Of a DNA stretch of 64,000 bases, positions 1 through 64,000 are shown piece after piece (position 1 is the first letter of the stretch; the number at the start of each line of letters is the position of its first letter). The notes beneath the pieces were generated by a model. That model was given only the letters and a program-made list of their open reading frames with translations. It made no database searches and was not told the DNA's origin. Source of the stretch: Myxococcota bacterium (GTDB lineage: Bacteria > Myxococcota_A > Polyangia > Nannocystales > Nannocystaceae). The stretch covers positions 384,001 to 448,000 of the forward strand of contig JBCCHT010000003.1 of NCBI GenBank assembly GCA_039028615.1. Reading direction: 5' to 3'. A program made the translations under genes and the position numbers.

Positions 1-1
1 C

Positions 2-247
2 GGTGAGCGCGCGGATTTGGCAGGCGGTGCTCAGGCGGGGGTCGTCACAGGTGGGCAGGGGCGTGGGGTCGATCTCGAAATCGAAGCCCACGCGCTGGCG
101 GTGGAGGGTGGCCAGGGTCGGCTCGAGATCGCCGGGGGCGGTGCGAAACGAGACGATTGCGGTGGCACCGCTCTTGGCGGCGTCGAGGTGGTAGAGCACG
201 AACCGAGGAGTCGGCTCGATGTGAGTGATGTGGAAGACGTCGGTCAT
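2..247 (-). CDS. Hypothetical protein, partial (runs off left edge)
   Basis: ATG at 247 opens a stop-free frame MTDVFHITHIEPTPRFVLYHLD... to the window edge, with mostly G/C third positions; absent from the ORF track because it has no stop. Confidence 0.5.
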   Translation of the reverse strand, partial: MTDVFHITHIEPTPRFVLYHLDAAKSGATAIVSFRTAPGDLEPTLATLHRQRVGFDFEIDPTPLPTCDDPRLSTACQIRALT

Positions 248-319
248 GGTCCGGGGCGGGTGGCAGGCGCTTCCGTGGGGGTGTCTCCCAGTGTGGTGGG
301 TATCGGGTGCCGCGTGGTC

Positions 320-1123
320 TTAAGGTTGGCTTAATTCGAGCGGGCCGAGTGAAAGGGTCTCGAAGGCGGGCAGCTGCAGCCCAAAGGCTCGGTGTGCGGC
401 CAGGCGGGTCGCGGCCGGGTCTCCCGTGGTCACGAAGCGCTGCGTGGCGGGGCCCTCGGGGGTCGGGCTGGCCGCCCAGTGCCGCTCCATCCAGTCGAGG
501 GTCTCGGTGGCGGGGTCGATGACGGTGCGCAGGCGGGGCAGCAGCGCCTCGATGGCGGGCTGGGCTGCGCAGTAGTGCGTACATGCGAGCACCAGGTGCT
601 CCGTGTCGTGCACCGGTCCCAAGATCTCGCGCAGGCATGCCTCGAGCTCGGGTCCCTCGGTGAGGCCGCGCTCGATCAACGCCGACAGGGGCTGGGCGAC
701 ACGCGAGGTGACGCGGCATCCACCGGCCTGCAGGGGCTGCGCGTAGGCTCCCGATTCGATCGTGCGCCGACCGCCGATGACCAGCACCTCGTCGAGCCCT
801 CGACGCTGGATCGCTTCGACCGTAGGCCTGATCACGCCGATCACTTCGCACGCGCGCGCTCGGGCGGCGGCGTGGAGCTCGGGATCGTCGAGGATGCTGC
901 TGGCCGCGTTGCAGGCCACCACCACCTGGGAGCAGCCCGCATCGGCCAGGCGCCCCACCACCGACTGCACCCGGCGAGCGAGGTCGGTGGCGGACAGCGT
1001 GCCGTAGGGAGCGGAGCCGGAGTCGGCCCAGTACATCACGGGGCGAGTCGAGCCGCGGGCGCGGAGCTTGGCGAAGGTATCGAGGCCGCCGATGCCCCAG
1101 TCCACGATTCCCAGCATGCTCAT
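320..1123 (-). CDS. murI: Glutamate racemase family protein
   Basis: DWGIGG, PYG, VACNAAS and LACTHY motifs (two catalytic Cys); start MSMLG overlaps the upstream stop (ATGA 1120-1123). Confidence 0.85.
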   Translation of the reverse strand: MSMLGIVDWGIGGLDTFAKLRARGSTRPVMYWADSGSAPYGTLSATDLARRVQSVVGRLADAGCSQVVVACNAASSILDDPELHAAARARACEVIGVIRPTVEAIQRRGLDEVLVIGGRRTIESGAYAQPLQAGGCRVTSRVAQPLSALIERGLTEGPELEACLREILGPVHDTEHLVLACTHYCAAQPAIEALLPRLRTVIDPATETLDWMERHWAASPTPEGPATQRFVTTGDPAATRLAAHRAFGLQLPAFETLSLGPLELSQP

Positions 1124-2427
1124 GGGTACCGCATCTGGGTGATCTCGGCGCGGGCAAAGGGCCCGCTGTCGAACGCGATCACCCGGGCGCGACGCCCATA
1201 GTTGATGGTGTCCAGCTGCCCGTGGGGGAAGCGGCTGCCGAGGTACCACTGGTACTCGTGCAGGGCTCGCATGGGGTTGTAGCGCAGCATGTCCTGCCAG
1301 GCTGCGGTGCGGACCATGGCCGCGAGGTTGCGGCGGTAGCCCGGCACCCGGCGTCCGTGGAGCTCACTGCGGAGCTTGTCGAAGGCCATGCGGGGGAGGT
1401 GCCGGGGTTCGATGGGCTTGTCGACCATGTCCACCACCAGCAGGCGCCCGCCCGGTCGCATCACGCGGGCCAGCTCCGACATCAGCGGGTCCCAGTCGAG
1501 ATAGCGAAACGAGAGCATCGAGATCGCGACGTCGATGCTGGCGTCGTCGACCGGGAGCTGGGGTCCGTCGATTGCCTGGAAGCGAAGGTTGGGTACGGAG
1601 GCCCAGCGCTCACGCGCGCGGTCGACCATGGCGGGGGAGGCATCGAGGCCGTGCCCGTGGGCGATGCGCGGGGCGAGGCGGGCGAGCAGCGAACCATTGC
1701 CGCAGCCGAGCTCGAGCACCCGGGGAGCAGCGGCCGCGCCCCGCAGGCGAGCTTCGAGCCAGGCCACCTCGTCGTGACGCACCGCGATGTCGGCAAAGAC
1801 CTCGTCGTAGTCCCCGGCGACTGCGTCGTAGCTGGCGGCCGTGCCCACGTCGTCGGGGTCGAAGCTGCGCAGGGGCTCGGCCGGCATGGCGCCGAGGTAC
1901 TTGCGCAGCGATGCGACGCGCCCGTGGGACTTGTTGCCCGGGCACCCGAACACGTACAGCGGCTCGCTCGGGTGGCGCCACGGGGCGGGCCAGCGGAAGC
2001 GATCGCGGCGGGTCGAGAACGCGGTGTACCAGTGATAGCCGTGGCTGCGGACCCCGAGCGTGCGGGCGAAGAAGGGCGCGAACCAACGGGCGGAGCGGCA
2101 CGCGTGGAAGTAGGCCTCGGCCTGGGGCGCGAACGGGATCGACAGCGTGCGCCACTCGTGCGGTGAGAACTGCTCGGGCCAGCGAGTGGTGCCGAACATG
2201 GGGCCGTACATGCCCGCGTGCAGCACGAAGTGCAGCTGGTCGATCGACGCGCCCGCCTCCGCGATGCTGGCGAAGATGCGGCGTACCTCGGCCTTGCTCT
2301 CGACTCGCTCACACCGCACGGGCGTGGGGGCGTGGGCGGCCCGCAGCTGTCGCGCGAGCGTCTGCGCCGCGCGTTGGAAGCTGGGTCCGCCTTCGCGGTA
2401 GCGGGTGGTGTAGACGATGAGGATCAC
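1120..2427 (-). CDS. Class I SAM-dependent methyltransferase with an extra N-terminal domain
   Basis: VLELGCGNG motif I and GLDAS motif in the C-terminal half; GTG start VILIVYTT chosen at 2427. Confidence 0.8.
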   Translation of the reverse strand: MILIVYTTRYREGGPSFQRAAQTLARQLRAAHAPTPVRCERVESKAEVRRIFASIAEAGASIDQLHFVLHAGMYGPMFGTTRWPEQFSPHEWRTLSIPFAPQAEAYFHACRSARWFAPFFARTLGVRSHGYHWYTAFSTRRDRFRWPAPWRHPSEPLYVFGCPGNKSHGRVASLRKYLGAMPAEPLRSFDPDDVGTAASYDAVAGDYDEVFADIAVRHDEVAWLEARLRGAAAAPRVLELGCGNGSLLARLAPRIAHGHGLDASPAMVDRARERWASVPNLRFQAIDGPQLPVDDASIDVAISMLSFRYLDWDPLMSELARVMRPGGRLLVVDMVDKPIEPRHLPRMAFDKLRSELHGRRVPGYRRNLAAMVRTAAWQDMLRYNPMRALHEYQWYLGSRFPHGQLDTINYGRRARVIAFDSGPFARAEITQMRYP

Positions 2428-2549
2428 GCTGGCGGCCTGTGGATACGCCTGAGCGCGGGAGTTCGTTCCGCATCGTCGAGTATCCCACCCTCGGGACGAA
2501 TCGAGGGTATTGCGGAAACCCCGCAGGCTCCGGCGGTGACCAACCAGGA

Positions 2550-3581
2550 GTGCGGACGGAGCAGCAGCGGAGACGCTGGGGTCGGCTCGCTCTGTGGTTG
2601 TTTCCGTGGGTGCTGACCGCGGTGTTCGCCGCGGGCATGCATCTGTCGCGGGACGAGCCGGAGCCGGAGGACCCGTGGAAAATCGTGCCCATGATCCCGC
2701 AGCACGAGCTGGTGGTGCGGAAGTTCGACGAGGCCATGGGCTCGCTCGAGCACCTGTCACCCAAGGAGCAGCGGGCGTTCGAGTACACCAATCACTTCGC
2801 GCCCGTACCCATCGCGCGGCCGGACGATTGGCTGAGCTTCCACCCCGAGCCGGGGCAGTCGGTCTACGCCTACGTGCAGTCGCGGCCCAACCGCCCCGAT
2901 CCGCCGAACGACCAGATCTACATCCTCCCGCTGGGGCCGCTGCCGGCCGAGCGCGGGCCCACCGTCGAAGAGCTCGCGCAGTACGGGCAGGCGTTCTTCA
3001 ATCGCGAGGTCGTGGTGCTCGATACCCGCAGCGTCGAGTCACTCGACGTGCCCACGCGGGAGCAAGGCGGCGTGCGCCAGCTCGATGCGGGCGCGGTGCT
3101 CGACGTGCTCCGCACCGAGCTGCCTCGCGATGCCTACTGCCTCATCGCGGTGACCTTCGAGGATCTCTATCCCAACGAGAAGTACAACTACGTGTTCGGC
3201 CTCGCCCGGCTCCACCAGCGGGTCGGGGTGTTCAGCTTTGCGCGCTACCACCCCGCGTTCTTCGGCGAGCGCTTCGGCATCGATCGGCGCCTGGTGGTGC
3301 GGCGGGCCCTCAAGGTCATGAGCCACGAAATCGGCCACATGTTCGGCCTCGAGCACTGCATCTACCTGCACTGCAACATGAACGGGGTCAATCACCTGGC
3401 CGAGCTCGACCGGGCGCCCATGCACCTGTGCCCGGTGTGCCTGCGCAAGCTCCATCTCATGCTCGGGTTCTCGCCGCCGCGCCGCTACGGGGCACTCTCG
3501 GAGATCTACGAGCGCCTCGGCCTCGACAGCGAGGCCGACTGGGCGGTGCAGCGCCAGGTATTCCTCGAGCGAGGCGGCTGA
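2550..3581 (+). CDS. Archaemetzincin-family Zn metalloprotease with N-terminal TM helix
   Basis: HEIGHMFGLEHC...CNMN...LCPVC (HExxHxxGxxH plus Cys4 site); start uncertain (2439 or 2550). Confidence 0.85.
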   Translation: MRTEQQRRRWGRLALWLFPWVLTAVFAAGMHLSRDEPEPEDPWKIVPMIPQHELVVRKFDEAMGSLEHLSPKEQRAFEYTNHFAPVPIARPDDWLSFHPEPGQSVYAYVQSRPNRPDPPNDQIYILPLGPLPAERGPTVEELAQYGQAFFNREVVVLDTRSVESLDVPTREQGGVRQLDAGAVLDVLRTELPRDAYCLIAVTFEDLYPNEKYNYVFGLARLHQRVGVFSFARYHPAFFGERFGIDRRLVVRRALKVMSHEIGHMFGLEHCIYLHCNMNGVNHLAELDRAPMHLCPVCLRKLHLMLGFSPPRRYGALSEIYERLGLDSEADWAVQRQVFLERGG

Positions 3582-4183
3582 AGGTCGCCGCCCCGTCGGT
3601 TCGGCGGTTACTCGTTTTGGAGGGGATACAGCGAGGGGTGCTCGTCCCCGCGGGCGAGCGTGCGATCGGGGAACGTCGGCCCCCACCAGGTCGGGCTGGC
3701 CTCCGTGTGGGTCCCGAGACCATCGCGTCGCGGATTCGCTCCCCGTGACATCACTCGCTGAGCGTCGGGCCTCATACCCGGTCGCGGTGGGCGCGACCCG
3801 AACGCCGGCAGACTGGACGCCGGGCATGGGGCGAGCGAGGCGGCGAGCGTGATTGTGGACTTCGTCGATCCACATGGCGTTCGTCAATGGAGCGCGACTC
3901 CAATGGTGCCGTCGCGGTGTCACTTCTTCGTCTCGTGATCGATTCGCGATCGATCGAATCGAAGGGCCGAATCGGCGCGACGCAATCGACCTCGATGATC
4001 AGTCGAGCGAGATGCCAACGAAACGAACACGACCCTGTGCATGCGTTCCAGCGGCCGGTACGTGGCCGTTCGTGGAGGATTCGTTCCTTCGGATGGTGTG
4101 CGCTCGACATCGATCGTCGTGCGCGTTTCTTTGTCGGGCGGCATCCGATTCCCGGACGGGCGTGCAGCTTCTAGCGTGGGGTC

Positions 4184-4867
4184 ATGGGGTCGCATTCGCG
4201 GCCGGGGTCCGCGGGACCTCGGCCTCGTGTCGTCGTGGTCGGCGGTCACCGCTCGTTGGTGGTCGACGAAGGCTGGTGGCCGTTGCTCGATGCCCTACGA
4301 AAACAGCAGGGCTTCGATCGGGTTTGGCATGGTGCGCGAGGCGGGGCCGATCACGGGGTCGCGGCGTGGGCCGAGGCACGAGGTATGGAGGTGGTCGCGT
4401 TCCCGGCTCCCGTCGAGCTGTATCGGGCCTCGGGGCTGTCCGAGTCCGAGGCCGAGCTGCGACGCAACGACGACATGCTGCGAGCGTGGGGGGGCTACCG
4501 AGAGCGCGGCGGCTCGATCGTCCCGTGTGCTCGAGCCGGTGGTTTTGCTCAGATGGTGCTGGCGCTCGCCCCTGACGACGACACTCGTGATCTGGTGGAC
4601 CGCGCCCGACAGTGGCGATCGTTGCGGGTGATCGAGCTATGGCCGCCGCGAAGGCAGTGGCGGGTCCGAGGTCCGCGGGTGGACGCGGAGCTCACGACGC
4701 TGGGTGACGTGGTGGTGGAGGCCGACCTGCCCTTGCGCTGGGCGGTGGGCCAGACGCGGGCGCAGCTCCGCCAGAACTTCGCCCGTCGGGGCTGGCGGGC
4801 GCACGGCATCGGTGTGCCGTGCCACCAAAGCGAAGGGCCGCGCCCTCGAGAGGACGCGGCCCAGTAG
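4184..4867 (+). CDS. SLOG superfamily (YspA/DUF2493-like) protein
   Basis: VVVVGGHRS...VWHGARGGAD...AWAEARG pattern typical of DUF2493/SLOG; extra C-terminal domain. Confidence 0.6.
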   Translation: MGSHSRPGSAGPRPRVVVVGGHRSLVVDEGWWPLLDALRKQQGFDRVWHGARGGADHGVAAWAEARGMEVVAFPAPVELYRASGLSESEAELRRNDDMLRAWGGYRERGGSIVPCARAGGFAQMVLALAPDDDTRDLVDRARQWRSLRVIELWPPRRQWRVRGPRVDAELTTLGDVVVEADLPLRWAVGQTRAQLRQNFARRGWRAHGIGVPCHQSEGPRPREDAAQ

Positions 4868-4869
4868 TC

Positions 4870-4888
4870 CGGCCCCACGCGGGGGCCG
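4870..4888. terminator. GC hairpin between convergent genes
   Basis: cggcccc-acgcg-ggggccg inverted repeat between stops at 4867 (+) and 4902 (-). Confidence 0.4.
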
Positions 4889-4901
4889 AGGCGCCGACTC
4901 C

Positions 4902-6476
4902 TTACGGAGCGGGCGGGAAGTCGACGACGGCGACGTCGTCGACCAGCAGCACGAACTGGTCGCTGCTGTTGTTACGCCAGGCGAGGTAGACCGTCTGGTC
5001 GGCGTAGCCCTCGTCGGAGAGGTTGACGGTGCGGAAGGTGTAGTCCGCGCCCGCGTTCTCGGCGGGGATGGTGAACAGCGCGTCGTTGGCCTCGAAGTCC
5101 GCGATGTCCGGGCCGGCGGTCGAGATGCGAACCTCGTAGCCGTCGGGGAAGGCCGGGTCCTGAGCCCGTGCACGCCACTGCAGCTGCGCGTTGGGGCCGA
5201 TCATGATCGGCGGCGAGATCAGCCAGTCGTCAGCGGCGCCCGCGGGGTCGTACCACGAGTTGCTGTAGGCCGCGTAGTTGGTGCCCGCGCCGGCGTAGAA
5301 GGCGTCGGTCACGACCCACGCGTCGTTGATGAAGTTGACGGCCTCCGCGGCGGGCTGTCCGTCGACGTCGATCAGGGTCCAGCCCGCGCCGAAGCTGGCG
5401 GTCTGGAAGTTGTCGAAGAACTGGGTGTCGCCGGCCGGCCAGGCACACCAGGAGTCGTCGATGCACTCCATGCCGTCGGGGCAGGCCGAGCCCTTGGCCG
5501 AGCAGTCGAGGTAGCACGCGTTGTCGCCACCCATGCCGGTCGGATCGGCGCAGGCCACCACGGCGTCGCCGGTCGCGGGCGCTGCGAAGCTGCAGTCGTC
5601 CACGGTCGTGCACAGGGTCTCGGCGCAGACCGACCAGGTCGCGGGGACCATCATGCCGTCGCCGTCTTGGAGGCAGCCCTGGTCGCCGGGGCAGTTGAAG
5701 CCGGTCAGGCTGCAGTTGAGGAAGCCACCCGGGTCGGGCTGCGGCACGGGCGATGCACAGAGGAAGCCAGCGACGCAGTTCATGCCCGCGGGACAGGTCT
5801 CGTCCATCTCGCAGCTGAGGTAGCAGTCGTTCATCATGTCATCGGTGATGTCCGCGCAGGTGACGGTGGCATCGCCGGTGTCGGGCGGCTCCGGGCAGTC
5901 GCAGGCCTCGGTGCATTCCTGGGCCGCGCACACGGTGATCGTGGGCGGGTCGGCATCCTGAACGCAGATCGAGCCCTCGGCGCAGAGCGTGACGTCGGCC
6001 GCGCCCGAGGCATCGGCACAGGAGTCGTAGTTGCCTTCGCCCCAGCCGGCGGGACAGGGGCCCTCGTCGGGGATGCACTCGGCGGTGCAGTCACAGGGGT
6101 CGGAGCCCTCGGGACAGGCACACGTCTCGCCCTCGGCACACTCGGCCTCGCAGTTGGGCTCGGGCGCGTCGAAGCACAGACCCTCGACGCAACACTCGTT
6201 GTCGCCGCACGCGGGGTCGCACATGGGCGGCTCTTCGGTGTCGCCCTCGGTCGCGGTGGTGGTGGCCGGGGGGTCGTCGGTATCGACCGGATTCTCGGTG
6301 GTCGTGTCGTCGCCCGGGGGAGTCGGGGTGGTGTCGACGCCGGTCGTGGTGTCGACGGGGTTTCCGGTGGTGTCGTCGTTGGCACCGGTGGTGTCGCCGG
6401 TGTCGTCACCCGGGCAACCGGTCAACGCCAACGCTCCGATCACGAGCGGGGCCGCTGCGTATTTGAAATTAATCAT
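4902..6476 (-). CDS. Cys-rich lipoprotein with C-terminal choice-of-anchor J / cleaved-adhesin domain
   Basis: Lipobox LTGC after MINFKYAAAPLVIGALA; Thr/Asp linker; duplicated Cys module; C-terminal WTLIDVDG...DDWLISP...YEVRIST...YLAWRN...VDDV. Confidence 0.8.
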   Translation of the reverse strand: MINFKYAAAPLVIGALALTGCPGDDTGDTTGANDDTTGNPVDTTTGVDTTPTPPGDDTTTENPVDTDDPPATTTATEGDTEEPPMCDPACGDNECCVEGLCFDAPEPNCEAECAEGETCACPEGSDPCDCTAECIPDEGPCPAGWGEGNYDSCADASGAADVTLCAEGSICVQDADPPTITVCAAQECTEACDCPEPPDTGDATVTCADITDDMMNDCYLSCEMDETCPAGMNCVAGFLCASPVPQPDPGGFLNCSLTGFNCPGDQGCLQDGDGMMVPATWSVCAETLCTTVDDCSFAAPATGDAVVACADPTGMGGDNACYLDCSAKGSACPDGMECIDDSWCAWPAGDTQFFDNFQTASFGAGWTLIDVDGQPAAEAVNFINDAWVVTDAFYAGAGTNYAAYSNSWYDPAGAADDWLISPPIMIGPNAQLQWRARAQDPAFPDGYEVRISTAGPDIADFEANDALFTIPAENAGADYTFRTVNLSDEGYADQTVYLAWRNNSSDQFVLLVDDVAVVDFPPAP

Positions 6477-6681
6477 CTGAAAGTCGTCCCTTCGTCTCTC
6501 TTTGAGCTCCGCTGCCACACAGGCTTTGGAACCTGGCCAGAGTAAGCCAGGCAGCCTGCGCTTCCAAGGACGCGACCGGCCCGGTGCGACGGTGTGAGAG
6601 GGCCCACCTTCGCCCACAAAAGGCCGCGCGAGGTTTGGTCCTAGGGCATGAGGGACCTTGGCCCCAGCGCGGCGTCGTGCG

Positions 6682-9600
6682 ATGTCAGACCCTCGCATGG
6701 CGAGCCATCCGATCCGTCGCCGATATCTCGTCGAGTCCCTGATTCGACAGCGGCGAGCCGATGAACAGCCGCGCTATGTCGCGTCTCAGAGAGCGGGGCG
6801 TATCGACCCCAACCCGCACCAGATCGATGCCGTGATCTTTGCCCTCCAGCGGATCCCGGAGGGGGGATGCATCCTGGCCGACGAAGTGGGCCTCGGCAAG
6901 ACGATCGAGGCCGGATTGGTCATCGCGCAACGTCGCGCCGAAGGAGCACGGCGAATCCTACTCATCACGCCAAAGCCGCTGATGGGGCAGTGGGGCCACG
7001 AATTGTGGACGCTATTTGGAATCGAGACCGAGGAGATCGGCGCCGATACGGATCTGCGAAGGCCGGGTGTGTACCTGATTGGGCGCGAGCAAGCCGGGGG
7101 CGAAAGAGGCGCAGATCGGTTGTTGCAGGTCGCGCCTTTCGATTTGTGTGTCATCGACGAGGCCCACGAGATTTTTGCCGGGCTCTACAAACGCTATGAC
7201 CGACATGGTCGTTTTCGTCGTCGCGGGCGACAGGCTCGCATGGCGGCCCGCGTCAAGCGGGCGTTGGCCGACACCCCCGTACTCTTACTGACCGCGACCC
7301 CCATCCAGAACTCCCTGACGGAGCTTTGGGGGTTGGTCCAGTACGTCGAGCCGACGGGGACTCTCCTCGGTGATTTACCCACATTCCGCAGCCTCTTTTG
7401 CGCGGGAGATGATCGCAATCTGCGACAAGGCCAGGACGAGGAATTGCGTCGTCGGGTGGCCACCGTGTGTCAGCGGACGCTGCGGCGGCAAGCGCAGGCG
7501 TTCATGAAGCGTCCCTTTGTCGACCGCCAGGCGCGGCTGTTCGAGTACAGCATGGGGCCGGAGCAGCGGTCGCTATACGAGGACGTCACCCGCTACCTGC
7601 TGAAGCCCGACCTGTGCGCGTTTCGGGGCGGGCAGCGGCGCCTGCTCTTGCTCGGGTTTCACCGCCGCATGGCGTCCTCGCTCGAGGCCCTGGCGTCGAG
7701 CTTGGAGACCGTGGCCGGGCGCTTGCGCACCATGCTGCTGCCCGCGGTCGGTCGGGGAAAACGCCGCGACGATCAGACGCTCGCGTTGTTCGGCGCATCG
7801 GTGGCGCCGGCCGAGACTCGCGACGATCTCCAGCAGTTCACGGCCGATCTCGAGGACGAGGAGCGCGAGCAGATCGGGACCGACGACGACGAGCTCGACG
7901 AGGAGGAGCGCGAAGCCGCGAGCGATCCGGTCGAGCTCGACGAGGCCGACGCCACGCTGCCCGACACCAAGGTGCGGCGCGAGCTCGCTCTGGTCGAAGA
8001 CTTCATCGCGCGGGCGCGGTCGTGCCCGGCCGACGCCAAGCTCTCGCAGCTGATCCAGGCGTTGCGCCTCGCCATCGCTCGACCCGAGGGCACGGGCAAG
8101 GCGGTCATCTTCACCGAGTCGCTCGCCACCCAGGACTACCTACGCCGCAGCCTCATCGAGGACGGGGTGGTGAGCGACCAGGAGATCACGCTCTTCCGCG
8201 GCACCAACACCGGGCCCCGCGTGCAGGAGGCACTCACCCGCTGGACGGACGAGGTGGGCGACTCCACGCCGGGCGCCTCGCCCAGCCGCAACGTCGCGGT
8301 ACGACTGGCCCTGGTCCACGAGTTCGCCACCCGGTCCCGCGTGCTCATCTCCACCGAGGCGGGGGCCAAGGGGCTCAACCTGCAGTTTTGCGACACGGTG
8401 GTCAACTACGACTTGCCCTGGAATCCGCAGCGGATCGAGCAGCGAATCGGTCGCTGCCATCGCTACGGGCAGACGCGGGGCGTCACCGTGATCAACTTCC
8501 TCAACCGCGACAACGCGGCGCAGCGCCTCACCTTCGAGATCTTGAGCCGCAAGCTCGATCTGTTCGGCACCGTGCTCGATGCCTCCGACGTGGTGCTGCA
8601 CGAGCCGGGCAGCCTCGCCCCCGAGACCCTGGCCGGGGCGCTGGGCATGGACTTCGAGGCTCAGCTGCGGAGCATCTACGAGCGGGCGCGGAGCGTGGAG
8701 GAGATCGAGGCCGACCTCGCGGCGCTCCGCGACGACATGACGGGCAAGCGCGACGAGTTCGAGGACACCTATCGCCGCACGGCGGGGCTGATCGAGAGCC
8801 GGCTCGACGAGACGGTCCGCGGCAGCTTCGCCCACCTGCAGAGCCGGCTCTCCGGGGGCCTGGCCGAGTTCGATGCCCAGCTCGCCGGGGTGCTCCAGCG
8901 CTATCTCCAGGCCATCGAGGCGCCCTACGAGGTGGTCGACCAGGGGGCGGCGCAGCGCTACGAGGTCGAGGCTTGCCCCGCGCTGCCCGAGGATTTTCGG
9001 CAGGGCGTCTCGGTGCTCGTGGGCCCGCGTGGTCCCGACGACGAGGCATCGGTCGAGCGCCTGCACCTCGGCCATGCGCTGCTGCAGGCGGCGGTGCGCG
9101 AGGCGAGAGCGGCGACTCGCGATCCCTTCGTGGTCAATGCCGACCCGTGCGATCACCCCGGGCTCGTCGAGCATCGCGGGCAGCGGGGGCGCATGGTCTT
9201 GCTGATGATCACCTACGAGGGCTTCGAACCGGTGGAGAGCCTGTGCCCGGTCGCCCTGATGGAAGACGGCCGCGTGCTGTCGGTGGACGCGGCCGAGCAC
9301 CTGCTCTCCCACGCCGCGCTCGAGGACCTGCCGCAGCTCGAGCCCGCGCTGACCCTCGATGCGCTCGACCTCGACGACGCCGTCGAGGAGCGGCAGTTTC
9401 TCGATCGCGCCGCCATCGAGCCCCACGAGCGGGGGCGGCTGGCCGAGGCCCTCGATCGCATCGAGCGGCACATGGACGATCGGGTCATGGTCTGGGAGCA
9501 GCGTCGGGACGAGCTGACGGCCCGGGTCGAGCGCGCCCGGACCCGTCGAGATGCCGCTGCTGGCGCGGCGGCGCGGGAGCGCGCGGAGACCGAGCTTCGC

Positions 9601-9759
9601 CTCCAGGAAGAGGAGCGACAGGCGGCTACGGACGAGATCTCGCGGCTTCGGGCCCGAGATGACGAAGACTACGAAACCTGGCGCCTCGGCGCCCTCCAGC
9701 GGCGATACAACGTCCCTCGCACCGCCCGGATCCTCGACGTGGAGTTCAGCATCCAATGA
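6682..9759 (+). CDS. SNF2-family (SF2) helicase with long C-terminal extension
   Basis: PHQ, LADEVGLGKT, IDEAH, LTATP, VIFTES, STEAGAKGLNLQ and EQRIGRCHR motifs; start 6682 or 6697. Confidence 0.92.
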   Translation: MSDPRMASHPIRRRYLVESLIRQRRADEQPRYVASQRAGRIDPNPHQIDAVIFALQRIPEGGCILADEVGLGKTIEAGLVIAQRRAEGARRILLITPKPLMGQWGHELWTLFGIETEEIGADTDLRRPGVYLIGREQAGGERGADRLLQVAPFDLCVIDEAHEIFAGLYKRYDRHGRFRRRGRQARMAARVKRALADTPVLLLTATPIQNSLTELWGLVQYVEPTGTLLGDLPTFRSLFCAGDDRNLRQGQDEELRRRVATVCQRTLRRQAQAFMKRPFVDRQARLFEYSMGPEQRSLYEDVTRYLLKPDLCAFRGGQRRLLLLGFHRRMASSLEALASSLETVAGRLRTMLLPAVGRGKRRDDQTLALFGASVAPAETRDDLQQFTADLEDEEREQIGTDDDELDEEEREAASDPVELDEADATLPDTKVRRELALVEDFIARARSCPADAKLSQLIQALRLAIARPEGTGKAVIFTESLATQDYLRRSLIEDGVVSDQEITLFRGTNTGPRVQEALTRWTDEVGDSTPGASPSRNVAVRLALVHEFATRSRVLISTEAGAKGLNLQFCDTVVNYDLPWNPQRIEQRIGRCHRYGQTRGVTVINFLNRDNAAQRLTFEILSRKLDLFGTVLDASDVVLHEPGSLAPETLAGALGMDFEAQLRSIYERARSVEEIEADLAALRDDMTGKRDEFEDTYRRTAGLIESRLDETVRGSFAHLQSRLSGGLAEFDAQLAGVLQRYLQAIEAPYEVVDQGAAQRYEVEACPALPEDFRQGVSVLVGPRGPDDEASVERLHLGHALLQAAVREARAATRDPFVVNADPCDHPGLVEHRGQRGRMVLLMITYEGFEPVESLCPVALMEDGRVLSVDAAEHLLSHAALEDLPQLEPALTLDALDLDDAVEERQFLDRAAIEPHERGRLAEALDRIERHMDDRVMVWEQRRDELTARVERARTRRDAAAGAAARERAETELRLQEEERQAATDEISRLRARDDEDYETWRLGALQRRYNVPRTARILDVEFSIQ

Positions 9760-10910
9760 GCGATCCCCAGGACGACGACGTGGCTCTCAAGCTCCTACAT
9801 ACCGCCGACTGGCACCTCGGTCGGCGCTTCCCTCAGTTCCCCGACGATGTCGCGCTGGAGCTGATGCGAGCGCGGATGTCGGTCATCGATGCGATCCTCG
9901 GCGCCGCGGCGCACAACGAGGTCGATGCGGTGCTGTGTGCGGGTGACCTCTTCGATGCCCCGCAGCCCGACGAAGAGTGGTGGCGCCCGCTCGCGGACAA
10001 GCTCAGCCGCCACGCCAAGGCCGAGCGCCCCGTGGTGTTGCTGCCCGGCAACCACGACCCGCTGACTCCGGGCTCGGTCTATCACCCCGATCATCCCTTC
10101 GTGCACGCGCTGGGCGAGCACGTGCACGTGGTCGACCGCGACGACTTCACGCTCGCGCTGTCGCCCGAGGCCACGCTCTACGCTCGACCCTGCCGCAGCC
10201 GCGCCGAAGGCCTCGACCTGGCCATGGCCCTGCCCGAGCGCGAAGAGGGAGACACCTCGATCCGCATCGGCATGGTGCACGGCTCGACCTTCGACATGCC
10301 GGAGTTCCAGACCAACTTCCCCATCGCCAAGGATGCGGCGGTGAAGCGGGGCTTCGACTACCTGGCCATCGGGGATACGCATGCCTATCGCGTCTACGAC
10401 CCGCCGGAGTCGCCCACCGTGTACCCCGGGGCCCCCGAGCCCACGACCTTCGGTGAGCGCGACGTCGGGCATGTCGCGCTGGTGTTCTTCGGCCGTCGGC
10501 GTCGGCGGCCGCTGATCCGACCCGAGCGGGTGGCTCGCTTCGTGTGGGAGGAGCGGGTGATCGAGGACCTGCCCGCGCTGCGGAGGCTTCGCGACGAAGA
10601 CCTGCGACGGACCGTGCTGCGCCTGGTGCTGCGCCTGCGCGTGAGCCCGGCCGAGCGCGACGAGGTCGACGAGATCCTCCAGGCGTTGTCGGGGACCTCC
10701 TCGCGACACGGGCAAGCGGCGGTGCTCCAGGTCGACGGCAGCGGGCTGCAGCTCGACGCCTCCGATCTCGGCGATGCCCTCGAGGGGCTGCCCCAGGTGC
10801 TCACCGAGACGGCGGAGCGACTGCGGGCCCAGGCGGCCGAGCCCGGCGAAGAAGGAGAGCTGGCCCAGCGGGCGCTCTATCACCTCTACCGCCTGGTGAG
10901 GTCGGGCTGA
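9756..10910 (+). CDS. Mre11/SbcD-like metallophosphoesterase nuclease (YhaO-type)
   Basis: HTADWHLG, AGDLFD, PGNHD, HG and GDTH motifs; ATGA overlap with the helicase. Confidence 0.9.
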   Translation: MSDPQDDDVALKLLHTADWHLGRRFPQFPDDVALELMRARMSVIDAILGAAAHNEVDAVLCAGDLFDAPQPDEEWWRPLADKLSRHAKAERPVVLLPGNHDPLTPGSVYHPDHPFVHALGEHVHVVDRDDFTLALSPEATLYARPCRSRAEGLDLAMALPEREEGDTSIRIGMVHGSTFDMPEFQTNFPIAKDAAVKRGFDYLAIGDTHAYRVYDPPESPTVYPGAPEPTTFGERDVGHVALVFFGRRRRRPLIRPERVARFVWEERVIEDLPALRRLRDEDLRRTVLRLVLRLRVSPAERDEVDEILQALSGTSSRHGQAAVLQVDGSGLQLDASDLGDALEGLPQVLTETAERLRAQAAEPGEEGELAQRALYHLYRLVRSG

Positions 10911-10913
10911 CCC

Positions 10914-13900
10914 ATGCGCCTGCTGTCGATCGGCGTGCGCAGCTTCGGCTGCATCGAGGAGGCCAAGCTCGAGCTGCGGCCGGGCCTCAACGTGCTCTAC
11001 GGCCCCAACGACCTGGGCAAGTCGACGCTGGTGCATGCGATTCGGGCCGCGCTGTTGCTGCCGACCTCGCGCCGCGAGGCCGAACGCTTTCGTCCCTGGC
11101 ACCGCGACGTCACGCCCGAGGTCACGCTGGCCTTCGAGGCGCCAGACGAGCCTGGCTCCGATCGTCCGCCGCGGATCTGGCGGGTACGCAAGAGCTTCGG
11201 GGCGGGGCGCAAGGGCAGCGCCGAGCTGCACTGGTCCAACGACGGCGAGCACTTCTCCGTCGAGCAAAAGGGCGATGGCGTCGACGACAAGCTCCGCACG
11301 ATGCTGGGCTGGGGCGTGCCGGGGGCCCGGGCTCGAGGCCCTCGGGGTTTCCCGAGCTCGTTCCTCACCACGGTGCTGCTCGGCCCGCAGGCGGTGCCCG
11401 GCTCGATGCTGGGCAATAGCCTCGACGACGACCCCACCGACTCGGGCCGCGAGCGACTGACCGAGGCGCTGCAGGCCCTGGCGCAGGACCCCCGCTTCAA
11501 GGAGATCCTCGACGAGGCCCAGCGCAAGGTCGACGAAGCGTTCACGCCGACGGGTAAGCCTCGCAAGGGCAAGGCCTCGCCGCTGTCGCCGATCAAGCAG
11601 CGCATTCGCGAGCTCAGCGAAGAGCTTCGCCTGCAGCAAGAGCGCGTGCACGACAGCGACGACGTGCGCCAGCAGCTGCTCGCATTGGACCTCGAGCGCA
11701 TCGAGGCGGTGGCGGCTCGAGACGACGCGGAGAAGCAGTGGCAGCGGCAGCAGGCGCTGTTCGAGCGGGGACGGCAGCGGGCTGAGGCGCTGGCCCAGGT
11801 GCAGGAGGCCCGCGAGGCCCTCGAGCGCGGGCAGGCGGTGCTGGCCGATCGGCGGACGTGGCAGGAGGCGGTCGAGCGCCACATGCAGGGGCGGCCGGCG
11901 GCGGACGGCGCGTTGCTGCGGGCGGGTGAGGTCGAGCAGGCGGCGGCCCAGACCTTCGCCGAGGCCGAGGCCCACCTGCGGGCGATCGAGCAGGGGGGCG
12001 ACGCGGAGGCGAAGCTCGAGCGCCAGCAGCTCGAGACCCGACGACTGCAGCTCAAGGCCGAGCACGCGCAGGTCCACGAGCGACTGCGGCTGGCCGAGGA
12101 GGCCCTGGAAAAACGAGCCGAGGTCGAGACGGTGGCCGAGGCTCGCGATGCGCTGGCCCAGGACCTGGCCGCGAGCGAGCGGGCGGCCACCGATGCCGAG
12201 GCGGTGCGGCGCGAGGCCGACGCAGAGCAGCGGCTCTACGATGCGGCTTTGCGCCTGCGTCGCTACGAAGAGGCGGAGCAGCGGGTCGCCCATGCGCAGG
12301 AGGCCGAAGCGGAGGCCAACCGCTCGGTCGAAGAGGCGGAGAAGCTCGAGGCGCAGGCGCAAGCGATCGACGAAGCGGTGGCGGCCGAGGCCTTGCCGGA
12401 GCCGAGCGAGATCGATGGCTGGCGGGCGCTCGCCGAGGAGCGACGCATCGCCCAGGCGCGGCTGGAGGTCGGGCTCTCGGTCGTCGTGCACGGGACCCCG
12501 CCCGCGCAGGTGCAGGCGCGTGCCGACGACGGGGCCGAGGCGGTGGCCGAGCCGGGGCAGGCGATCGAGGCTCAGCGACGACTGTCGTTGGCGATGGGAC
12601 CGGACCTGCGGATCGAGATCGAAGGCGGGGACGCGAGCGCACGGGCGACCCGGGACGCGCTCGAGCAGCGCTGGGTCGACGAGGTCGCGCCCGTGCTGGT
12701 GCGCGTGGAGGTCGAAGATCTGGCCGGGCTGCGGGCGCGCATGGACAGCGCGCGGCAACGGCAAGCCGAGGCTCGCCAGCTCCGCGACAAGGCGGTGAGC
12801 ACCCGGCAGCTGGCCGAGGCCCGACGCGAGCGAGCGGTGGAGCTTCCTGCGCTGCGCGAGGCCCTGCAGGCCAGTCAAAACGCGCTCGCGGGGCTCGATC
12901 GCGCGCTGCTGCAAGAGCGGACGGGCGACTACGACGAGACCGAGCTGCGTCGTCGTCAGGCGCATGCCCAAGCGCGGGTCGACGAGGCTCGACATACGCA
13001 CGCGCAGGCCAAGTCGCGGTCGGCCCGCCTCGAGAGTCAAAAGGCCGCTCAGACCGAGCGTCACGACCGACTCGCCGCCGAGCTGGCCACGGTGCTGGCG
13101 CGCCTGCCCGGTTCGCCCGTCAGCGAGCGCGATACCGCCTTCGATCGCTTGGCTGCGCTCGAGGGGGAGATCGAGACGGTGGACGCCGAGCTGGCCGAGC
13201 ACGACGAGGCCCGGGCCCGTCGTCGTTCCGAGGCCGAGGCGGCGGTCAACGAGGCGCAGACCCAGGTCGATCAGGCTCGGCTGGCGACGTCGCTGGCCCG
13301 CCGTGAACTCGACGAGCGCAAGGAGGCCCTCGCTCAGGCAGAGGGGCGGCACGCACAGCTCGAGAGCCAGGCCGCCCAGATCGACGAAGCGGCGCTGAAG
13401 CGGGAGCTCGAAGAGCGACAGGCGGCGCTGAGCGAGCGGCCGGAGCCCCAGGAGACGGTCAGCGCGGAGTCGCTGGCTGAAGGCGAGCGGGCCTGGCAAC
13501 AACAGCAGCAGGCGCTGCGCGAGATCGAGGCCGCGCTCGAGCAACAACGCGGCGCGCTCAAGCAGGTCGGCGGCGCGGTGGCTCGCGAGGAAGCGGAGCG
13601 CACTCGGGAGGCGCTCGAGGCCACCAAGCAGGCCGAGCACGATCTCGAGCTCGACTACGAAGCGTGGCGCCTGTTGGCCCAGACCCTGCGTGAAGCGGAG
13701 ACGGCCGAAGGACGGCATCTCGGCGAGGCGCTGGGCGAGCCCGTGCACGAGCGCTTCGCCCAGCTCACGGGAGAGCGCTACGGGGCCCTGTCGCTGGGAC
13801 GCGACCTGCAAGCGGGGGGCCTCGAGGTGGCGGGGGAGCTGCGCGACGTCAAGGCGCTGTCCGAAGGCGTGCAGGATCAGCTCGCGACCATCCTGCGCCT

Positions 13901-14156
13901 GGCGGTGGCCGAGCAGCTCGGCTCCGCGCTGGTGCTCGACGATCACCTGGTGCAGACCGATCCGGCTCGCATCGCGTGGTTTCGCGAGCTGCTGGTCGAC
14001 GTGGGGCAGCGGGCCCAGATCCTCGTGCTCACGTGCCGCCCCGAGGACTACCTGGGGGCCGACGAGCGCCCGGCCGAGGGCGAGGCCTCGCGGGACAGCG
14101 ACGCGGTGCGGGCGGTGAGCCTGGCCTCGGTTATTCGGCGGGCCGGGAGCACCTAG
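10914..14156 (+). CDS. Rad50/SbcC-like coiled-coil ABC ATPase (YhaN-type)
   Basis: Walker A GPNDLGKST, long coiled coil, signature LSEG, Walker B LVLDD; 3-nt gap after the nuclease gene. Confidence 0.9.
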   Translation: MRLLSIGVRSFGCIEEAKLELRPGLNVLYGPNDLGKSTLVHAIRAALLLPTSRREAERFRPWHRDVTPEVTLAFEAPDEPGSDRPPRIWRVRKSFGAGRKGSAELHWSNDGEHFSVEQKGDGVDDKLRTMLGWGVPGARARGPRGFPSSFLTTVLLGPQAVPGSMLGNSLDDDPTDSGRERLTEALQALAQDPRFKEILDEAQRKVDEAFTPTGKPRKGKASPLSPIKQRIRELSEELRLQQERVHDSDDVRQQLLALDLERIEAVAARDDAEKQWQRQQALFERGRQRAEALAQVQEAREALERGQAVLADRRTWQEAVERHMQGRPAADGALLRAGEVEQAAAQTFAEAEAHLRAIEQGGDAEAKLERQQLETRRLQLKAEHAQVHERLRLAEEALEKRAEVETVAEARDALAQDLAASERAATDAEAVRREADAEQRLYDAALRLRRYEEAEQRVAHAQEAEAEANRSVEEAEKLEAQAQAIDEAVAAEALPEPSEIDGWRALAEERRIAQARLEVGLSVVVHGTPPAQVQARADDGAEAVAEPGQAIEAQRRLSLAMGPDLRIEIEGGDASARATRDALEQRWVDEVAPVLVRVEVEDLAGLRARMDSARQRQAEARQLRDKAVSTRQLAEARRERAVELPALREALQASQNALAGLDRALLQERTGDYDETELRRRQAHAQARVDEARHTHAQAKSRSARLESQKAAQTERHDRLAAELATVLARLPGSPVSERDTAFDRLAALEGEIETVDAELAEHDEARARRRSEAEAAVNEAQTQVDQARLATSLARRELDERKEALAQAEGRHAQLESQAAQIDEAALKRELEERQAALSERPEPQETVSAESLAEGERAWQQQQQALREIEAALEQQRGALKQVGGAVAREEAERTREALEATKQAEHDLELDYEAWRLLAQTLREAETAEGRHLGEALGEPVHERFAQLTGERYGALSLGRDLQAGGLEVAGELRDVKALSEGVQDQLATILRLAVAEQLGSALVLDDHLVQTDPARIAWFRELLVDVGQRAQILVLTCRPEDYLGADERPAEGEASRDSDAVRAVSLASVIRRAGST

Positions 14157-14686
14157 TGGTCGCCGAGGATCCGGCCTGGGTCGTCGCCATCGACGTCGAC
14201 TATCGCGACGACCAGGGGCAGGCGGCCACGGCCGGGGTCTGCTTCACCGACTGGCGGGCGGCCGAGCCCACGCACGAGGCCACCGTGCTCGTCTCCGGGG
14301 TCCAGGCGTATGTCCCGGGGGACTTCTATCGTCGCGAGCTGCCGTGCATCCTCGAGCTGTTGCGGGCGCTCGAGCACGAGGTCGGCATGGTGGTCGTGGA
14401 TGGCTATGTCTGGCTGTCCGAGGACGGCCGGCCCGGCTTGGGGGCGCACGTCTACGAGGCTCTGGGGCGTCGCGTGCCCGTGGTGGGCGTGGCGAAGAAC
14501 TCGTTCGCCGGGTCGCCCATGGCCATCGAGGTACGACGCGGACAGAGCCAGCGCCCCTTGTTCGTGACCACTGTGGGGGTGGAGGCCGAAGAGGCGGCGC
14601 GATGGGTGGAGTCGATGCACGGGCCCTACCGGATCCCCACCTTGCTCAAGCGCGTCGATGCCCTGGCGCGAGCGTACCCGCGCTGA
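14156..14686 (+). CDS. Endonuclease V family protein
   Basis: AIDVDY, YVPG wedge, RRELP, VVDGY, GVAK and PLFVT motifs; GTG overlaps the upstream TAG by 1 nt. Confidence 0.8.
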   Translation: MVAEDPAWVVAIDVDYRDDQGQAATAGVCFTDWRAAEPTHEATVLVSGVQAYVPGDFYRRELPCILELLRALEHEVGMVVVDGYVWLSEDGRPGLGAHVYEALGRRVPVVGVAKNSFAGSPMAIEVRRGQSQRPLFVTTVGVEAEEAARWVESMHGPYRIPTLLKRVDALARAYPR

Positions 14687-14724
14687 ACCCCGGCGTCCGC
14701 TGCCGCGTGTGGTAGGTCTAGATC

Positions 14725-15522
14725 ATGGTGGTCGATCGAAGCGTCGTCGCGTGGGGCTTGGTGGCGATGCTCGGCGCGTGCGGACCCAGCGTGGGTGACG
14801 GGACTCCGACCCAGAGCACGGGCAGCGCGACCGAGACGACCGCGGGCTCTTCGGGCCCGGGCCAGACCGGCGGCATGGAGGGGTCGAGCACGCTCGGCCT
14901 CGACTCGTCGGGCGGCTCCGTCGACACGGGGGCGCCACCTCTGCCCAGCACCTGCCCGGCCGAGGCCGACCTCCAGAGCGGAGAGTGCCCGTCGCAGGGC
15001 GAGACCTGTGCGCACGGTGACTTCGCGTGCCAGTGCGTCTGCGGCTGCGAGGCCCCCGCGCCCGGCGAGCAGGGCTGGTACCAATGCGACTATGCCCGCC
15101 TGGACGCGTGGACGGCCGAAGATGTCGCCGTGCATCTGGACTGCGATGCGGGGACGATTCGCTCGACGGTCTCGTCCGTCTTCGACAACGCCGATGGTGC
15201 CTCGGCCGTCGACATCGTAGTGCAGACGCCCGGGGGCTACTTCATGGTCCCTCGCGGGGGCACCGAGGAGACGATCTGCGGAGGGCTCTGCGTCAACGGC
15301 AACCGCTGCCCCGAATATCCGAGCTCGATTCCCTTCGGCGGGTTCGAGGCGCTCGACTACGACTTCGAAGCGCGGCCCTGCGATCGTCTAAGCCCGAGCG
15401 CGTGCGGAGAGTTCTGCGGCGGCATGGCCGACTTCACCATTCGCGGCTCGATCGAGATCGACGGCATCGTTGCTTCCCTCGGGCCGCTGAACGTGACGGG
15501 CGCGCCGATCGTGTGCGACTGA
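14725..15522 (+). CDS. Cys-rich lipoprotein
   Basis: Lipobox LGAC, Ser/Thr/Gly linker, many Cys. Confidence 0.7.
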   Translation: MVVDRSVVAWGLVAMLGACGPSVGDGTPTQSTGSATETTAGSSGPGQTGGMEGSSTLGLDSSGGSVDTGAPPLPSTCPAEADLQSGECPSQGETCAHGDFACQCVCGCEAPAPGEQGWYQCDYARLDAWTAEDVAVHLDCDAGTIRSTVSSVFDNADGASAVDIVVQTPGGYFMVPRGGTEETICGGLCVNGNRCPEYPSSIPFGGFEALDYDFEARPCDRLSPSACGEFCGGMADFTIRGSIEIDGIVASLGPLNVTGAPIVCD

Positions 15523-15659
15523 ATCGGCGGGCCATCGACCGTGTTTCAATTCGGTTCGGTCGATGTTCCCGTGCATCGAGTCGCGTGTGACGGGGCGGCC
15601 CCGGGGCCCTTGCCGTCCGTGGTTTGACCCTCCCCACCGTGCGTGACAAGGTCCGCGCC

Positions 15660-16685
15660 ATGGATCGTCTTACGCATACTGGCTTGCTGTTGTTAGTGTT
15701 GAGCGCCGGTTGTTTCACCGACGAGCCGACCCTCTCCGGCGGTGATGAGGGGTCGTCCGGAACCACGACGGCGGCGTCCACGGGGGAGCCCAGCGCCGAC
15801 GTCTCGACCGACGGCGGGACCACCATGGCCGGAGGCTCGGGCAGCGAGGGGCCCGTGCCCACGAGCGACGGCGGAGGCCCCTGTGACGTCGGCCAGCAAT
15901 GCCTGCCCATCCCCGCCGGATGGCAGGGCCCTTTCGCCGTCGAGAGCGGCACGACCTCGCAGTGCGACGACACCAGCATCGCGGCCGCATTCGTCGGGGT
16001 GACGGCCGAGTTCGACGACGAGTGCTCGTGCAACTGCAACCCCGCCGCGCCCAGCGAGTGCGTGGTCGAGTACCTGGTCGGCGGCAACCCAGAGGCCTGC
16101 CGCGACAACGACGAGGTCGCCGAGCGCTGCACCTTTGCCCTCCCCGGCGGTCCCCTGAGCTGCGACCTGACGGCCGATGGCTGCTTCGAGCCCGACGGCG
16201 ATTTCGTCACCATGCAGAGCCAGCAGCTGTGCACGGGCGGGGTCGGCTCCGAGGTCACGCCCGCCTGGACCAGCGGCCATCGGTTGTGCACGGCCCTCGA
16301 GGCGGTGGGCGAGGCCTGCGAGGGCGGCCAGTGTGCCGACGATGCCAGCCCGCTGTGCATCTTCGTGGAAGGCGACGAGGTGGCCGAGTGTCCCGCGGCG
16401 TTCCCCGAGCGCATCGAGGGGCACCAGTCCTTCGGCGAAGAGCAAGTGGCCTGCGAGTGCCGCTGTGTCGATCCGGCGGAGTGTGCCTACATGACCTGGT
16501 TCGAGAACGGCGTCTGCACGGGCACCGAGGGCGACGACGATCCGGTGTGCAGCGCCCCCTCGGGCGCGCTGCAGATCGTGCCCTTCGTCGAGGCGGGGCA
16601 GGGCTGCCAGTCGGCACCGCTGATGGCCGATCCTCCGCTGCCCTTCGCCGACCCGATCACCGTGTGCTGCACCGCCGCGCCGTAG
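15660..16685 (+). CDS. Cys-rich lipoprotein
   Basis: MDRLTHTGLLLLVLSAGC lipobox, S/T/G linker, more than 20 Cys, PAGWQGP motif. Confidence 0.75.
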   Translation: MDRLTHTGLLLLVLSAGCFTDEPTLSGGDEGSSGTTTAASTGEPSADVSTDGGTTMAGGSGSEGPVPTSDGGGPCDVGQQCLPIPAGWQGPFAVESGTTSQCDDTSIAAAFVGVTAEFDDECSCNCNPAAPSECVVEYLVGGNPEACRDNDEVAERCTFALPGGPLSCDLTADGCFEPDGDFVTMQSQQLCTGGVGSEVTPAWTSGHRLCTALEAVGEACEGGQCADDASPLCIFVEGDEVAECPAAFPERIEGHQSFGEEQVACECRCVDPAECAYMTWFENGVCTGTEGDDDPVCSAPSGALQIVPFVEAGQGCQSAPLMADPPLPFADPITVCCTAAP

Positions 16686-16743
16686 CGGACCACGAACCAA
16701 AAGACACGGGCCACGACACCGAGGTGTCGAGGCCCGTGAACCC

Positions 16744-16774
16744 CGCCCGCCGTGAAGGGCACATGCGGCGGGCG
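16744..16774. terminator. Hairpin between convergent genes
   Basis: cgcccgccg ... cggcgggcg 9-bp inverted repeat. Confidence 0.4.
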
Positions 16775-16803
16775 TATGCGTGTGTTGATCGGAAGGAAGT
16801 CGA

Positions 16804-17880
16804 TTAGTCGCGGCGGACGCGTCGGACCTTGCGCACGGTGTGGTGCTCCCGGTGGTTGCGGCGATCGAGTCGCACGGGGATGCCCACGGTGACGCCGGCC
16901 AGCACGCTCATGCCGGTATTGGAGTAATCGGGAAGGTTCTCGAACTTGCGGCGGGCGCTCCACAGCTGCATCACCTCGGCGTTGAGGGCGATGTAGTTGC
17001 TGATCCGCACCTCGAGGCCGGCGTGGAGCTCGAAGCCCACCCGGGCGCTCGCGTCGACCAGCGCGGCCTGCTGCGAGCGCTGGTAGTTCAGCCGCAGGAC
17101 GTCGAGGCCGAAGCCGAGGCCGGCGTAGGGGCGCACGGGGAACTCGTCGAAGAGGTAGACATTGCCGCCGAGGAACAGGGGCACCGAGGTGTAGTCGAGG
17201 CTGCGGGCCTGGCCGGCGGAGAAGCCCGCCTCGCCCGGATCGAAGCGCACGCGGCCTTGCTCGAAGCCGGTGCGGAAGTAGCCGACGAAGCGCGGGTACT
17301 GCCAGGTGCCGCCGGTCTCGAACCACTGGAGCTTGAGGTCCATGCCCTTGACGAAGCCGCAGGCGGTCTTGCCCGCCGGGTCGGCGCAGGCCTTGAACTG
17401 GTTGGCGCGAAGGCGGCCGTCGGAGGTCGAGACCACCCCGCTGGCGCCGACGGGCGAGAACACGGCGCTCGCCTGCAGTCCCATCCACGTGATGTCGCGG
17501 TGGTGGTGGTGATGCTCTTCGATGATCTCCTCGACGTACTCGTCATCGTCGTCATCGTCGTCGTCGTCATCGTCGCTCTCGACGATCACCACCGCTTCAT
17601 CGCCGTCGACGATCTCCACGACCTTCTTGGTCTCGCCGTCCTCCTCGGTCTCGGTGACCTTGACGATCGGCGCGTCGCCGTCGTCGTTCTTGATCTCGAC
17701 CGTCTTCGTGGTCTCGCCGTCTTCGTTGGTCTCGACGGTGATCTCGACGGGGCCGGCCTCGGTGGACTCGACGACCACCGCTTCGTCGCCTTCGCCATCC
17801 GACGCGAACGCGGGGGTGGAAGCGGCAGTGAGCGTCAGGAGCGCGGCGGTGGCGGGCAGGGTGAAGCTGGCAAGTCGCAT
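16804..17880 (-). CDS. Secreted protein: acidic/His-rich N-terminus plus probable outer-membrane beta-barrel
   Basis: Signal peptide ending AFA; D11 and H5 tracts; alternating beta strands (RPYAGLGFG, FELHAGLEVRI, LAGVTVGI). Confidence 0.7.
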   Translation of the reverse strand: MRLASFTLPATAALLTLTAASTPAFASDGEGDEAVVVESTEAGPVEITVETNEDGETTKTVEIKNDDGDAPIVKVTETEEDGETKKVVEIVDGDEAVVIVESDDDDDDDDDDDEYVEEIIEEHHHHHRDITWMGLQASAVFSPVGASGVVSTSDGRLRANQFKACADPAGKTACGFVKGMDLKLQWFETGGTWQYPRFVGYFRTGFEQGRVRFDPGEAGFSAGQARSLDYTSVPLFLGGNVYLFDEFPVRPYAGLGFGLDVLRLNYQRSQQAALVDASARVGFELHAGLEVRISNYIALNAEVMQLWSARRKFENLPDYSNTGMSVLAGVTVGIPVRLDRRNHREHHTVRKVRRVRRD

Positions 17881-17986
17881 GGGGACAGTTCCTCGTCGGG
17901 TTCGAGGTCCCCTATTCGCGACCCGCCACGGCGGGTTGAAAAAAGTGCTCGCGGGATCGCCGCTGCCTGAAAACGGCGCTCGAGGG

Positions 17987-18313
17987 CTATGGGAAGCGCT
18001 CGACGAAGGCGTGGATGGCTGCCGTAGCCGCCTCGCTCTGGCCGTTTTCGACCGCGTCGCGGCGCGGGATCTGCTCGACGATTGTGTCCAGCTCGGCCTT
18101 CATGGCCTCGAAATCGCGGTCGGCGGCCTCGCGGTTGGGGCAGCAGCGGGTGTGCATCATCCAGCCGTAGACCCCGCAGGTGATGGAAAACGGAGCCAAG
18201 ATCCCGCCCTCTTCGAGGGTGATGCGGGCGCCCGTCGTCTGTTCGTCGCGCCGGATCACGCCGCCGTCGCTGCCCGTCTCGTCCGGGCTGAACACATCGA
18301 TCCAGTGGGCCAC
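17987..18313 (-). CDS. Small hypothetical protein
   Basis: GTG 7 nt after the upstream stop; globular sequence GSDGG...GARITLE...ITCGVYGWMMHT...FVERFP. Confidence 0.65.
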   Translation of the reverse strand: MAHWIDVFSPDETGSDGGVIRRDEQTTGARITLEEGGILAPFSITCGVYGWMMHTRCCPNREAADRDFEAMKAELDTIVEQIPRRDAVENGQSEAATAAIHAFVERFP

Positions 18314-18320
18314 GCCGCCC

Positions 18321-19031
18321 TCAGGGCGGGAGCTCGACCGGCCACCCGAGAATGAAGTGTCGCGCCGCTCGTCGAAAGCTCTCGTCGTCGGCGAACACCT
18401 GGTGCAGCGCGTCCGAGAGGAACGGGGCGGCACCCGCATGCGTATGGGTGCCGTCGCCCACCAGCGCGGCCAGCCACTGCACGAGCTGCGCAATTTCGGC
18501 GGCGATGGGAGTCTCGGATGGCAACCCGCTGCGGCTGCCCATCGACCACCCCGACAAGAACGCCAGCAGCTCGTCCATCGAGCCGTGCGCGGTGAACATC
18601 GTGGGGCGGCGGAACAGCAGCATGAGGTTCGACGGCATGGCCGGGGTCTCGCGCCACTGCGAACGGTCGAGCACCATCATGCCCCCCTGAAAGGGAACGT
18701 AGGTGTGCGGCAGGAACAGGTCGTCGTTCTCGGGCGACCACGGCGGAGTCATCGTCAGCCAGAAGTCGCCTTCGAGCCGCTCTTCGACCGATTGCTCTCG
18801 TACCGGATCGCTCTGAATCTCGTAGCGCAGCAGCTGAAGCCGATGCTCCGCCGACAGCTCGTAGACCGAGATGTAGCCCGCCCAGTTGTCGGAGGACTGG
18901 CGGATGTCGCCGTCGAGAGCTGGCGCGGCCTCGAACCGGTAGTCGTCGCCGCCCAGCGAGATGTCACCGGTCACGACATTGTGCAATTCGAGCCCGGCGA
19001 GCTCCGCGATGGGCACTCGTTGCAACAACAC
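18321..19031 (-). CDS. Hypothetical protein (possible upstream ATT start at 19052)
   Basis: 236-aa ORF with protein-like composition; fills the gap between neighbours. Confidence 0.6.
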   Translation of the reverse strand: MLLQRVPIAELAGLELHNVVTGDISLGGDDYRFEAAPALDGDIRQSSDNWAGYISVYELSAEHRLQLLRYEIQSDPVREQSVEERLEGDFWLTMTPPWSPENDDLFLPHTYVPFQGGMMVLDRSQWRETPAMPSNLMLLFRRPTMFTAHGSMDELLAFLSGWSMGSRSGLPSETPIAAEIAQLVQWLAALVGDGTHTHAGAAPFLSDALHQVFADDESFRRAARHFILGWPVELPP

Positions 19032-19153
19032 ATCTGGGCGTTGCGTCGTAATGGCCGGACTCTACCACGGCACAATGGGCTCCAGCCGTGTGCGGAAGTT
19101 GCCGACGAACACTCACGTTTCTTCGCGCGGGTGACGATGGCCAAAGCGTGCCA

Positions 19154-20746
19154 TCACCCGCGATGGCCCTGCAGGTACCCGGCCATGAGTGCTGGTTCGG
19201 TGGCGTGCTTCATCGCTTCTTCCGTCGTCAACATGCCGCGTCTCACCAAGCTGGCCATGCACGCCTCGAACGAGAGCATGCCGTCGGCGCGACCCTTCTG
19301 AATCTCGCTTTGGATCTGGTGGCCACGGCCCTCGCGGATCTTGGTGGCGACGGGCGTATTGACCCGCAGTATCTCGACGGCGGGCACGCGCTGCGGCCAA
19401 GTGCGCCCCGGTAGGAGCCGCTGGGTGACGATGGCCCGCAGCGCCCCCGCGAGCTGGAAGCGAACCTGCCCCTGCTGATGCTCGGGGAACGAGTCGATCA
19501 CGCGATCGAGGGCCATGGCCGCGTCGGCGGCATGAAGTGTGCTGAGCACCAGGTGACCCGTCTCGGCGGCGGTCAGGGCGGCGGCCATCGTCTCGTGGTC
19601 TCGCATCTCGCCCACCAGGATCACGTCGGGGCTCTCGCGCAGGGCGGAGCGCAGGCCTTCGCTGAACGAGCTGACGTGCACGCCGAGCTGTCGCTGATGC
19701 ACCAGCGCCCGACGATGCTGATACTGATACTCGATCGGATCTTCGAGGGTGATGATGTGCTTGGCCGCGCTGCGATTGAGCTGCTCGATGAGCGCGACCA
19801 AGGTGGTGGACTTGCCCGAGCCCGCGGTGCCGGTCATCAACACCAGCCCGCTGCGCAGCGCGACGAGGGGACCGAGCTCGGCGGGGAGGTTCAGCACGTC
19901 GAGCGTCGGCGGATCGGCGCGGACCGGTCGCAGCGCGAGCGCCAGCCCGCTGCTCTGCAAGAACAGGTTGCCGCGATAGCGCTGGGCCCGGCCTTGGGTA
20001 CCGATGCGCAGCGCGAGGTCGGCACTGCCGCGGTTGTGGAGCTCATGCCGAGCCCTCGGCCCGAACACGGGGGCCACCAGCGCCCGCAGCTGGTTCTCGT
20101 CCACCGGGTGCTGGCCGAGCTCGGTCAGCTCCCCGCCGATGCGCAGGCGAACGTTGCTGCCGTGGGACAGCAGGATGTCGCTGGCGTTCTCGTCGTGCGC
20201 CCGAGCCAAGATGGCGGCGAAGGGCCCGGGGTCGAGCAGCGGATCGGCGGTGATGGCCTCGAGCGCAGGCGGCTGCGTCGGCGGAGGCGGCGGTTGGTTG
20301 GCCGCGGCCGGGGTCGAGGTGCTCTCGGGCGGAGGAGGCGGTGGCGTGGCCGCGGTGAGATCGGGCGGCGCACTCGGAAAGGAGGGCGCCGGCTTCGGTG
20401 GCTCGTCGGCGGCCGGAGTTGACGATTGCGTCGCCGTGTCCTCGCTCTTGTGACGAAGTGTCAGCCGAGGCCCGTCGGCGCGGGGCTCCACGAGCACGCC
20501 GTAGGTGTTCCCGTCCTCGGCGTCGTAGCTGGTCTCGACGTTGTGTCCTTCGCCCAGGCTCTGGCGCTGGCTCGAATCGAGCAGGTCCTGGAGCATGGAC
20601 TCGACCATGTCGCGGCCGAGCGCGGGCATCGACAGCGTCTGCGGCTCGCCTCGCTTGGAGAGCCAGGGCGGCTCGGTCGAGGGAATGACCAACAGATCTG
20701 CCCGCTGCGCGGACATGAGATTGAGTAAGGAGTCGACGAGAGCCAT
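19154..20746 (-). CDS. PilT/PilU-family retraction ATPase with an extra N-terminal domain
   Basis: ASDI, GTAGSGKSTT, TLEDPIE, LRESPDVILVGEMRD, AETGHLVLSTLH. Confidence 0.9.
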   Translation of the reverse strand: MALVDSLLNLMSAQRADLLVIPSTEPPWLSKRGEPQTLSMPALGRDMVESMLQDLLDSSQRQSLGEGHNVETSYDAEDGNTYGVLVEPRADGPRLTLRHKSEDTATQSSTPAADEPPKPAPSFPSAPPDLTAATPPPPPPESTSTPAAANQPPPPPTQPPALEAITADPLLDPGPFAAILARAHDENASDILLSHGSNVRLRIGGELTELGQHPVDENQLRALVAPVFGPRARHELHNRGSADLALRIGTQGRAQRYRGNLFLQSSGLALALRPVRADPPTLDVLNLPAELGPLVALRSGLVLMTGTAGSGKSTTLVALIEQLNRSAAKHIITLEDPIEYQYQHRRALVHQRQLGVHVSSFSEGLRSALRESPDVILVGEMRDHETMAAALTAAETGHLVLSTLHAADAAMALDRVIDSFPEHQQGQVRFQLAGALRAIVTQRLLPGRTWPQRVPAVEILRVNTPVATKIREGRGHQIQSEIQKGRADGMLSFEACMASLVRRGMLTTEEAMKHATEPALMAGYLQGHRG

Positions 20747-20902
20747 CGCGTACCGAGTGCGTCTGCACTCAGCATGCCAGGCCCACGACGGGCGGGGGCG
20801 ACGCGTCGGAATCGTCGCGGACGGGGGCTTGGCGGGCGCCCCATGGCGGCGGCCGATCGGGCCCGGGAGGCCCGACCGCCGCGGTCGAGGATCCGTCTCG
20901 GC

Positions 20903-21220
20903 TCAGATGCCGCGGACGGTCGTACAGATCTTGCCGTAGAGCCGACCGTAGCCGGTGTACACGGTGTCGACGGTCACGATCTGATTGATGCCCGCCTGCT
21001 TCTTGGCGGTACCGATCGAGCTGTCGCCGAGCGAAACGATGCCCGCGATGTTCTGCGAGCAGGTCTGACCGGCCTTCTCGGCCTTGCCCATTTCGGTGAC
21101 GTCGAGAGACTCGGCGTGCCCCATATAGGTGGCGTTGCCGGTCTGTGAGCTCATGGTGACGCAACCGCTCAGGGGCACCGACGCGACGAGGATCGCGAGT
21201 GCAGTGATGAGCTTGGGCAT
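20903..21220 (-). CDS. TRL-like family lipoprotein
   Basis: Lipobox LSGC; G.TCSQNI.GIV..GDSSI..AK...CT.VRG pattern. Confidence 0.75.
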   Translation of the reverse strand: MPKLITALAILVASVPLSGCVTMSSQTGNATYMGHAESLDVTEMGKAEKAGQTCSQNIAGIVSLGDSSIGTAKKQAGINQIVTVDTVYTGYGRLYGKICTTVRGI

Positions 21221-21224
21221 CGGC

Positions 21225-21542
21225 TCAGGACCCCCGCACGATGGTGCAGACCCGGCCGTAGAACCCGAGGATGCTGAGGAGCTTGTAGTCGACGGACGAT
21301 ACGGTGGTGATCTGTCCGGTCGTCTTGGCGCTGGCGATCGAGCTGTCGCCGATGGCCACGATGCCCAGAATGTTCTGAGAGCACGAACGGCCTTCTTTGT
21401 CGGCTCCGGCCACGGAGGTGGCGGTTCCGGCCTCGGTTTGAAGCGCGATCGCGGCGGGACCCGTCCTCGCGCCTACGGTGGCACAGCCGCCTCCCAGCAT
21501 CGAGGCGCAGACGAGCATACAAAAAGTGGTCTTGGCACGCAT
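21225..21542 (-). CDS. TRL-like family lipoprotein (tandem paralog)
   Basis: Start MRAKTT; lipobox-like GGGC; same CSQNILGIVAIGDSSI...CTIVRG pattern. Confidence 0.75.
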   Translation of the reverse strand: MRAKTTFCMLVCASMLGGGCATVGARTGPAAIALQTEAGTATSVAGADKEGRSCSQNILGIVAIGDSSIASAKTTGQITTVSSVDYKLLSILGFYGRVCTIVRGS

Positions 21543-21603
21543 TGTTCGGCATCGTAGAGAGGCCTTGAAACCCACTCCAAAAAACAGGCAAAACCCGACA
21601 GCG

Positions 21604-22101
21604 ATGCGAGCGCTTGCATACACAGTGGCCCTGTTTGGAACAGTTGCGAGCCTTGGATGTGTAAACAAGGTCGTTCGTTTTACTCAACGAGACATGGCGG
21701 GTCGCCACGATGGTTGTCCGCCCATGACGGTGAGCGTCGACGAGCGCGAGGCTCCGCTCGTGCACGCCGAAGGCTGCGGCGTCACGAGTGACTACATGCC
21801 GGTTTGTGCCGGTCGGGCGTGCAACGTCAATCCCGTCTCGAATGCACTTCGGCTCGCCGCGTTCGAGGCGGAGTGTGAAGACACCGAGATGACGGTCGAG
21901 TCGACCGAAGGCCACGATGTGGTGATCGTCGGCTGTGGGTGGCGCTTCGGTTATCGCGCGACGCTGCAGGGATGGGCCAAGACCTCGGCCGAGGAAACCG
22001 GCGAGCCCAGCCCCGGCACCGATGAACTCGCAGAGGACTCGGACGAGGCCGAAGACGACGCGGACGAGCGGGCCGAAGGCGAGCCCGAAACGTCGCTCTA
22101 G
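21604..22101 (+). CDS. Lipoprotein with two small Cys-containing repeats and an acidic tail
   Basis: MRALAYTVALFGTVASLGC lipobox; two C...GCG modules. Confidence 0.65.
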   Translation: MRALAYTVALFGTVASLGCVNKVVRFTQRDMAGRHDGCPPMTVSVDEREAPLVHAEGCGVTSDYMPVCAGRACNVNPVSNALRLAAFEAECEDTEMTVESTEGHDVVIVGCGWRFGYRATLQGWAKTSAEETGEPSPGTDELAEDSDEAEDDADERAEGEPETSL

Positions 22102-22117
22102 CGCGCTGCGGCGCCGC

Positions 22118-22465
22118 TCAGCTGGCGCTTCCCGACCAGTTCAGCGTGGACTCGGTCTCGCCCTGATCGGCCTCGGTACGCCACTGCAGGTGCTCGGTCG
22201 CCCATCGGGCGACCGCGTCGGGGTCGGGCTCGTCTTTGACCAGCTCGGCTGCGACCGCGTCGCAGGCCCGCGCCCCCTCGAGCGCGCTATTGGACACGCC
22301 CGTGGTGCGCTCCTTGGGCTCGCGGCCCGGCAGCATCACGACCCAGCCCCATTCCTTGCCGTCGTCGTCGTTGGCGGCGAGGAAGGCAAACAGCTTGCCG
22401 TCTTCGAATCGCGCCATTCGGTGGTGCTGGTACTTCCACTGCCCGACGACTCCGACCTCCCGCAT
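22118..22465 (-). CDS. Hypothetical protein
   Basis: MREVGVVGQWKY... 115 aa; TAGCGT hexamer 7 nt upstream. Confidence 0.55.
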   Translation of the reverse strand: MREVGVVGQWKYQHHRMARFEDGKLFAFLAANDDDGKEWGWVVMLPGREPKERTTGVSNSALEGARACDAVAAELVKDEPDPDAVARWATEHLQWRTEADQGETESTLNWSGSAS

Positions 22466-22664
22466 CGCGGCTACGCTATCTCGCGGCGCTTTCGGCCGCA
22501 AGCGAGGAATCACCTATCGAACGCCGTTCCTCCCGCCCACGGTCGTCTTCGCGACGCAGGATCGCCCCACCGAGACCGCTTGTTTTAAGCCGACCTTAAG
22601 TACCCGCGCCCAGGCCTTCGCCCTACCTTCAGCGCACACCCCATCGGGGAGGGAGCAACGAATC

Positions 22665-22982
22665 ATGACTCAACGACGGACGCGAGCACGCCTCGCCTGC
22701 GCGGCAATCATGTTCACGGCGGTGTTCGCCGTGGCGCTGGGCTCGGGCCGCTCGGCACAGGCCGAGGGGGAGACCCCCTGCACGGCCAAATCCTTCAAGA
22801 ACGGCAAGGTGGAGGCCGCCTGCCGAGCGGGAGGGCGCACCGAGGCGAAGAAGCTGATGAAGACCGTGGTCAAGAAGGCCAAGGCGGCGGGTGAGTCGAT
22901 GAATTGCAAGTCATGTCACTCCTCCCTCAAGGACTTTGCGCTCACCCCCAATGCGGTGGCGGATCTGGAGAAGTGGCTATGA
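22665..22982 (+). CDS. Small secreted monoheme c-type cytochrome
   Basis: GGGAG SD; signal peptide ending AQA; CKSCH near the C-terminus; Lys-rich. Confidence 0.7.
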   Translation: MTQRRTRARLACAAIMFTAVFAVALGSGRSAQAEGETPCTAKSFKNGKVEAACRAGGRTEAKKLMKTVVKKAKAAGESMNCKSCHSSLKDFALTPNAVADLEKWL

Positions 22983-23437
22983 AGTGGCAAGGACTATGGA
23001 TCGCATGTGCGCTGGCGTCGACGATGCCGGCCTGTGACCCGGAGACGGACGAGGACACGGGAGCGGCGGGCACCGACGACGGCGATGCGAGCGGTGACGA
23101 CGACGCCAACGCGGACGGCTCGGGCGGAGACGCGGCCGGGTTCGCGAATACGGTGGGCCCCGTGCTCACCGCGAACTGCAGCTGCCACATCACGGGCGCG
23201 GGCGGCTTGTCGTTCGGCGACGATGCCTACGCCGCGATCGTGGGCGTGGCCGCGGCCGGGGCCGACCTCAACTACATCGAGCCCAACGACGTCGAAGCCA
23301 GCTACATCGTGCACAAGATCCGCGGCACCCAGGATTCGGTGGGCGGTGGCGGTGACGTGATGCCGCCCGGCGGCATGGTCAGCGATGCTGACGTCCAGAC
23401 GATCGTGGACTGGATCGAAGCGGGCGCGCCCGAGTAG
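22979..23437 (+). CDS. Cytochrome c-like lipoprotein (planctomycete cytochrome c-type domain)
   Basis: ATGA overlap; MPAC lipobox-like; NCSCH; P.D.E.SY..HKI.G; MPP; I.DWI.AGA. Confidence 0.75.
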   Translation: MKWQGLWIACALASTMPACDPETDEDTGAAGTDDGDASGDDDANADGSGGDAAGFANTVGPVLTANCSCHITGAGGLSFGDDAYAAIVGVAAAGADLNYIEPNDVEASYIVHKIRGTQDSVGGGGDVMPPGGMVSDADVQTIVDWIEAGAPE

Positions 23438-23452
23438 GCGCCTCATCGCGGC

Positions 23453-24610
23453 CTAGCGCCGCGGCGGAGCGATCCACAGGGTCAGCTGCGCCGCGGTGGT
23501 CAGCTCGATCCCACCGAGGCGGAACAATACGTCCGGCGGGGCTCCGGCCAGCGCCGAGTCGTAGGCGAAGATGCGGGCCGAGCCGCCCGTGCCCAGCACG
23601 CTGACACCCAGCTCGGTGCGCAGGCCGACCTGCAGCAGCAGCGTGGGCGTGACGCGGAATCGGGCCGATGGTTCGATGGCCGCCAGCGCGCCCCACAGCG
23701 GGGTGGCTCGCCCGTCGCCGAGCGGCGTCGCCGTGTCCTGCTGCCCGTCGAAGCGGACGACCCAGGGCTCCACGGTGGGTCCGGCCACGGCCGTGACCCC
23801 GAATCGCTCGTGTCGCCACGCATAGCCGCCCGCCAGGTGCAGGCGGTTGCGCCATAGTCGATGCCCGAGCGCACCGCGGCCTCCGACCCGCAGCCCCAGC
23901 TCGACCAGCCAGCCCCGACGCGCGCGTCCGGCTACCCGCGCCGCGCCGCCCAGCGCCGAGAAGCCGCGGTTGTCCGCGGGCGCGAGGCCAAAGGTCGGGT
24001 GCAGTGCCAACGAGACCCCGAGCTCGTAGGGCGGAGGCTCGGGTGGACCAGGCTCCTCGGGTTCGGGCTCCGGCTCGGGTTCGGGCTCCGGTTCCGCGGG
24101 CGGCGTGTCGTCGGCGGGTTCGGGCTCGGGCTCCGGCTCGGGTCGCGGGATCTCGACCTGCTCTTCGTCGGCCTCGATCTGCTCCTGCTCGATCGCCACC
24201 AGCGTATTGGCCACCGTGGTCGCGATGCTCCGCAGGGGACGCTCGGCCTCGGGCTCGAGACGCCGCAGATAGGCCCGTTGATCGGACAGCACGATGGTCA
24301 GCCCGACGGGCGAATCGGGCCCGGCCTCGACCACCACTTCCACATAAGCGAACAGCTGCCCCTCGAGCGCTTTGAAGGTCGCATCCTCGAAGGGCAGGAT
24401 CTCGAGATCGGGCAGGCGTGGTTGCAGGGCCTCCCGCAGCTCGCTCCACTCGGCGCCTTCGACCCGCAGGATGGCGGTGCGGATCTCGGTGGTCTCCGCG
24501 GGCGGAGCGTCGGGCACCTGGGCTTCGGCGGCGGGCCCGGCCACGGCGAGCGGGGCGGGGCCGACCAGCAGCCCCACCGCGACGAGCACCTGGGCGACCC
24601 AACGCGTCAC
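23453..24610 (-). CDS. Exported protein with PE-repeat linker and probable C-terminal beta-barrel
   Basis: GTG 1 nt after the upstream stop; hydrophobic signal; (PE)n linker; amphipathic strands ending LTLWI. Confidence 0.7.
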   Translation of the reverse strand: MTRWVAQVLVAVGLLVGPAPLAVAGPAAEAQVPDAPPAETTEIRTAILRVEGAEWSELREALQPRLPDLEILPFEDATFKALEGQLFAYVEVVVEAGPDSPVGLTIVLSDQRAYLRRLEPEAERPLRSIATTVANTLVAIEQEQIEADEEQVEIPRPEPEPEPEPADDTPPAEPEPEPEPEPEPEEPGPPEPPPYELGVSLALHPTFGLAPADNRGFSALGGAARVAGRARRGWLVELGLRVGGRGALGHRLWRNRLHLAGGYAWRHERFGVTAVAGPTVEPWVVRFDGQQDTATPLGDGRATPLWGALAAIEPSARFRVTPTLLLQVGLRTELGVSVLGTGGSARIFAYDSALAGAPPDVLFRLGGIELTTAAQLTLWIAPPRR

Positions 24611-24611
24611 T

Positions 24612-25442
24612 TCAAGAAGGGTAGCAGCCGGGACTCCACGGGAAGTCGCAGCAGCTGTTGGCTGCATCCGCACAGCACGTGTGGCCGGGGAAGGAGGGGC
24701 AGCAGGAGATCACGTCGAAGGGACCGCTGCAGCAGACGGACTCGGGGTCGGTACAGCAGGGATTGTTGGGTTCCTGGAGGCAACACTCGGGACTCGCCGA
24801 GTCGATGCAGCAGGGCTCGGCGGGCGAGTAGCAGCACACGCTCTTGGGATCGATGCAGCACCAGGAGCCCGGCGCTACGTCGCAGCACTCGCCGCTGCCG
24901 GGCTGGATACAGCAGGGATGGGACGGGTCGGTGAGGCAGCAGGCGTCGCTACCGGGGTCGGTGCAGCAGGGGCCGAAGGGATCGACGCAACACGGGTCGC
25001 CCGGGTTGAAGCAACAATAGTCCTCCGGGTCCGCGCAGCACGGATCGTCGGGGTTGTTGCAGCAGGGCGACTCGGGATCGGTGCAGCACGGGTCCTTGGA
25101 GCCGCAGCAGGGATCGGCCGGATCGCAGCACCACGGGTCTTTGGGGTTGTCGCAACAATCGGGATCGCCGGGGAAGCTGCAGCACCCCGGCATCGCGTCG
25201 TCGCACGGCGGAGGGCCGCTGTCGTCGCACTGCTCGCCCATGCACGGGCCATCGGTGGGCGGAGGCGGCGTCATGCCGCTGCCCATGCCCATGCCCATGC
25301 CCGTGCTCCCGCTCGTGGTGCCGGGACCGGTGCTCGCCGGGGCGGGCCCGACCAGGAAGTCTTCGGTGGTGCAGGCGAGGGTCAGCCCGGCCAGCCCGAG
25401 GATGGCGATGATTCGATGGTGGCGTCGACGGTTCGTCGTCAC
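24612..25442 (-). CDS. Lipoprotein with 22 vicinal Cys-Cys repeats
   Basis: GTGA overlap with the upstream gene; RRRHHR-IIAILGLAGLTLAC signal; repeats of the CCxxPxxP type. Confidence 0.8.
   Translation of the reverse strand: MTTNRRRHHRIIAILGLAGLTLACTTEDFLVGPAPASTGPGTTSGSTGMGMGMGSGMTPPPPTDGPCMGEQCDDSGPPPCDDAMPGCCSFPGDPDCCDNPKDPWCCDPADPCCGSKDPCCTDPESPCCNNPDDPCCADPEDYCCFNPGDPCCVDPFGPCCTDPGSDACCLTDPSHPCCIQPGSGECCDVAPGSWCCIDPKSVCCYSPAEPCCIDSASPECCLQEPNNPCCTDPESVCCSGPFDVISCCPSFPGHTCCADAANSCCDFPWSPGCYPS
24630..25184 (-). repeat. Degenerate 21-30 nt coding tandem repeat (CC-x5-8 units)
   Basis: gcagca/gcaaca/acaaca recurs every 21-30 nt on the + strand, 22 units. Confidence 0.85.
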
Positions 25443-26518
25443 TCGCGGGGCTCCCCCGACGCGGCACCCGGCCCTCGACTCAGCGCGCGTTCGGCCTGTC
25501 GATGGTAGGCCCCCGTGGGGAAGTCGTCGAGGTAGCGCTCCCAACACCCGGACCGCTTGCTCTTGGTCGACTGTCGACACAAGCCGGCTCGGGCGTCGTC
25601 GGCGAAGCGCCCTCGCGGGAACTTGCGCAGGTACTCGCGCCACAGCGTCCCTTGGCCCGCCGTGTCGCCGCGGCGATGTGCCAGGGTGAACAGGTCGCCG
25701 TAGGCGAGCTGTGCGAGGCTGCTGCGCCCGCCCTTGCGGACGATCGCTCGGAACGCCTTCTCTGCGCCCGCGATGTCTCCGGCGTGCAGTCGATCTTGGG
25801 CTTCGGCGTCCATCCGCTGCAGGGCCTCGACCCGGCGATCCTTGCGTTCGGTCGCTCGCTTGCGCCGGGTCTTGGTCGGCTCGGGCGTGGGCTCGGGCTC
25901 CGGCGGCGCGACCTCTTCGAGCGGCACGGGCTCCTCGGGCACGATCGCCTCTTCGGGCGGCAGCGGAGCCGGGGTGACCGGAGCACGCCGAGCTCGTGGG
26001 GCCCGGACCAGCTGCGGCTTGTCGGGGGTGCCTTCGGTGTCCGCTTCGAGCACGCGCCGATCGGAGTTGGCTTGATCGATCGCTTGGTTGTCGTCGCGCT
26101 GGGCCTCGGAGCGCAGCGCGTTGCGAACGTCGATGAGTCCGACCAACAACAAGATGGCCGCGGCGGCGGCCAAGGCTCCGCCGACCACCGCCCACCGAGC
26201 GATGCGCGAGCCGGGGCGCGGGAGCCCGGGCGGAGGTTGTTGGGTCTGGGCGTAGACGTCGACCTCGGCCTCGGCCCGCGCGGCTTCCACGAAGGGCGCA
26301 ATGGCGGCCACCAGCGCGGCTTCGTCGGGGGACGACGGCGGGGCCGGACGCACGGGTTGGTTGGTCTGCAGCCCGGGGTCGAGCCGACGTGCCCGGTTGA
26401 GCACGGCGGCAAAGGGCGGGACGACGATCTCGTCGCTCTCCGCTTCTTCGCTGGCCGCGTCGAGCAGGTCGTCGATGGCTCGATCCGTCTGCGGATCGAA
26501 GTCGTCGTGCGGAGTCAT
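25439..26518 (-). CDS. Putative anti-sigma factor: single TM, Pro-rich linker, C-terminal TPR-like helices
   Basis: ATGA overlap with the ECF sigma; TM WAVVGGALAAAAAILLLVGLI; two YL..FP.G repeats. Confidence 0.75.
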   Translation of the reverse strand: MTPHDDFDPQTDRAIDDLLDAASEEAESDEIVVPPFAAVLNRARRLDPGLQTNQPVRPAPPSSPDEAALVAAIAPFVEAARAEAEVDVYAQTQQPPPGLPRPGSRIARWAVVGGALAAAAAILLLVGLIDVRNALRSEAQRDDNQAIDQANSDRRVLEADTEGTPDKPQLVRAPRARRAPVTPAPLPPEEAIVPEEPVPLEEVAPPEPEPTPEPTKTRRKRATERKDRRVEALQRMDAEAQDRLHAGDIAGAEKAFRAIVRKGGRSSLAQLAYGDLFTLAHRRGDTAGQGTLWREYLRKFPRGRFADDARAGLCRQSTKSKRSGCWERYLDDFPTGAYHRQAERALSRGPGAASGEPRE

Positions 26519-27147
26519 GCGTGCACCCGCAGTTCACGCTCGTTGAGCCAGCCGCGGCGGGTGAGCTCGTCGCGAATGCGGCTGCGGGCACGAGTGACCC
26601 GAACCGCGACGTTGGAGGTGGAGATGCCGAGTCGCTCGGCGGCCTCGGCCGTGCTCAGGCCCTGGACCTCGCGCAGCACGAAGGCCTCGCGCCAGCGCGG
26701 CGGCAGATCGTCGAGCACCTCGTAGAGCACTCGGCTTCGCTCGCGTCGCAGATGACCACCGTCGGGGTCTTCGTTGCGGGGCCGAGCGAAGTCGACGTGC
26801 TCGTAGCGCTCCATGGCCCGGTTGCGATTGCGGTTCTTTCGCCAGTGCTTGCGGACCACGTTGAGGGCAATCCCGTGCATCCAGCCCGCGAAGGCACGGC
26901 GACCGTCGTAGCGACGAGAGCTGGCCATGGCCTGGGCGAAGGTCTCTTGGGTGAGCTCCTCGGCCAGGCCCCGGTCGCCGCACAGGTAGCGCACCTGGCG
27001 GAACACGGTGGCGTAGTGCCGCTCGTACAGCGCCGACCACGCATCTACATCACCCGTGGTCGCCCGCGCCTCGAGCTCGTCGAGCGAGGGCTCGGGTTCG
27101 GCGACTGCCTCTACGGGGCGCAGATGGGGTGGATGCGAGCGATTCAT
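26515..27147 (-). CDS. ECF RNA polymerase sigma factor
   Basis: Region 2 AEELTQETF...W..GIA.N; region 4 LPPRWREAFVLREVQGLS..E.AE.LG; start 27147 or 27186. Confidence 0.9.
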   Translation of the reverse strand: MNRSHPPHLRPVEAVAEPEPSLDELEARATTGDVDAWSALYERHYATVFRQVRYLCGDRGLAEELTQETFAQAMASSRRYDGRRAFAGWMHGIALNVVRKHWRKNRNRNRAMERYEHVDFARPRNEDPDGGHLRRERSRVLYEVLDDLPPRWREAFVLREVQGLSTAEAAERLGISTSNVAVRVTRARSRIRDELTRRGWLNERELRVHA

Positions 27148-27377
27148 TGGCCGTCGAGGACCACTTACCCCGAGTTTGCCAGCCATTACGGTTGCGTGGA
27201 TCGCGGCTTGTGCCGGGCCCGATCGGCGCGGCGAAAAACAATCTGTAATCGATCGAGGCCAGGGGGAAATAGACAGATGACAACCGACGCACTACGCGTC
27301 TTCACCCGGCGGTCCTTCGGTCTTGGGACGGTCCGAGGGAACGCCGGGTGGAGACCTTTTTCGCGCGGGACGGCGCC

Positions 27378-28958
27378 TCAGCTGACGTACTGCAGGGCGG
27401 CCTGCACTTCCCGCCAGAACTCCAGCGGAGTCTGCGTGCGGTGCATGACCCGCGGCCGCAGGGCGTTGACCAGGGCGGCGGAGTAGGGCGAGCCGAGTCG
27501 CTGGGCGACCTCGAGCGGAGCGCCCGCCAAGATCTCGGCCTCGGTGAAGCTCGGGACCTCGCGTCGCAGCACGGAGAGCAGAAGTAGGGCCGTGTGATAG
27601 ACGTCGGTAGGTCGACCTACCGTGCCGTAGGTGGCGGGGTCGACCGCCTCGGGGGGCAGCATCCACGGGGCCATGATCGTGCCGACCATGCGGATGTCGG
27701 TCTCGACCCGGGTGATGCCGAGGTCACCCAGCTTGAACGACACCCGCGGTCCGTGCCCCGCGTCCATGACGTCGCTCGTGAGGCTGACGAACACGTTGCC
27801 GGGGTGCACGTCTTTGTGCACGTGCCCGTGACGGTGGATGAAGGCCAACGCCTGCAGCACGTCGCGCGCGATGTGGGGCAGCCATGACTCGTCGATGCGC
27901 GGCAGTACGCGATCGAGACTGTACAGACACTTTTCTACGATGATGTAAAACGCATTGTCGTAGAAGAACGCGTCGTGAATGTACGTGATGTTGGGGTGCC
28001 GCATGCGGCTGAGGTTGGCGACTTCGCTCTCCCACTGTCGCCGCACCTCTTCGAAGGACGCCGCCGCCTTGAGCACTTTGGCCACCAGCGGGTTGGACCA
28101 CTCGTCGGTGCACTCGTACACGTCGCCGTAGGATCCGCCGCCGATGTACTCGCCCATGAAGTACACGCCGACGCTGCCGTTGCGGATCATGTCGCCGCGA
28201 ACGGGCGCCCGGAAGGGCACGACGCTGGGCAGGGTGCGGAGGCTGGGCGAGGTGGCGAGGCGGGGGTGAGGCGCCGGGGAGGGAGCGTTGGGATCGACCT
28301 GCGGCGTGCCGACCATGGAGTCGCTGGCCAGCGGTTCGCCGGGGGGGATCTCGGGATGCGGGCCGCTCACCGGATCGCGGGGGCGCGGCAAGGCGTGGGC
28401 GGAGTCGCCGGGCGAGGCGCCGACGGTGCCCGGCGCGGCGTGACCGGCCGCGGGCGTGCCGGGATGGGTGCCCGAAGCGCCCGGGTCGAATGTGCTGGAG
28501 ATCACCGGTTGCGGCCCAGATTCGTGGTGAATCCGAGGCTGCGTATCGTCCGACTTCGTCGCGACCGTATTCGTTCGCGAGCGGCTCCCCGAAGGTCTCG
28601 TGCCCGTCGACGGTCGATGTTCACCGGGTAGCGTGCCGCCCGAGTTGTTCGGCGAGTGGACGGGCGGCGGGTTGGAGACGGTGCCGGAACCCGCGGGACG
28701 GGTGCCCGTGCTGCCGTGCAACGCGGGCGCGACCCCGGTCGCGGGCGGCACTCCGCCGAGTCCGGGGTTGGTCCCCGGTAGCGGAGTCGCCGAGGGATCC
28801 GGGGGCGGAGGCGGCGATGCAGGTGGGGGCTGGAGTTCCGGTTCGGGGCTCGGGCGGCGTGGTTGAAGCGCAGGCGAGGTGCGAGATCGCCCGCGGCGTC
28901 GAGACGACGAGCGGCCCGGAAGTCGAGGAACCGTTTTGCTGCGGGGGCCCTTGGCCAC
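27378..28958 (-). CDS. Ser/Thr protein kinase with long disordered N-terminus
   Basis: IGGGSYGDVY, VAK, HPNI, HKDVHPGN, DLG, PPE, DVY. Confidence 0.85.
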   Translation of the reverse strand: MAKGPRSKTVPRLPGRSSSRRRGRSRTSPALQPRRPSPEPELQPPPASPPPPPDPSATPLPGTNPGLGGVPPATGVAPALHGSTGTRPAGSGTVSNPPPVHSPNNSGGTLPGEHRPSTGTRPSGSRSRTNTVATKSDDTQPRIHHESGPQPVISSTFDPGASGTHPGTPAAGHAAPGTVGASPGDSAHALPRPRDPVSGPHPEIPPGEPLASDSMVGTPQVDPNAPSPAPHPRLATSPSLRTLPSVVPFRAPVRGDMIRNGSVGVYFMGEYIGGGSYGDVYECTDEWSNPLVAKVLKAAASFEEVRRQWESEVANLSRMRHPNITYIHDAFFYDNAFYIIVEKCLYSLDRVLPRIDESWLPHIARDVLQALAFIHRHGHVHKDVHPGNVFVSLTSDVMDAGHGPRVSFKLGDLGITRVETDIRMVGTIMAPWMLPPEAVDPATYGTVGRPTDVYHTALLLLSVLRREVPSFTEAEILAGAPLEVAQRLGSPYSAALVNALRPRVMHRTQTPLEFWREVQAALQYVS

Positions 28959-29265
28959 GGCGCGTCCACGCTACCACGGGAAGTGGCGAACCTTGCGTGT
29001 TGCCTCACGAGATCGGCACACGGTGGCGATCCATGCGCCCAGTGCAATTAGGACATTCTCGAGTGGTTTAATCGGGCCCACTTGCCCATTTGGGCAGCAA
29101 GTGTGGCAACGAGCCCCGCTCAAACCAACGGGGGCAACCTGTTATAAACCGCTTTCGCGCCGACGATGGACTCCGTCGACGAGCGCTCACCCGCCCTACC
29201 ACGATGAACCGGATCGCTACGATCGAGCGCCGTCGCGTGCCTACGTCCGTTCGGGGAGTCTCGCC

Positions 29266-30834
29266 GTGAGCGACGACGGAGCGGCGGCCGAAGAGCGCCC
29301 GACGTCGGCGGATCCGCCGTGGGGTGACGAGATCACCCCGCTCACCGAGGTCTGCGGCGGCCAGTACGTGCTGTTGCACGAGATCGCTCGCGGCGACCTG
29401 TCGATCGTGTACCGGGCCAAGCCCAGCGGGCAGCGCGAGTCGATCGCCTTCAAGGTCATCCAGCCCCGCTACGTCGACGACGAAGTGCAGACCCGTCGCT
29501 TTCGTCGCGAGGCCGAGCTGCTGACCAAGGTCGAGCACCCCAACATCGTGCGCCTCATCGACCACGGCTCGATCGAAGATGGCCGCGACTTCGTGGCCCT
29601 CGAGCTGCTGACCGGTCAGACTCTGGCCGAGGCGCTCGCGGTGACTCCCCGCGTGAGCCCCGAGCGAACCTGCCGGATCATGCGTCAGGCCGCGCGGGCG
29701 CTGCGAGCGATGCACCTGGCCGGGGTGATCCATCGCGACCTCCAGCCCGAGAATATCCTGCTCATCGGTCCCGAAGATGGCGAGCGGGTCAAGCTGGTGG
29801 ACTTCAGTCGGGCCGGCGATGTCGGGGCGCCCGTGCGTCGGTCTCGCAAGGATCGCCCGCAGTCGGGCGAGGTCGGCGAGGGGCCGACCTATCGCGCCCC
29901 CGAGCAGGTCCGCAAGCGCTCGCCCACCGCGTCGATGGACGTGTTCGCCTTCGGCGTCATCGCGTTCGAGATGCTGGCCGGCGAGCATCCCTTCGCCGAG
30001 CCCGAGCCGGGCGACGAAGCCCGCGTCGCCGGCCACACCGGTCCCACCATTCGCTCCAAGGCCTTCGATGCGCCCGAGGAGCTGCTGGGGTTGGTGGCCG
30101 ATTGCATCAAGGACGACCCCGACAAGCGGCCGAGCTCGATGGACGAGGTCATCGAGCGCATCGACAAGGCCCTGTTGTGGATGGGGGTCGTGCCGCACGA
30201 AGGGGCCTCCGACGAAGAAGACGAGGACGCGCGGACCCAGCTGTGGTCGGCCGCGGATCCGGACAAGGTCGAGTCGCGTGCGGGCAAGAGCCCCCGTCGA
30301 GGGGGTCGCACGGCCGCCCGGGGCCACGATGAGCGCGACACGACCTCGCCGGAAGCCGACACCGCCGACGATCAGCCCGTGGCGAGTCGACGACGCCGTC
30401 CCGAGCCTGCGCCCGAACCCGAGGCCCCCGAGCCCAGCGCGGAGTCGAGGGTGCCGACCGGACCCGAGCCCGAAGCGAGCCAGAACGCCGAGACCGACTC
30501 GGTGTCCGCGATGGATCGGGACGAACTCGAAGGCCAGGAGACGATGGACGACGAGTCTCCGGTCGTGGTCGACACCGTGGCCTGGACCAAGCCCGAGCCG
30601 GTGGCCGAGCGCGAGCGTCGAGCTGCGGCGTCGCCACGCGCCTCCCGTCGGTCGCGAGACTCGAGCGCCGAGCAGCCCACGAAAGAGCCGTCCGCTCGCC
30701 CACGGGCCACCCAGACCCGGCGCCCCACGTCCAATCACCCGCCCGTGCCCGCCCTGCCGCGCTGGGCCTTTCCGCTGGTGATCTCGGTGATCGGCCTGCT
30801 CGCTTACGGCGTGTGGATGGTCTGGACCGCCTGA
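29266..30834 (+). CDS. Ser/Thr kinase-like protein (probable pseudokinase) with C-terminal TM
   Basis: GGGGAG SD before GTG; AFK, HPNIV, HRDLQPEN, DFS, YRAPEQ, DVFAFG; C-terminal hydrophobic helix. Confidence 0.85.
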   Translation: MSDDGAAAEERPTSADPPWGDEITPLTEVCGGQYVLLHEIARGDLSIVYRAKPSGQRESIAFKVIQPRYVDDEVQTRRFRREAELLTKVEHPNIVRLIDHGSIEDGRDFVALELLTGQTLAEALAVTPRVSPERTCRIMRQAARALRAMHLAGVIHRDLQPENILLIGPEDGERVKLVDFSRAGDVGAPVRRSRKDRPQSGEVGEGPTYRAPEQVRKRSPTASMDVFAFGVIAFEMLAGEHPFAEPEPGDEARVAGHTGPTIRSKAFDAPEELLGLVADCIKDDPDKRPSSMDEVIERIDKALLWMGVVPHEGASDEEDEDARTQLWSAADPDKVESRAGKSPRRGGRTAARGHDERDTTSPEADTADDQPVASRRRRPEPAPEPEAPEPSAESRVPTGPEPEASQNAETDSVSAMDRDELEGQETMDDESPVVVDTVAWTKPEPVAERERRAAASPRASRRSRDSSAEQPTKEPSARPRATQTRRPTSNHPPVPALPRWAFPLVISVIGLLAYGVWMVWTA

Positions 30835-30849
30835 GCTTCCAGGCGGCGT

Positions 30850-31761
30850 TCAGTCGCGCTCGGCCACGAAGATGCGCACCACGCTGGTCAGCGGGAGATC
30901 GTCGAGCCCGGTGGGCACCAGGTAGCGCAGGTGCAGATCGACGCGACCCGGCTCGAGCCGCGGCGCGAAGCCACTGTCGGTGAGCCGACGAGCGAGCTCT
31001 TCGATGGGGACCGCCCAGCGCAGGCCATCGCCCAACAGCGCGACCGAAGGCCGACCCAGCGAGCCCAGGCGGCCGCCGAGGCGACCGGAGGGCAGCCGAC
31101 CCTGCTCGTCGGGCACCACGTAGGTGCCGGCGAGGCGGCTGCCGGGCGGCACCACCGTGGCGACCCCACGGAGGAAGTCGGCGACCTCTTGGTCTTCGAG
31201 GTACATCAGCACGCCCTCGGCCACGACCATGCTCTTGGCGTCGCGATCCCAGCGGAGCTCGTCGAGGGTCTCGGGCAGCGAGACTTCGGCCAGGTCGGCG
31301 GGGTGCAGCACCAGGTTGCTCGGCGCATCGAGCTGGTCGAGGGCGTGGCGCTTGAGCGACTGGGTCGCAGGGTGGTCGACCTCGACGAAGCGGACGTCGG
31401 GAAAGTCTCGGGCCAGGCGCAGCCCCAGGGTGTCGAAGCCGGCTCCCACGATGAGCACCTGGGTGGCGCCGCTGCCGATGGCGCTGCGGGTCTCGTCGTC
31501 GAGCAGGCGCTTGCGCAGGGCCAGGTGCGTGGACTGGCCGGGGGCCAGTGTGCGCTCGATCCAGTCGAACATCGAGCGGGAGCGCGTGCCGTCGTAGGCC
31601 TTGAGGTGCCAGTCCTTCAGCAGCCCGGTGGCGCGCAGCAGGGCCTCGGTCGCCTCGGCTGCGCCCGGGGGTAGCAGCGGGGCCCGGCGATCGTCGCGAG
31701 CCACATAGAACAGAACTCGGCTGATCTTGATGGCGGTGCGGCTGGCCTGGTGCGCGCGCAT
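30850..31761 (-). CDS. SAM-dependent methyltransferase (LCM/TIGR00027-like)
   Basis: QVLIVGAGFDT, EVDHPATQ..K, ADL, AEGVLMYL. Confidence 0.88.
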   Translation of the reverse strand: MRAHQASRTAIKISRVLFYVARDDRRAPLLPPGAAEATEALLRATGLLKDWHLKAYDGTRSRSMFDWIERTLAPGQSTHLALRKRLLDDETRSAIGSGATQVLIVGAGFDTLGLRLARDFPDVRFVEVDHPATQSLKRHALDQLDAPSNLVLHPADLAEVSLPETLDELRWDRDAKSMVVAEGVLMYLEDQEVADFLRGVATVVPPGSRLAGTYVVPDEQGRLPSGRLGGRLGSLGRPSVALLGDGLRWAVPIEELARRLTDSGFAPRLEPGRVDLHLRYLVPTGLDDLPLTSVVRIFVAERD

Positions 31762-31783
31762 GGCTGTCCCAGCGTAGCAGGGC

Positions 31784-32401
31784 TCAGCGGCTCGACCCCT
31801 TGTCGGGTTGGAGGCCGCGATAGAGCACGTCGTAGGCGAGGTCCGCCACCGCGCCACGGTCGGCGTCGTACTGGGCGAGCTGACCGTCGACGCCCAGCGT
31901 GGCCAGGCCGTGCACCAGGCCCCACGCCACGGTGGCCAGACCGCGGAGCTCACCCGAGCGCACGAGCCCCTGCTCCTGGCAGCGTCCCAGCGCGCCGAGC
32001 AGCACCTGAAAGCAGCTGTCGGCCGCGTCCCGCAGCTGGGGATGATCCCGGCGATCGCCCAGGGTCTCGCCGAACATCAGCCGGAACACCCCGGGATTGT
32101 CGGCGGCGAACTCCACATAGGCCGCGCCCGCCTTCTGCATCTCGACGAGGGCGGGGGCGCTTTGGTTGGCCGCCTCCTCGAGGGCCTGGCGCAGCTTCAT
32201 GAACCCCTCGAGCGCGACCTCGGCCAGCACCGCCCGCTTGTCGGCGAAGTGCCGATAGGTTGCGGGATGACTCACGCCGACATCGGCCGCGAGGCTCCGC
32301 AGGGTCAGCGCATGCGTGCCCTCGGCCTCGATCTTGCGGCCCGCTGCCACGAGCAAGGCCTCCCGTAGGTTGCCGTGGTGATAGCTGCGTCGACCCGCCA
32401 T
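31784..32401 (-). CDS. TetR/AcrR family regulator (WHG-type C-terminal domain)
   Basis: YHHGNLREALL...TLRSLAADVGVSHPATYRHF; W..VHG. Confidence 0.92.
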   Translation of the reverse strand: MAGRRSYHHGNLREALLVAAGRKIEAEGTHALTLRSLAADVGVSHPATYRHFADKRAVLAEVALEGFMKLRQALEEAANQSAPALVEMQKAGAAYVEFAADNPGVFRLMFGETLGDRRDHPQLRDAADSCFQVLLGALGRCQEQGLVRSGELRGLATVAWGLVHGLATLGVDGQLAQYDADRGAVADLAYDVLYRGLQPDKGSSR

Positions 32402-32439
32402 TTGACGCGCAGGATACTCGATGTTACCGTTGGTAACAA
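32402..32439. promoter_or_regulatory. Overlapping divergent sigma70-type promoters with a palindromic operator
   Basis: + strand TTGACG-N17-TACCGT; - strand TTGTTA-N17-TATCCT; inverted repeat TGTTACC-gtt-GGTAACA at 32422-32438. Confidence 0.75.
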
Positions 32440-33873
32440 ATGCAGACCTCCGCCCCCTCCCCATTGCCCGCGCTGCCCGACTGGCGGCCCATGCTCGAAG
32501 ATCCACGCCCGCAGCCGTCCTTCGTCCCGCTGCGGGTGGAGGGCCGGTTACCTCCTGAACTTCGGGGGACCTTCGTGCGCAATGGCCCGGCGTTGTCCCA
32601 CGCGATGGGCACCGACTACGAGCACTGGTTCGACGGCGACGGAGGCTTGGTGGCGGTGCAGCTGGGCGACGGACGGGCCCGGGGAGCGCTGCGCCTCATC
32701 GAGACGGCGGGACTGGCCAAGGAGCGTAAGCGCGGGCGTCGGCTCTTTCCCGGCTTCGGCACGCATGCCCCCGCGTGGTGGCACCCGTGGTCGGTCAAGA
32801 ACGTCGCCAACACCAACGTCATCCCGTGGCAGGGGCGGCTGCTGGCGTTGTGGGAGGGCGGGCGACCCCATGAGGTGAGCCTCGAGACGCTGCAGACCCG
32901 CGGGCTCACGTCCCTGGGTGGAGTGGTGCCCGGGGCGTTCTCAGCTCACCCCCACCGCGTGCAGGCGCGGGCGGCCGTCTACAACTTCGGCGTTCGTCCT
33001 CGGCTGCGCGGTGCACTCCTCGATCTGTTCGAGCTGCCCGACCAGGGGCCCGCGCGACGACTGGCCTCGCTGCCGCTGCCGAGCATGCCCTTCATCCACG
33101 ACTTCATCGCCACCGAGCGGCACCTGGTGTTCTTCATCAGCCCCGTGTTCGTGGACATCCCGCGGTTTTTGCTCGGGCCGCGGACCTACGCCGAGTGCAT
33201 GCAGTGGAAGCCCGAGGTCGGCACCGAGGTGTTGGTGGTGCCCATCGACGACCCCGCTCGCCCCGTGCGCTTCCGCAGCGAGGCGTCGTGGCAGTGGCAC
33301 TTCGGCAACGCCTTCGAGCGAGGCGACGAGATCGTCGTGGACCTGGTGCGCTTCGATTCCTTCTCGCTCATCGGGGTCTCGTCCGAGCTCCACGACGACG
33401 ACCGCGGCGTGGTCGACCACGGGTGGCCGGCGCGGGCGGTCATCGACCGGCGGGCGCGGTCGCTACGCTGGGAGACCTGGGCCGAGCGCAGCATGGAGTT
33501 TCCTCGGGTGGCGCCCTCGGTGGAAGGGGGCGAGCATCGCCATGTGTATATGGCGGCCCATGGGTCACAGGCTCAGCGAGAAGGCACCTTGTTCGATCGA
33601 ATCGTCAAGCTCGACACGAGTGTGGGTACTTTCGAAGAGTACGAGTTCGACTGTGGGGTCTTTGCAAGTGAGCCAATTTTTACCCCGAGCCCACATTCGA
33701 AGTGTGACGATGATGGTTGGGTGATGAGCCTGGTCTACGATGCCCCGAACCACCGTAGTCACGTCGCGGTATTCGATGCGCAGGACCTGTCCGGTGGGCC
33801 GGTCGCCCGCGTGCATTTCGATCGGCACGTGCACTACACCTTCCACGGGAGCTTCGTGCCCGAGGCCGTGTAG
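32440..33873 (+). CDS. Carotenoid oxygenase (RPE65) family dioxygenase
   Basis: RNGP, HWFDGDG, NVANTN, FSAHP, IHDF, WHFGN, EFP, EPIF, DDGW, FHGSF (four Fe-ligand His). Confidence 0.93.
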   Translation: MQTSAPSPLPALPDWRPMLEDPRPQPSFVPLRVEGRLPPELRGTFVRNGPALSHAMGTDYEHWFDGDGGLVAVQLGDGRARGALRLIETAGLAKERKRGRRLFPGFGTHAPAWWHPWSVKNVANTNVIPWQGRLLALWEGGRPHEVSLETLQTRGLTSLGGVVPGAFSAHPHRVQARAAVYNFGVRPRLRGALLDLFELPDQGPARRLASLPLPSMPFIHDFIATERHLVFFISPVFVDIPRFLLGPRTYAECMQWKPEVGTEVLVVPIDDPARPVRFRSEASWQWHFGNAFERGDEIVVDLVRFDSFSLIGVSSELHDDDRGVVDHGWPARAVIDRRARSLRWETWAERSMEFPRVAPSVEGGEHRHVYMAAHGSQAQREGTLFDRIVKLDTSVGTFEEYEFDCGVFASEPIFTPSPHSKCDDDGWVMSLVYDAPNHRSHVAVFDAQDLSGGPVARVHFDRHVHYTFHGSFVPEAV

Positions 33874-34262
33874 CGCCGCTGACGCGCCGTTTGGTGGCGG
33901 TTGCGTGTCAGTAGGAGGAAGGGAGGGGATCTCCTCCCTGCTCGAAGGGTACGGCTCGACCGAGCGATATCGCCCGTCTTGATTTCAAATGGCTCGTATT
34001 CGCCCGCAATTTGCGATCCCGCGCGCCCGCCCTGCGGAATCTGCCATGGTGGCCCATTCGTGCGCGACGATGAGAATCATTGTTCGACTGTCACTCGAAC
34101 AATGACAACGACGTTATTCGATCAATGCGTGGTGCCGAATCTTCATGCATGAACTCGAGGGGACGACCGTGGTGATGGTGGAGTTGCTTGAATCCGAACG
34201 GGTGATTTTAATGTGAAGGAAACCCCCATCGGGTGAAATATTGCAGGTACTATCACTAGCGG

Positions 34263-34790
34263 ATGGAGCGTTTCGAGTCGGGTTCATCGGTCATCTACTG
34301 CGATGACAGTCATTTTCCGGTGGTCATCTCGACGTGGATCGGGGCGGCGACACTGGACAACAGCCAGGAGTATCTCACGTGGATGGATGCGCAACTACAG
34401 CGTGCTACACGTGAGGAGGTTCGGCTGATTTCGATCTCCGACAGTGCAGACGCGAAGCGGCCTCCACCCGAGGTTCGGCGGCTCTTCGTCGATTGGATCA
34501 ACAACAACGAAGAATCGACGGGAGATTCGTTCGTGGTGATCACCAATGCGCTGGTACGTGGCGCGCTGACGGCGATTGGGTGGCTGGCGCCCTCGGCCCA
34601 GAAGGTGAACACGGTGAAGGACTTGCCTACGGCGCTGAGCAAGGCACGGGGGCTGCTGGCGGAACGCGGGCTGACGGTCCCGGGAGGCCTGACCTCGGAG
34701 CGCTACGTACGACCGGGGCAGGACGCGGCCCGCAAGGTGGTCCGCAGCAATAGCGAAGCCGCGGCGATGATGAGTTCCTCCTCTCGCTAG
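34263..34790 (+). CDS. Hypothetical protein, STAS/SEC14-like
   Basis: FPVVISTW...RPPPEVRR...NALVRGALTAIGW pattern. Confidence 0.6.
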   Translation: MERFESGSSVIYCDDSHFPVVISTWIGAATLDNSQEYLTWMDAQLQRATREEVRLISISDSADAKRPPPEVRRLFVDWINNNEESTGDSFVVITNALVRGALTAIGWLAPSAQKVNTVKDLPTALSKARGLLAERGLTVPGGLTSERYVRPGQDAARKVVRSNSEAAAMMSSSSR

Positions 34791-34878
34791 GTCGAAGGGC
34801 GCACCAGCCGAGGCAGGGCGGGGTCGATGGGGCTCCGCCCTTTGTCGTGGTTCGAGCCGCCGTGGCGGGGGTGACCGG

Positions 34879-35622
34879 TCAGTGCGGGGAAGAGACGACG
34901 GTGGCGGTCTGGATGTAGTCGAGCCGCGGGAAGTCGGAGAGGTAGGGATTGCCCTCGTCGGTGAAGCGCCGCTGGTTGGGGCCCTCGCCCATGGGCGCGC
35001 ACTCGCCATAGCCGGTGTAGAGGCTGAGCACGGTGTACATGCCCGTATGAACCTCACCGAAGGGGGCGAACTCGAGTTCGTCGAGGAACTGGTTGTCCAC
35101 GGTGTTGATGAACAGCTGCGCCGTTCGGCTGTTGGGGGCCTTCGACTTGGCGAAGGCGATGGTGCCGGTCAGGTTGCTGTGGGTCGCGGGCTCGTCGGGG
35201 ATGGGGGCGTCGTTCCACTTCTGGGTGACGAAGGGATCGCCGTGGACGCCGAACTGGACCATGAAGTTCGGGACGGCGCGGTAGAACGCGACTTCTTGGT
35301 AGTAGCCGGCCTCGACGAGGTTGAAGAATCGATCGGCGGCCAGGGGAGCCCAGTCGCGGTGGACGGCGACCAGGAAGTCACCCCGTGTCGTCTCGAAGCG
35401 CACCTCGAATTCGTCGGGAGCACGGCGAGTGGCGAGCTCGGGGTGCATGAGCGGATCGAGGGCCGACTCGCTCTTGGCCGGGCGTGAATCGTCGCTCGTC
35501 GCTTCGGGTGCGGCCGCGGGCGAAGGGGCGGCGGGCTCGGTCGGGGCGGGCTTGCAGGCGCTCAGGCCGAGGGCGAGGCCGAGGGCACAAAGGGACGAGG
35601 GGGCACGCGGAGTCCACGGCAT
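34879..35622 (-). CDS. Cyclophilin-type peptidylprolyl isomerase, lipoprotein
   Basis: LSAC lipobox; FETTRG, WAP...DRF, FYRAVPNFMVQFG, QLFIN, FAPFGEV. Confidence 0.92.
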   Translation of the reverse strand: MPWTPRAPSSLCALGLALGLSACKPAPTEPAAPSPAAAPEATSDDSRPAKSESALDPLMHPELATRRAPDEFEVRFETTRGDFLVAVHRDWAPLAADRFFNLVEAGYYQEVAFYRAVPNFMVQFGVHGDPFVTQKWNDAPIPDEPATHSNLTGTIAFAKSKAPNSRTAQLFINTVDNQFLDELEFAPFGEVHTGMYTVLSLYTGYGECAPMGEGPNQRRFTDEGNPYLSDFPRLDYIQTATVVSSPH

Positions 35623-35809
35623 TTCGCCGACCCTAACAAAGCGATCGCACAGGTTCGTCCTGCGCGCCGCGAATGTACGTGTGGCCCAGATCGGGAGCCG
35701 AGATCGCACATTCTGTCACGCGGTGGCGATGCGGCGGACGTGAACGAAGTTCGTGATATCGGGCATTGCCGCATTGCTCGACGGTGCGCCACGGTCGATG
35801 ATTCCGGCC

Positions 35810-37039
35810 GTGAACCGCCCCCACCTGCCCACGTTGTTCCTGTTGTCGCTGTCCGCTGCTCCGCTGGCGCTGGCCGGTTGCGACAAGAAGCCCGAGTCCG
35901 GCGACAAGGCGGCAAAGGCCGATGCGAAGAAGAAGCCCGCGGGCAAGGACGCGGGTAAAGCGGACGCGAAGAAGGCGGACGCGGGCAAAGCGGATGCGAA
36001 GAACGACGACGCGAAGAAGGCGGAGCCGGGCAAGGCCGATGACGCGCCGAAAGAGGTGAAGCAGGCCCCACCCGAGGAGCCCACCAAGCCGCCCATCGTG
36101 TACGCGGTCGGCAAAGAGGTGTGGCGGGTGCAGGCCGACGGATCTGGGGCGAAGTCGATGGGCATCGAGGTCGAGGTCAAGGGGGACGGAACGGGGGCCA
36201 TCAACACGGGCTCGAACAGCGCGGCGGTCTCGGCCGACGGCGCTCACTTGGCCTACCTCCAAGATGCCAACTTGTATGTGGCCACGCTCGGGGACGACGG
36301 GGCCAAGGGGACGGCGCTGACCAAGATGCCGCCCGCCAAGGACGACTTCATCGTCGCCGCGGAGATTTCGTTCACCGGGTGGTCGCCCGATGGCCAGACC
36401 TTGGTCGTGTTCCTCACCGAGCCGAGCTATGCCGAGGAGGACCCTCTGCCCATGCCGGCCGGGGCCGAGTATGGCGCTCACGTGCTGTCCGCCTCCGACA
36501 TGAAGCTGACCCGGGCGCCCCACATCGCCGGGGCCATGGACTGGAGCCCGGACTCGAAGTGGGTCGTCGAGAACAAGCACGGTTCGGCGGCCGACTACAG
36601 CCTGGTGGCGTATGCCATCGCGGGCGGGCCGGTCGAGAACCTGCGCTCGACCTCCGACCAGTACGGCTTTGGCCAGCTCGACGTCGCGGGCAGCCACGTG
36701 GCGTGGAACGCCTCGGGCCCCGACGGTAAATTCAGCCAGGTCGTGGCCGCGCCCTACGCTGGCGGCGACCCGGTGCCGCTGACCGAGCAAAAGGGTTTCG
36801 CCGACATCCAGTGGCCGCGGCTGTCGCCGAAGGGCGATCGGGTGCTGGCCCAGATCTCGGGGACGTGGAAGCTCAGCCAGGGCGCGGCGGCTCCGAGCGC
36901 ACTCGAGGTTCCCGAGGACTCGCGCTGGGACGACAACGACCACCTGCTGGCGATCACCCCCGAGGGGCTGGTCCGCATGGACCTCGAAGGCAAGAAGGTC
37001 GTGCTCGACGCCAAGGCGACCGCGCTGATTCGGCAGTAG
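35810..37039 (+). CDS. Lipoprotein with KADAK repeats and a TolB-like beta-propeller
   Basis: LAGC lipobox; SADG, WSPDG, WSPDS and SPKG blade motifs; start 35798 or 35810. Confidence 0.8.
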   Translation: MNRPHLPTLFLLSLSAAPLALAGCDKKPESGDKAAKADAKKKPAGKDAGKADAKKADAGKADAKNDDAKKAEPGKADDAPKEVKQAPPEEPTKPPIVYAVGKEVWRVQADGSGAKSMGIEVEVKGDGTGAINTGSNSAAVSADGAHLAYLQDANLYVATLGDDGAKGTALTKMPPAKDDFIVAAEISFTGWSPDGQTLVVFLTEPSYAEEDPLPMPAGAEYGAHVLSASDMKLTRAPHIAGAMDWSPDSKWVVENKHGSAADYSLVAYAIAGGPVENLRSTSDQYGFGQLDVAGSHVAWNASGPDGKFSQVVAAPYAGGDPVPLTEQKGFADIQWPRLSPKGDRVLAQISGTWKLSQGAAAPSALEVPEDSRWDDNDHLLAITPEGLVRMDLEGKKVVLDAKATALIRQ

Positions 37040-37056
37040 ACACCCTGCTCGGTCGG

Positions 37057-37087
37057 CCGAGGCGGGCTGCGAAAACCGCCGCCTCGG
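37057..37087. terminator. Hairpin between convergent genes
   Basis: ccgaggcgg ... ccgcctcgg inverted repeat. Confidence 0.45.
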
Positions 37088-37390
37088 TCAGGCCGGGTCG
37101 TCGTCGCTGGCCTTGGCGGCCAGGGAGGCGCGCAGCGCATCCTCGAGGCTCGGCTGATTCGCGCTGAGCCCTTGGAGGTGATCGATGCGCTCGAACTCGT
37201 AGTGCCCCTCGATCTTCGTGTTGAAGAACGTGCCCTTGGCGGGCGCACGCATGAGCCATTCGTGGGTGCTCGAGGGCACGCCGCGGTAGCGATAGATCTT
37301 CCCGGAGCGGAACTCGACCTCGAGCGTCTCCGACTCCGCGTCGTAGCCCACCGATCGAAGAGCGCCGGATTCCACTTCCGTGCGGTCCAT
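37088..37390 (-). CDS. KTSC domain protein
   Basis: S..LRSVGYD...LEVEF.SG..YRY.GVP...A..KG.FFN..I (3' end of track ORF 37088..38239). Confidence 0.9.
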   Translation of the reverse strand: MDRTEVESGALRSVGYDAESETLEVEFRSGKIYRYRGVPSSTHEWLMRAPAKGTFFNTKIEGHYEFERIDHLQGLSANQPSLEDALRASLAAKASDDDPA

Positions 37391-37450
37391 GGGGCATCTT
37401 GGCTCGTTTTTTCGGTTGACATCAAGGCGCGTTCGGACCACCGATGGTTC

Positions 37451-39721
37451 ATGCACGCGCTTTGGTCCCGGGTTCGCGAGGGTCGTCATGCGGTGGTCGA
37501 GGGCAGCCTTCCCGCGCTGCCGACCACCGAGGAGGGCGAGCCCACCTGGGTCATCGTGCGAGTCGGCCGCGAGGGCCCCTGGTCGACGTGGGGCGCCATC
37601 GAGGGGGCCCGGCGGCGGATCGAAGAGCTGTTCGGCGAGCAGAGCCTGCCCTGGGACCAGGCGGTGGACCGCATGGGCTCCAGCAACCGGCTGCTGGGCG
37701 ACCTGCCCCGGCCGAGCACCGAGGCGACCCTGGTCGGCGCCGCCAATCGTCTCGCCGACCAGCACCCGCAGCGCAGCGCCCTGGTGCTCGAGCAGGTCGA
37801 CGAGGCGGACGAGGCCACGGTGCAGGCGCTGCACGAGATCCTCGGGCGCGAAGGCTGGCTGAGGCTGCCCTTGGTGCTGTGCATCGGGGCCGCGCCCGAG
37901 CAGGGAGCGCTGGCCGAGCTGCTCGCCCGCATCGACGGCGATGCGATCGTGGGCGAGGCCGCGAGCGCCGACGACGACGATGGTTACGAGTGGTCCGGTC
38001 TGCCCGCCGAGCAGCTGATGGTGATGCGCGCCGCGGCGGTGATCGGCCGCAGCTTCGAGACCGAGCTGGTCTCTCGGCTGCTGGGGGTCTCCGAAGACGC
38101 GGTGCTCATGCGCCTGCAGCAGGCGGTCGACCTCGGAGCACCCGTGACCGATCAGGGCGGGGGCCAGTTCGTGATGGCCGACGGTAGTCAGCGCGCGCTG
38201 GTGCGGCGCATTCTGCCGTCGCTGGTCGAGCGCTGGCATCGACGCCTGGGGGCGCTTTTGGCCGAGCCCCCCGATCTGTCCTTCGACATCGACATCGACG
38301 AGCCCCGTGCGGACGAGCCCGGGTTCATCGACGACGAGGTGGTGGTCGAGGTCGACGAAGAGACCGAGGCGGCCACGCCGGGCGAGAGCACGGAGGACGA
38401 CGAGGCCGACTACACCGAGCTCCTCGAGGCTCCCGAGCAGGCGCCGCTACGCGCCCCGAGCCACGACGGCGACGAGGGTGAAGGCGGTGACGATGGCGAG
38501 GAGGAGACCTCCTCCACCATGCGCCTCGAGCCCGAGGATGCCCAGCGCCTGCTCGGCGCCGCTCGGGCGGCGTATCAGGCCCGAGACCAGGCCCGCGCGG
38601 CCCATCACCTCGAAGAGGCGGGCCTGCCCGAGCGGGCCGTCGAGCAGTACCTCGCGGCCTTGCGCACCGTCGCCGCCCGCGGTGACAGCCGCCGCGCCCT
38701 GGTCATCGCCGAGCAAGCGTTGACCTTGCTCGAGCGTCAGCCCGCGTCGAGGGCTCGCGACCTGCTTCATGCTCGCGTGCTGGCCATGATGGCGCGCGTG
38801 CAGTGGCGCGGGGCGGGCGGTGGTTCGTCGCTCACGCTGCAGGGGGCGCTGGAGTCCCTCGACGTGGCCATCGAGCTGCTCGGTCACGAGGCGCCGCTCG
38901 AGCTCGGCACCGAGATCGCCCAGCTCGTGGCGGGCGTCTGCTACGACCTGGGCGACATCTCGTCGCTGCAGCGAGCCTTGGACGCGCTCACCGATGCCGC
39001 TCGCGACCTCATGAATGCGGGCGAGTCGACCCGGGCCGCGCGCCTGCTCAACGACCAGGCCGCCGTGTATCTGCGGGCGGGCGACCCGGTGCGGGCCAAT
39101 CACCTGCTCCAGCAGTCGCGCAGCATCTTCGACGACATGCATCGCAGCAAGCCCGACGATCCCACCGTGATCATCGAGCGGGCCGAGACCGAGCACCTGC
39201 TCGCGCGGCTGCCCCTGCATGCCCGGCTGCGCTCGGGTCGAGAGGACGATGCCTACTCGTTGGCGCTGGGCCATGCTCGGTCGGCGGCCGAGGGCTACAA
39301 GCGGCTCGGGGGGCGAGTCGAGCTCGGTCGCGTGTACGAGAGCATGGGGCGGCTCGAGACCGCGCGGGGGCGCTACGAGCAGGCGGCCAAGCACATCGAC
39401 GCGGCGCTGGAGATCAGTCGGCAGCTCGAGGACGTGACCGGCTTGGCCCGAGGCACCGCGGCACTGGCCGACTTGTATATCGCCGACGAGCGCCCGGCCG
39501 AGGCCCTGGGGGCGCTGAGCGAGTCGGTGGCGTTCAACGTCGAGAAGGGCTCCCCGCTGGGGCTGGCCGTCAATCGTCGCACGATGGATCGCCTGGGCTC
39601 GGCCATCGCCGGGGCCTCGACCGAGCAAGAGCTGACCAAGGCGGTCGAGGAGCTCGATGCCTCGCTGCGCAATGCGGAGTCCATGCTCGGCCGGGTGAGC
39701 GTGCCCGACGAATCGACCTAG
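37451..39721 (+). CDS. Degenerate STAND/AAA-like protein with acidic linker and TPR repeats
   Basis: LVLEQVDEADEAT (Walker B-like), RAAAVIGRSF winged-helix-type motif, AAHHLEEAG, helical repeats. Confidence 0.7.
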   Translation: MHALWSRVREGRHAVVEGSLPALPTTEEGEPTWVIVRVGREGPWSTWGAIEGARRRIEELFGEQSLPWDQAVDRMGSSNRLLGDLPRPSTEATLVGAANRLADQHPQRSALVLEQVDEADEATVQALHEILGREGWLRLPLVLCIGAAPEQGALAELLARIDGDAIVGEAASADDDDGYEWSGLPAEQLMVMRAAAVIGRSFETELVSRLLGVSEDAVLMRLQQAVDLGAPVTDQGGGQFVMADGSQRALVRRILPSLVERWHRRLGALLAEPPDLSFDIDIDEPRADEPGFIDDEVVVEVDEETEAATPGESTEDDEADYTELLEAPEQAPLRAPSHDGDEGEGGDDGEEETSSTMRLEPEDAQRLLGAARAAYQARDQARAAHHLEEAGLPERAVEQYLAALRTVAARGDSRRALVIAEQALTLLERQPASRARDLLHARVLAMMARVQWRGAGGGSSLTLQGALESLDVAIELLGHEAPLELGTEIAQLVAGVCYDLGDISSLQRALDALTDAARDLMNAGESTRAARLLNDQAAVYLRAGDPVRANHLLQQSRSIFDDMHRSKPDDPTVIIERAETEHLLARLPLHARLRSGREDDAYSLALGHARSAAEGYKRLGGRVELGRVYESMGRLETARGRYEQAAKHIDAALEISRQLEDVTGLARGTAALADLYIADERPAEALGALSESVAFNVEKGSPLGLAVNRRTMDRLGSAIAGASTEQELTKAVEELDASLRNAESMLGRVSVPDEST

Positions 39722-39737
39722 CGCCGCCGTCGCGAGG

Positions 39738-42707
39738 TCAGCGAGACGGTTTTTTTGGGGGCGAGGGGACTCCCGGCTTCGCGACGCCGCTGCGCAGGTC
39801 GGCGACCCGCGCCCGAAGCTTGGCGAGATCGAGTTTCAGCTCTGCGCTCCCGGGGCCGTCGTAGCCGTCGATGATCGGGGTGACGGTATCGATCTGCTGC
39901 TCGGCATCGTCGAGCTTGCCTTGCTCGGCCAGGCTGATCGACAAGCGGAGCAGGTTGGCGGCATGGCTGGAGGGGCGGCCCGAGGCCTTCTCGAGGATGC
40001 TCTCGACCCGGCGGGCCGACGCTTCGGCGTCGGCGTACTTGCCTTCTTCCAGGGCGATGTCGGCGAGCATCGTGTGAGCCATGGCCGCTTGGAGGTTCGA
40101 AGGGGCATCCCGTTGAAGCTCGAGGGCGCGTTGGAAGCGGGCGCGGGCCTGCGACCACTGCTTGCGCTGCTTGGCGATCATGCCGCGACAGTGCTGAGAT
40201 TCGGCACGCTGGGGGTGCTCGGGGGGGAGCAGCTCCTCTTCGAGGGCCTCGACTCGATCGAGGTACCGATCGGCTTCGTCGAGCTGGCCCGCCCGGCGGT
40301 GGGTCTCGGCCATCGTGTAGAGCAGGCCGAGGGTGCGAGTGTCTCGGCGGTCACCGTGGCGCTGCAGGGCCTGCTCGGTGACGGCGAGGGCTTCGTCGTA
40401 TCGGCGCAGGCTGAGCAGGGTGCTGCTGCGGTTGAGCATGGAGGAGATCACCCACTGGTGGTCCGGCGCGTAGGCCCGGGTGAACAGCTCCTCCGACTCC
40501 TTCAGCATCTCCACGGCGCGGTCGTAGTCCCCCATGGCCCGCAGGGTGTTTCCGAGGTTCATGGTGGTGCCCGCGACCCGCGGGTGGAAGCGTCCGTGGC
40601 GGGCGATGGCTCGCTCGCGGAGCTCGGCGAGGATGACGGCCCGCTCCGCGTTGCGCCCCATCAGGTTGAGGGTATTGGCCATGTCGGAGGAGAGCTGCCA
40701 GCGCAGCCGCGCGTGCTCGCCCGGGTCTTCGTCGAGGATGGTGCGGGCGCGCTGGCAGGCCGCGAGCGCGACCTCGGGCAGGCGCTGCTTGTTCATCACC
40801 TCGCACTCGACCTGCTGGCGGCGGGCCCGGAGCTCGGCGCTCGGGTCGGTTTGTCGGGCGATGGCCGCGTCGGCGTGGCGGAACCACGTCTCCGCGCGGT
40901 CTCGTTCGTTGTTGCGCGTCTGCGAGGCGGCCTCCAGGGCGCGCACGGCCGAGGCCTCGGCGTCGTCGAGCTCGAGCGCGATGGCGTGGGCCTGCTCGAT
41001 CTGGGGGGAGGCCGTGCCGTGATCGACCGCGTGCTGGGCCCGGGACCATTCCTCCAGGGCTTCGCCCTGTACGCTTCGAATCGCGGCGGCCTCGGCCTCG
41101 TGGGCGACGGCCTCGGCCATGGCCGCGGACTCGGCATGCTCGCCCAGCAGCCGTGCCGCCCGAGCCTGCGCCAGCTGGTCTCTCCACGCGCGAGTGCGAG
41201 GCGAGTCGTCGCGGACCTGCATGCCGGGGTCGCTGCACCGTGCCGGGGAGGGCAGGGCGGCCGCGGCAGAGGGGGCTCGTTGGGCGAGGGCGGCGGTCGC
41301 TCCTTCGAGGCGCACGACCAGCGCCTCCGCGTTCGCGAGGCCATCGCGTAGGCATGCCACGCGACGGTCGAGGTCCTCGGGTGGCGCCGTGGCTTCGATC
41401 CACGTCGAGCGGCAGGCGTCGGTGCGAGCCTCGGCCCACTCCGCGGTGAACTCGTCGAGGGTTCGCTCCACGGTGTCGCGGGTGGTCTCGGCGTAGGGCA
41501 CTGCCGTGTCGGCGAGCGCTCGGGCCACGGCTTGGCGCCGCGTGTCGTTCCAGACCCGTTGCGCCTCCGCTCGCGCGTCTTCGGGATCGCACCGCGCGGT
41601 CGAGGAGGCCGGGTCACCGCGCATGGCGAACCCGATGGCCAATGCGCCCGCCGCCACGCCCAGTGTCGCCGCGAGCAGGCCGGCCCGGCGTCGCGGCGCG
41701 GTGCTGGCCCGAGACAGCGCGGCGAGCAGGTGCTTCATGGAGGGATGGCGACCCGCGGGATTCACCGCCATCGCGCGGCGCAAGACGGTATTCACCGCGC
41801 CCGGAACCGCGGCCACGGCGGGCGGGCTCATCGATCCCTGCTCGATGTCCGCGAGCAGTCCCGGCAGAGAGCTGGCGGTGAACGGCGGCACGCCGTGCAG
41901 CACCTCCCAGGCGCTGACGGCAAAGCAGAACTGATCGCTGCGAAGATCTGCGACCGCGCCGCGATGCTGCTCGGGAGACATGTAGCGCGGCGTCCCCATC
42001 ACCGTCCCCGTGAGCGTCAGGCGGTGATGCGCTGAATCGAGGGGCGGGTCGTCGCCAGGGTCGGTCGAGTGGCGCTCCGGCGAGTCGGTCGTGCTGTCCG
42101 GGGCGCCGATGGACGCGAGCCCGAAGTCGGCCACCTTGACCACCCCGTCCTCGCCCACCAACACGTTGGCCGGCTTGAAGTCTCGATGCACCACCCCGCG
42201 CTCGTGGGCCGCGACCAGGCCTCGGCCCGCGGCCAGCAGCATGGCCAGAGCCCGTCGCCAGCGGCCGGGGTCGTCGGCAGGGTTGCCCTCGGCCCAGCCC
42301 GCGAGCGTGGTGCCGGCCACCAGCTCCATGGCGATGAAGTCCCGGTCTTCCGCGTGCCCGATCTCGAACACCGCGACGAGGTTGGGGTGCTCCACCTGCG
42401 CCATCGCCTGCGCTTCCCGACGCAGGCGCTCGATCTGCACCGACGTCGCGCCGCGATGCAGCAGCTTGAGCGCGACCTTGCGGTCCAGGCGGGGATCGGT
42501 GGACTCGTAGACCTCGCCGAACGCCCCCGCTCCGAGGCGCGGGCCGACCTCGTAGCGACCGAACTTCTCGGTGGTTTGCTCGTGGCCGAAGACCCGGGTG
42601 AGCAACGATGCGAGGCCTCGGCGTCCCGCGAGATCGAGCGGCGCGGCCTCGGGTCGTGCCTCACGGACCGCTCTTGCTTCGAGATCGTCCTCGCTATCCG
42701 CGACCAT
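39738..42707 (-). CDS. Ser/Thr protein kinase with TM and TPR repeats
   Basis: LGAGAFGEVY, VALK, HRDFKPAN, DFG, GTPRYMSPEQ; C-terminal TPRs. Confidence 0.95.
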   Translation of the reverse strand: MVADSEDDLEARAVREARPEAAPLDLAGRRGLASLLTRVFGHEQTTEKFGRYEVGPRLGAGAFGEVYESTDPRLDRKVALKLLHRGATSVQIERLRREAQAMAQVEHPNLVAVFEIGHAEDRDFIAMELVAGTTLAGWAEGNPADDPGRWRRALAMLLAAGRGLVAAHERGVVHRDFKPANVLVGEDGVVKVADFGLASIGAPDSTTDSPERHSTDPGDDPPLDSAHHRLTLTGTVMGTPRYMSPEQHRGAVADLRSDQFCFAVSAWEVLHGVPPFTASSLPGLLADIEQGSMSPPAVAAVPGAVNTVLRRAMAVNPAGRHPSMKHLLAALSRASTAPRRRAGLLAATLGVAAGALAIGFAMRGDPASSTARCDPEDARAEAQRVWNDTRRQAVARALADTAVPYAETTRDTVERTLDEFTAEWAEARTDACRSTWIEATAPPEDLDRRVACLRDGLANAEALVVRLEGATAALAQRAPSAAAALPSPARCSDPGMQVRDDSPRTRAWRDQLAQARAARLLGEHAESAAMAEAVAHEAEAAAIRSVQGEALEEWSRAQHAVDHGTASPQIEQAHAIALELDDAEASAVRALEAASQTRNNERDRAETWFRHADAAIARQTDPSAELRARRQQVECEVMNKQRLPEVALAACQRARTILDEDPGEHARLRWQLSSDMANTLNLMGRNAERAVILAELRERAIARHGRFHPRVAGTTMNLGNTLRAMGDYDRAVEMLKESEELFTRAYAPDHQWVISSMLNRSSTLLSLRRYDEALAVTEQALQRHGDRRDTRTLGLLYTMAETHRRAGQLDEADRYLDRVEALEEELLPPEHPQRAESQHCRGMIAKQRKQWSQARARFQRALELQRDAPSNLQAAMAHTMLADIALEEGKYADAEASARRVESILEKASGRPSSHAANLLRLSISLAEQGKLDDAEQQIDTVTPIIDGYDGPGSAELKLDLAKLRARVADLRSGVAKPGVPSPPKKPSR

Positions 42708-42841
42708 CGGCAGGGCTCGACGGCCACTAGGGTAGCAAGCGTCGGGCTCCTGTCAGCTCGGCGCGAAAGGACGGACGAGCGTGTCGGGGATCAATGGAGC
42801 GCGTGCGCTCGATCGCTCCCCGGGCCCGCGGTGAGCCGGGG

Positions 42842-43843
42842 TCAACGCTGACCGTGGGGCGGCTGACCCGGCTGCGGCGGGTAGCCCTGCTGGGGCTGAC
42901 CGGGCTGCTGGAACCCCTGCGGCTGGCCGGGCTGGGGATAGCCCTGCTGAGGCTGACCGGGCTGCTGGAACCCCTGAGGCTGACCGGGTTGCGGGTAGCC
43001 CTGCTGAGGCTGACCGGGCTGCTGGAACCCCTGGGGCTGACCGGGCTGGGGATAACCCTGCGGCTGGGGCTGACCGGGTTGCTGGAACCCCTGGGGCTGA
43101 CCGGGCTGCGGATAGCCCGGCTGGGGCTGGCCGGGCTGCTGGAATCCGGGCTGGGGCGCCTGCGCGTGGGCCTGCGGAGCTTGGGGCGCGGGCGCGTGAC
43201 CCATCAGCTGCAGCAGATTCGCGCGGGCCTCTGGATCCGGGATGCCCTGCGCGGTGAGGTGAGCGACCGCCCACTCGAGGCGCTGCTCGTGCGGCGCGAC
43301 GACGTTGTTGTTGTACAGCGCAAGCGCCTGTTGGTAGCGCGGGTCGGCGGCCAGGGGATGGTTCGGATCGATCGATGCCGCCTCGTCCTCGTCCTCGTCT
43401 TCGTCGTCGTCGCCCCCGCTCACGAGGCTGAACACGATGAAGCCCACCACCAACACTCCGATCACGATGAGGCCCGGCGGCACCGTGTATGTGAACGGCT
43501 TCTTCAGCTCGTCGATGGAGGAGACACCCGCCGCCTCGGCGATCTTGGCGGGCTCGCCCGTCCAGAACTCGTCGTCGCGGTAGAGCACGAACTCGCCGTC
43601 CCACGACCACAGCTCCACGAAGAACAGACCGAACTGCTCGTACTTGTAGCCCACCGCCACGCCGGGCCCGATCTCCTCCTCGAGCGCCTTGGCCACCTCG
43701 GGGTCGAGGTCGGCGACGTGCGTGATGCTGTCGCCGCTGGTGATGAGCACGAGGCCTCGTTTCCTGGCCTGCGCGTCTCGTTGGGCCAGGAACACGACCA
43801 GCAACGCGACCAAGGGGAGAAGTCGAGCGAGGGGGCGGGGCAT
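42842..43843 (-). CDS. Membrane protein with C-terminal Gln/Pro/Gly repeats
   Basis: Signal peptide (AQA), one TM, acidic patch, five [19 protein letters not shown] units. Confidence 0.75.
42860..43150 (-). repeat. Coding tandem repeat, 57-60 nt period, about 5 copies
   Basis: g(c/t)tgctggaa recurs at 42904, 42961, 43018, 43078 and 43135. Confidence 0.85.
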
Positions 43844-43895
43844 GTCACCAGCGTCTCATGAAACGGGCGGTAGCGCTCGGCCCCACGGCCGCGTG

Positions 43896-43917
43896 TCGGG
43901 GGGCTCGAGCCCCCCGA
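43896..43917. terminator. Perfect 22-bp palindrome downstream of the MATE gene
   Basis: TCGGGGGGCTCGAGCCCCCCGA. Confidence 0.45.
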
Positions 43918-43935
43918 GGCCCTCAGCCTCCGTCG

Positions 43936-45300
43936 TCAGTGGTCGGCGTCGGTGCTGGTACTCGTGGGCTCGAACGAAGCCTTACGGCGGATCCACCACA
44001 CCAACGCGCAGGCTACCGTGGCCAAGCCGAAGCACAGCCCCCACCACAGGCCTTCGAGGCCGAAGTCCCCGAGGGTCGACGCGGCCAGGGCCACGGGCAG
44101 CGCCAGCACGTAGTACGCCACGAGGTTGAAGACGGCGGCGGGGCGAGTGGCCCCGATGCCCCGCAACACGCCACCCCCGACGACCTGGGTGCCATCGAAG
44201 AGCTGGAACGCGGCGGCGATGGGGAGGATGCCCGCCGCGAGCCCGATGACCTCGGCCTCCGGGGTGTACAGCGTCGGCAGCTGCTCGCGCAGCGCCACGA
44301 AGAGCACGGCGCTGAGCACCATCACCCCAGCGCCCAGCGCCAGCGCGATGGTGGCCGAGCGCTTGGCGTCCTCGGTCCGACCGGCCCCCACCAGGTTGCC
44401 CACGCGGGTGGCCGCCCCCTGCGAGATGCCCATGGGGATCATGAACGACAGGGAGGCGAGGTTGAGGACGATGACGTGAGCCGCGAGCTCGGCCTCGCCG
44501 AGCATGCCCGCCATCAGGGTGGCGATGTGGAAGGCCCAGGTCTCGAGCCCATACTGGATGCCGATGGGCGTGCCGTGCTTGACGATCTCGGTGATGCCCG
44601 CGGCCTCGACGGAGGCCCGCGAGGGTCGAACCCAGGCGCCGCGGTGCAGCTTGGCGAAGTAGGTCCAGCCGACCAGGGTGGCCAGCATCACGCAGCGGGT
44701 CAGCCCCGTGGCCAGGCCCGCGCCGCGCAGGCCCATGGCGGGCAGGCCCAGGTGCCCGAAGATCAGCGCCCAGTTGGCGACCACGTTGAACAGGTTGGCC
44801 ACCACCACCGCGACCAGGGCGGGGGCCACGATGCCGCGTCCTTGGAGGTACTGCCGCACGGCAAAGAACCCGAGCAGCGGCCAGAGGCTGAACAGCTGGA
44901 TCTCGACGTACTCGCCCGCGGCCGTGGCCAGGGCCTCGTTTTGCCCGAGCACCGCGAGGCTGGGCGCTGCCCACCACCACGCGGCGGAGATGAGCGGGGT
45001 GACCAGAGCCGCGACGATCAGTCCGTGGTGCAGGGCCAGGGCCACTCGTCGGCCCTGCTTGGCGCCGTGGGCCTGGGTGACCACCGGATCCATGCCCAGC
45101 ACCAGGCCGATGCCGAACACGGCGGTACCCCACGCCCACAGCGAGCCCAGGGCCGCGGCGTCGAGGGCCTCGGTGCCGAGCTGGCCGACCATCATGGTGT
45201 CGACGACGCCGGTCAGCATCACCCCCAGCTGCGTCGCCGCAACGGGCAGGCCCAAGCGCAGCAGCGCTCGAAGCTCGGACGATGAGGTGGCGGCAGCCAT
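43936..45300 (-). CDS. MATE family efflux transporter
   Basis: VDTMMVGQLG, QAHGA, MGLRGAGLAT, RVGNLVGAG, FQLFDG; about 12 TM. Confidence 0.95.
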   Translation of the reverse strand: MAAATSSSELRALLRLGLPVAATQLGVMLTGVVDTMMVGQLGTEALDAAALGSLWAWGTAVFGIGLVLGMDPVVTQAHGAKQGRRVALALHHGLIVAALVTPLISAAWWWAAPSLAVLGQNEALATAAGEYVEIQLFSLWPLLGFFAVRQYLQGRGIVAPALVAVVVANLFNVVANWALIFGHLGLPAMGLRGAGLATGLTRCVMLATLVGWTYFAKLHRGAWVRPSRASVEAAGITEIVKHGTPIGIQYGLETWAFHIATLMAGMLGEAELAAHVIVLNLASLSFMIPMGISQGAATRVGNLVGAGRTEDAKRSATIALALGAGVMVLSAVLFVALREQLPTLYTPEAEVIGLAAGILPIAAAFQLFDGTQVVGGGVLRGIGATRPAAVFNLVAYYVLALPVALAASTLGDFGLEGLWWGLCFGLATVACALVWWIRRKASFEPTSTSTDADH

Positions 45301-45453
45301 CGAACGGCGGACTGTAGCAGCGAACGCCGCCGATGCTCGTCGGACGTGACTTTGATGCGGCTGCGGGAGGCTGCTCGCGGACGGGGGCGGCCGTCGTCCC
45401 CGAACTCGAGGAGCAATCGAAGCACGGCGGGCGGCCGGAGTTCCGGGGCGCCT

Positions 45454-46713
45454 TCAAGGGGTGGAGTCGTCGGGCTCGAGCGCTTGAAGTCGCCCCTGAA
45501 GATAGCGGCGCTCGGTGTCGTTGCTGGCGAGCTCGAGTGCGCTCTCGTAGGCCGCCGCGGCCTCTCGGTCGCGCCCCGCTCGCCGCAGCAGGTCGGCGCG
45601 GGCGGCCGGCAACAAGTGGTAGCCCGAGAGCGTGCCCTCTCGCTCCAGCCGGTCGAGACGGTCGAGACCGACCTCCGGGCCCTCGGCCATGGCGATGGCC
45701 ACCGCACGGTTGAGCTCGACGATCGGCGAGGGCCGATGCTGCGCCAACGCACCGTAGAGCGCCGCGATTTGGGCCCAGTCGGTGTCGGCTGCGGTGCGGG
45801 CCCGACCGTGCAGGGCGGCGATGGCCCCCTGGATCTGGTACGGCCCCGGTCGGTGCAGCGTCATGGCCACATCGAGGTGCTCACAGCCCTGGTGGATCTG
45901 CGCGTGGTCCCACTGCGAGCGGTCTTGTTGCTCGAGCGGGATGAGCTCGTCGTCGGCCCCCACCCGAGCGGTGCGGCGGGCATCGTGCAGCAGCATCAGC
46001 GCGAGCAGCCCGTGCACCTCGGGCTCCTCGGGCATCAGCTCGGTGAGGATCCGGGCGAGGCGGATCGCTTCGCGGCACAGCTCGGCGCGGATCAACGCCT
46101 GCCCGGCCGTCGCGGTGTAGCCCTCGTTGAACACGAGGTAGATCACCGCCAGCACCGAGGCGAGTCGCTCGGGCCACGCGGCGGGGGCCGGGACCTCGTA
46201 GGGGATGCCCGCCTGCTTGATCTTGCGCTTGGCCCGGACCAGGCGCTGGGCCATGGTGGTTTCTTTGGTCAGGAAGGCCCGGGCGATCTCCCCGGTCGAC
46301 AACCCGCCCAGCGTGCTCAGGGTCAGGGCCACGCGGGCATGCTGCGCCAGCGCGGGGTGGCAGCAGGTGAAGACCAGGCGCATGCGCTCGTCGGGCAGCT
46401 CCTGGTCGAGCAGCTCGTCGAGCGCATGCTCGGCCTTGGCCAGCATGCGCAGCTCGTCCTCCCGATCGGAGTGGGTCTTGCGGCGACGGATCCGATCGAG
46501 GGCACGGTTGCGCGCCACCGTGGTCAACCACGCCCCCGGCCGCTGCGGCACGCCTTCCTTGGGCCAGCGCCGCAGCGCGATCGCGAAGGCATCTTGCAGC
46601 ACGTCCTGGGCCAGCTCGAACTCGCCGATGATCCGAATGAGCCCGGACAGCACGCGCCCGGATTCCTCGCGGAAGACGCGATCGATCGTGCCGGACAGGG
46701 CGGTCGAGCTCAT
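45454..46713 (-). CDS. ECF42-type sigma factor with C-terminal TPR extension
   Basis: [44 protein letters not shown]; adjacent DGPF gene. Confidence 0.92.
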
Positions 46714-46741
46714 ACGGTGGGGGCCGGAGGGCGTGGCCCGG

Positions 46742-47089
46742 TCACCAGACCATCAGCGGTCGGACCTCGATCGAACCCATGCGGGCGGTCGGGATCTGGG
46801 CCGCCCAGTGCAGGGCCTCGTCGAGGTCCTTGCACTCGAGCAGGTAGTAGCCGCCCAACTGCTCCTTGGTCTCGGCGAAGGGCCCGTCGGTGGTCAGCGT
46901 CTGGCCTTCGCGAATGCGAATGGTGGTCGCGGTGTCGACCGGCTTGAGGGCGTCGCCCGCCACGAACACCCCGGCCTTCTTCACCGCCTCGGTGAACGCG
47001 GTGTAGTCGGCCATGAGCTGCTTCTGCTCCTCGGGGGTGATGGAGTTGCGGTTGTGCTCGGTGTCGTAGATGAGGGCCATGTACTGCAT
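46742..47089 (-). CDS. YciI/DGPF family protein
   Basis: [16 protein letters not shown]...IEVRP; GGAG SD. Confidence 0.93.
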
Positions 47090-47307
47090 GGGGTCGCTCC
47101 GTGAGGGGGGCAAATCGTAGGATGTGTGGTCGCCGAAGCGCGACCGCTCGACCTCACGACGGGTGGAAGTGGCCCAGATCGACAGCCCTGCCGATTTTTT
47201 TCGGCGCCCCGCTCGCAGAAACTGAGCTCCGGGGGGCCGAATGCTCCGAGACCGACATGATTTCAGGAGGTTGGCGGACTACGGGCGCTCGCCCGTCTGA
47301 CCGAGTG

Positions 47308-47694
47308 ATGACCCAACCTGCACAGAAAATCGTCGTCGGCGTGTTCAATCCTGGCGAGTCCGCGGCCGACAACGGGCGCATGGTCCATGCCCTGAAGCTC
47401 GCCAAGGGGCTCATCGACGCGGGCGCCGAGGTGGAGCTGGTCTTCGAGGGCAAGGCGGTGACCTGGCTGCCCCGGCTGACGAACCGCACCGAGGACAGCC
47501 ACCCCTTCGACAAGCACTACGGGCCGGTCTTCGACGCCGTCCGCAGCCGGGTCCGAGCCTGCAACATGTGCTGCAAGCGCTTCGACGTCTACGACGCGGT
47601 CCGTGCCGCCGAGATCCCCATCGTGGGCGAGGGCAAGGACCACATCGACATCGCAGCCTACGTGCTCGACGGCTACCAGGTGATCAACCACTGA
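47308..47694 (+). CDS. DsrE-like family protein
   Basis: ALKLA...VELVFEGKAV...ACNMC...GYQVI pattern. Confidence 0.7.
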   Translation: MTQPAQKIVVGVFNPGESAADNGRMVHALKLAKGLIDAGAEVELVFEGKAVTWLPRLTNRTEDSHPFDKHYGPVFDAVRSRVRACNMCCKRFDVYDAVRAAEIPIVGEGKDHIDIAAYVLDGYQVINH

Positions 47695-47725
47695 CGGGGC
47701 GTGGCCCCGCCGATGGGGATGAGCG

Positions 47726-49837
47726 TCAGTCCTTGGCGATGGTGGAGAGCATGCCCTGGCCCGGAGGGGCGGCCATCAGCTCCATCATTTGTTCGTCGGA
47801 CAGGCCCTCGACGACGTCGGGGCGACCGCCGTCTTCGGGGGCGATCAGCCGGATCGGGTACCGCAGCACGTAGACCTTGTCGTCGAGCTCGCCCGCGGGG
47901 ATGTCGAGGGCCCACGCGGCCTCGCGCAGGCAGCTGGTGAGTTTTTCGTCGGGCGCCTCGTACTCGGCCCCCTGCAGCTCGGCGAGCATGACTTCACCCT
48001 TGGCGACCTCCATCTGCATGGTGGCGCGACCGGCCTGGCCGGGGTCGCGGCGCAGCGCGTGGTTGTAGCAGACGCGTGCGCGCGGCAAGACGCGGGTGGT
48101 GAGGTAGTGGCGGAAGATCTTGCGATCGAGGTAGCCCTTGCGCTGGATGCCCCCGCGACCGGCCTGGGCGATGCCCTGCCGAGCCGTGCGTTCATCCTCG
48201 AACTCGTACCAAGGGGGGCGCACGAAGCCTTCGGCGGCGGCTTCATCGGGCGGACCTCCGACCATGGCGGCCAGAGCCTGAGGCAATCGCTCTTGTTCGT
48301 CGGCCCGCATGCGCTTGAGGACGTCGTCGCCCGCGAAGCTGCCGGTCACCTCGAGGGCGGCAGCCGGCTTGCCCACGTAGTGGCCCGTGAGCAAGGCGAA
48401 GTTGCCCGCCACCAGGCCGCGGGGCGGCGGCTGATCGAGGACCATGTTCTCGGGGAGCTCGAGCCCGAGCTCGCCGAGCACCCGCGGTGCGGCGAGGAGG
48501 CTGGCGTCGGCCCGCCCCTCGAGCTGACCCACCGTCTCGAGGCTGATGCGAGCCCCGAGCGCAGCGGCGATGCGGGCGATGGGGTGGCTGGGGTCGAGGC
48601 CCGAGCGCACCAGCATGGGGTCGTCGACGACGAACAGCACCTCGGGACGACGACCGCGACGCCCGACCGCCTTGTCGAAGGCCCGCCGGACCTTCTCGGG
48701 CTCGAGGCTGATCGGGAGCATGCCGTCGGTGACGATCACGATCATCGGTCGCTTGGCGCCGAAGTCTTTGGCCCGATCGACGGCGCTGACGAGGGTGGCG
48801 ACCAGGTCGGTGCCCGGACCTCGCTCGTTGGCGTCGAGGGCGAGCCGGAGCTCGCTGCGGGCCTTGGAATCTCCGACCTTGGGCGCTTTGGAGCGCTCGC
48901 CGACCAGCGGCACGACGCGCCGGGCGAAACCGAGGCCATCGAAGGTGGTGGAGGCGGGCAGGTCGTCGAGCAGACCCTCGAACATGCGATGGGTCTGGCT
49001 CTGCAGCATGGAGCTGGTGGACAGCGAGCGATCGACGGCGAGCACGACGTGATCGGGGCGCGGCGGCTTGGCCTGGCCCAGGCGCAGGTAGACGCGGAAC
49101 TCGCCGTCGTCGAAGCCGGGCGGCCCGGGGGTGATCTCGTAGCGGCCCTCGAGCACCGACTTGCGGGCGAGATGAGCGGGCCACTTCACCGTGACGCCGC
49201 TATGGCCTCGCGTGACGATGTAGGGCTTGCCGCGGTTGCTGGTGTCGTCGACCCAGAACGGCTCGTTCTTGCGGAGGCCCTTCACCAAGACCCGGCGATC
49301 GGGCACGAGGTTGATCTGGTCGTGGCCGCGGGCGGGGAGGTCGAGCTCCCAGTTGTTGCCGCGCATGCGCGGGTACACGGCGACGGTGAGCTCGACCTGG
49401 ATGGTGGTGCTGGGCTCGAGGCCGAACGCGATGACCTCGGCCGCGGGCAGGCCCCCGCGCTCGGGCGGCGGCAGGGGCCGGGCGAACACGGCCCCCGGAT
49501 CGCGGCGGGCGGGCTCGTTCTCGATGAGGGTGGCGGCACCGTCGGTCCACTTGCCGTTGCGGGCGACCCGGATGCCCCGCAGCTGAGCCGTGGGCGGCAG
49601 GCCCAGGCTGGCCACGGCGTCGCGCGGGGTGGCGCTGGCGTTGTGCAGCGCGGTGCGAATGCGAAGGTTCACCGCGTAGCCATCGGCCGCGTCGATGATG
49701 GCTTCGTAGCTCAGCTCTTCGACCGCGATGTAGCCCGATTCCCCGTCGTTTCGCTCTGCGCTCAGCTGATCGGCGTGGGCGATGCAGGGGATCGAGAGCC
49801 CCAATGCCAAACCAAATAGTCGAGTGAGGGCCCGCAC
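47726..49837 (-). CDS. Secreted VIT-like/vWA protein with AgmX/PglI-type C-terminal domain
   Basis: Signal peptide ending AHA; MIDAS DRSLS and VTDG; C-terminal CYNHALRRDP..AG. Confidence 0.75.
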   Translation of the reverse strand: MRALTRLFGLALGLSIPCIAHADQLSAERNDGESGYIAVEELSYEAIIDAADGYAVNLRIRTALHNASATPRDAVASLGLPPTAQLRGIRVARNGKWTDGAATLIENEPARRDPGAVFARPLPPPERGGLPAAEVIAFGLEPSTTIQVELTVAVYPRMRGNNWELDLPARGHDQINLVPDRRVLVKGLRKNEPFWVDDTSNRGKPYIVTRGHSGVTVKWPAHLARKSVLEGRYEITPGPPGFDDGEFRVYLRLGQAKPPRPDHVVLAVDRSLSTSSMLQSQTHRMFEGLLDDLPASTTFDGLGFARRVVPLVGERSKAPKVGDSKARSELRLALDANERGPGTDLVATLVSAVDRAKDFGAKRPMIVIVTDGMLPISLEPEKVRRAFDKAVGRRGRRPEVLFVVDDPMLVRSGLDPSHPIARIAAALGARISLETVGQLEGRADASLLAAPRVLGELGLELPENMVLDQPPPRGLVAGNFALLTGHYVGKPAAALEVTGSFAGDDVLKRMRADEQERLPQALAAMVGGPPDEAAAEGFVRPPWYEFEDERTARQGIAQAGRGGIQRKGYLDRKIFRHYLTTRVLPRARVCYNHALRRDPGQAGRATMQMEVAKGEVMLAELQGAEYEAPDEKLTSCLREAAWALDIPAGELDDKVYVLRYPIRLIAPEDGGRPDVVEGLSDEQMMELMAAPPGQGMLSTIAKD

Positions 49838-50012
49838 GTTAGTCACCGTAGCCCATATCGAGGAGCGTCGCCTGCGACCTCCCGAGTTCGTCCTTCGCAT
49901 GCTCTAGCTCACGGACCCCGATGGCGCGTGTTCCCAGGTTCGCGCCTGAGCGCCGCGAGCGCTGATCTTCGCTGCGCTGGCCGTGGTGGTGTCGCACGGC
50001 CGCCTTTCGGTT

Positions 50013-50870
50013 TCACGAGCGAGGCTTGCTGCACAGCACGACCTGCGACTGCACGGCGGGTCCCAGCGAGACGCCCTCGAAGTCCCCGGTGTGGTCGAGC
50101 AGGTGCAGGCCGGCCGCGTGCACGAGCAGGCCGATTTCCTGCGGGAAGATCTGGCGGTGCGCCAGGTGCACGAGCTTGCGGGGCTTTTCCGGGGGCACGA
50201 AGCGGCGGCCCTTGGGCGGAGCGTCGTCGTAGTAGAGGCGAATGTGGCAGATCTGGGTCCGCGTGTCGTAGCGGTGGTTGGTGGAGTACACCAGCGTCTC
50301 GCCCGTGCTCGGGTGCTCGAAGCGGGTCACCGCGTGGCGCTTGTCCGGGTCCCAGCGCAGCCACTCCAGATCGGGCAGCTCCACGTCGAACGCGAACACA
50401 CCCCCGGGCACCAGCACTCGCGCGACCTCCTGGAAGCAGCGCAGCAGGTCTTCCCACGTGTACAGGTGCATCAGCGCGTTGAAGGGCGAGATGACGAGCT
50501 GACTCGACGCGTCGGGCAGCGGCAGCTCCCGCATGTCGCCTTCGACCACTTGCACCTGCTCGCTCAGCGAGTCCTCGGCCAGCCGCCGCTGCAGCATGGC
50601 CAGCATGGTGTCCTTGCGGTCGACGGCGATGACCCGGTGCCCGTCTACGGCCAGGGGACGGGTGATCCGCCCCGAGCCCGCGCCCAGCTCCACGATGGGC
50701 AGGCTCGGCTCGCGCTCATTGGCCAGCTGCCGGTACCAGTCGACGTCGTGCTCGCGATCCTCGTACTCGCTGTCGTACAGCTCGACGTCTTCGTAGTGAT
50801 CGTCGGTGCCGGCCTCGAGCAGACGCAGCCGCTCCGCCTCGCGTCGCGTGTTCCGTTGGCGCCGTGCCAC
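50013..50870 (-). CDS. Class I SAM-dependent methyltransferase
   Basis: VELGAGSGR, GDMR, PFN, L.PGG.FAFD. Confidence 0.9.
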   Translation of the reverse strand: MARRQRNTRREAERLRLLEAGTDDHYEDVELYDSEYEDREHDVDWYRQLANEREPSLPIVELGAGSGRITRPLAVDGHRVIAVDRKDTMLAMLQRRLAEDSLSEQVQVVEGDMRELPLPDASSQLVISPFNALMHLYTWEDLLRCFQEVARVLVPGGVFAFDVELPDLEWLRWDPDKRHAVTRFEHPSTGETLVYSTNHRYDTRTQICHIRLYYDDAPPKGRRFVPPEKPRKLVHLAHRQIFPQEIGLLVHAAGLHLLDHTGDFEGVSLGPAVQSQVVLCSKPRS

Positions 50871-50894
50871 CCGTCGCTCCCGAGGCCCTCGATC

Positions 50895-52256
50895 CTATCC
50901 GTCGCGGGGTGGGGATGCCGAGCGCTCGCCCGCGGGCTTCTTGCGACGTCCGCCTCGACGTCGTCGCGTCCGCTTGCGACCGCCCTCACCTTGATCGCGG
51001 GCCTTGGCGGCCTGCTCTTGTTGGGCCTGGGCCAGCGCCGTCCATCGCGACAGCTCGCTGGTGTCTCCGCCCGAGGCCTCCACCGAGATGCCCAAGAAGA
51101 TCAGTGCATCGTGGAAGTACTGCCGCTGGCCGATGGCGCTGCGACGGCGTCGTCGCGGTCGCGTATCGGTCATGCGGTGGTGGGCCATGAGGATTTGTCG
51201 GGCCAGCTCGCGGTCGCGTCGGGCAACCCCGAAGGCGGAGCCGACGGGGGTCATCGCGTCTTCGATGGCGCGATCGAGAGCCTGGCGGTTGCCATCGCGC
51301 ATCTGCTCGAACAGCAGTGGTGCAAACAAGACCGCCTGCAGCACGCCGTTGACCACCTCGGCCCGGGTCACCCGGATGTAGTCGTCGAGCGCGTCGAGGT
51401 GACGCCACAACAGGGCGCCGGGCCGGGTGTCGCGGGGCGGCGCCTCTTCGCCCTCTTCGGCCTCCTGGGGCACGAGCCCGGCCGTCAGTGCGGAGAGTCC
51501 CTCGTCGTGGGCACCGTACTGAGCCGTGTACATCGGCATGATCCGGTGCAGCAGCCCGGCCTCGAGCAGCAACTCGAAGCAGCGCCGTGACGCGCCGCTG
51601 CGCAGCAATTTGTAGATTTCCTCCAGCAACCGAGCCCGGCTGCTGCGGGTGATGTCGGGCGCGACGTCGAGCAGTGCCTTCCAGGTGGCGTCCTCGATAC
51701 GGAAGTCGAGCCGAGCGGCGAACTTGATGGCCCGGATCATGCGCACCGGGTCCTCGCGGAAGCGCAGCTCCGGGTCGCCGATCGTGCGCACGACGGCCCG
51801 GTCGAGGTCGTCCATGCCGTCGACGAAGTCGACGATCTTGCGCGTCTCGATGTCGTAGAACAGGCCGTTGATCGTGAAATCTCGCCGTCGAGCGTCATCC
51901 TCGACGCTGCCCCACTCGTTGTCGTGGGTGATCAGCGGATCGTCGGCGTCCTGCTCGGGCGCGGTGCGGAACGTGCTGGTCTCGATGATCTTCGAGCCGA
52001 AGAACACGTGGGCGAGCTTGAAGCGGCGACCGATGACCCGACTGTTCCGAAACAGCTTGCGGATGAGTTCTGGAGTCGCGCTGGTGGCGACGTCGAAGTC
52101 TTTGGGCCGGTGACCGAGATACAAATCGCGAACGCAGCCACCCACCAGGTAGGCCTCGTGCTCGGCGGTCAGCAGCCTACGGACCACCTTCATCGCATCG
52201 GGGTCGATGTGCCCGAAGATCTGATCCGTGCCGGTCGATGGCTTGTCGTCGCTCAT
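50895..52256 (-). CDS. pcnB: Poly(A) polymerase I
   Basis: LVGGCVRD, KDFDV, PAP-specific VIGRRFKLAHV, RRDFTIN, EDPVRMIRA; Arg-rich tail. Confidence 0.92.
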   Translation of the reverse strand: MSDDKPSTGTDQIFGHIDPDAMKVVRRLLTAEHEAYLVGGCVRDLYLGHRPKDFDVATSATPELIRKLFRNSRVIGRRFKLAHVFFGSKIIETSTFRTAPEQDADDPLITHDNEWGSVEDDARRRDFTINGLFYDIETRKIVDFVDGMDDLDRAVVRTIGDPELRFREDPVRMIRAIKFAARLDFRIEDATWKALLDVAPDITRSSRARLLEEIYKLLRSGASRRCFELLLEAGLLHRIMPMYTAQYGAHDEGLSALTAGLVPQEAEEGEEAPPRDTRPGALLWRHLDALDDYIRVTRAEVVNGVLQAVLFAPLLFEQMRDGNRQALDRAIEDAMTPVGSAFGVARRDRELARQILMAHHRMTDTRPRRRRRSAIGQRQYFHDALIFLGISVEASGGDTSELSRWTALAQAQQEQAAKARDQGEGGRKRTRRRRGGRRKKPAGERSASPPRDG

Positions 52257-52385
52257 GCGCGCGCTGGCCCCTGTACCATAGATGGCCACCAGACTCGAAA
52301 GTACCGTGATTTCAAGCGGGTAAGCCGAGCTTTGTCGTACGGATCCGCGCACCGCACACGAACCTTGATCTCGAGGCCTGGGATG

Positions 52386-52402
52386 CTATTCATATGTACA
52401 GG
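52386..52402 (+). promoter_or_regulatory. Putative LexA (SOS) box
   Basis: CTATTCATATGTACAGG: one mismatch to CTGT-N8-ACAG and 14/17 match to the M. xanthus consensus CTRHAMRYBYGTTCAGS as I recall it; AT-rich island just before the ATG. Confidence 0.55.
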
Positions 52403-52410
52403 TAATTTCG

Positions 52411-53268
52411 ATGAGCACTGGGTTCCGCTGCATTCACGCATTCGACGCCTGTCATGGGCTGGCGGTGGTGATCGCGCGGGGTACGTCCCAGGCGCCTCAG
52501 GTCGACGAAGACGTGGGTTTGGCCCTCGGGGCCTGCCTCGGCGAGCGTGAAGCCCGCGGCCAACCCGCCCACACCGTCATCCTGCGGCTCACCGAGCGCG
52601 ACGATGCCGCGTGGGCCCGTCCGGCCGTCGAGTGGCTGGCCGAGCGAGGGCGTCGGGTCCTCGTGCGCAGCTCCGTCGTGCTCGGGCGTGATCTCATCCA
52701 GTCGATCCGTCGCTGGGGCGTCACCGTCGTGCTCGAGCTGGCGCATCCCCGGGCCTCGCACCAGCGCGCGCTGGTCGGCCCCACCGCCGAGACGGCCTCC
52801 GCCTTGTTGCTGCACGCCCAGCACCTGCGCAGCCTCGACATCGAGGTCGCGGCGCACCTGGGTCCGCTGCTGCCCGTCGTGCACGATCACGAGGGTGAGC
52901 TGCAGGCGCTGGCCCGGCACATCGCCGCCGCCGACATCCGCGACGTGCACCTGTCCGCCGGGCGGCTGACGCCCGCACGGGGTCGCAGCTTGGTCAAGGT
53001 CATGGAGCACGGGCGGTCGAGCGCGTTGCTGCTCGCCTTCGGGCGAGATCCCCGGCCCGACGATCCCTGGTCCGAGCTGCCGCCCAAGGGGGCGAGGCTC
53101 GCTCCGCTCGCGGCGGCCACCCTTCGGCACGGCGTGCGGCGCATGGTCGAGCACGCTGGGCTGCGGGTCGATCACTGCGGCTGTCCGGCGCAGTGCCACC
53201 TCGACCCCGAGCTCACGCCGAACTTCGTGCCGCTGCTCACCTCCGATTTGTTCGAGCACACCGCCTGA
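52411..53268 (+). CDS. Degenerate radical SAM protein, spore-photoproduct-lyase-like
   Basis: N-terminal CIHAFDAC (CxxxCxxC remnant); LGPLLP..HD core like the SPL/Rv2578c-type family; C-terminal HCGCPAQCH. Confidence 0.55.
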   Translation: MSTGFRCIHAFDACHGLAVVIARGTSQAPQVDEDVGLALGACLGEREARGQPAHTVILRLTERDDAAWARPAVEWLAERGRRVLVRSSVVLGRDLIQSIRRWGVTVVLELAHPRASHQRALVGPTAETASALLLHAQHLRSLDIEVAAHLGPLLPVVHDHEGELQALARHIAAADIRDVHLSAGRLTPARGRSLVKVMEHGRSSALLLAFGRDPRPDDPWSELPPKGARLAPLAAATLRHGVRRMVEHAGLRVDHCGCPAQCHLDPELTPNFVPLLTSDLFEHTA

Positions 53269-53275
53269 GCGGGGC

Positions 53276-55858
53276 TCACTCGGTCGGTGCCGCGGGGCGC
53301 TCGAGCCAGATCAGCGGCTCGGTGACGCCCTCGAACGCCGCGTGATCCTTGCGCCCGTCGTGGCCGAGGTAGTCCACGGTGTAGTCGAAGCGCCGCGGGT
53401 CACCCTCGTGCAGGCCGACCTTCCACTCGAACGAGTCGTTCGTGGGCACGGGCCCGCCCTCGTGCAGGTTGATGGGTCCGCTCGTCTCGATGCGGCCGTC
53501 CGCGTGCGTATAGGTGATGTGCACCGTGGCCACCTTCACGTCGGCCGCGAAGTCGACCCCGAAGGGCTGGATGTACACCGACCACGATTGGGTGGGGGCC
53601 GCCGGTTGTTCGGGGGGGGTCGATGTCACCGTGTCGGTCGGCTCGGGGACGTGGAGCGTGGCGGTGTTGCCCGGCACCTCGAGCGTGGCCGTCGAGACCA
53701 CGCGCAGGGTCCAGGTCTGCCCCGCGGCCCGGCGCTCCTCGATCTTCTGCTCGGTCGCGGCGCGGTCGAGACCTTCGGCTAGCGGCTGCCCCTGCGCATC
53801 GAGCAGGTCGTAGGTCGAGTCGGGGCGCTCCGACAGCAGCGCGCGGATCGACGTGGTGAAGCTCGAGTTGGTGGTGCGCTGCGGGAGCCCGGTGAGGTCG
53901 GAGTACTCGCTCCTCCACTCGAGCACATAGGGCGCGTCGCGGGTGGGATCGAGGCTGAGGTCCCACAGGTCGGTGAGGGCCAGCGAGAGCTTCGATGTCC
54001 ACTCCTGGGTGCCACGCTCGAGACGCCCACTGGGAGGGTCGGCGGAGGTGGCCTCGAGCTCGACGTGTGTGGAATCGTACTCGGCCACGGCCGCGGCGTC
54101 GGCGGCCAGGTTGGTCGCCCGCACGGTCACGCGGCGGGTGGTCCGGCTCGAGGAGGCCTTGTGGTGAATGGCGGCGAGCCAGCCGTCCTCGGGCGCTTCG
54201 ACCTCGACCTCGCCGAGCTCGACATAGACCGCATTCCACTCGTTCGCACCGTCGACCGGGGCGACCTCGAACTCCACCGCTTGCTGGGGCTCGAGCCGAG
54301 AGGGCAGGGCGTCGACCGGCTTGCCGCTGCGCACGTTGGTGGGCACGCCCGCGTCCCCGACTTGATCGGCGAGATGGATGGTGACCGGGGACAACGTCAC
54401 GGCTCGGTCGATGCGGTTGCGCAGCACGAAGCGGCGGGGAACGCCTTCGGTCGCCTCCTCGGACGGCTCGACCGCGATCACGTCGTCGGCGTGCAGATGC
54501 TCGAGTCGCAGGGCGACCGGCACGCTGGCATCCATGCCTTCGTTGTCCTCGAGGATGTCCACGAACACCCGGCCGTGCGCCCCACCTCCGGCCGCCGAGA
54601 GCGTCTCCATGTTCGGGGCCCAGTGCTCGGACCCGAACGAGAACGCCAGGCCGAACGAGGCATCGAGCCCGACCGTCTTGTCCGTGGGCGACTCGGCGCC
54701 CTTGAGACCCACGTCGAGCTGGAGCGTGCCCGTGACGGCCGGCGACACCAGGATCGCGAAGTCCTCGTTCTCCTGCGCTTGAATGACCTGGCGCAGCGCC
54801 TCGCGTCGTTCGGAGTCGACATGGGGCGAGACGGACACGGTGATGTCCACCAGCGGATTGCCGGCCTCGTCTTCGTGCACATAGGGCTCGAGCGCCGGGC
54901 TCGCGCTCGCTTCGTCGAAGCTCATGCGGAAGTCGGTGGGCAGGTGCTCGTAGGTCGACTCGTAGCCCGTGAATCGGTAGTAGGTCACACGCCCCTCGCC
55001 GAGCTGGGCCAGCCGCCAGGTCGAGGGCCCGTCTTGCCAGAACGGATGATCGGCCAAGGGGTAGACCAGGGGCTTGCTCGCCGTCTGCGTGAACGAGTAG
55101 TGCGTCGGCTCGGCCGTCGAGGTCGAGGTCGAGGTCGAGTTGGTGGAAACCGTGGGCTGGATCCTCGAGGCGAGGTCGGACGTGGAGAGTTCTCGCAGGG
55201 AATCTCTCGTGCGCGACACCCGGAGGGCGTTGGTCGATGATGCCGCGCCGACCCGAGAATCGATGGTCGGGCGCGAGGTCCGGTCGGCGTCGCTGCGCTC
55301 GGTGTTCTCGGGCAGGTAGCGAGCTTCGTGCGTCCAGCGAAACTCGATCTGCGTGGAGGGGTCGTTCATGATCGCGCCCCGGATGAACTCCCGCTCCACG
55401 TCGTCGGGGAACTCGTACGAGAGCGTCAGCCGGTAGCGGCCGTCGTCTTCTCGGCGCCACCACACCGTCATCGTTCGCGTGCGGCCGGTCGACAGCGCCA
55501 GCCGGGCCTCGATTTCCTCGTCGGTGAGCGGCAGCGGCTCGCCCAGGCCCAGCGCCGGCTCGAAGTCCATCGTGACCGCCCCCTTGGTGAAGCGGGCGCT
55601 CGCTTCCGCCTGTTCGACCCAGTGAAGGATCGAGACCCAGCCCTTGCCGCTGGTGTCCGTGCTCGCCCCGTTGCTCTCCGCTTGGGGGCGCGTCCCTTCT
55701 TCGAAGATCGGCAGGTCGCTCTCGGCCAGCGTCTCGATCACCCGAGGCAGCGCGTCGGAGATGCGCCGAAACAGCTCCGGTTTCCGGCTCGCCGCCCGGG
55801 CCAACGACTCCAGAACTTCGGGGGGGATCCGTTCGAGAGTTCGGTCGTTGGCTGGCAC
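53276..55858 (-). CDS. Large hypothetical protein (860 aa), beta-rich
   Basis: Long ORF with host-like codon use; no signal peptide or family recognised. Confidence 0.8.
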   Translation of the reverse strand: MPANDRTLERIPPEVLESLARAASRKPELFRRISDALPRVIETLAESDLPIFEEGTRPQAESNGASTDTSGKGWVSILHWVEQAEASARFTKGAVTMDFEPALGLGEPLPLTDEEIEARLALSTGRTRTMTVWWRREDDGRYRLTLSYEFPDDVEREFIRGAIMNDPSTQIEFRWTHEARYLPENTERSDADRTSRPTIDSRVGAASSTNALRVSRTRDSLRELSTSDLASRIQPTVSTNSTSTSTSTAEPTHYSFTQTASKPLVYPLADHPFWQDGPSTWRLAQLGEGRVTYYRFTGYESTYEHLPTDFRMSFDEASASPALEPYVHEDEAGNPLVDITVSVSPHVDSERREALRQVIQAQENEDFAILVSPAVTGTLQLDVGLKGAESPTDKTVGLDASFGLAFSFGSEHWAPNMETLSAAGGGAHGRVFVDILEDNEGMDASVPVALRLEHLHADDVIAVEPSEEATEGVPRRFVLRNRIDRAVTLSPVTIHLADQVGDAGVPTNVRSGKPVDALPSRLEPQQAVEFEVAPVDGANEWNAVYVELGEVEVEAPEDGWLAAIHHKASSSRTTRRVTVRATNLAADAAAVAEYDSTHVELEATSADPPSGRLERGTQEWTSKLSLALTDLWDLSLDPTRDAPYVLEWRSEYSDLTGLPQRTTNSSFTTSIRALLSERPDSTYDLLDAQGQPLAEGLDRAATEQKIEERRAAGQTWTLRVVSTATLEVPGNTATLHVPEPTDTVTSTPPEQPAAPTQSWSVYIQPFGVDFAADVKVATVHITYTHADGRIETSGPINLHEGGPVPTNDSFEWKVGLHEGDPRRFDYTVDYLGHDGRKDHAAFEGVTEPLIWLERPAAPTE

Positions 55859-56034
55859 GAACGAACCCTACCGTCCTTCGTCGTCGAGATGAATTCGGGT
55901 GTCCCTGGTCAGGACGTCGCGGGCGCTCCAACCGGCGCTGGCGTGCCGAATCGTCGCGTCCCCCTCGGTCGAGGGGTGGGCGGCATTGCGGTCGCTCCCC
56001 ATAGTGATCCGGTTTCGACAAGGAGTACGCCGAT

Positions 56035-57006
56035 ATGGCGAAAAACGTGAAGGCCCTCAACCAGGGCAATACCAATGGCTGTGGTTCGACCACCTTGGCC
56101 ATGATTCTCAACGCATTCGGAAAGACCACGAGTTCGGGTGCAGCCTTCGATCGCGCGGCGATCGACGAGCACATTCGCAAGGCCGACATCTTCACCTCAC
56201 CGCGGGGGATGAAGGCGCTGGCCGAGGATTTCGGGCTCGCGGCCAGGGCTGTCAACGGGGCCGACTTCGACCTCCTTCACGAGGTCACGAGCAAGAGCTA
56301 CGTCTGTCAGCTGCTGATCCTGAGCATCAAGGGCACACCGACACCCGCCGACCGCACGGGCAAGTACGTACACTTCGTCGTCGCCGATTGGGCCTGGCAG
56401 GGGCGGCGTGACGCGCTGAGCGGCAACCAGTTCCCCGACGAGCCCCACTCCACCTACGCCCCTTCGGACGTCGGACGCTGGGTGCGGATCAAGGACCCCG
56501 ACGGCGGTGTCGCCTACGTCATCCGCTACGAGGACTTGGTCGAGCGCTGCTGGTCCAACATCGGGTTTCAGCTGCTGCCCACCGGGATCGACAACTTCGC
56601 GATCATCTATGCCGACGGCGGCACGGACATCGAGCTGAACTCCTCGTACTGCACCTTCGACGCCAGCGCGACGCTGGTGACCATCGAGGCGAGCTCGGAC
56701 TTGGTCAACGCCTTGGTGCTCACGGCCGAGCTCGATCCCACCGGGGTGCCCAAGGTGATCACGGGAGCGTTGCGCACCATCCTCGGCGGCGCGGCCTACA
56801 TCACCAAGTACCCCGGCATGGTGCTGTCCGACGTCACCGCGGAGCAGGTGGAGACGGGGCTGCGCTTGCTCAAGGACGACCCGAACATCCTGGTGAAGGC
56901 CGGCGGCGGGCTGCTCTTCGTCGGCTCGGGCGTGCTGTGGCTCGCCGCGCAGCCCTTCAAGGTGGTGGGAGACGCCATCGGTTGGTTCGTGGGGCTATTC
57001 GACTGA
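56035..57006 (+). CDS. Papain-like/C39-type cysteine peptidase domain protein with hydrophobic C-terminus
   Basis: AAGGAG SD; NQ...GCG.TTLAMIL, HFVV, IKDP triad pattern. Confidence 0.65.
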   Translation: MAKNVKALNQGNTNGCGSTTLAMILNAFGKTTSSGAAFDRAAIDEHIRKADIFTSPRGMKALAEDFGLAARAVNGADFDLLHEVTSKSYVCQLLILSIKGTPTPADRTGKYVHFVVADWAWQGRRDALSGNQFPDEPHSTYAPSDVGRWVRIKDPDGGVAYVIRYEDLVERCWSNIGFQLLPTGIDNFAIIYADGGTDIELNSSYCTFDASATLVTIEASSDLVNALVLTAELDPTGVPKVITGALRTILGGAAYITKYPGMVLSDVTAEQVETGLRLLKDDPNILVKAGGGLLFVGSGVLWLAAQPFKVVGDAIGWFVGLFD

Positions 57007-57034
57007 GGCCTCCGTTCGGGCGATCCTCTCGCTC

Positions 57035-57457
57035 GTGAAGGTCTCGCCCAACGCCCCGTGCCCCTGTGGCCGCGACGCCAAGCTCAAGCGCTGCTGCGGC
57101 CCCTACATCGCGGGGCGGCCGGTACCGCATCCCGAGCTGCTGGTACGGGCGCGCTTCACCGCCTACGCGACGGGCAAGGTCCGCTTCATCATGGACACCA
57201 CCCACCCCGATGCGCCCCATCGGCCCGAGGACCAGGCGGCGTGGCGTACCGAGCTGCGCGATCATTGCCGCCAGGTTCGGTTCGAGCGCCTCACCATCCA
57301 TGAGAGCGAGGTGCACGAGGCGGAGGATCGAGCCGAGGTCTCGTTCACGGTGGAGATGAGTCGCGACGGCGAGCCGGTGGGATTCTTCGAGCGCAGCCGC
57401 TTCCTGCGGGACGGCAATCGTTGGCGCTACGTCAGCGGCGACCTCGAGTCGACCTGA
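57035..57457 (+). CDS. ychJ: YchJ family protein (SEC-C motif plus NTF2-like domain)
   Basis: PCPCG...CC, RARFTAY, THP, ERSRF...WRYVSG. Confidence 0.88.
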   Translation: MKVSPNAPCPCGRDAKLKRCCGPYIAGRPVPHPELLVRARFTAYATGKVRFIMDTTHPDAPHRPEDQAAWRTELRDHCRQVRFERLTIHESEVHEAEDRAEVSFTVEMSRDGEPVGFFERSRFLRDGNRWRYVSGDLEST

Positions 57458-57516
57458 GCGCGCGCGGCCGACGATTGCCCTTGACGGGTGCGCGCCCCCG
57501 ATGCCCTGATGCCCGC

Positions 57517-58356
57517 ATGCCCGTACTCGATGGCTCGACGGTTCTGCTGACCGGTGCATCCTCCGGGATTGGTCTGGAGCTCGCTCGCCTGGTCGCGGCA
57601 CGGGCCTCGAGGCTCATCATCGTGGCGCGCCGACGCGACCGCCTCGAGACGCTTCGCGACGAGCTGGTGGCGGCGCATCCGAAGCTCGTGGTCGACGTCG
57701 AGACCTGCGACCTGTCCGATCTGGCCGCGACCGAGGCCCTCGCCGACGGTTTGCTCGCGCGCCTGGATGCGGTCGACGTGCTGATCAACAACGCGGGGCT
57801 CGGCGACATCCGGCTCTTCGAGGTCTCCGAGCACGCCAAGCTCCAGCGCATGATCGCGGTGAACATCGAGGCGGTCACCCTGCTCACGCACAAGCTCGTG
57901 CCGCCCATGGTCCAGCGCGGACGCGGCGGGGTGCTGTTCATCAGCTCGGGCTTCGGGCTCACCGTGATGCCGGGCGTGGCCGCCTACGCCGGGACCAAGC
58001 ACTACGTCTCCGCGTTCTCGGAGGCCTTGCGGATGGAGCTACGAGGCACGGGGGTGGTGGTGACGCAGGTCTGCCCGGGGCCGGTCGCGACCGAGTTCGA
58101 ATCGGTCGCGGGCAATCCCACGGGGCAGTCGGTCCCCAAGTTCATCGAGCTGTCGCCGGAAAAGTGCGCGGCGCTCTCTATCCGGGGCTTCGACCGTCGC
58201 CGCGCCACGGTGGTCCCCGGCTTCGTGATGTCCATCTTGATGTGGTTCGGCGTCTGGATGCCGCGCTGGTCGAGGCGGGCGATGTACTCCTGGATGGCCA
58301 CGTTCCTCCGCAACAAGCAGGGCCTCAAGGCGCTCGGGTCCGGCGACGCCGGGTAG
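57517..58356 (+). CDS. SDR family oxidoreductase
   Basis: TGASSGIG, NNAG, YAGTK, CPGPV.TEF. Confidence 0.95.
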   Translation: MPVLDGSTVLLTGASSGIGLELARLVAARASRLIIVARRRDRLETLRDELVAAHPKLVVDVETCDLSDLAATEALADGLLARLDAVDVLINNAGLGDIRLFEVSEHAKLQRMIAVNIEAVTLLTHKLVPPMVQRGRGGVLFISSGFGLTVMPGVAAYAGTKHYVSAFSEALRMELRGTGVVVTQVCPGPVATEFESVAGNPTGQSVPKFIELSPEKCAALSIRGFDRRRATVVPGFVMSILMWFGVWMPRWSRRAMYSWMATFLRNKQGLKALGSGDAG

Positions 58357-58363
58357 CGCAAAG

Positions 58364-58759
58364 TCAGTTCACCGGGCGGTCGCGGAGCGTTGCCGCGAGC
58401 CAGAACACCAGCACCCCGACCGAGTACGCCACCAGGTCGCTCCACAAAAAGCCGCGGCCGAGCACGAGTCGTCCGGGCAGGGTGGTGCGCAGCGCGTTGA
58501 GCCACTCGACGTCGATGCGCTGGCTGAACTCCACGGCGAAGCAGATGCCCACGCTCGTGATGGCGATCTTCGTGCGGTGGGCGGTGGGGACGACGAACCC
58601 GACGAGGCCGCAGATCATCATGGCCCACAGGCCGTCGCCCACCGACGGCGGGACGCCGGGGATGCGGCGCGACAGCAGGCCGACCGCGATGAGCAGCAGG
58701 ACGAGGCCGCCGTATCGCCACCGGGTCGTCCAGCGGGACGGGTCACGGTCTTCGGACAT
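58364..58759 (-). CDS. DUF2809-like membrane protein
   Basis: GDGLWA, VEFSQ, LR.T..GRLVLG.GF.W.DL.AY..G. Confidence 0.8.
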   Translation of the reverse strand: MSEDRDPSRWTTRWRYGGLVLLLIAVGLLSRRIPGVPPSVGDGLWAMMICGLVGFVVPTAHRTKIAITSVGICFAVEFSQRIDVEWLNALRTTLPGRLVLGRGFLWSDLVAYSVGVLVFWLAATLRDRPVN

Positions 58760-58944
58760 GCGTCGTTTTCACTCTACGTCTCGCGGGGCGAGCGGACGGA
58801 GCGAAGGGCACGAACGGTAGGGGAGTGAAACCGACTGGCCGGCTTTGGCGAGTCGGCGGCGAAGAGGCGCGATGCGATCGCGCGCGTCGGCGGGCGCGGG
58901 ATGTTCACGCGACCGCCGAGTCGAGCCGGAGCCAACGGGCGCGA

Positions 58945-59067
58945 TCAGGTGGCGCCGTCGGTCTCGTCGCTGTCGTCGATCTGCTCCTGGGTCTCGATGC
59001 AGGCCATCCCGCCGAGGGCGATCGAGAGGGCGACAAAAGCGAACAACGCGAAGAACTTACGAGTCAT
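58945..59067 (-). CDS. Very small putative lipoprotein (40 aa)
   Basis: MTRK-FFALFAFVALSIALGGMAC-IETQEQIDDSDETDGAT; 23 nt after the upstream stop. Confidence 0.55.
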   Translation of the reverse strand: MTRKFFALFAFVALSIALGGMACIETQEQIDDSDETDGAT

Positions 59068-59090
59068 GGCGTGAATCCAGGGAGAAAGCG

Positions 59091-61023
59091 TCAAGGGGCC
59101 CACAGGCGGGTGGCGTCGTCGAGGCGGCGTCGAACGTGGTCTCTTCGGGCGGGATCGGCTGCGAGCAGGAGATCCTCGTGGGTGGACCAGGCCGTTTGGG
59201 CCGCCGAAGCATGGCCGAGATCCAGCTCGAGTTCCACCCTGTCGAGCACGACGTCCCAACGCTCGGGGCGCAGCTTGCTTGCACGCTCGTAGAGGGTTCG
59301 GGCCCTTTGTGCGTCTCCCAGGCGGTGATGGATACGGGCAGCCGTGGCGTGGGCGAGGGCCGAGTAGGGATAGTCACGCGTGGCGCGGTTTGCGAAATCC
59401 TGGGCTGCCGCAACTCGCGCCTCGTACTCGAGATCGGCTCGATCGAGGCTGACGGAGGCTAGAGCCGCGAGTACGCGGTCTTCCCGGTCGAGTCCCCGCG
59501 ACCGGGCGCGCTCGAACAGCGCATGGGCCGTGGGCCAGTCGCGCTGGGTCGCCGCCAGTCGGGCGCCACACAGCCAGGGCAGGGCCTGCTCGGGGGCGAG
59601 GCGCTGCGCGATGGAGCAGTGAGCCGACGCACGATTCAGGGCTCGCGGGTCGTCGGGGTTGGACTCGAGGCGACGAACGTAGAGCTGGCCGCGGATCCCG
59701 TGGGCGCGGGCCGATCCCGGGGCCCGGCGCAGGGCGGTGTTCCACAGGCGGGTGTCGCTGCGATAAGCGGTGGCCGCTCCTTGGGCCAGCGCGCCCTGGA
59801 GGATCAGCATGGCGACCAGCGGGGTGAGCAAAGCCCAGCCGCGATCCCCCCGGGCGAGCCACTGACCACCGCGTACCGCCGCCGCGGCGAGGCCGATGCA
59901 CACCGCGATCGAGGGCAGATACATGAAACGATCGGCCCGGAGGTTGGTCATGGGCCACAGGTTGCTGGTGGGCAGGGCCAGGCCGAACGCCCCGAGGATG
60001 GCCAACGCGACCACGGGCCAGCGCCTCCGCCACGCGCCCACCAGACCCACGAGCATCAACCCGAGCAGGGCGGCCGCGGACACGAGGGGTGGCGGGGCTG
60101 CCCCACGAGCGCGGCGGCTCGACGTACTCGGGCGACAGCCCGAAGGGCACCAGCATCTGCTGCAGGTAGCTCAGGTGGATCTGGGCGCTGGCGGCCATGG
60201 TCGGCCCCAGCCCGGCGTGCAGCAGCACGAGGCGCGGGTTTTCGACGCCGCCGTAGGGCGACGCGCCGCCGTAGATGGAGTAGCGGTGCCCGATCACCAA
60301 CGCGGCGGCCCCGATCAGCGCGAGCGCAGGCAGCTGGTCTCGGCGCCCGAGCCCGCGACCCCACGGTGCGAGCAGCCGTGCCAGCCCCCATAGGCCGACC
60401 AGCGCGATGGCATTGAGCTTGGCGCCGGCCGCGAGCACGAGCAGCACGCCCGCGCCGAGGGCCCGCAGCCCCACGCCGCGACCGGTGGGGGCCTCCCCGC
60501 TGGCGTCGGCGAGCGTCAGCGCCCCGAGCCCGAGCCCGGCCGCGAGCAAGTCCTCGTGAAAGGAGACCACGGTGACCACCTCGGCGTGGATCGCCATGAC
60601 CCCGAAGAGCGCGGCGGCGGAGCTCCACAGCGCGGTGGGGGCCCGTAGTCCGCGGAGCCACGCGGCGAGCATGGCCACGACCCCCACGTGCAGCAGCACC
60701 GAGACCGCGTGATGCAGCCACGGCTTTGCCCCCAGCGCCTGGTAGCTGAGCATGTCGAAGGCCACCAGCGTGGGGCGGAAGGCATCCGGCACGTTGCGGG
60801 CGTGAGCCTGGTCGCTCAGCAGCAGCGACAGGTCCTCGGGCGATCGCAGAAAGCCGTTGGCGAGGATCGTCCAGTGGTCGTCGTAGACGAAGTCGAAGCT
60901 CAGCGTGGGCAGGTAGACCAGACCCGACAGCAGCACGATCCCCGCCAGCAATACGCGCGGCGAGACCCTCGACCACAGGTCGGGGTCCGCGTCGTTCGTT
61001 GCGGGCGGGGTGGAGGCGCTCAC
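59091..61023 (-). pseudogene. TMTC-like GT-C glycosyltransferase with TPRs, split by a +1 frameshift (or sequence error)
   Basis: FVYDD, FRP, HAEVV, multi-TM, ADRFMYLP, W...L...P.SARA TPRs; frames join if one G is removed from 60086-60089. Confidence 0.8.
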
Positions 61024-61027
61024 GCGC

Positions 61028-61585
61028 CTACTCGGCGCTGCCGGCCTCGTCGTCGCGCCCGGGGCAGTCCTTGCGGCGCGGCGGCAGGTCGCCGCAGCGG
61101 GCGTGGTCGATGCCGTACATGGTGGACGCCAGGATGACGCCCGCCAGCCCGATCACGGCCGAGCCGATGGCCATGCCGTTCATGACCTCGCCGGTGGTGG
61201 TCAGCGTGTCGGCGCGGTCCCGCGTGAGGGACTGGTCTTCGTAGCCGTTGGCGATCTGGGCCTGGACCACGCGGCCGCCGATGCCGAAGCCGGTCGTGCC
61301 GACCACGCCAAAGCCCGCGGCGCCGGCTCCCAGGAAGAACAAGATCTTCCGGCGACGCCGCTTCTTGTCGCTCTCGGGGTCGTCGCTGCGGTCCCCGTCG
61401 TTGCTGGAGCTGGTGCCGACCTCGACGGTGGCCGGGCCGTCATCGAGTTCGAACTGGGTGCGATGGGCCATGGCGCCCACCTGGAGGTCGGTGGGGATGA
61501 GCCGGGGCGCGGGCGTGGCCGCGCTCACACAGCCGGTGAGGCTAGTGGTGCCCGCCAGGGCGACGGCAAGGATTCGAGCGCGCAT
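61028..61585 (-). CDS. Lipoprotein with two Gly-rich hydrophobic helices
   Basis: LTGC lipobox; AGGAG SD; 2-nt gap to the upstream gene. Confidence 0.7.
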   Translation of the reverse strand: MRARILAVALAGTTSLTGCVSAATPAPRLIPTDLQVGAMAHRTQFELDDGPATVEVGTSSSNDGDRSDDPESDKKRRRRKILFFLGAGAAGFGVVGTTGFGIGGRVVQAQIANGYEDQSLTRDRADTLTTTGEVMNGMAIGSAVIGLAGVILASTMYGIDHARCGDLPPRRKDCPGRDDEAGSAE

Positions 61586-61587
61586 CG

Positions 61588-62202
61588 TTATCGCTCCTCC
61601 TGGTCTTCGGGGAACGAGGCGCCCCCGCTGCTGCCGTCGTCGCCTCCGCTGCTGCCCCCGTCGTCACCCGAGGGAATCTCGGTGCCCTCGGGGATGCAGA
61701 TGCCGAACAGGCAGGTGGAGCCGCTCGCGCAGTCGTCGGGGGTGGTGCACATGGTGGCGCAGGTCCCAAAGTCGGGGATGCAAATCTCACCCTCCGGGCA
61801 GATGTCGGCATTTTCGCCGTCATCGCACTGGATCCCGCAGATGCCGATGGTCGCGTCCGAACCTCCGCCACCGAAGGGGCTGCCTCCGCCTCCCCCGAGG
61901 TCGATGCCGAGGTCGATGCACTCGTGGCTCGCGGGGCAGCGACCGGCCCCCACCTCACAGGTGTTGGCACAGGCCCCGTTGAAGCAGGCCGCGAAGCCAT
62001 CCTCGAAGGGGCAGTCCTCGGCCGCGGTGGCCTGGGTGCAGGTCCGCTCGCAAACGCCGCGGCGGCACGTCTCGTTGGAGTTGCAGTCCGAGTCCGAGTC
62101 GCAGGCGTAGCGGAAGTTCGACGGCGGGAGCTGCTCGGAGTAGCAGCTGATGCCGAGGCCGGAGCCGAGCAACAGCGCCACTAGCGTGCGGGGGAGGGTC
62201 AT
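61588..62202 (-). CDS. Cys-rich lipoprotein
   Basis: MTLPRTLVALLLGSGLGISC; repeated CxxxxDC...C...C modules. Confidence 0.75.
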   Translation of the reverse strand: MTLPRTLVALLLGSGLGISCYSEQLPPSNFRYACDSDSDCNSNETCRRGVCERTCTQATAAEDCPFEDGFAACFNGACANTCEVGAGRCPASHECIDLGIDLGGGGGSPFGGGGSDATIGICGIQCDDGENADICPEGEICIPDFGTCATMCTTPDDCASGSTCLFGICIPEGTEIPSGDDGGSSGGDDGSSGGASFPEDQEER

Positions 62203-62490
62203 GTGGCGCCCAAGATAGCGCAAGCAATCGCGCGGTCCATGCCGGGGTAGACACCGCAGATCCCGCAGCGGTTTCCCAGCCAATTTTCGCCCTTATCTCA
62301 CTGCTCACGCGCTCGTCGTGGGCTCGGGGGGGCGGTGCTTGTCGGGCGGAAGCGGGCCGTGCTACCAACCGGCCCGCTCTAACGACTCATGCCCCGCGAG
62401 GGCTCCGTGGTGTGATCGCTACCTTTACCGGCGCGATTTGGCGGAGACCGACGACCGAGGCAGAGGCTCAACGCCAACAAGGAACGAAAA

Positions 62491-63447
62491 ATGGAATCGA
62501 CCACCCAGGCCGCGGCCGGCGACAGCGCCGCGCTCGACCAAGCCCAGCGCATCATCACCGTCCGTCAGTTGCTCGAGGCCGGCGTCCACTTCGGACACCG
62601 CACCGATCGCTGGAACCCCAAGATGAAGCAGTACATCTATGGGGCGCGCAACGGCATCCACATCATCGACCTCCAGCAGACGGCCGTCCTCTTCCGTCGC
62701 GCCTACAACTTCATCCGCAGCATGGCCGCGGACGGCAACCCGGTGCTCTTCGTCGGGACCAAGAAGCAGGCCGCCGATGTGATGGTGACCGAGGCCCAGC
62801 GGGCGGGTCAGTTCTTCGTGGCTTCGCGCTGGCTCGGCGGCACGCTGACCAACTGGAAGACCGTTCGTCAGTCCGTCGACAAGCTCCGCAGCTTGGAGCG
62901 CATGTCCGAGGACGGCACCCACGAGAAGCTGACCAAAAAAGAGGTCCTGCGCATGGAGAGGCTCCGCCTCAAGCTCGAGCGCAACCTCGGCGGCATCAAG
63001 GACATGACCAAGCTCCCCGGTGCGATCTTCGTGATCGACCCCGCCAAGGAGTACATCGCGGTCTCCGAGGCCAACCGCCTGGGCATCCCCGTGGTGGCGG
63101 TCGCCGACACCAACGCCAACCCGGACAAGATCGCCCACGTCATTCCCGGCAACGACGACGCGATCCGCTCCATCAAGCTGTTCTGCTCCAAGATCGCGGA
63201 CGCCTGCATCGAAGGCACCCGCATCGGCAAGCAGCGCGCGGTCACGGCCACCTCGGGTGACGAGGAAGCTCCCGAGACCATCCGCGTGATGACCGGTGGC
63301 GACGGCCCCAAGGTCGAGCTGGTCTCCCGCCGCGGAAACCTGCCCACCCCCGAGGCCGCTGCGACTCCCGAAGCCGAGGAGAACGCCGCCGCTGCTGCCC
63401 AGCAGGCCGCCCAGACCGCTCCCGAGGGCGGCACTCCGGCCACCTGA
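62491..63447 (+). CDS. rpsB: 30S ribosomal protein S2
   Basis: [36 protein letters not shown]. Confidence 0.98.
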
Positions 63448-63468
63448 GCACCCCGAGAGGACTGACTC

Positions 63469-64000
<532 letters not shown>

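Follow-up and report, generated by a model that had tools for sequence, protein, structure and literature searches.

Four tightly packed genes on one strand of a Myxococcota contig raise the question of whether they form a single system and, if so, whether it serves defence or repair. The initial annotation had read them as a candidate four-gene operon against phage or plasmids or, alternatively, for dedicated repair. The window analysed is the whole stretch of 64,000 nucleotides, and the features of interest are as follows:

6682..9759, + strand: SNF2-family DNA translocase, core member (1025 aa; Pfam SNF2-rel_dom and Helicase_C)
9756..10910, + strand: Mre11/SbcD-like metallophosphoesterase nuclease, core member (384 aa; Pfam Metallophos)
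10914..14156, + strand: ABC ATPase resembling Rad50/SbcC, with long coiled coils, core member (1080 aa; SMC_N/AAA_15, below cut-off)
14156..14686, + strand: endonuclease V (EndoV), outside the conserved module (176 aa; Pfam PF04493, Endonuclease_5, 55 bits)
12462..12629, + strand: predicted small beta domain of the ATPase (aa 517–572) at the coiled-coil apex (structure model)
6677..6687, + strand: short conserved element GTGCGATGTCA (by-eye comparison of upstream regions)

The tight coupling reported for the four ORFs was reproduced in every coordinate, overlap and gap: the SNF2 and nuclease genes share an ATGA overlap at 9756, the nuclease and ATPase genes are separated by 3 nt (10911–10913), and the ATPase and EndoV genes overlap by 1 nt (TAG/GTG, 14156). 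GC3 values were 0.85–0.90 and GC contents 0.68–0.73, with a genome GC of 0.68. The absence of a methyltransferase was likewise confirmed among the window ORFs scanned; the other scanned ORFs contained no defence or mobile-element families, save for an ambiguous SLOG-family ORF at 4184–4867. The description of all catalytic motifs as intact was correct for the SNF2 protein (LADEVGLGKT, DEAH, QRIGRCHR) but not for the other two core members. The nuclease carries HTADWH, GDLF, GNHD and HG, with GDTH at the site where solved Mre11 has GHIH, and the ATPase has LVLDD as its Walker B sequence and TCR in the switch loop, and lacks CxxC. Since such variants are shared across the clade (LDD and TCR or TCH in the ATPase), they do not indicate decay. 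The EndoV motifs are presumably intact.

The conserved unit consists of three genes, namely SNF2, Mre11-type nuclease and Rad50-type ATPase (the trio), and is found across several bacterial phyla, so that the co-conservation of these three is borne out. At 38 close SNF2 loci the nuclease gene came next in 31 cases and the full trio was present in 29; six of the other nine stop at a contig edge. Metagenomic nucleases were taken as informative if they had at least 300 nt upstream, and SNF2 was located upstream of 35/35 close ones (32 by tblastn, three by profile), with the ATPase downstream of 33/33; SNF2 was beside none of 38 distant nucleases. Trees of the three proteins from 26 complete loci had 11–12 of 14–16 strong splits in common and at most one conflict. 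Phyla are intermixed and the spread is patchy; approximately 8 of 401 genomes of the host phylum carry the trio. Linkage was broken in three host-family genomes, by a 2.7-kb insert (L035), by an insert of about 8 kb (L343) and by placement of SNF2 on a separate contig (G013). No conserved fourth gene was found, the three core clusters being the only widely recurring neighbours.

No other locus examined had EndoV next to the trio (0/80, 0/20, 0/14 and 0/41, in sets that partly share loci and include many short contigs). It is a single-copy gene in 39/61 host-family genomes, lies on a different contig from SNF2 in 20/20 other host-family genomes holding both, and also occurs in genera without the trio. 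EndoV was therefore rejected as a module member; its lack of co-conservation is the very observation that the initial annotation had named as speaking against its proposal, and the idea of a module sensing unusual bases loses its support with it. The suggestion that no named system has this gene combination survives for the trio, which looks undescribed. A literature search gave no description of an SNF2–Mre11–Rad50 trio, the ABC ATPase classification of Krishnan et al. 2020 lying outside its scope.

The SNF2 protein probably starts at 6697 (MASHPIRRR) rather than at 6682, as the two closest orthologues begin there. The element GTGCGATGTCA stands just 5' of this start and recurs with identical letters upstream in L033; its GTGCGA core was seen by eye upstream in L035, L037, L039, L040, L345 and L349, and it could, speculatively, be a promoter element. 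No sigma-70 consensus site or informative terminator was found at the locus, and visual comparison of 20 upstream regions showed no evident shared operator. The best NCBIfam match of SNF2 was DISARM_DrmD_b, yet the DrmD scores lie under their cut-offs (380 vs 950 bits and 197 vs 610 bits). RapA was the top Foldseek match of the structure model (pLDDT 77) over the full SNF2 length (TM 0.32–0.49) and also the top PDB-sequence match. Judged from the model, the protein has the RapA/DrmD/BrxHII architecture without the N-terminal Tudor domain; elements 749–1024 are modelled as two alpha+beta domains following the SNF2 core, the final one carrying a long insert of helices. This agrees with the RapA-like architecture described for BrxHII and BR helicases (PMC12839542). 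Among the 42 next-nearest SNF2 proteins, none was accompanied by the nuclease–ATPase pair and 33 had an adjoining methyltransferase-family gene; a long branch parts the trio SNF2s from this methyltransferase-linked group. A restriction-modification-type SNF2 may have joined a widespread hook-less nuclease–ATPase pair; the SNF2 tree is without an outgroup and gives no direction of origin.

The nuclease scored 74.9 bits with TIGR00619 (cut-off 77.65), had Mre11/SbcD as its PDB matches and gave no match in the PADLOC profiles. Its clade (38 rows, support 95/99) is separate from canonical SbcD, and the closest other nucleases belong to SNF2-less pairs, with relatives annotated as 'DNA repair exonuclease'. 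A CxxC zinc hook was found in none of the ATPases (0/36 in one set, 0/103 in a larger one). The ATPase model (pLDDT 82.8, pTM 0.43) comprises a split head and coils, matches Smc5/6, MukB and Rad50 in Foldseek, and has six short strands at the apex (aa 517–572); this predicted beta domain might replace the zinc hook in dimerisation. A profile of aa 492–604 matched the ATPases of the SNF2-less pairs L044 (E 2e-6), L045 (7e-6) and L047 (1e-8), and an atlas search with the apex region returned unnamed clusters only, a lead at best. An ATPase segment with 68% identity is present in a cultured myxobacterium (P0019, Paraliomyxa miuraensis according to its source). A likeness to mycobacterial Rv1277/Rv1278 is possible, for which the literature yielded only a gene list.

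Compared with known systems, the trio resembles SbcCD/Mre11–Rad50 in the order of nuclease gene and coiled-coil ABC ATPase gene, in Mre11 motifs I–III and in the Rad50-like head; it differs in the missing CxxC hook, in GDTH for GHIH, in LDD and TCR/TCH, in scoring below the TIGR00619 cut-off without a TIGR00618 match, in forming its own clade and in its near-obligate SNF2. The archaeal Mre11–Rad50–HerA–NurA operon also couples Mre11–Rad50 genes to a DNA motor, but the motor of the trio is SNF2, NurA is missing, and RecB is kept in 20/23 host-family carriers. AAA_27, which we take to be the YhaN type, gave no match for the ATPase of the window (L049 and L052 score 144–151 bits), and the apex profile missed the AAA_27-type L050 in a comparison that left out B. 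subtilis YhaN itself; membership in SbcEF was rejected on these grounds. SbcEF (YhaN/YhaO) of Bacillus subtilis is nevertheless similar in that an SbcD-like nuclease is accompanied by an SbcC-like ATPase which lacks the hook and has a central domain; no SNF2 was seen in the consulted passages of PMC2811018. Lamassu (LmuABC), which derives from SbcCD (PMC12663957), likewise uses an SbcC-derived DNA-end sensor and structure-based recognition in immunity; the trio keeps a full Mre11 nuclease in place of LmuA/LmuC, lacks CxxC and has SNF2. As the LmuB match in PADLOC was limited to aa 1–76 of the ATPase (Walker A region), the nuclease had no PADLOC match and no fourth gene is conserved, Lamassu membership was rejected. 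The SNF2 helicases of DISARM class I (DrmD) and those linked to type III R-M resemble the trio SNF2 in that DrmD_b is its best profile match and in the RapA-like architecture (PMC12839542), but the score is far under the cut-off and the window holds no methyltransferase or DrmA/B/C-like gene. DISARM membership was rejected on the score, the location of the sole PF09369 gene on another contig and the want of a recurrent neighbour.

Outside the host family, defence genes were located within 5 kb in 11/27 loci vs 2/30 control windows (Fisher p=0.0035; defence categories set after inspection of the test loci, controls drawn from 16 genomes, 14 of which contributed two windows each), and metagenome loci with shorter flanks had defence neighbours in 7/23. 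Inside the host family no defence families were found within 5 kb (0/9 loci), so that the expected defence-island enrichment holds only outside it. Such neighbours could reflect hotspots of insertion and not a functional link; L057 lies near Ku and LigD. Within the host family the trio resembles a housekeeping locus, with a GC content like that of the host, and is genus-wide (8/8 in g10, 7/7 in g15, 4/5 in g1 plus the source genome). Canonical SbcD occurred in 0/23 carriers vs 13/38 of the remaining family genomes, and the two are mutually exclusive there. Because RecB is retained, the trio is not a resection substitute, and replacement of RecBCD was rejected. No separate SbcCD was found in the source genome, which gave no TIGR00618 match; a second TIGR00619 match lies on a low-GC island and proved to be a metallophosphoesterase of unrelated type. 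The annotation's opposing case, an only sbcCD with vertical inheritance, agrees in part with the findings, in that the trio contains the sole SbcCD-like pair found in the source genome and is genus-wide in several genera, which points to a local repair role. Outside the family, canonical SbcD accompanied the trio in 8/28 hosts; no over-cut-off SbcD was found in the other 20/28, where genomes are incomplete and other Mre11-like types possible.

The trio, inherited as a block across phyla, probably encodes one machine that would recognise the structure of DNA (hairpins, or ends that are free or capped by protein) and then cut it. By analogy with Mre11–Rad50/SbcCD and Lamassu, the ATPase dimer would clamp DNA, sense an end or hairpin and switch the nuclease on. 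SNF2 might move on double-stranded DNA and strip end-protecting or blocking proteins or feed the nuclease, the weakest step of the scheme. Self and non-self would be told apart by DNA structure, for which no methylase would be needed. In most hosts the target would likely be the DNA of phages or plasmids, and in the host myxobacterial family the trio would likely also stand in for SbcCD repair. A mobile, structure-sensing nuclease module with these likely defensive and substitute roles is the preferred reading, and is given about an even chance. The bolder version, an undescribed methylation-free immune system in which an SNF2 motor taken over from restriction systems drives a complete hook-less Mre11–Rad50 complex that attacks foreign DNA at its ends and destroys it, adopted by one myxobacterial family as its only SbcCD, is rather unlikely.

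Repair alone is a tentative but serious competitor: the trio would be a non-orthologous SbcCD replacement cleaving hairpins and protein-blocked breaks, with SNF2 clearing proteins, and would be found in islands because it is horizontally mobile. Its status as sole pair in the source genome, its genus-wide presence, the exclusion of canonical SbcD in the family, the kinship of the nuclease with SNF2-less pairs and the role of hook-less SbcE in break repair (PMC2811018) agree with this; the defence neighbours outside the family, the hosts that also have canonical SbcD, the two copies in G019 and G490, the methyltransferase-linked nearest other kin of SNF2, and the lack, on inspection by eye, of a shared upstream box matching the repeats upstream of lexA do not. 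It is improbable that the trio is cargo that processes the ends of mobile elements or excludes their competitors without serving the host; relaxase, integrase or transposase neighbours occur in L058, L059, L078, L079, L086, L203 and L212, but plasmid and viral records contain distant nucleases only and no close member, and the trio is fixed in several genera amid ordinary genes. A system of four genes, with EndoV as the sensor of deaminated bases that passes nicks to the trio, is hardly credible, the 1-nt overlap that couples EndoV and ATPase genes here being outweighed by the unlinked position of EndoV in all other sets of loci, its separate contigs in relatives and its presence in trio-less genera.

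Lamassu represents SbcCD parts turned to immunity after the nuclease had split off; the trio keeps the whole nuclease, drops the hook and adds SNF2, and is found both beside defence genes and as a genome's only SbcCD-like pair. It makes testable the role of RapA/DrmD-class SNF2 proteins in bacterial defence and the action of hook-less Rad50-like ATPases. If the immune reading is true, the trio would connect repair and immunity in present-day cells and offer a bacterial counterpart to the way in which eukaryotes pair MRN with SNF2 remodelers.

When the sequence was rechecked, the four open reading frames and all three junctions of the initial annotation were borne out:

6682-9759, +, SNF2 gene
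9756-10910, +, Mre11-like nuclease gene
10914-14156, +, Rad50-like ATPase gene
14156-14686, +, endonuclease V (EndoV) gene

The SNF2 gene probably starts at 6697, because its two closest orthologues begin there. Operon composition was host-like (GC 0.68-0.73, GC3 0.85-0.90; genome GC 0.68), the flanking genes were ordinary, and the closest named homologues of the ATPase came from Nannocystaceae and Myxococcota, which makes a myxobacterial host from the Nannocystaceae probable. Elsewhere in the window, a YspA/SLOG-family ORF (4184-4867, +) was noted whose counterpart in locus L034 precedes the trio by 4.5 kb, as was a PilT-like secretion ATPase (T2SSE; 19154-20746, -) with an additional N-terminal region.

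Among the best 80 of 533 SNF2-anchored genome loci, 38 had an SNF2 of at least 44% identity and spanned Myxococcota, Acidobacteriota, Pseudomonadota, Rokuibacteriota, Spirochaetota and Armatimonadota-labelled records. The nuclease gene lay next to SNF2 in 31 of these and all three genes were present in 29, so the SNF2, SbcD-like and SbcC-like synteny that was to be searched for was found across phyla; five of the rest end within SNF2 and one within the nuclease gene, L084 and L089 are SNF2 fragments without partners, and in L059 the nuclease is truncated and the ATPase missing. The pair was found beside none of the remaining 42 SNF2s (30-38% identity), 33 of which were accompanied by a gene of one cluster represented by an N6/N4 methylase (D/N-PP-Y/F motif in 29/35 members) and usually followed by restriction subunits. 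We only infer that the trio SNF2 was derived from such methyltransferase-linked SNF2s, because the SNF2 tree had no outgroup. In a metagenome sample of 41 close nucleases, scored where flanking sequence sufficed, all 35 whose upstream flank reached 300 nt were preceded by an SNF2 tail (detected by tblastn in 32 and by profile in 3), and all 33 with a 300-nt downstream flank were followed by an ATPase; SNF2 was found beside 0/38 distant nucleases. Trio nucleases formed a single clade (38 rows, support 95/99), nearest to which were nucleases of SNF2-less pairs, on long branches. Gene trees of the 26 loci in which each member of the trio is full length shared 11-12 of 14-16 splits with support of at least 0.9, with at most one conflicting, and distance correlations between the genes were 0.39-0.64 (shuffled maxima 0.22-0.30); this concordance shows joint inheritance of the trio, not physical contact. 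Judged from gene order and phylogeny, the trio is a real, cross-phylum, near-obligate three-gene module. Two genomes (G019, G490) hold it in two copies; the second (L038, L347) adjoins a 1389-aa protein without a Pfam match, and its SNF2 is broken into two ORFs in L038.

DISARM DrmD_b gave the best profile score for the SNF2 protein, yet at 380 bits, below the cut-off of 950. RapA was the top match over the full length of the predicted model (pLDDT 77); at its C-terminus the model shows the sheet and the helical insert that the accessible part of PMC12839542 reports for RapA, BrxHII and BR helicases. A second DrmD-like SNF2 in the same genome (contig C34, L368:3-18151; 312 bits, cut-off 610) is followed by an Eco57I-type methyltransferase and, about 6 kb beyond, a DUF4011 helicase; this is a separate restriction-like locus. 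The nuclease retains the Mre11 motifs, but GDTH is invariant in trio nucleases where solved Mre11 has GHIH. Distant nucleases of the broader type (about 32% identity) are frequent on Rhizobium megaplasmids (hits H1-H25), where they are annotated 'DNA repair exonuclease'. The ATPase carries Walker A (GPNDLGKS), signature (LSEGVQDQ) and Walker B (LVLDD) motifs and a TCR switch (103 homologues: TCR 77, TCH 15, unparsed 11); CxxC was found in 0/36 and 0/103 sequences. In its model (pLDDT 82.8, pTM 0.43) the head is split, the coils are long, and residues 517-572 are predicted to form a small beta domain. The apex region is common to the shorter ATPases of SNF2-less pairs L044, L045 and L047, with no match in the AAA_27-type ATPase of L050. 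Longer variants occur (L061:3906-8045, 1380 aa; L063:14115-17960, 1282 aa), their extra sequence being without a Pfam match.

Defence families were sought among the 227 ORFs lying no more than 5 kb from any of 36 trio loci, the categories being fixed after the test loci were seen and before the controls (30 windows of 10 kb from 16 genomes of the test set; 10 others were dropped as too short or unobtained). Such families lay near 11/27 loci outside the Nannocystaceae versus 2/30 controls (Fisher p=0.0035), or 17/27 versus 6/30 (p=0.0013) with ambiguous and toxin-antitoxin families added, and near 0/9 loci inside the family; the enrichment beside defence genes was seen only outside it.

Defence neighbours of non-family trio loci
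PglZ: L063
MTES_1575 helicase: L064, L076
Zorya-type EH_Signature: L065, L085
GmrSD: L067
AbiE: L069 (with CRISPR RAMPs), L087, L090
OLD: L074
Z1/ResIII: L078

Similar neighbours, in shorter flanks, were seen in 7/23 longer metagenome loci (of the 41), one by ResIII-type matches alone. The most recurrent defence neighbour is a large SF1 helicase with an MTES_1575 nuclease, often with DUF4011 (also L194, L202, L206, L339); Zorya-type genes recur too (also L200).

The non-family neighbours speak for a role in defence, as do the patchy distribution of trio-type SNF2 (about 8/401 phylum genomes) and the canonical SbcD (over the TIGR00619 cut-off) found besides the trio in 8/28 non-family hosts. 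Inside the family the evidence leans towards repair: besides the lack of defence neighbours, canonical SbcD was found in 0/23 SNF2 carriers versus 13/38 other family genomes (kin being non-independent), and SNF2 occurs in 23/61 family genomes, is absent from 11 genera and is genus-wide in g10 (8/8) and g15 (7/7). Close members of the trio, in the family or outside it, were not found on plasmids or viral contigs. A separate housekeeping sbcCD was likewise not found in the host genome (96.7% complete), where the trio pair is the sole SbcCD-like one detected. Repair as the only function is a serious but less likely possibility. SNF2 replacing resection was ruled out, since RecB is kept in 20/23 family carriers. 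The operon is broken up in three family genomes. An AAA_27-type pair was present in all four inspected loci of genera g2 and g4, WYL-linked in three; in L049, L050 and L051, from genera of the family other than the host's own, a WYL regulator directly precedes the Mre11-like gene and AAA_27-type ATPase, with an additional metallophosphoesterase of about 800 aa downstream in L049 and L051. The host genome has two recA over the cut-off and one lexA (C38:91255, C10:269779, C1:321050), with GTTCAG and CTGAAC motifs upstream of lexA. It also has a low-GC (0.52-0.56) three-gene insert (L369, C11:181673-185574, -) encoding a metallophosphoesterase, an ORC-CDC6-like ATPase (PF24389) and a 335-aa protein of no assigned kind, which resembles a defence or conflict cassette gained from elsewhere.

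That the trio serves mobile elements themselves rather than the host is improbable. A four-gene system including EndoV, as initially proposed, is very improbable: EndoV was found in 0/80 SNF2-anchored genome loci (best 80 of 533), 0/20 and 0/14 fetched relative loci and 0/41 close metagenome loci, counts that were not summed because the sets partly overlap and many contigs are short. EndoV is single-copy in 39/61 family genomes; in 22 other family genomes with SNF2 it lay on a different contig in 20 and was not found in two, although adjacency may be hidden in a few fragmented assemblies. We regard EndoV as incidental to the module.

None of the PADLOC 2.0 models covers the nuclease, and for the ATPase the matches were confined to Walker A. 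No description of the trio operon was found in the literature search, and subscription papers and supplementary candidate lists could still contain it. Rad50-like operons were reportedly surveyed by Krishnan et al. in 2020, whose candidate lists could include it. The operon is not described in the accessible parts of PMC2811018, PMC12288472, PMC10609372 and PMC11232893. The trio consists of known parts whose combination we could not find described in the literature searched.

By analogy with SbcCD/Mre11-Rad50 and Lamassu, taken as models from the accessible parts of PMC12663957 and PMC10586767, the ATPase would act as the sensor of DNA ends or hairpins that licenses the nuclease, and SNF2 may clear bound proteins or move DNA. 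The reading we favour, at about an even chance, is that the trio is a mobile defence module adopted locally for repair.
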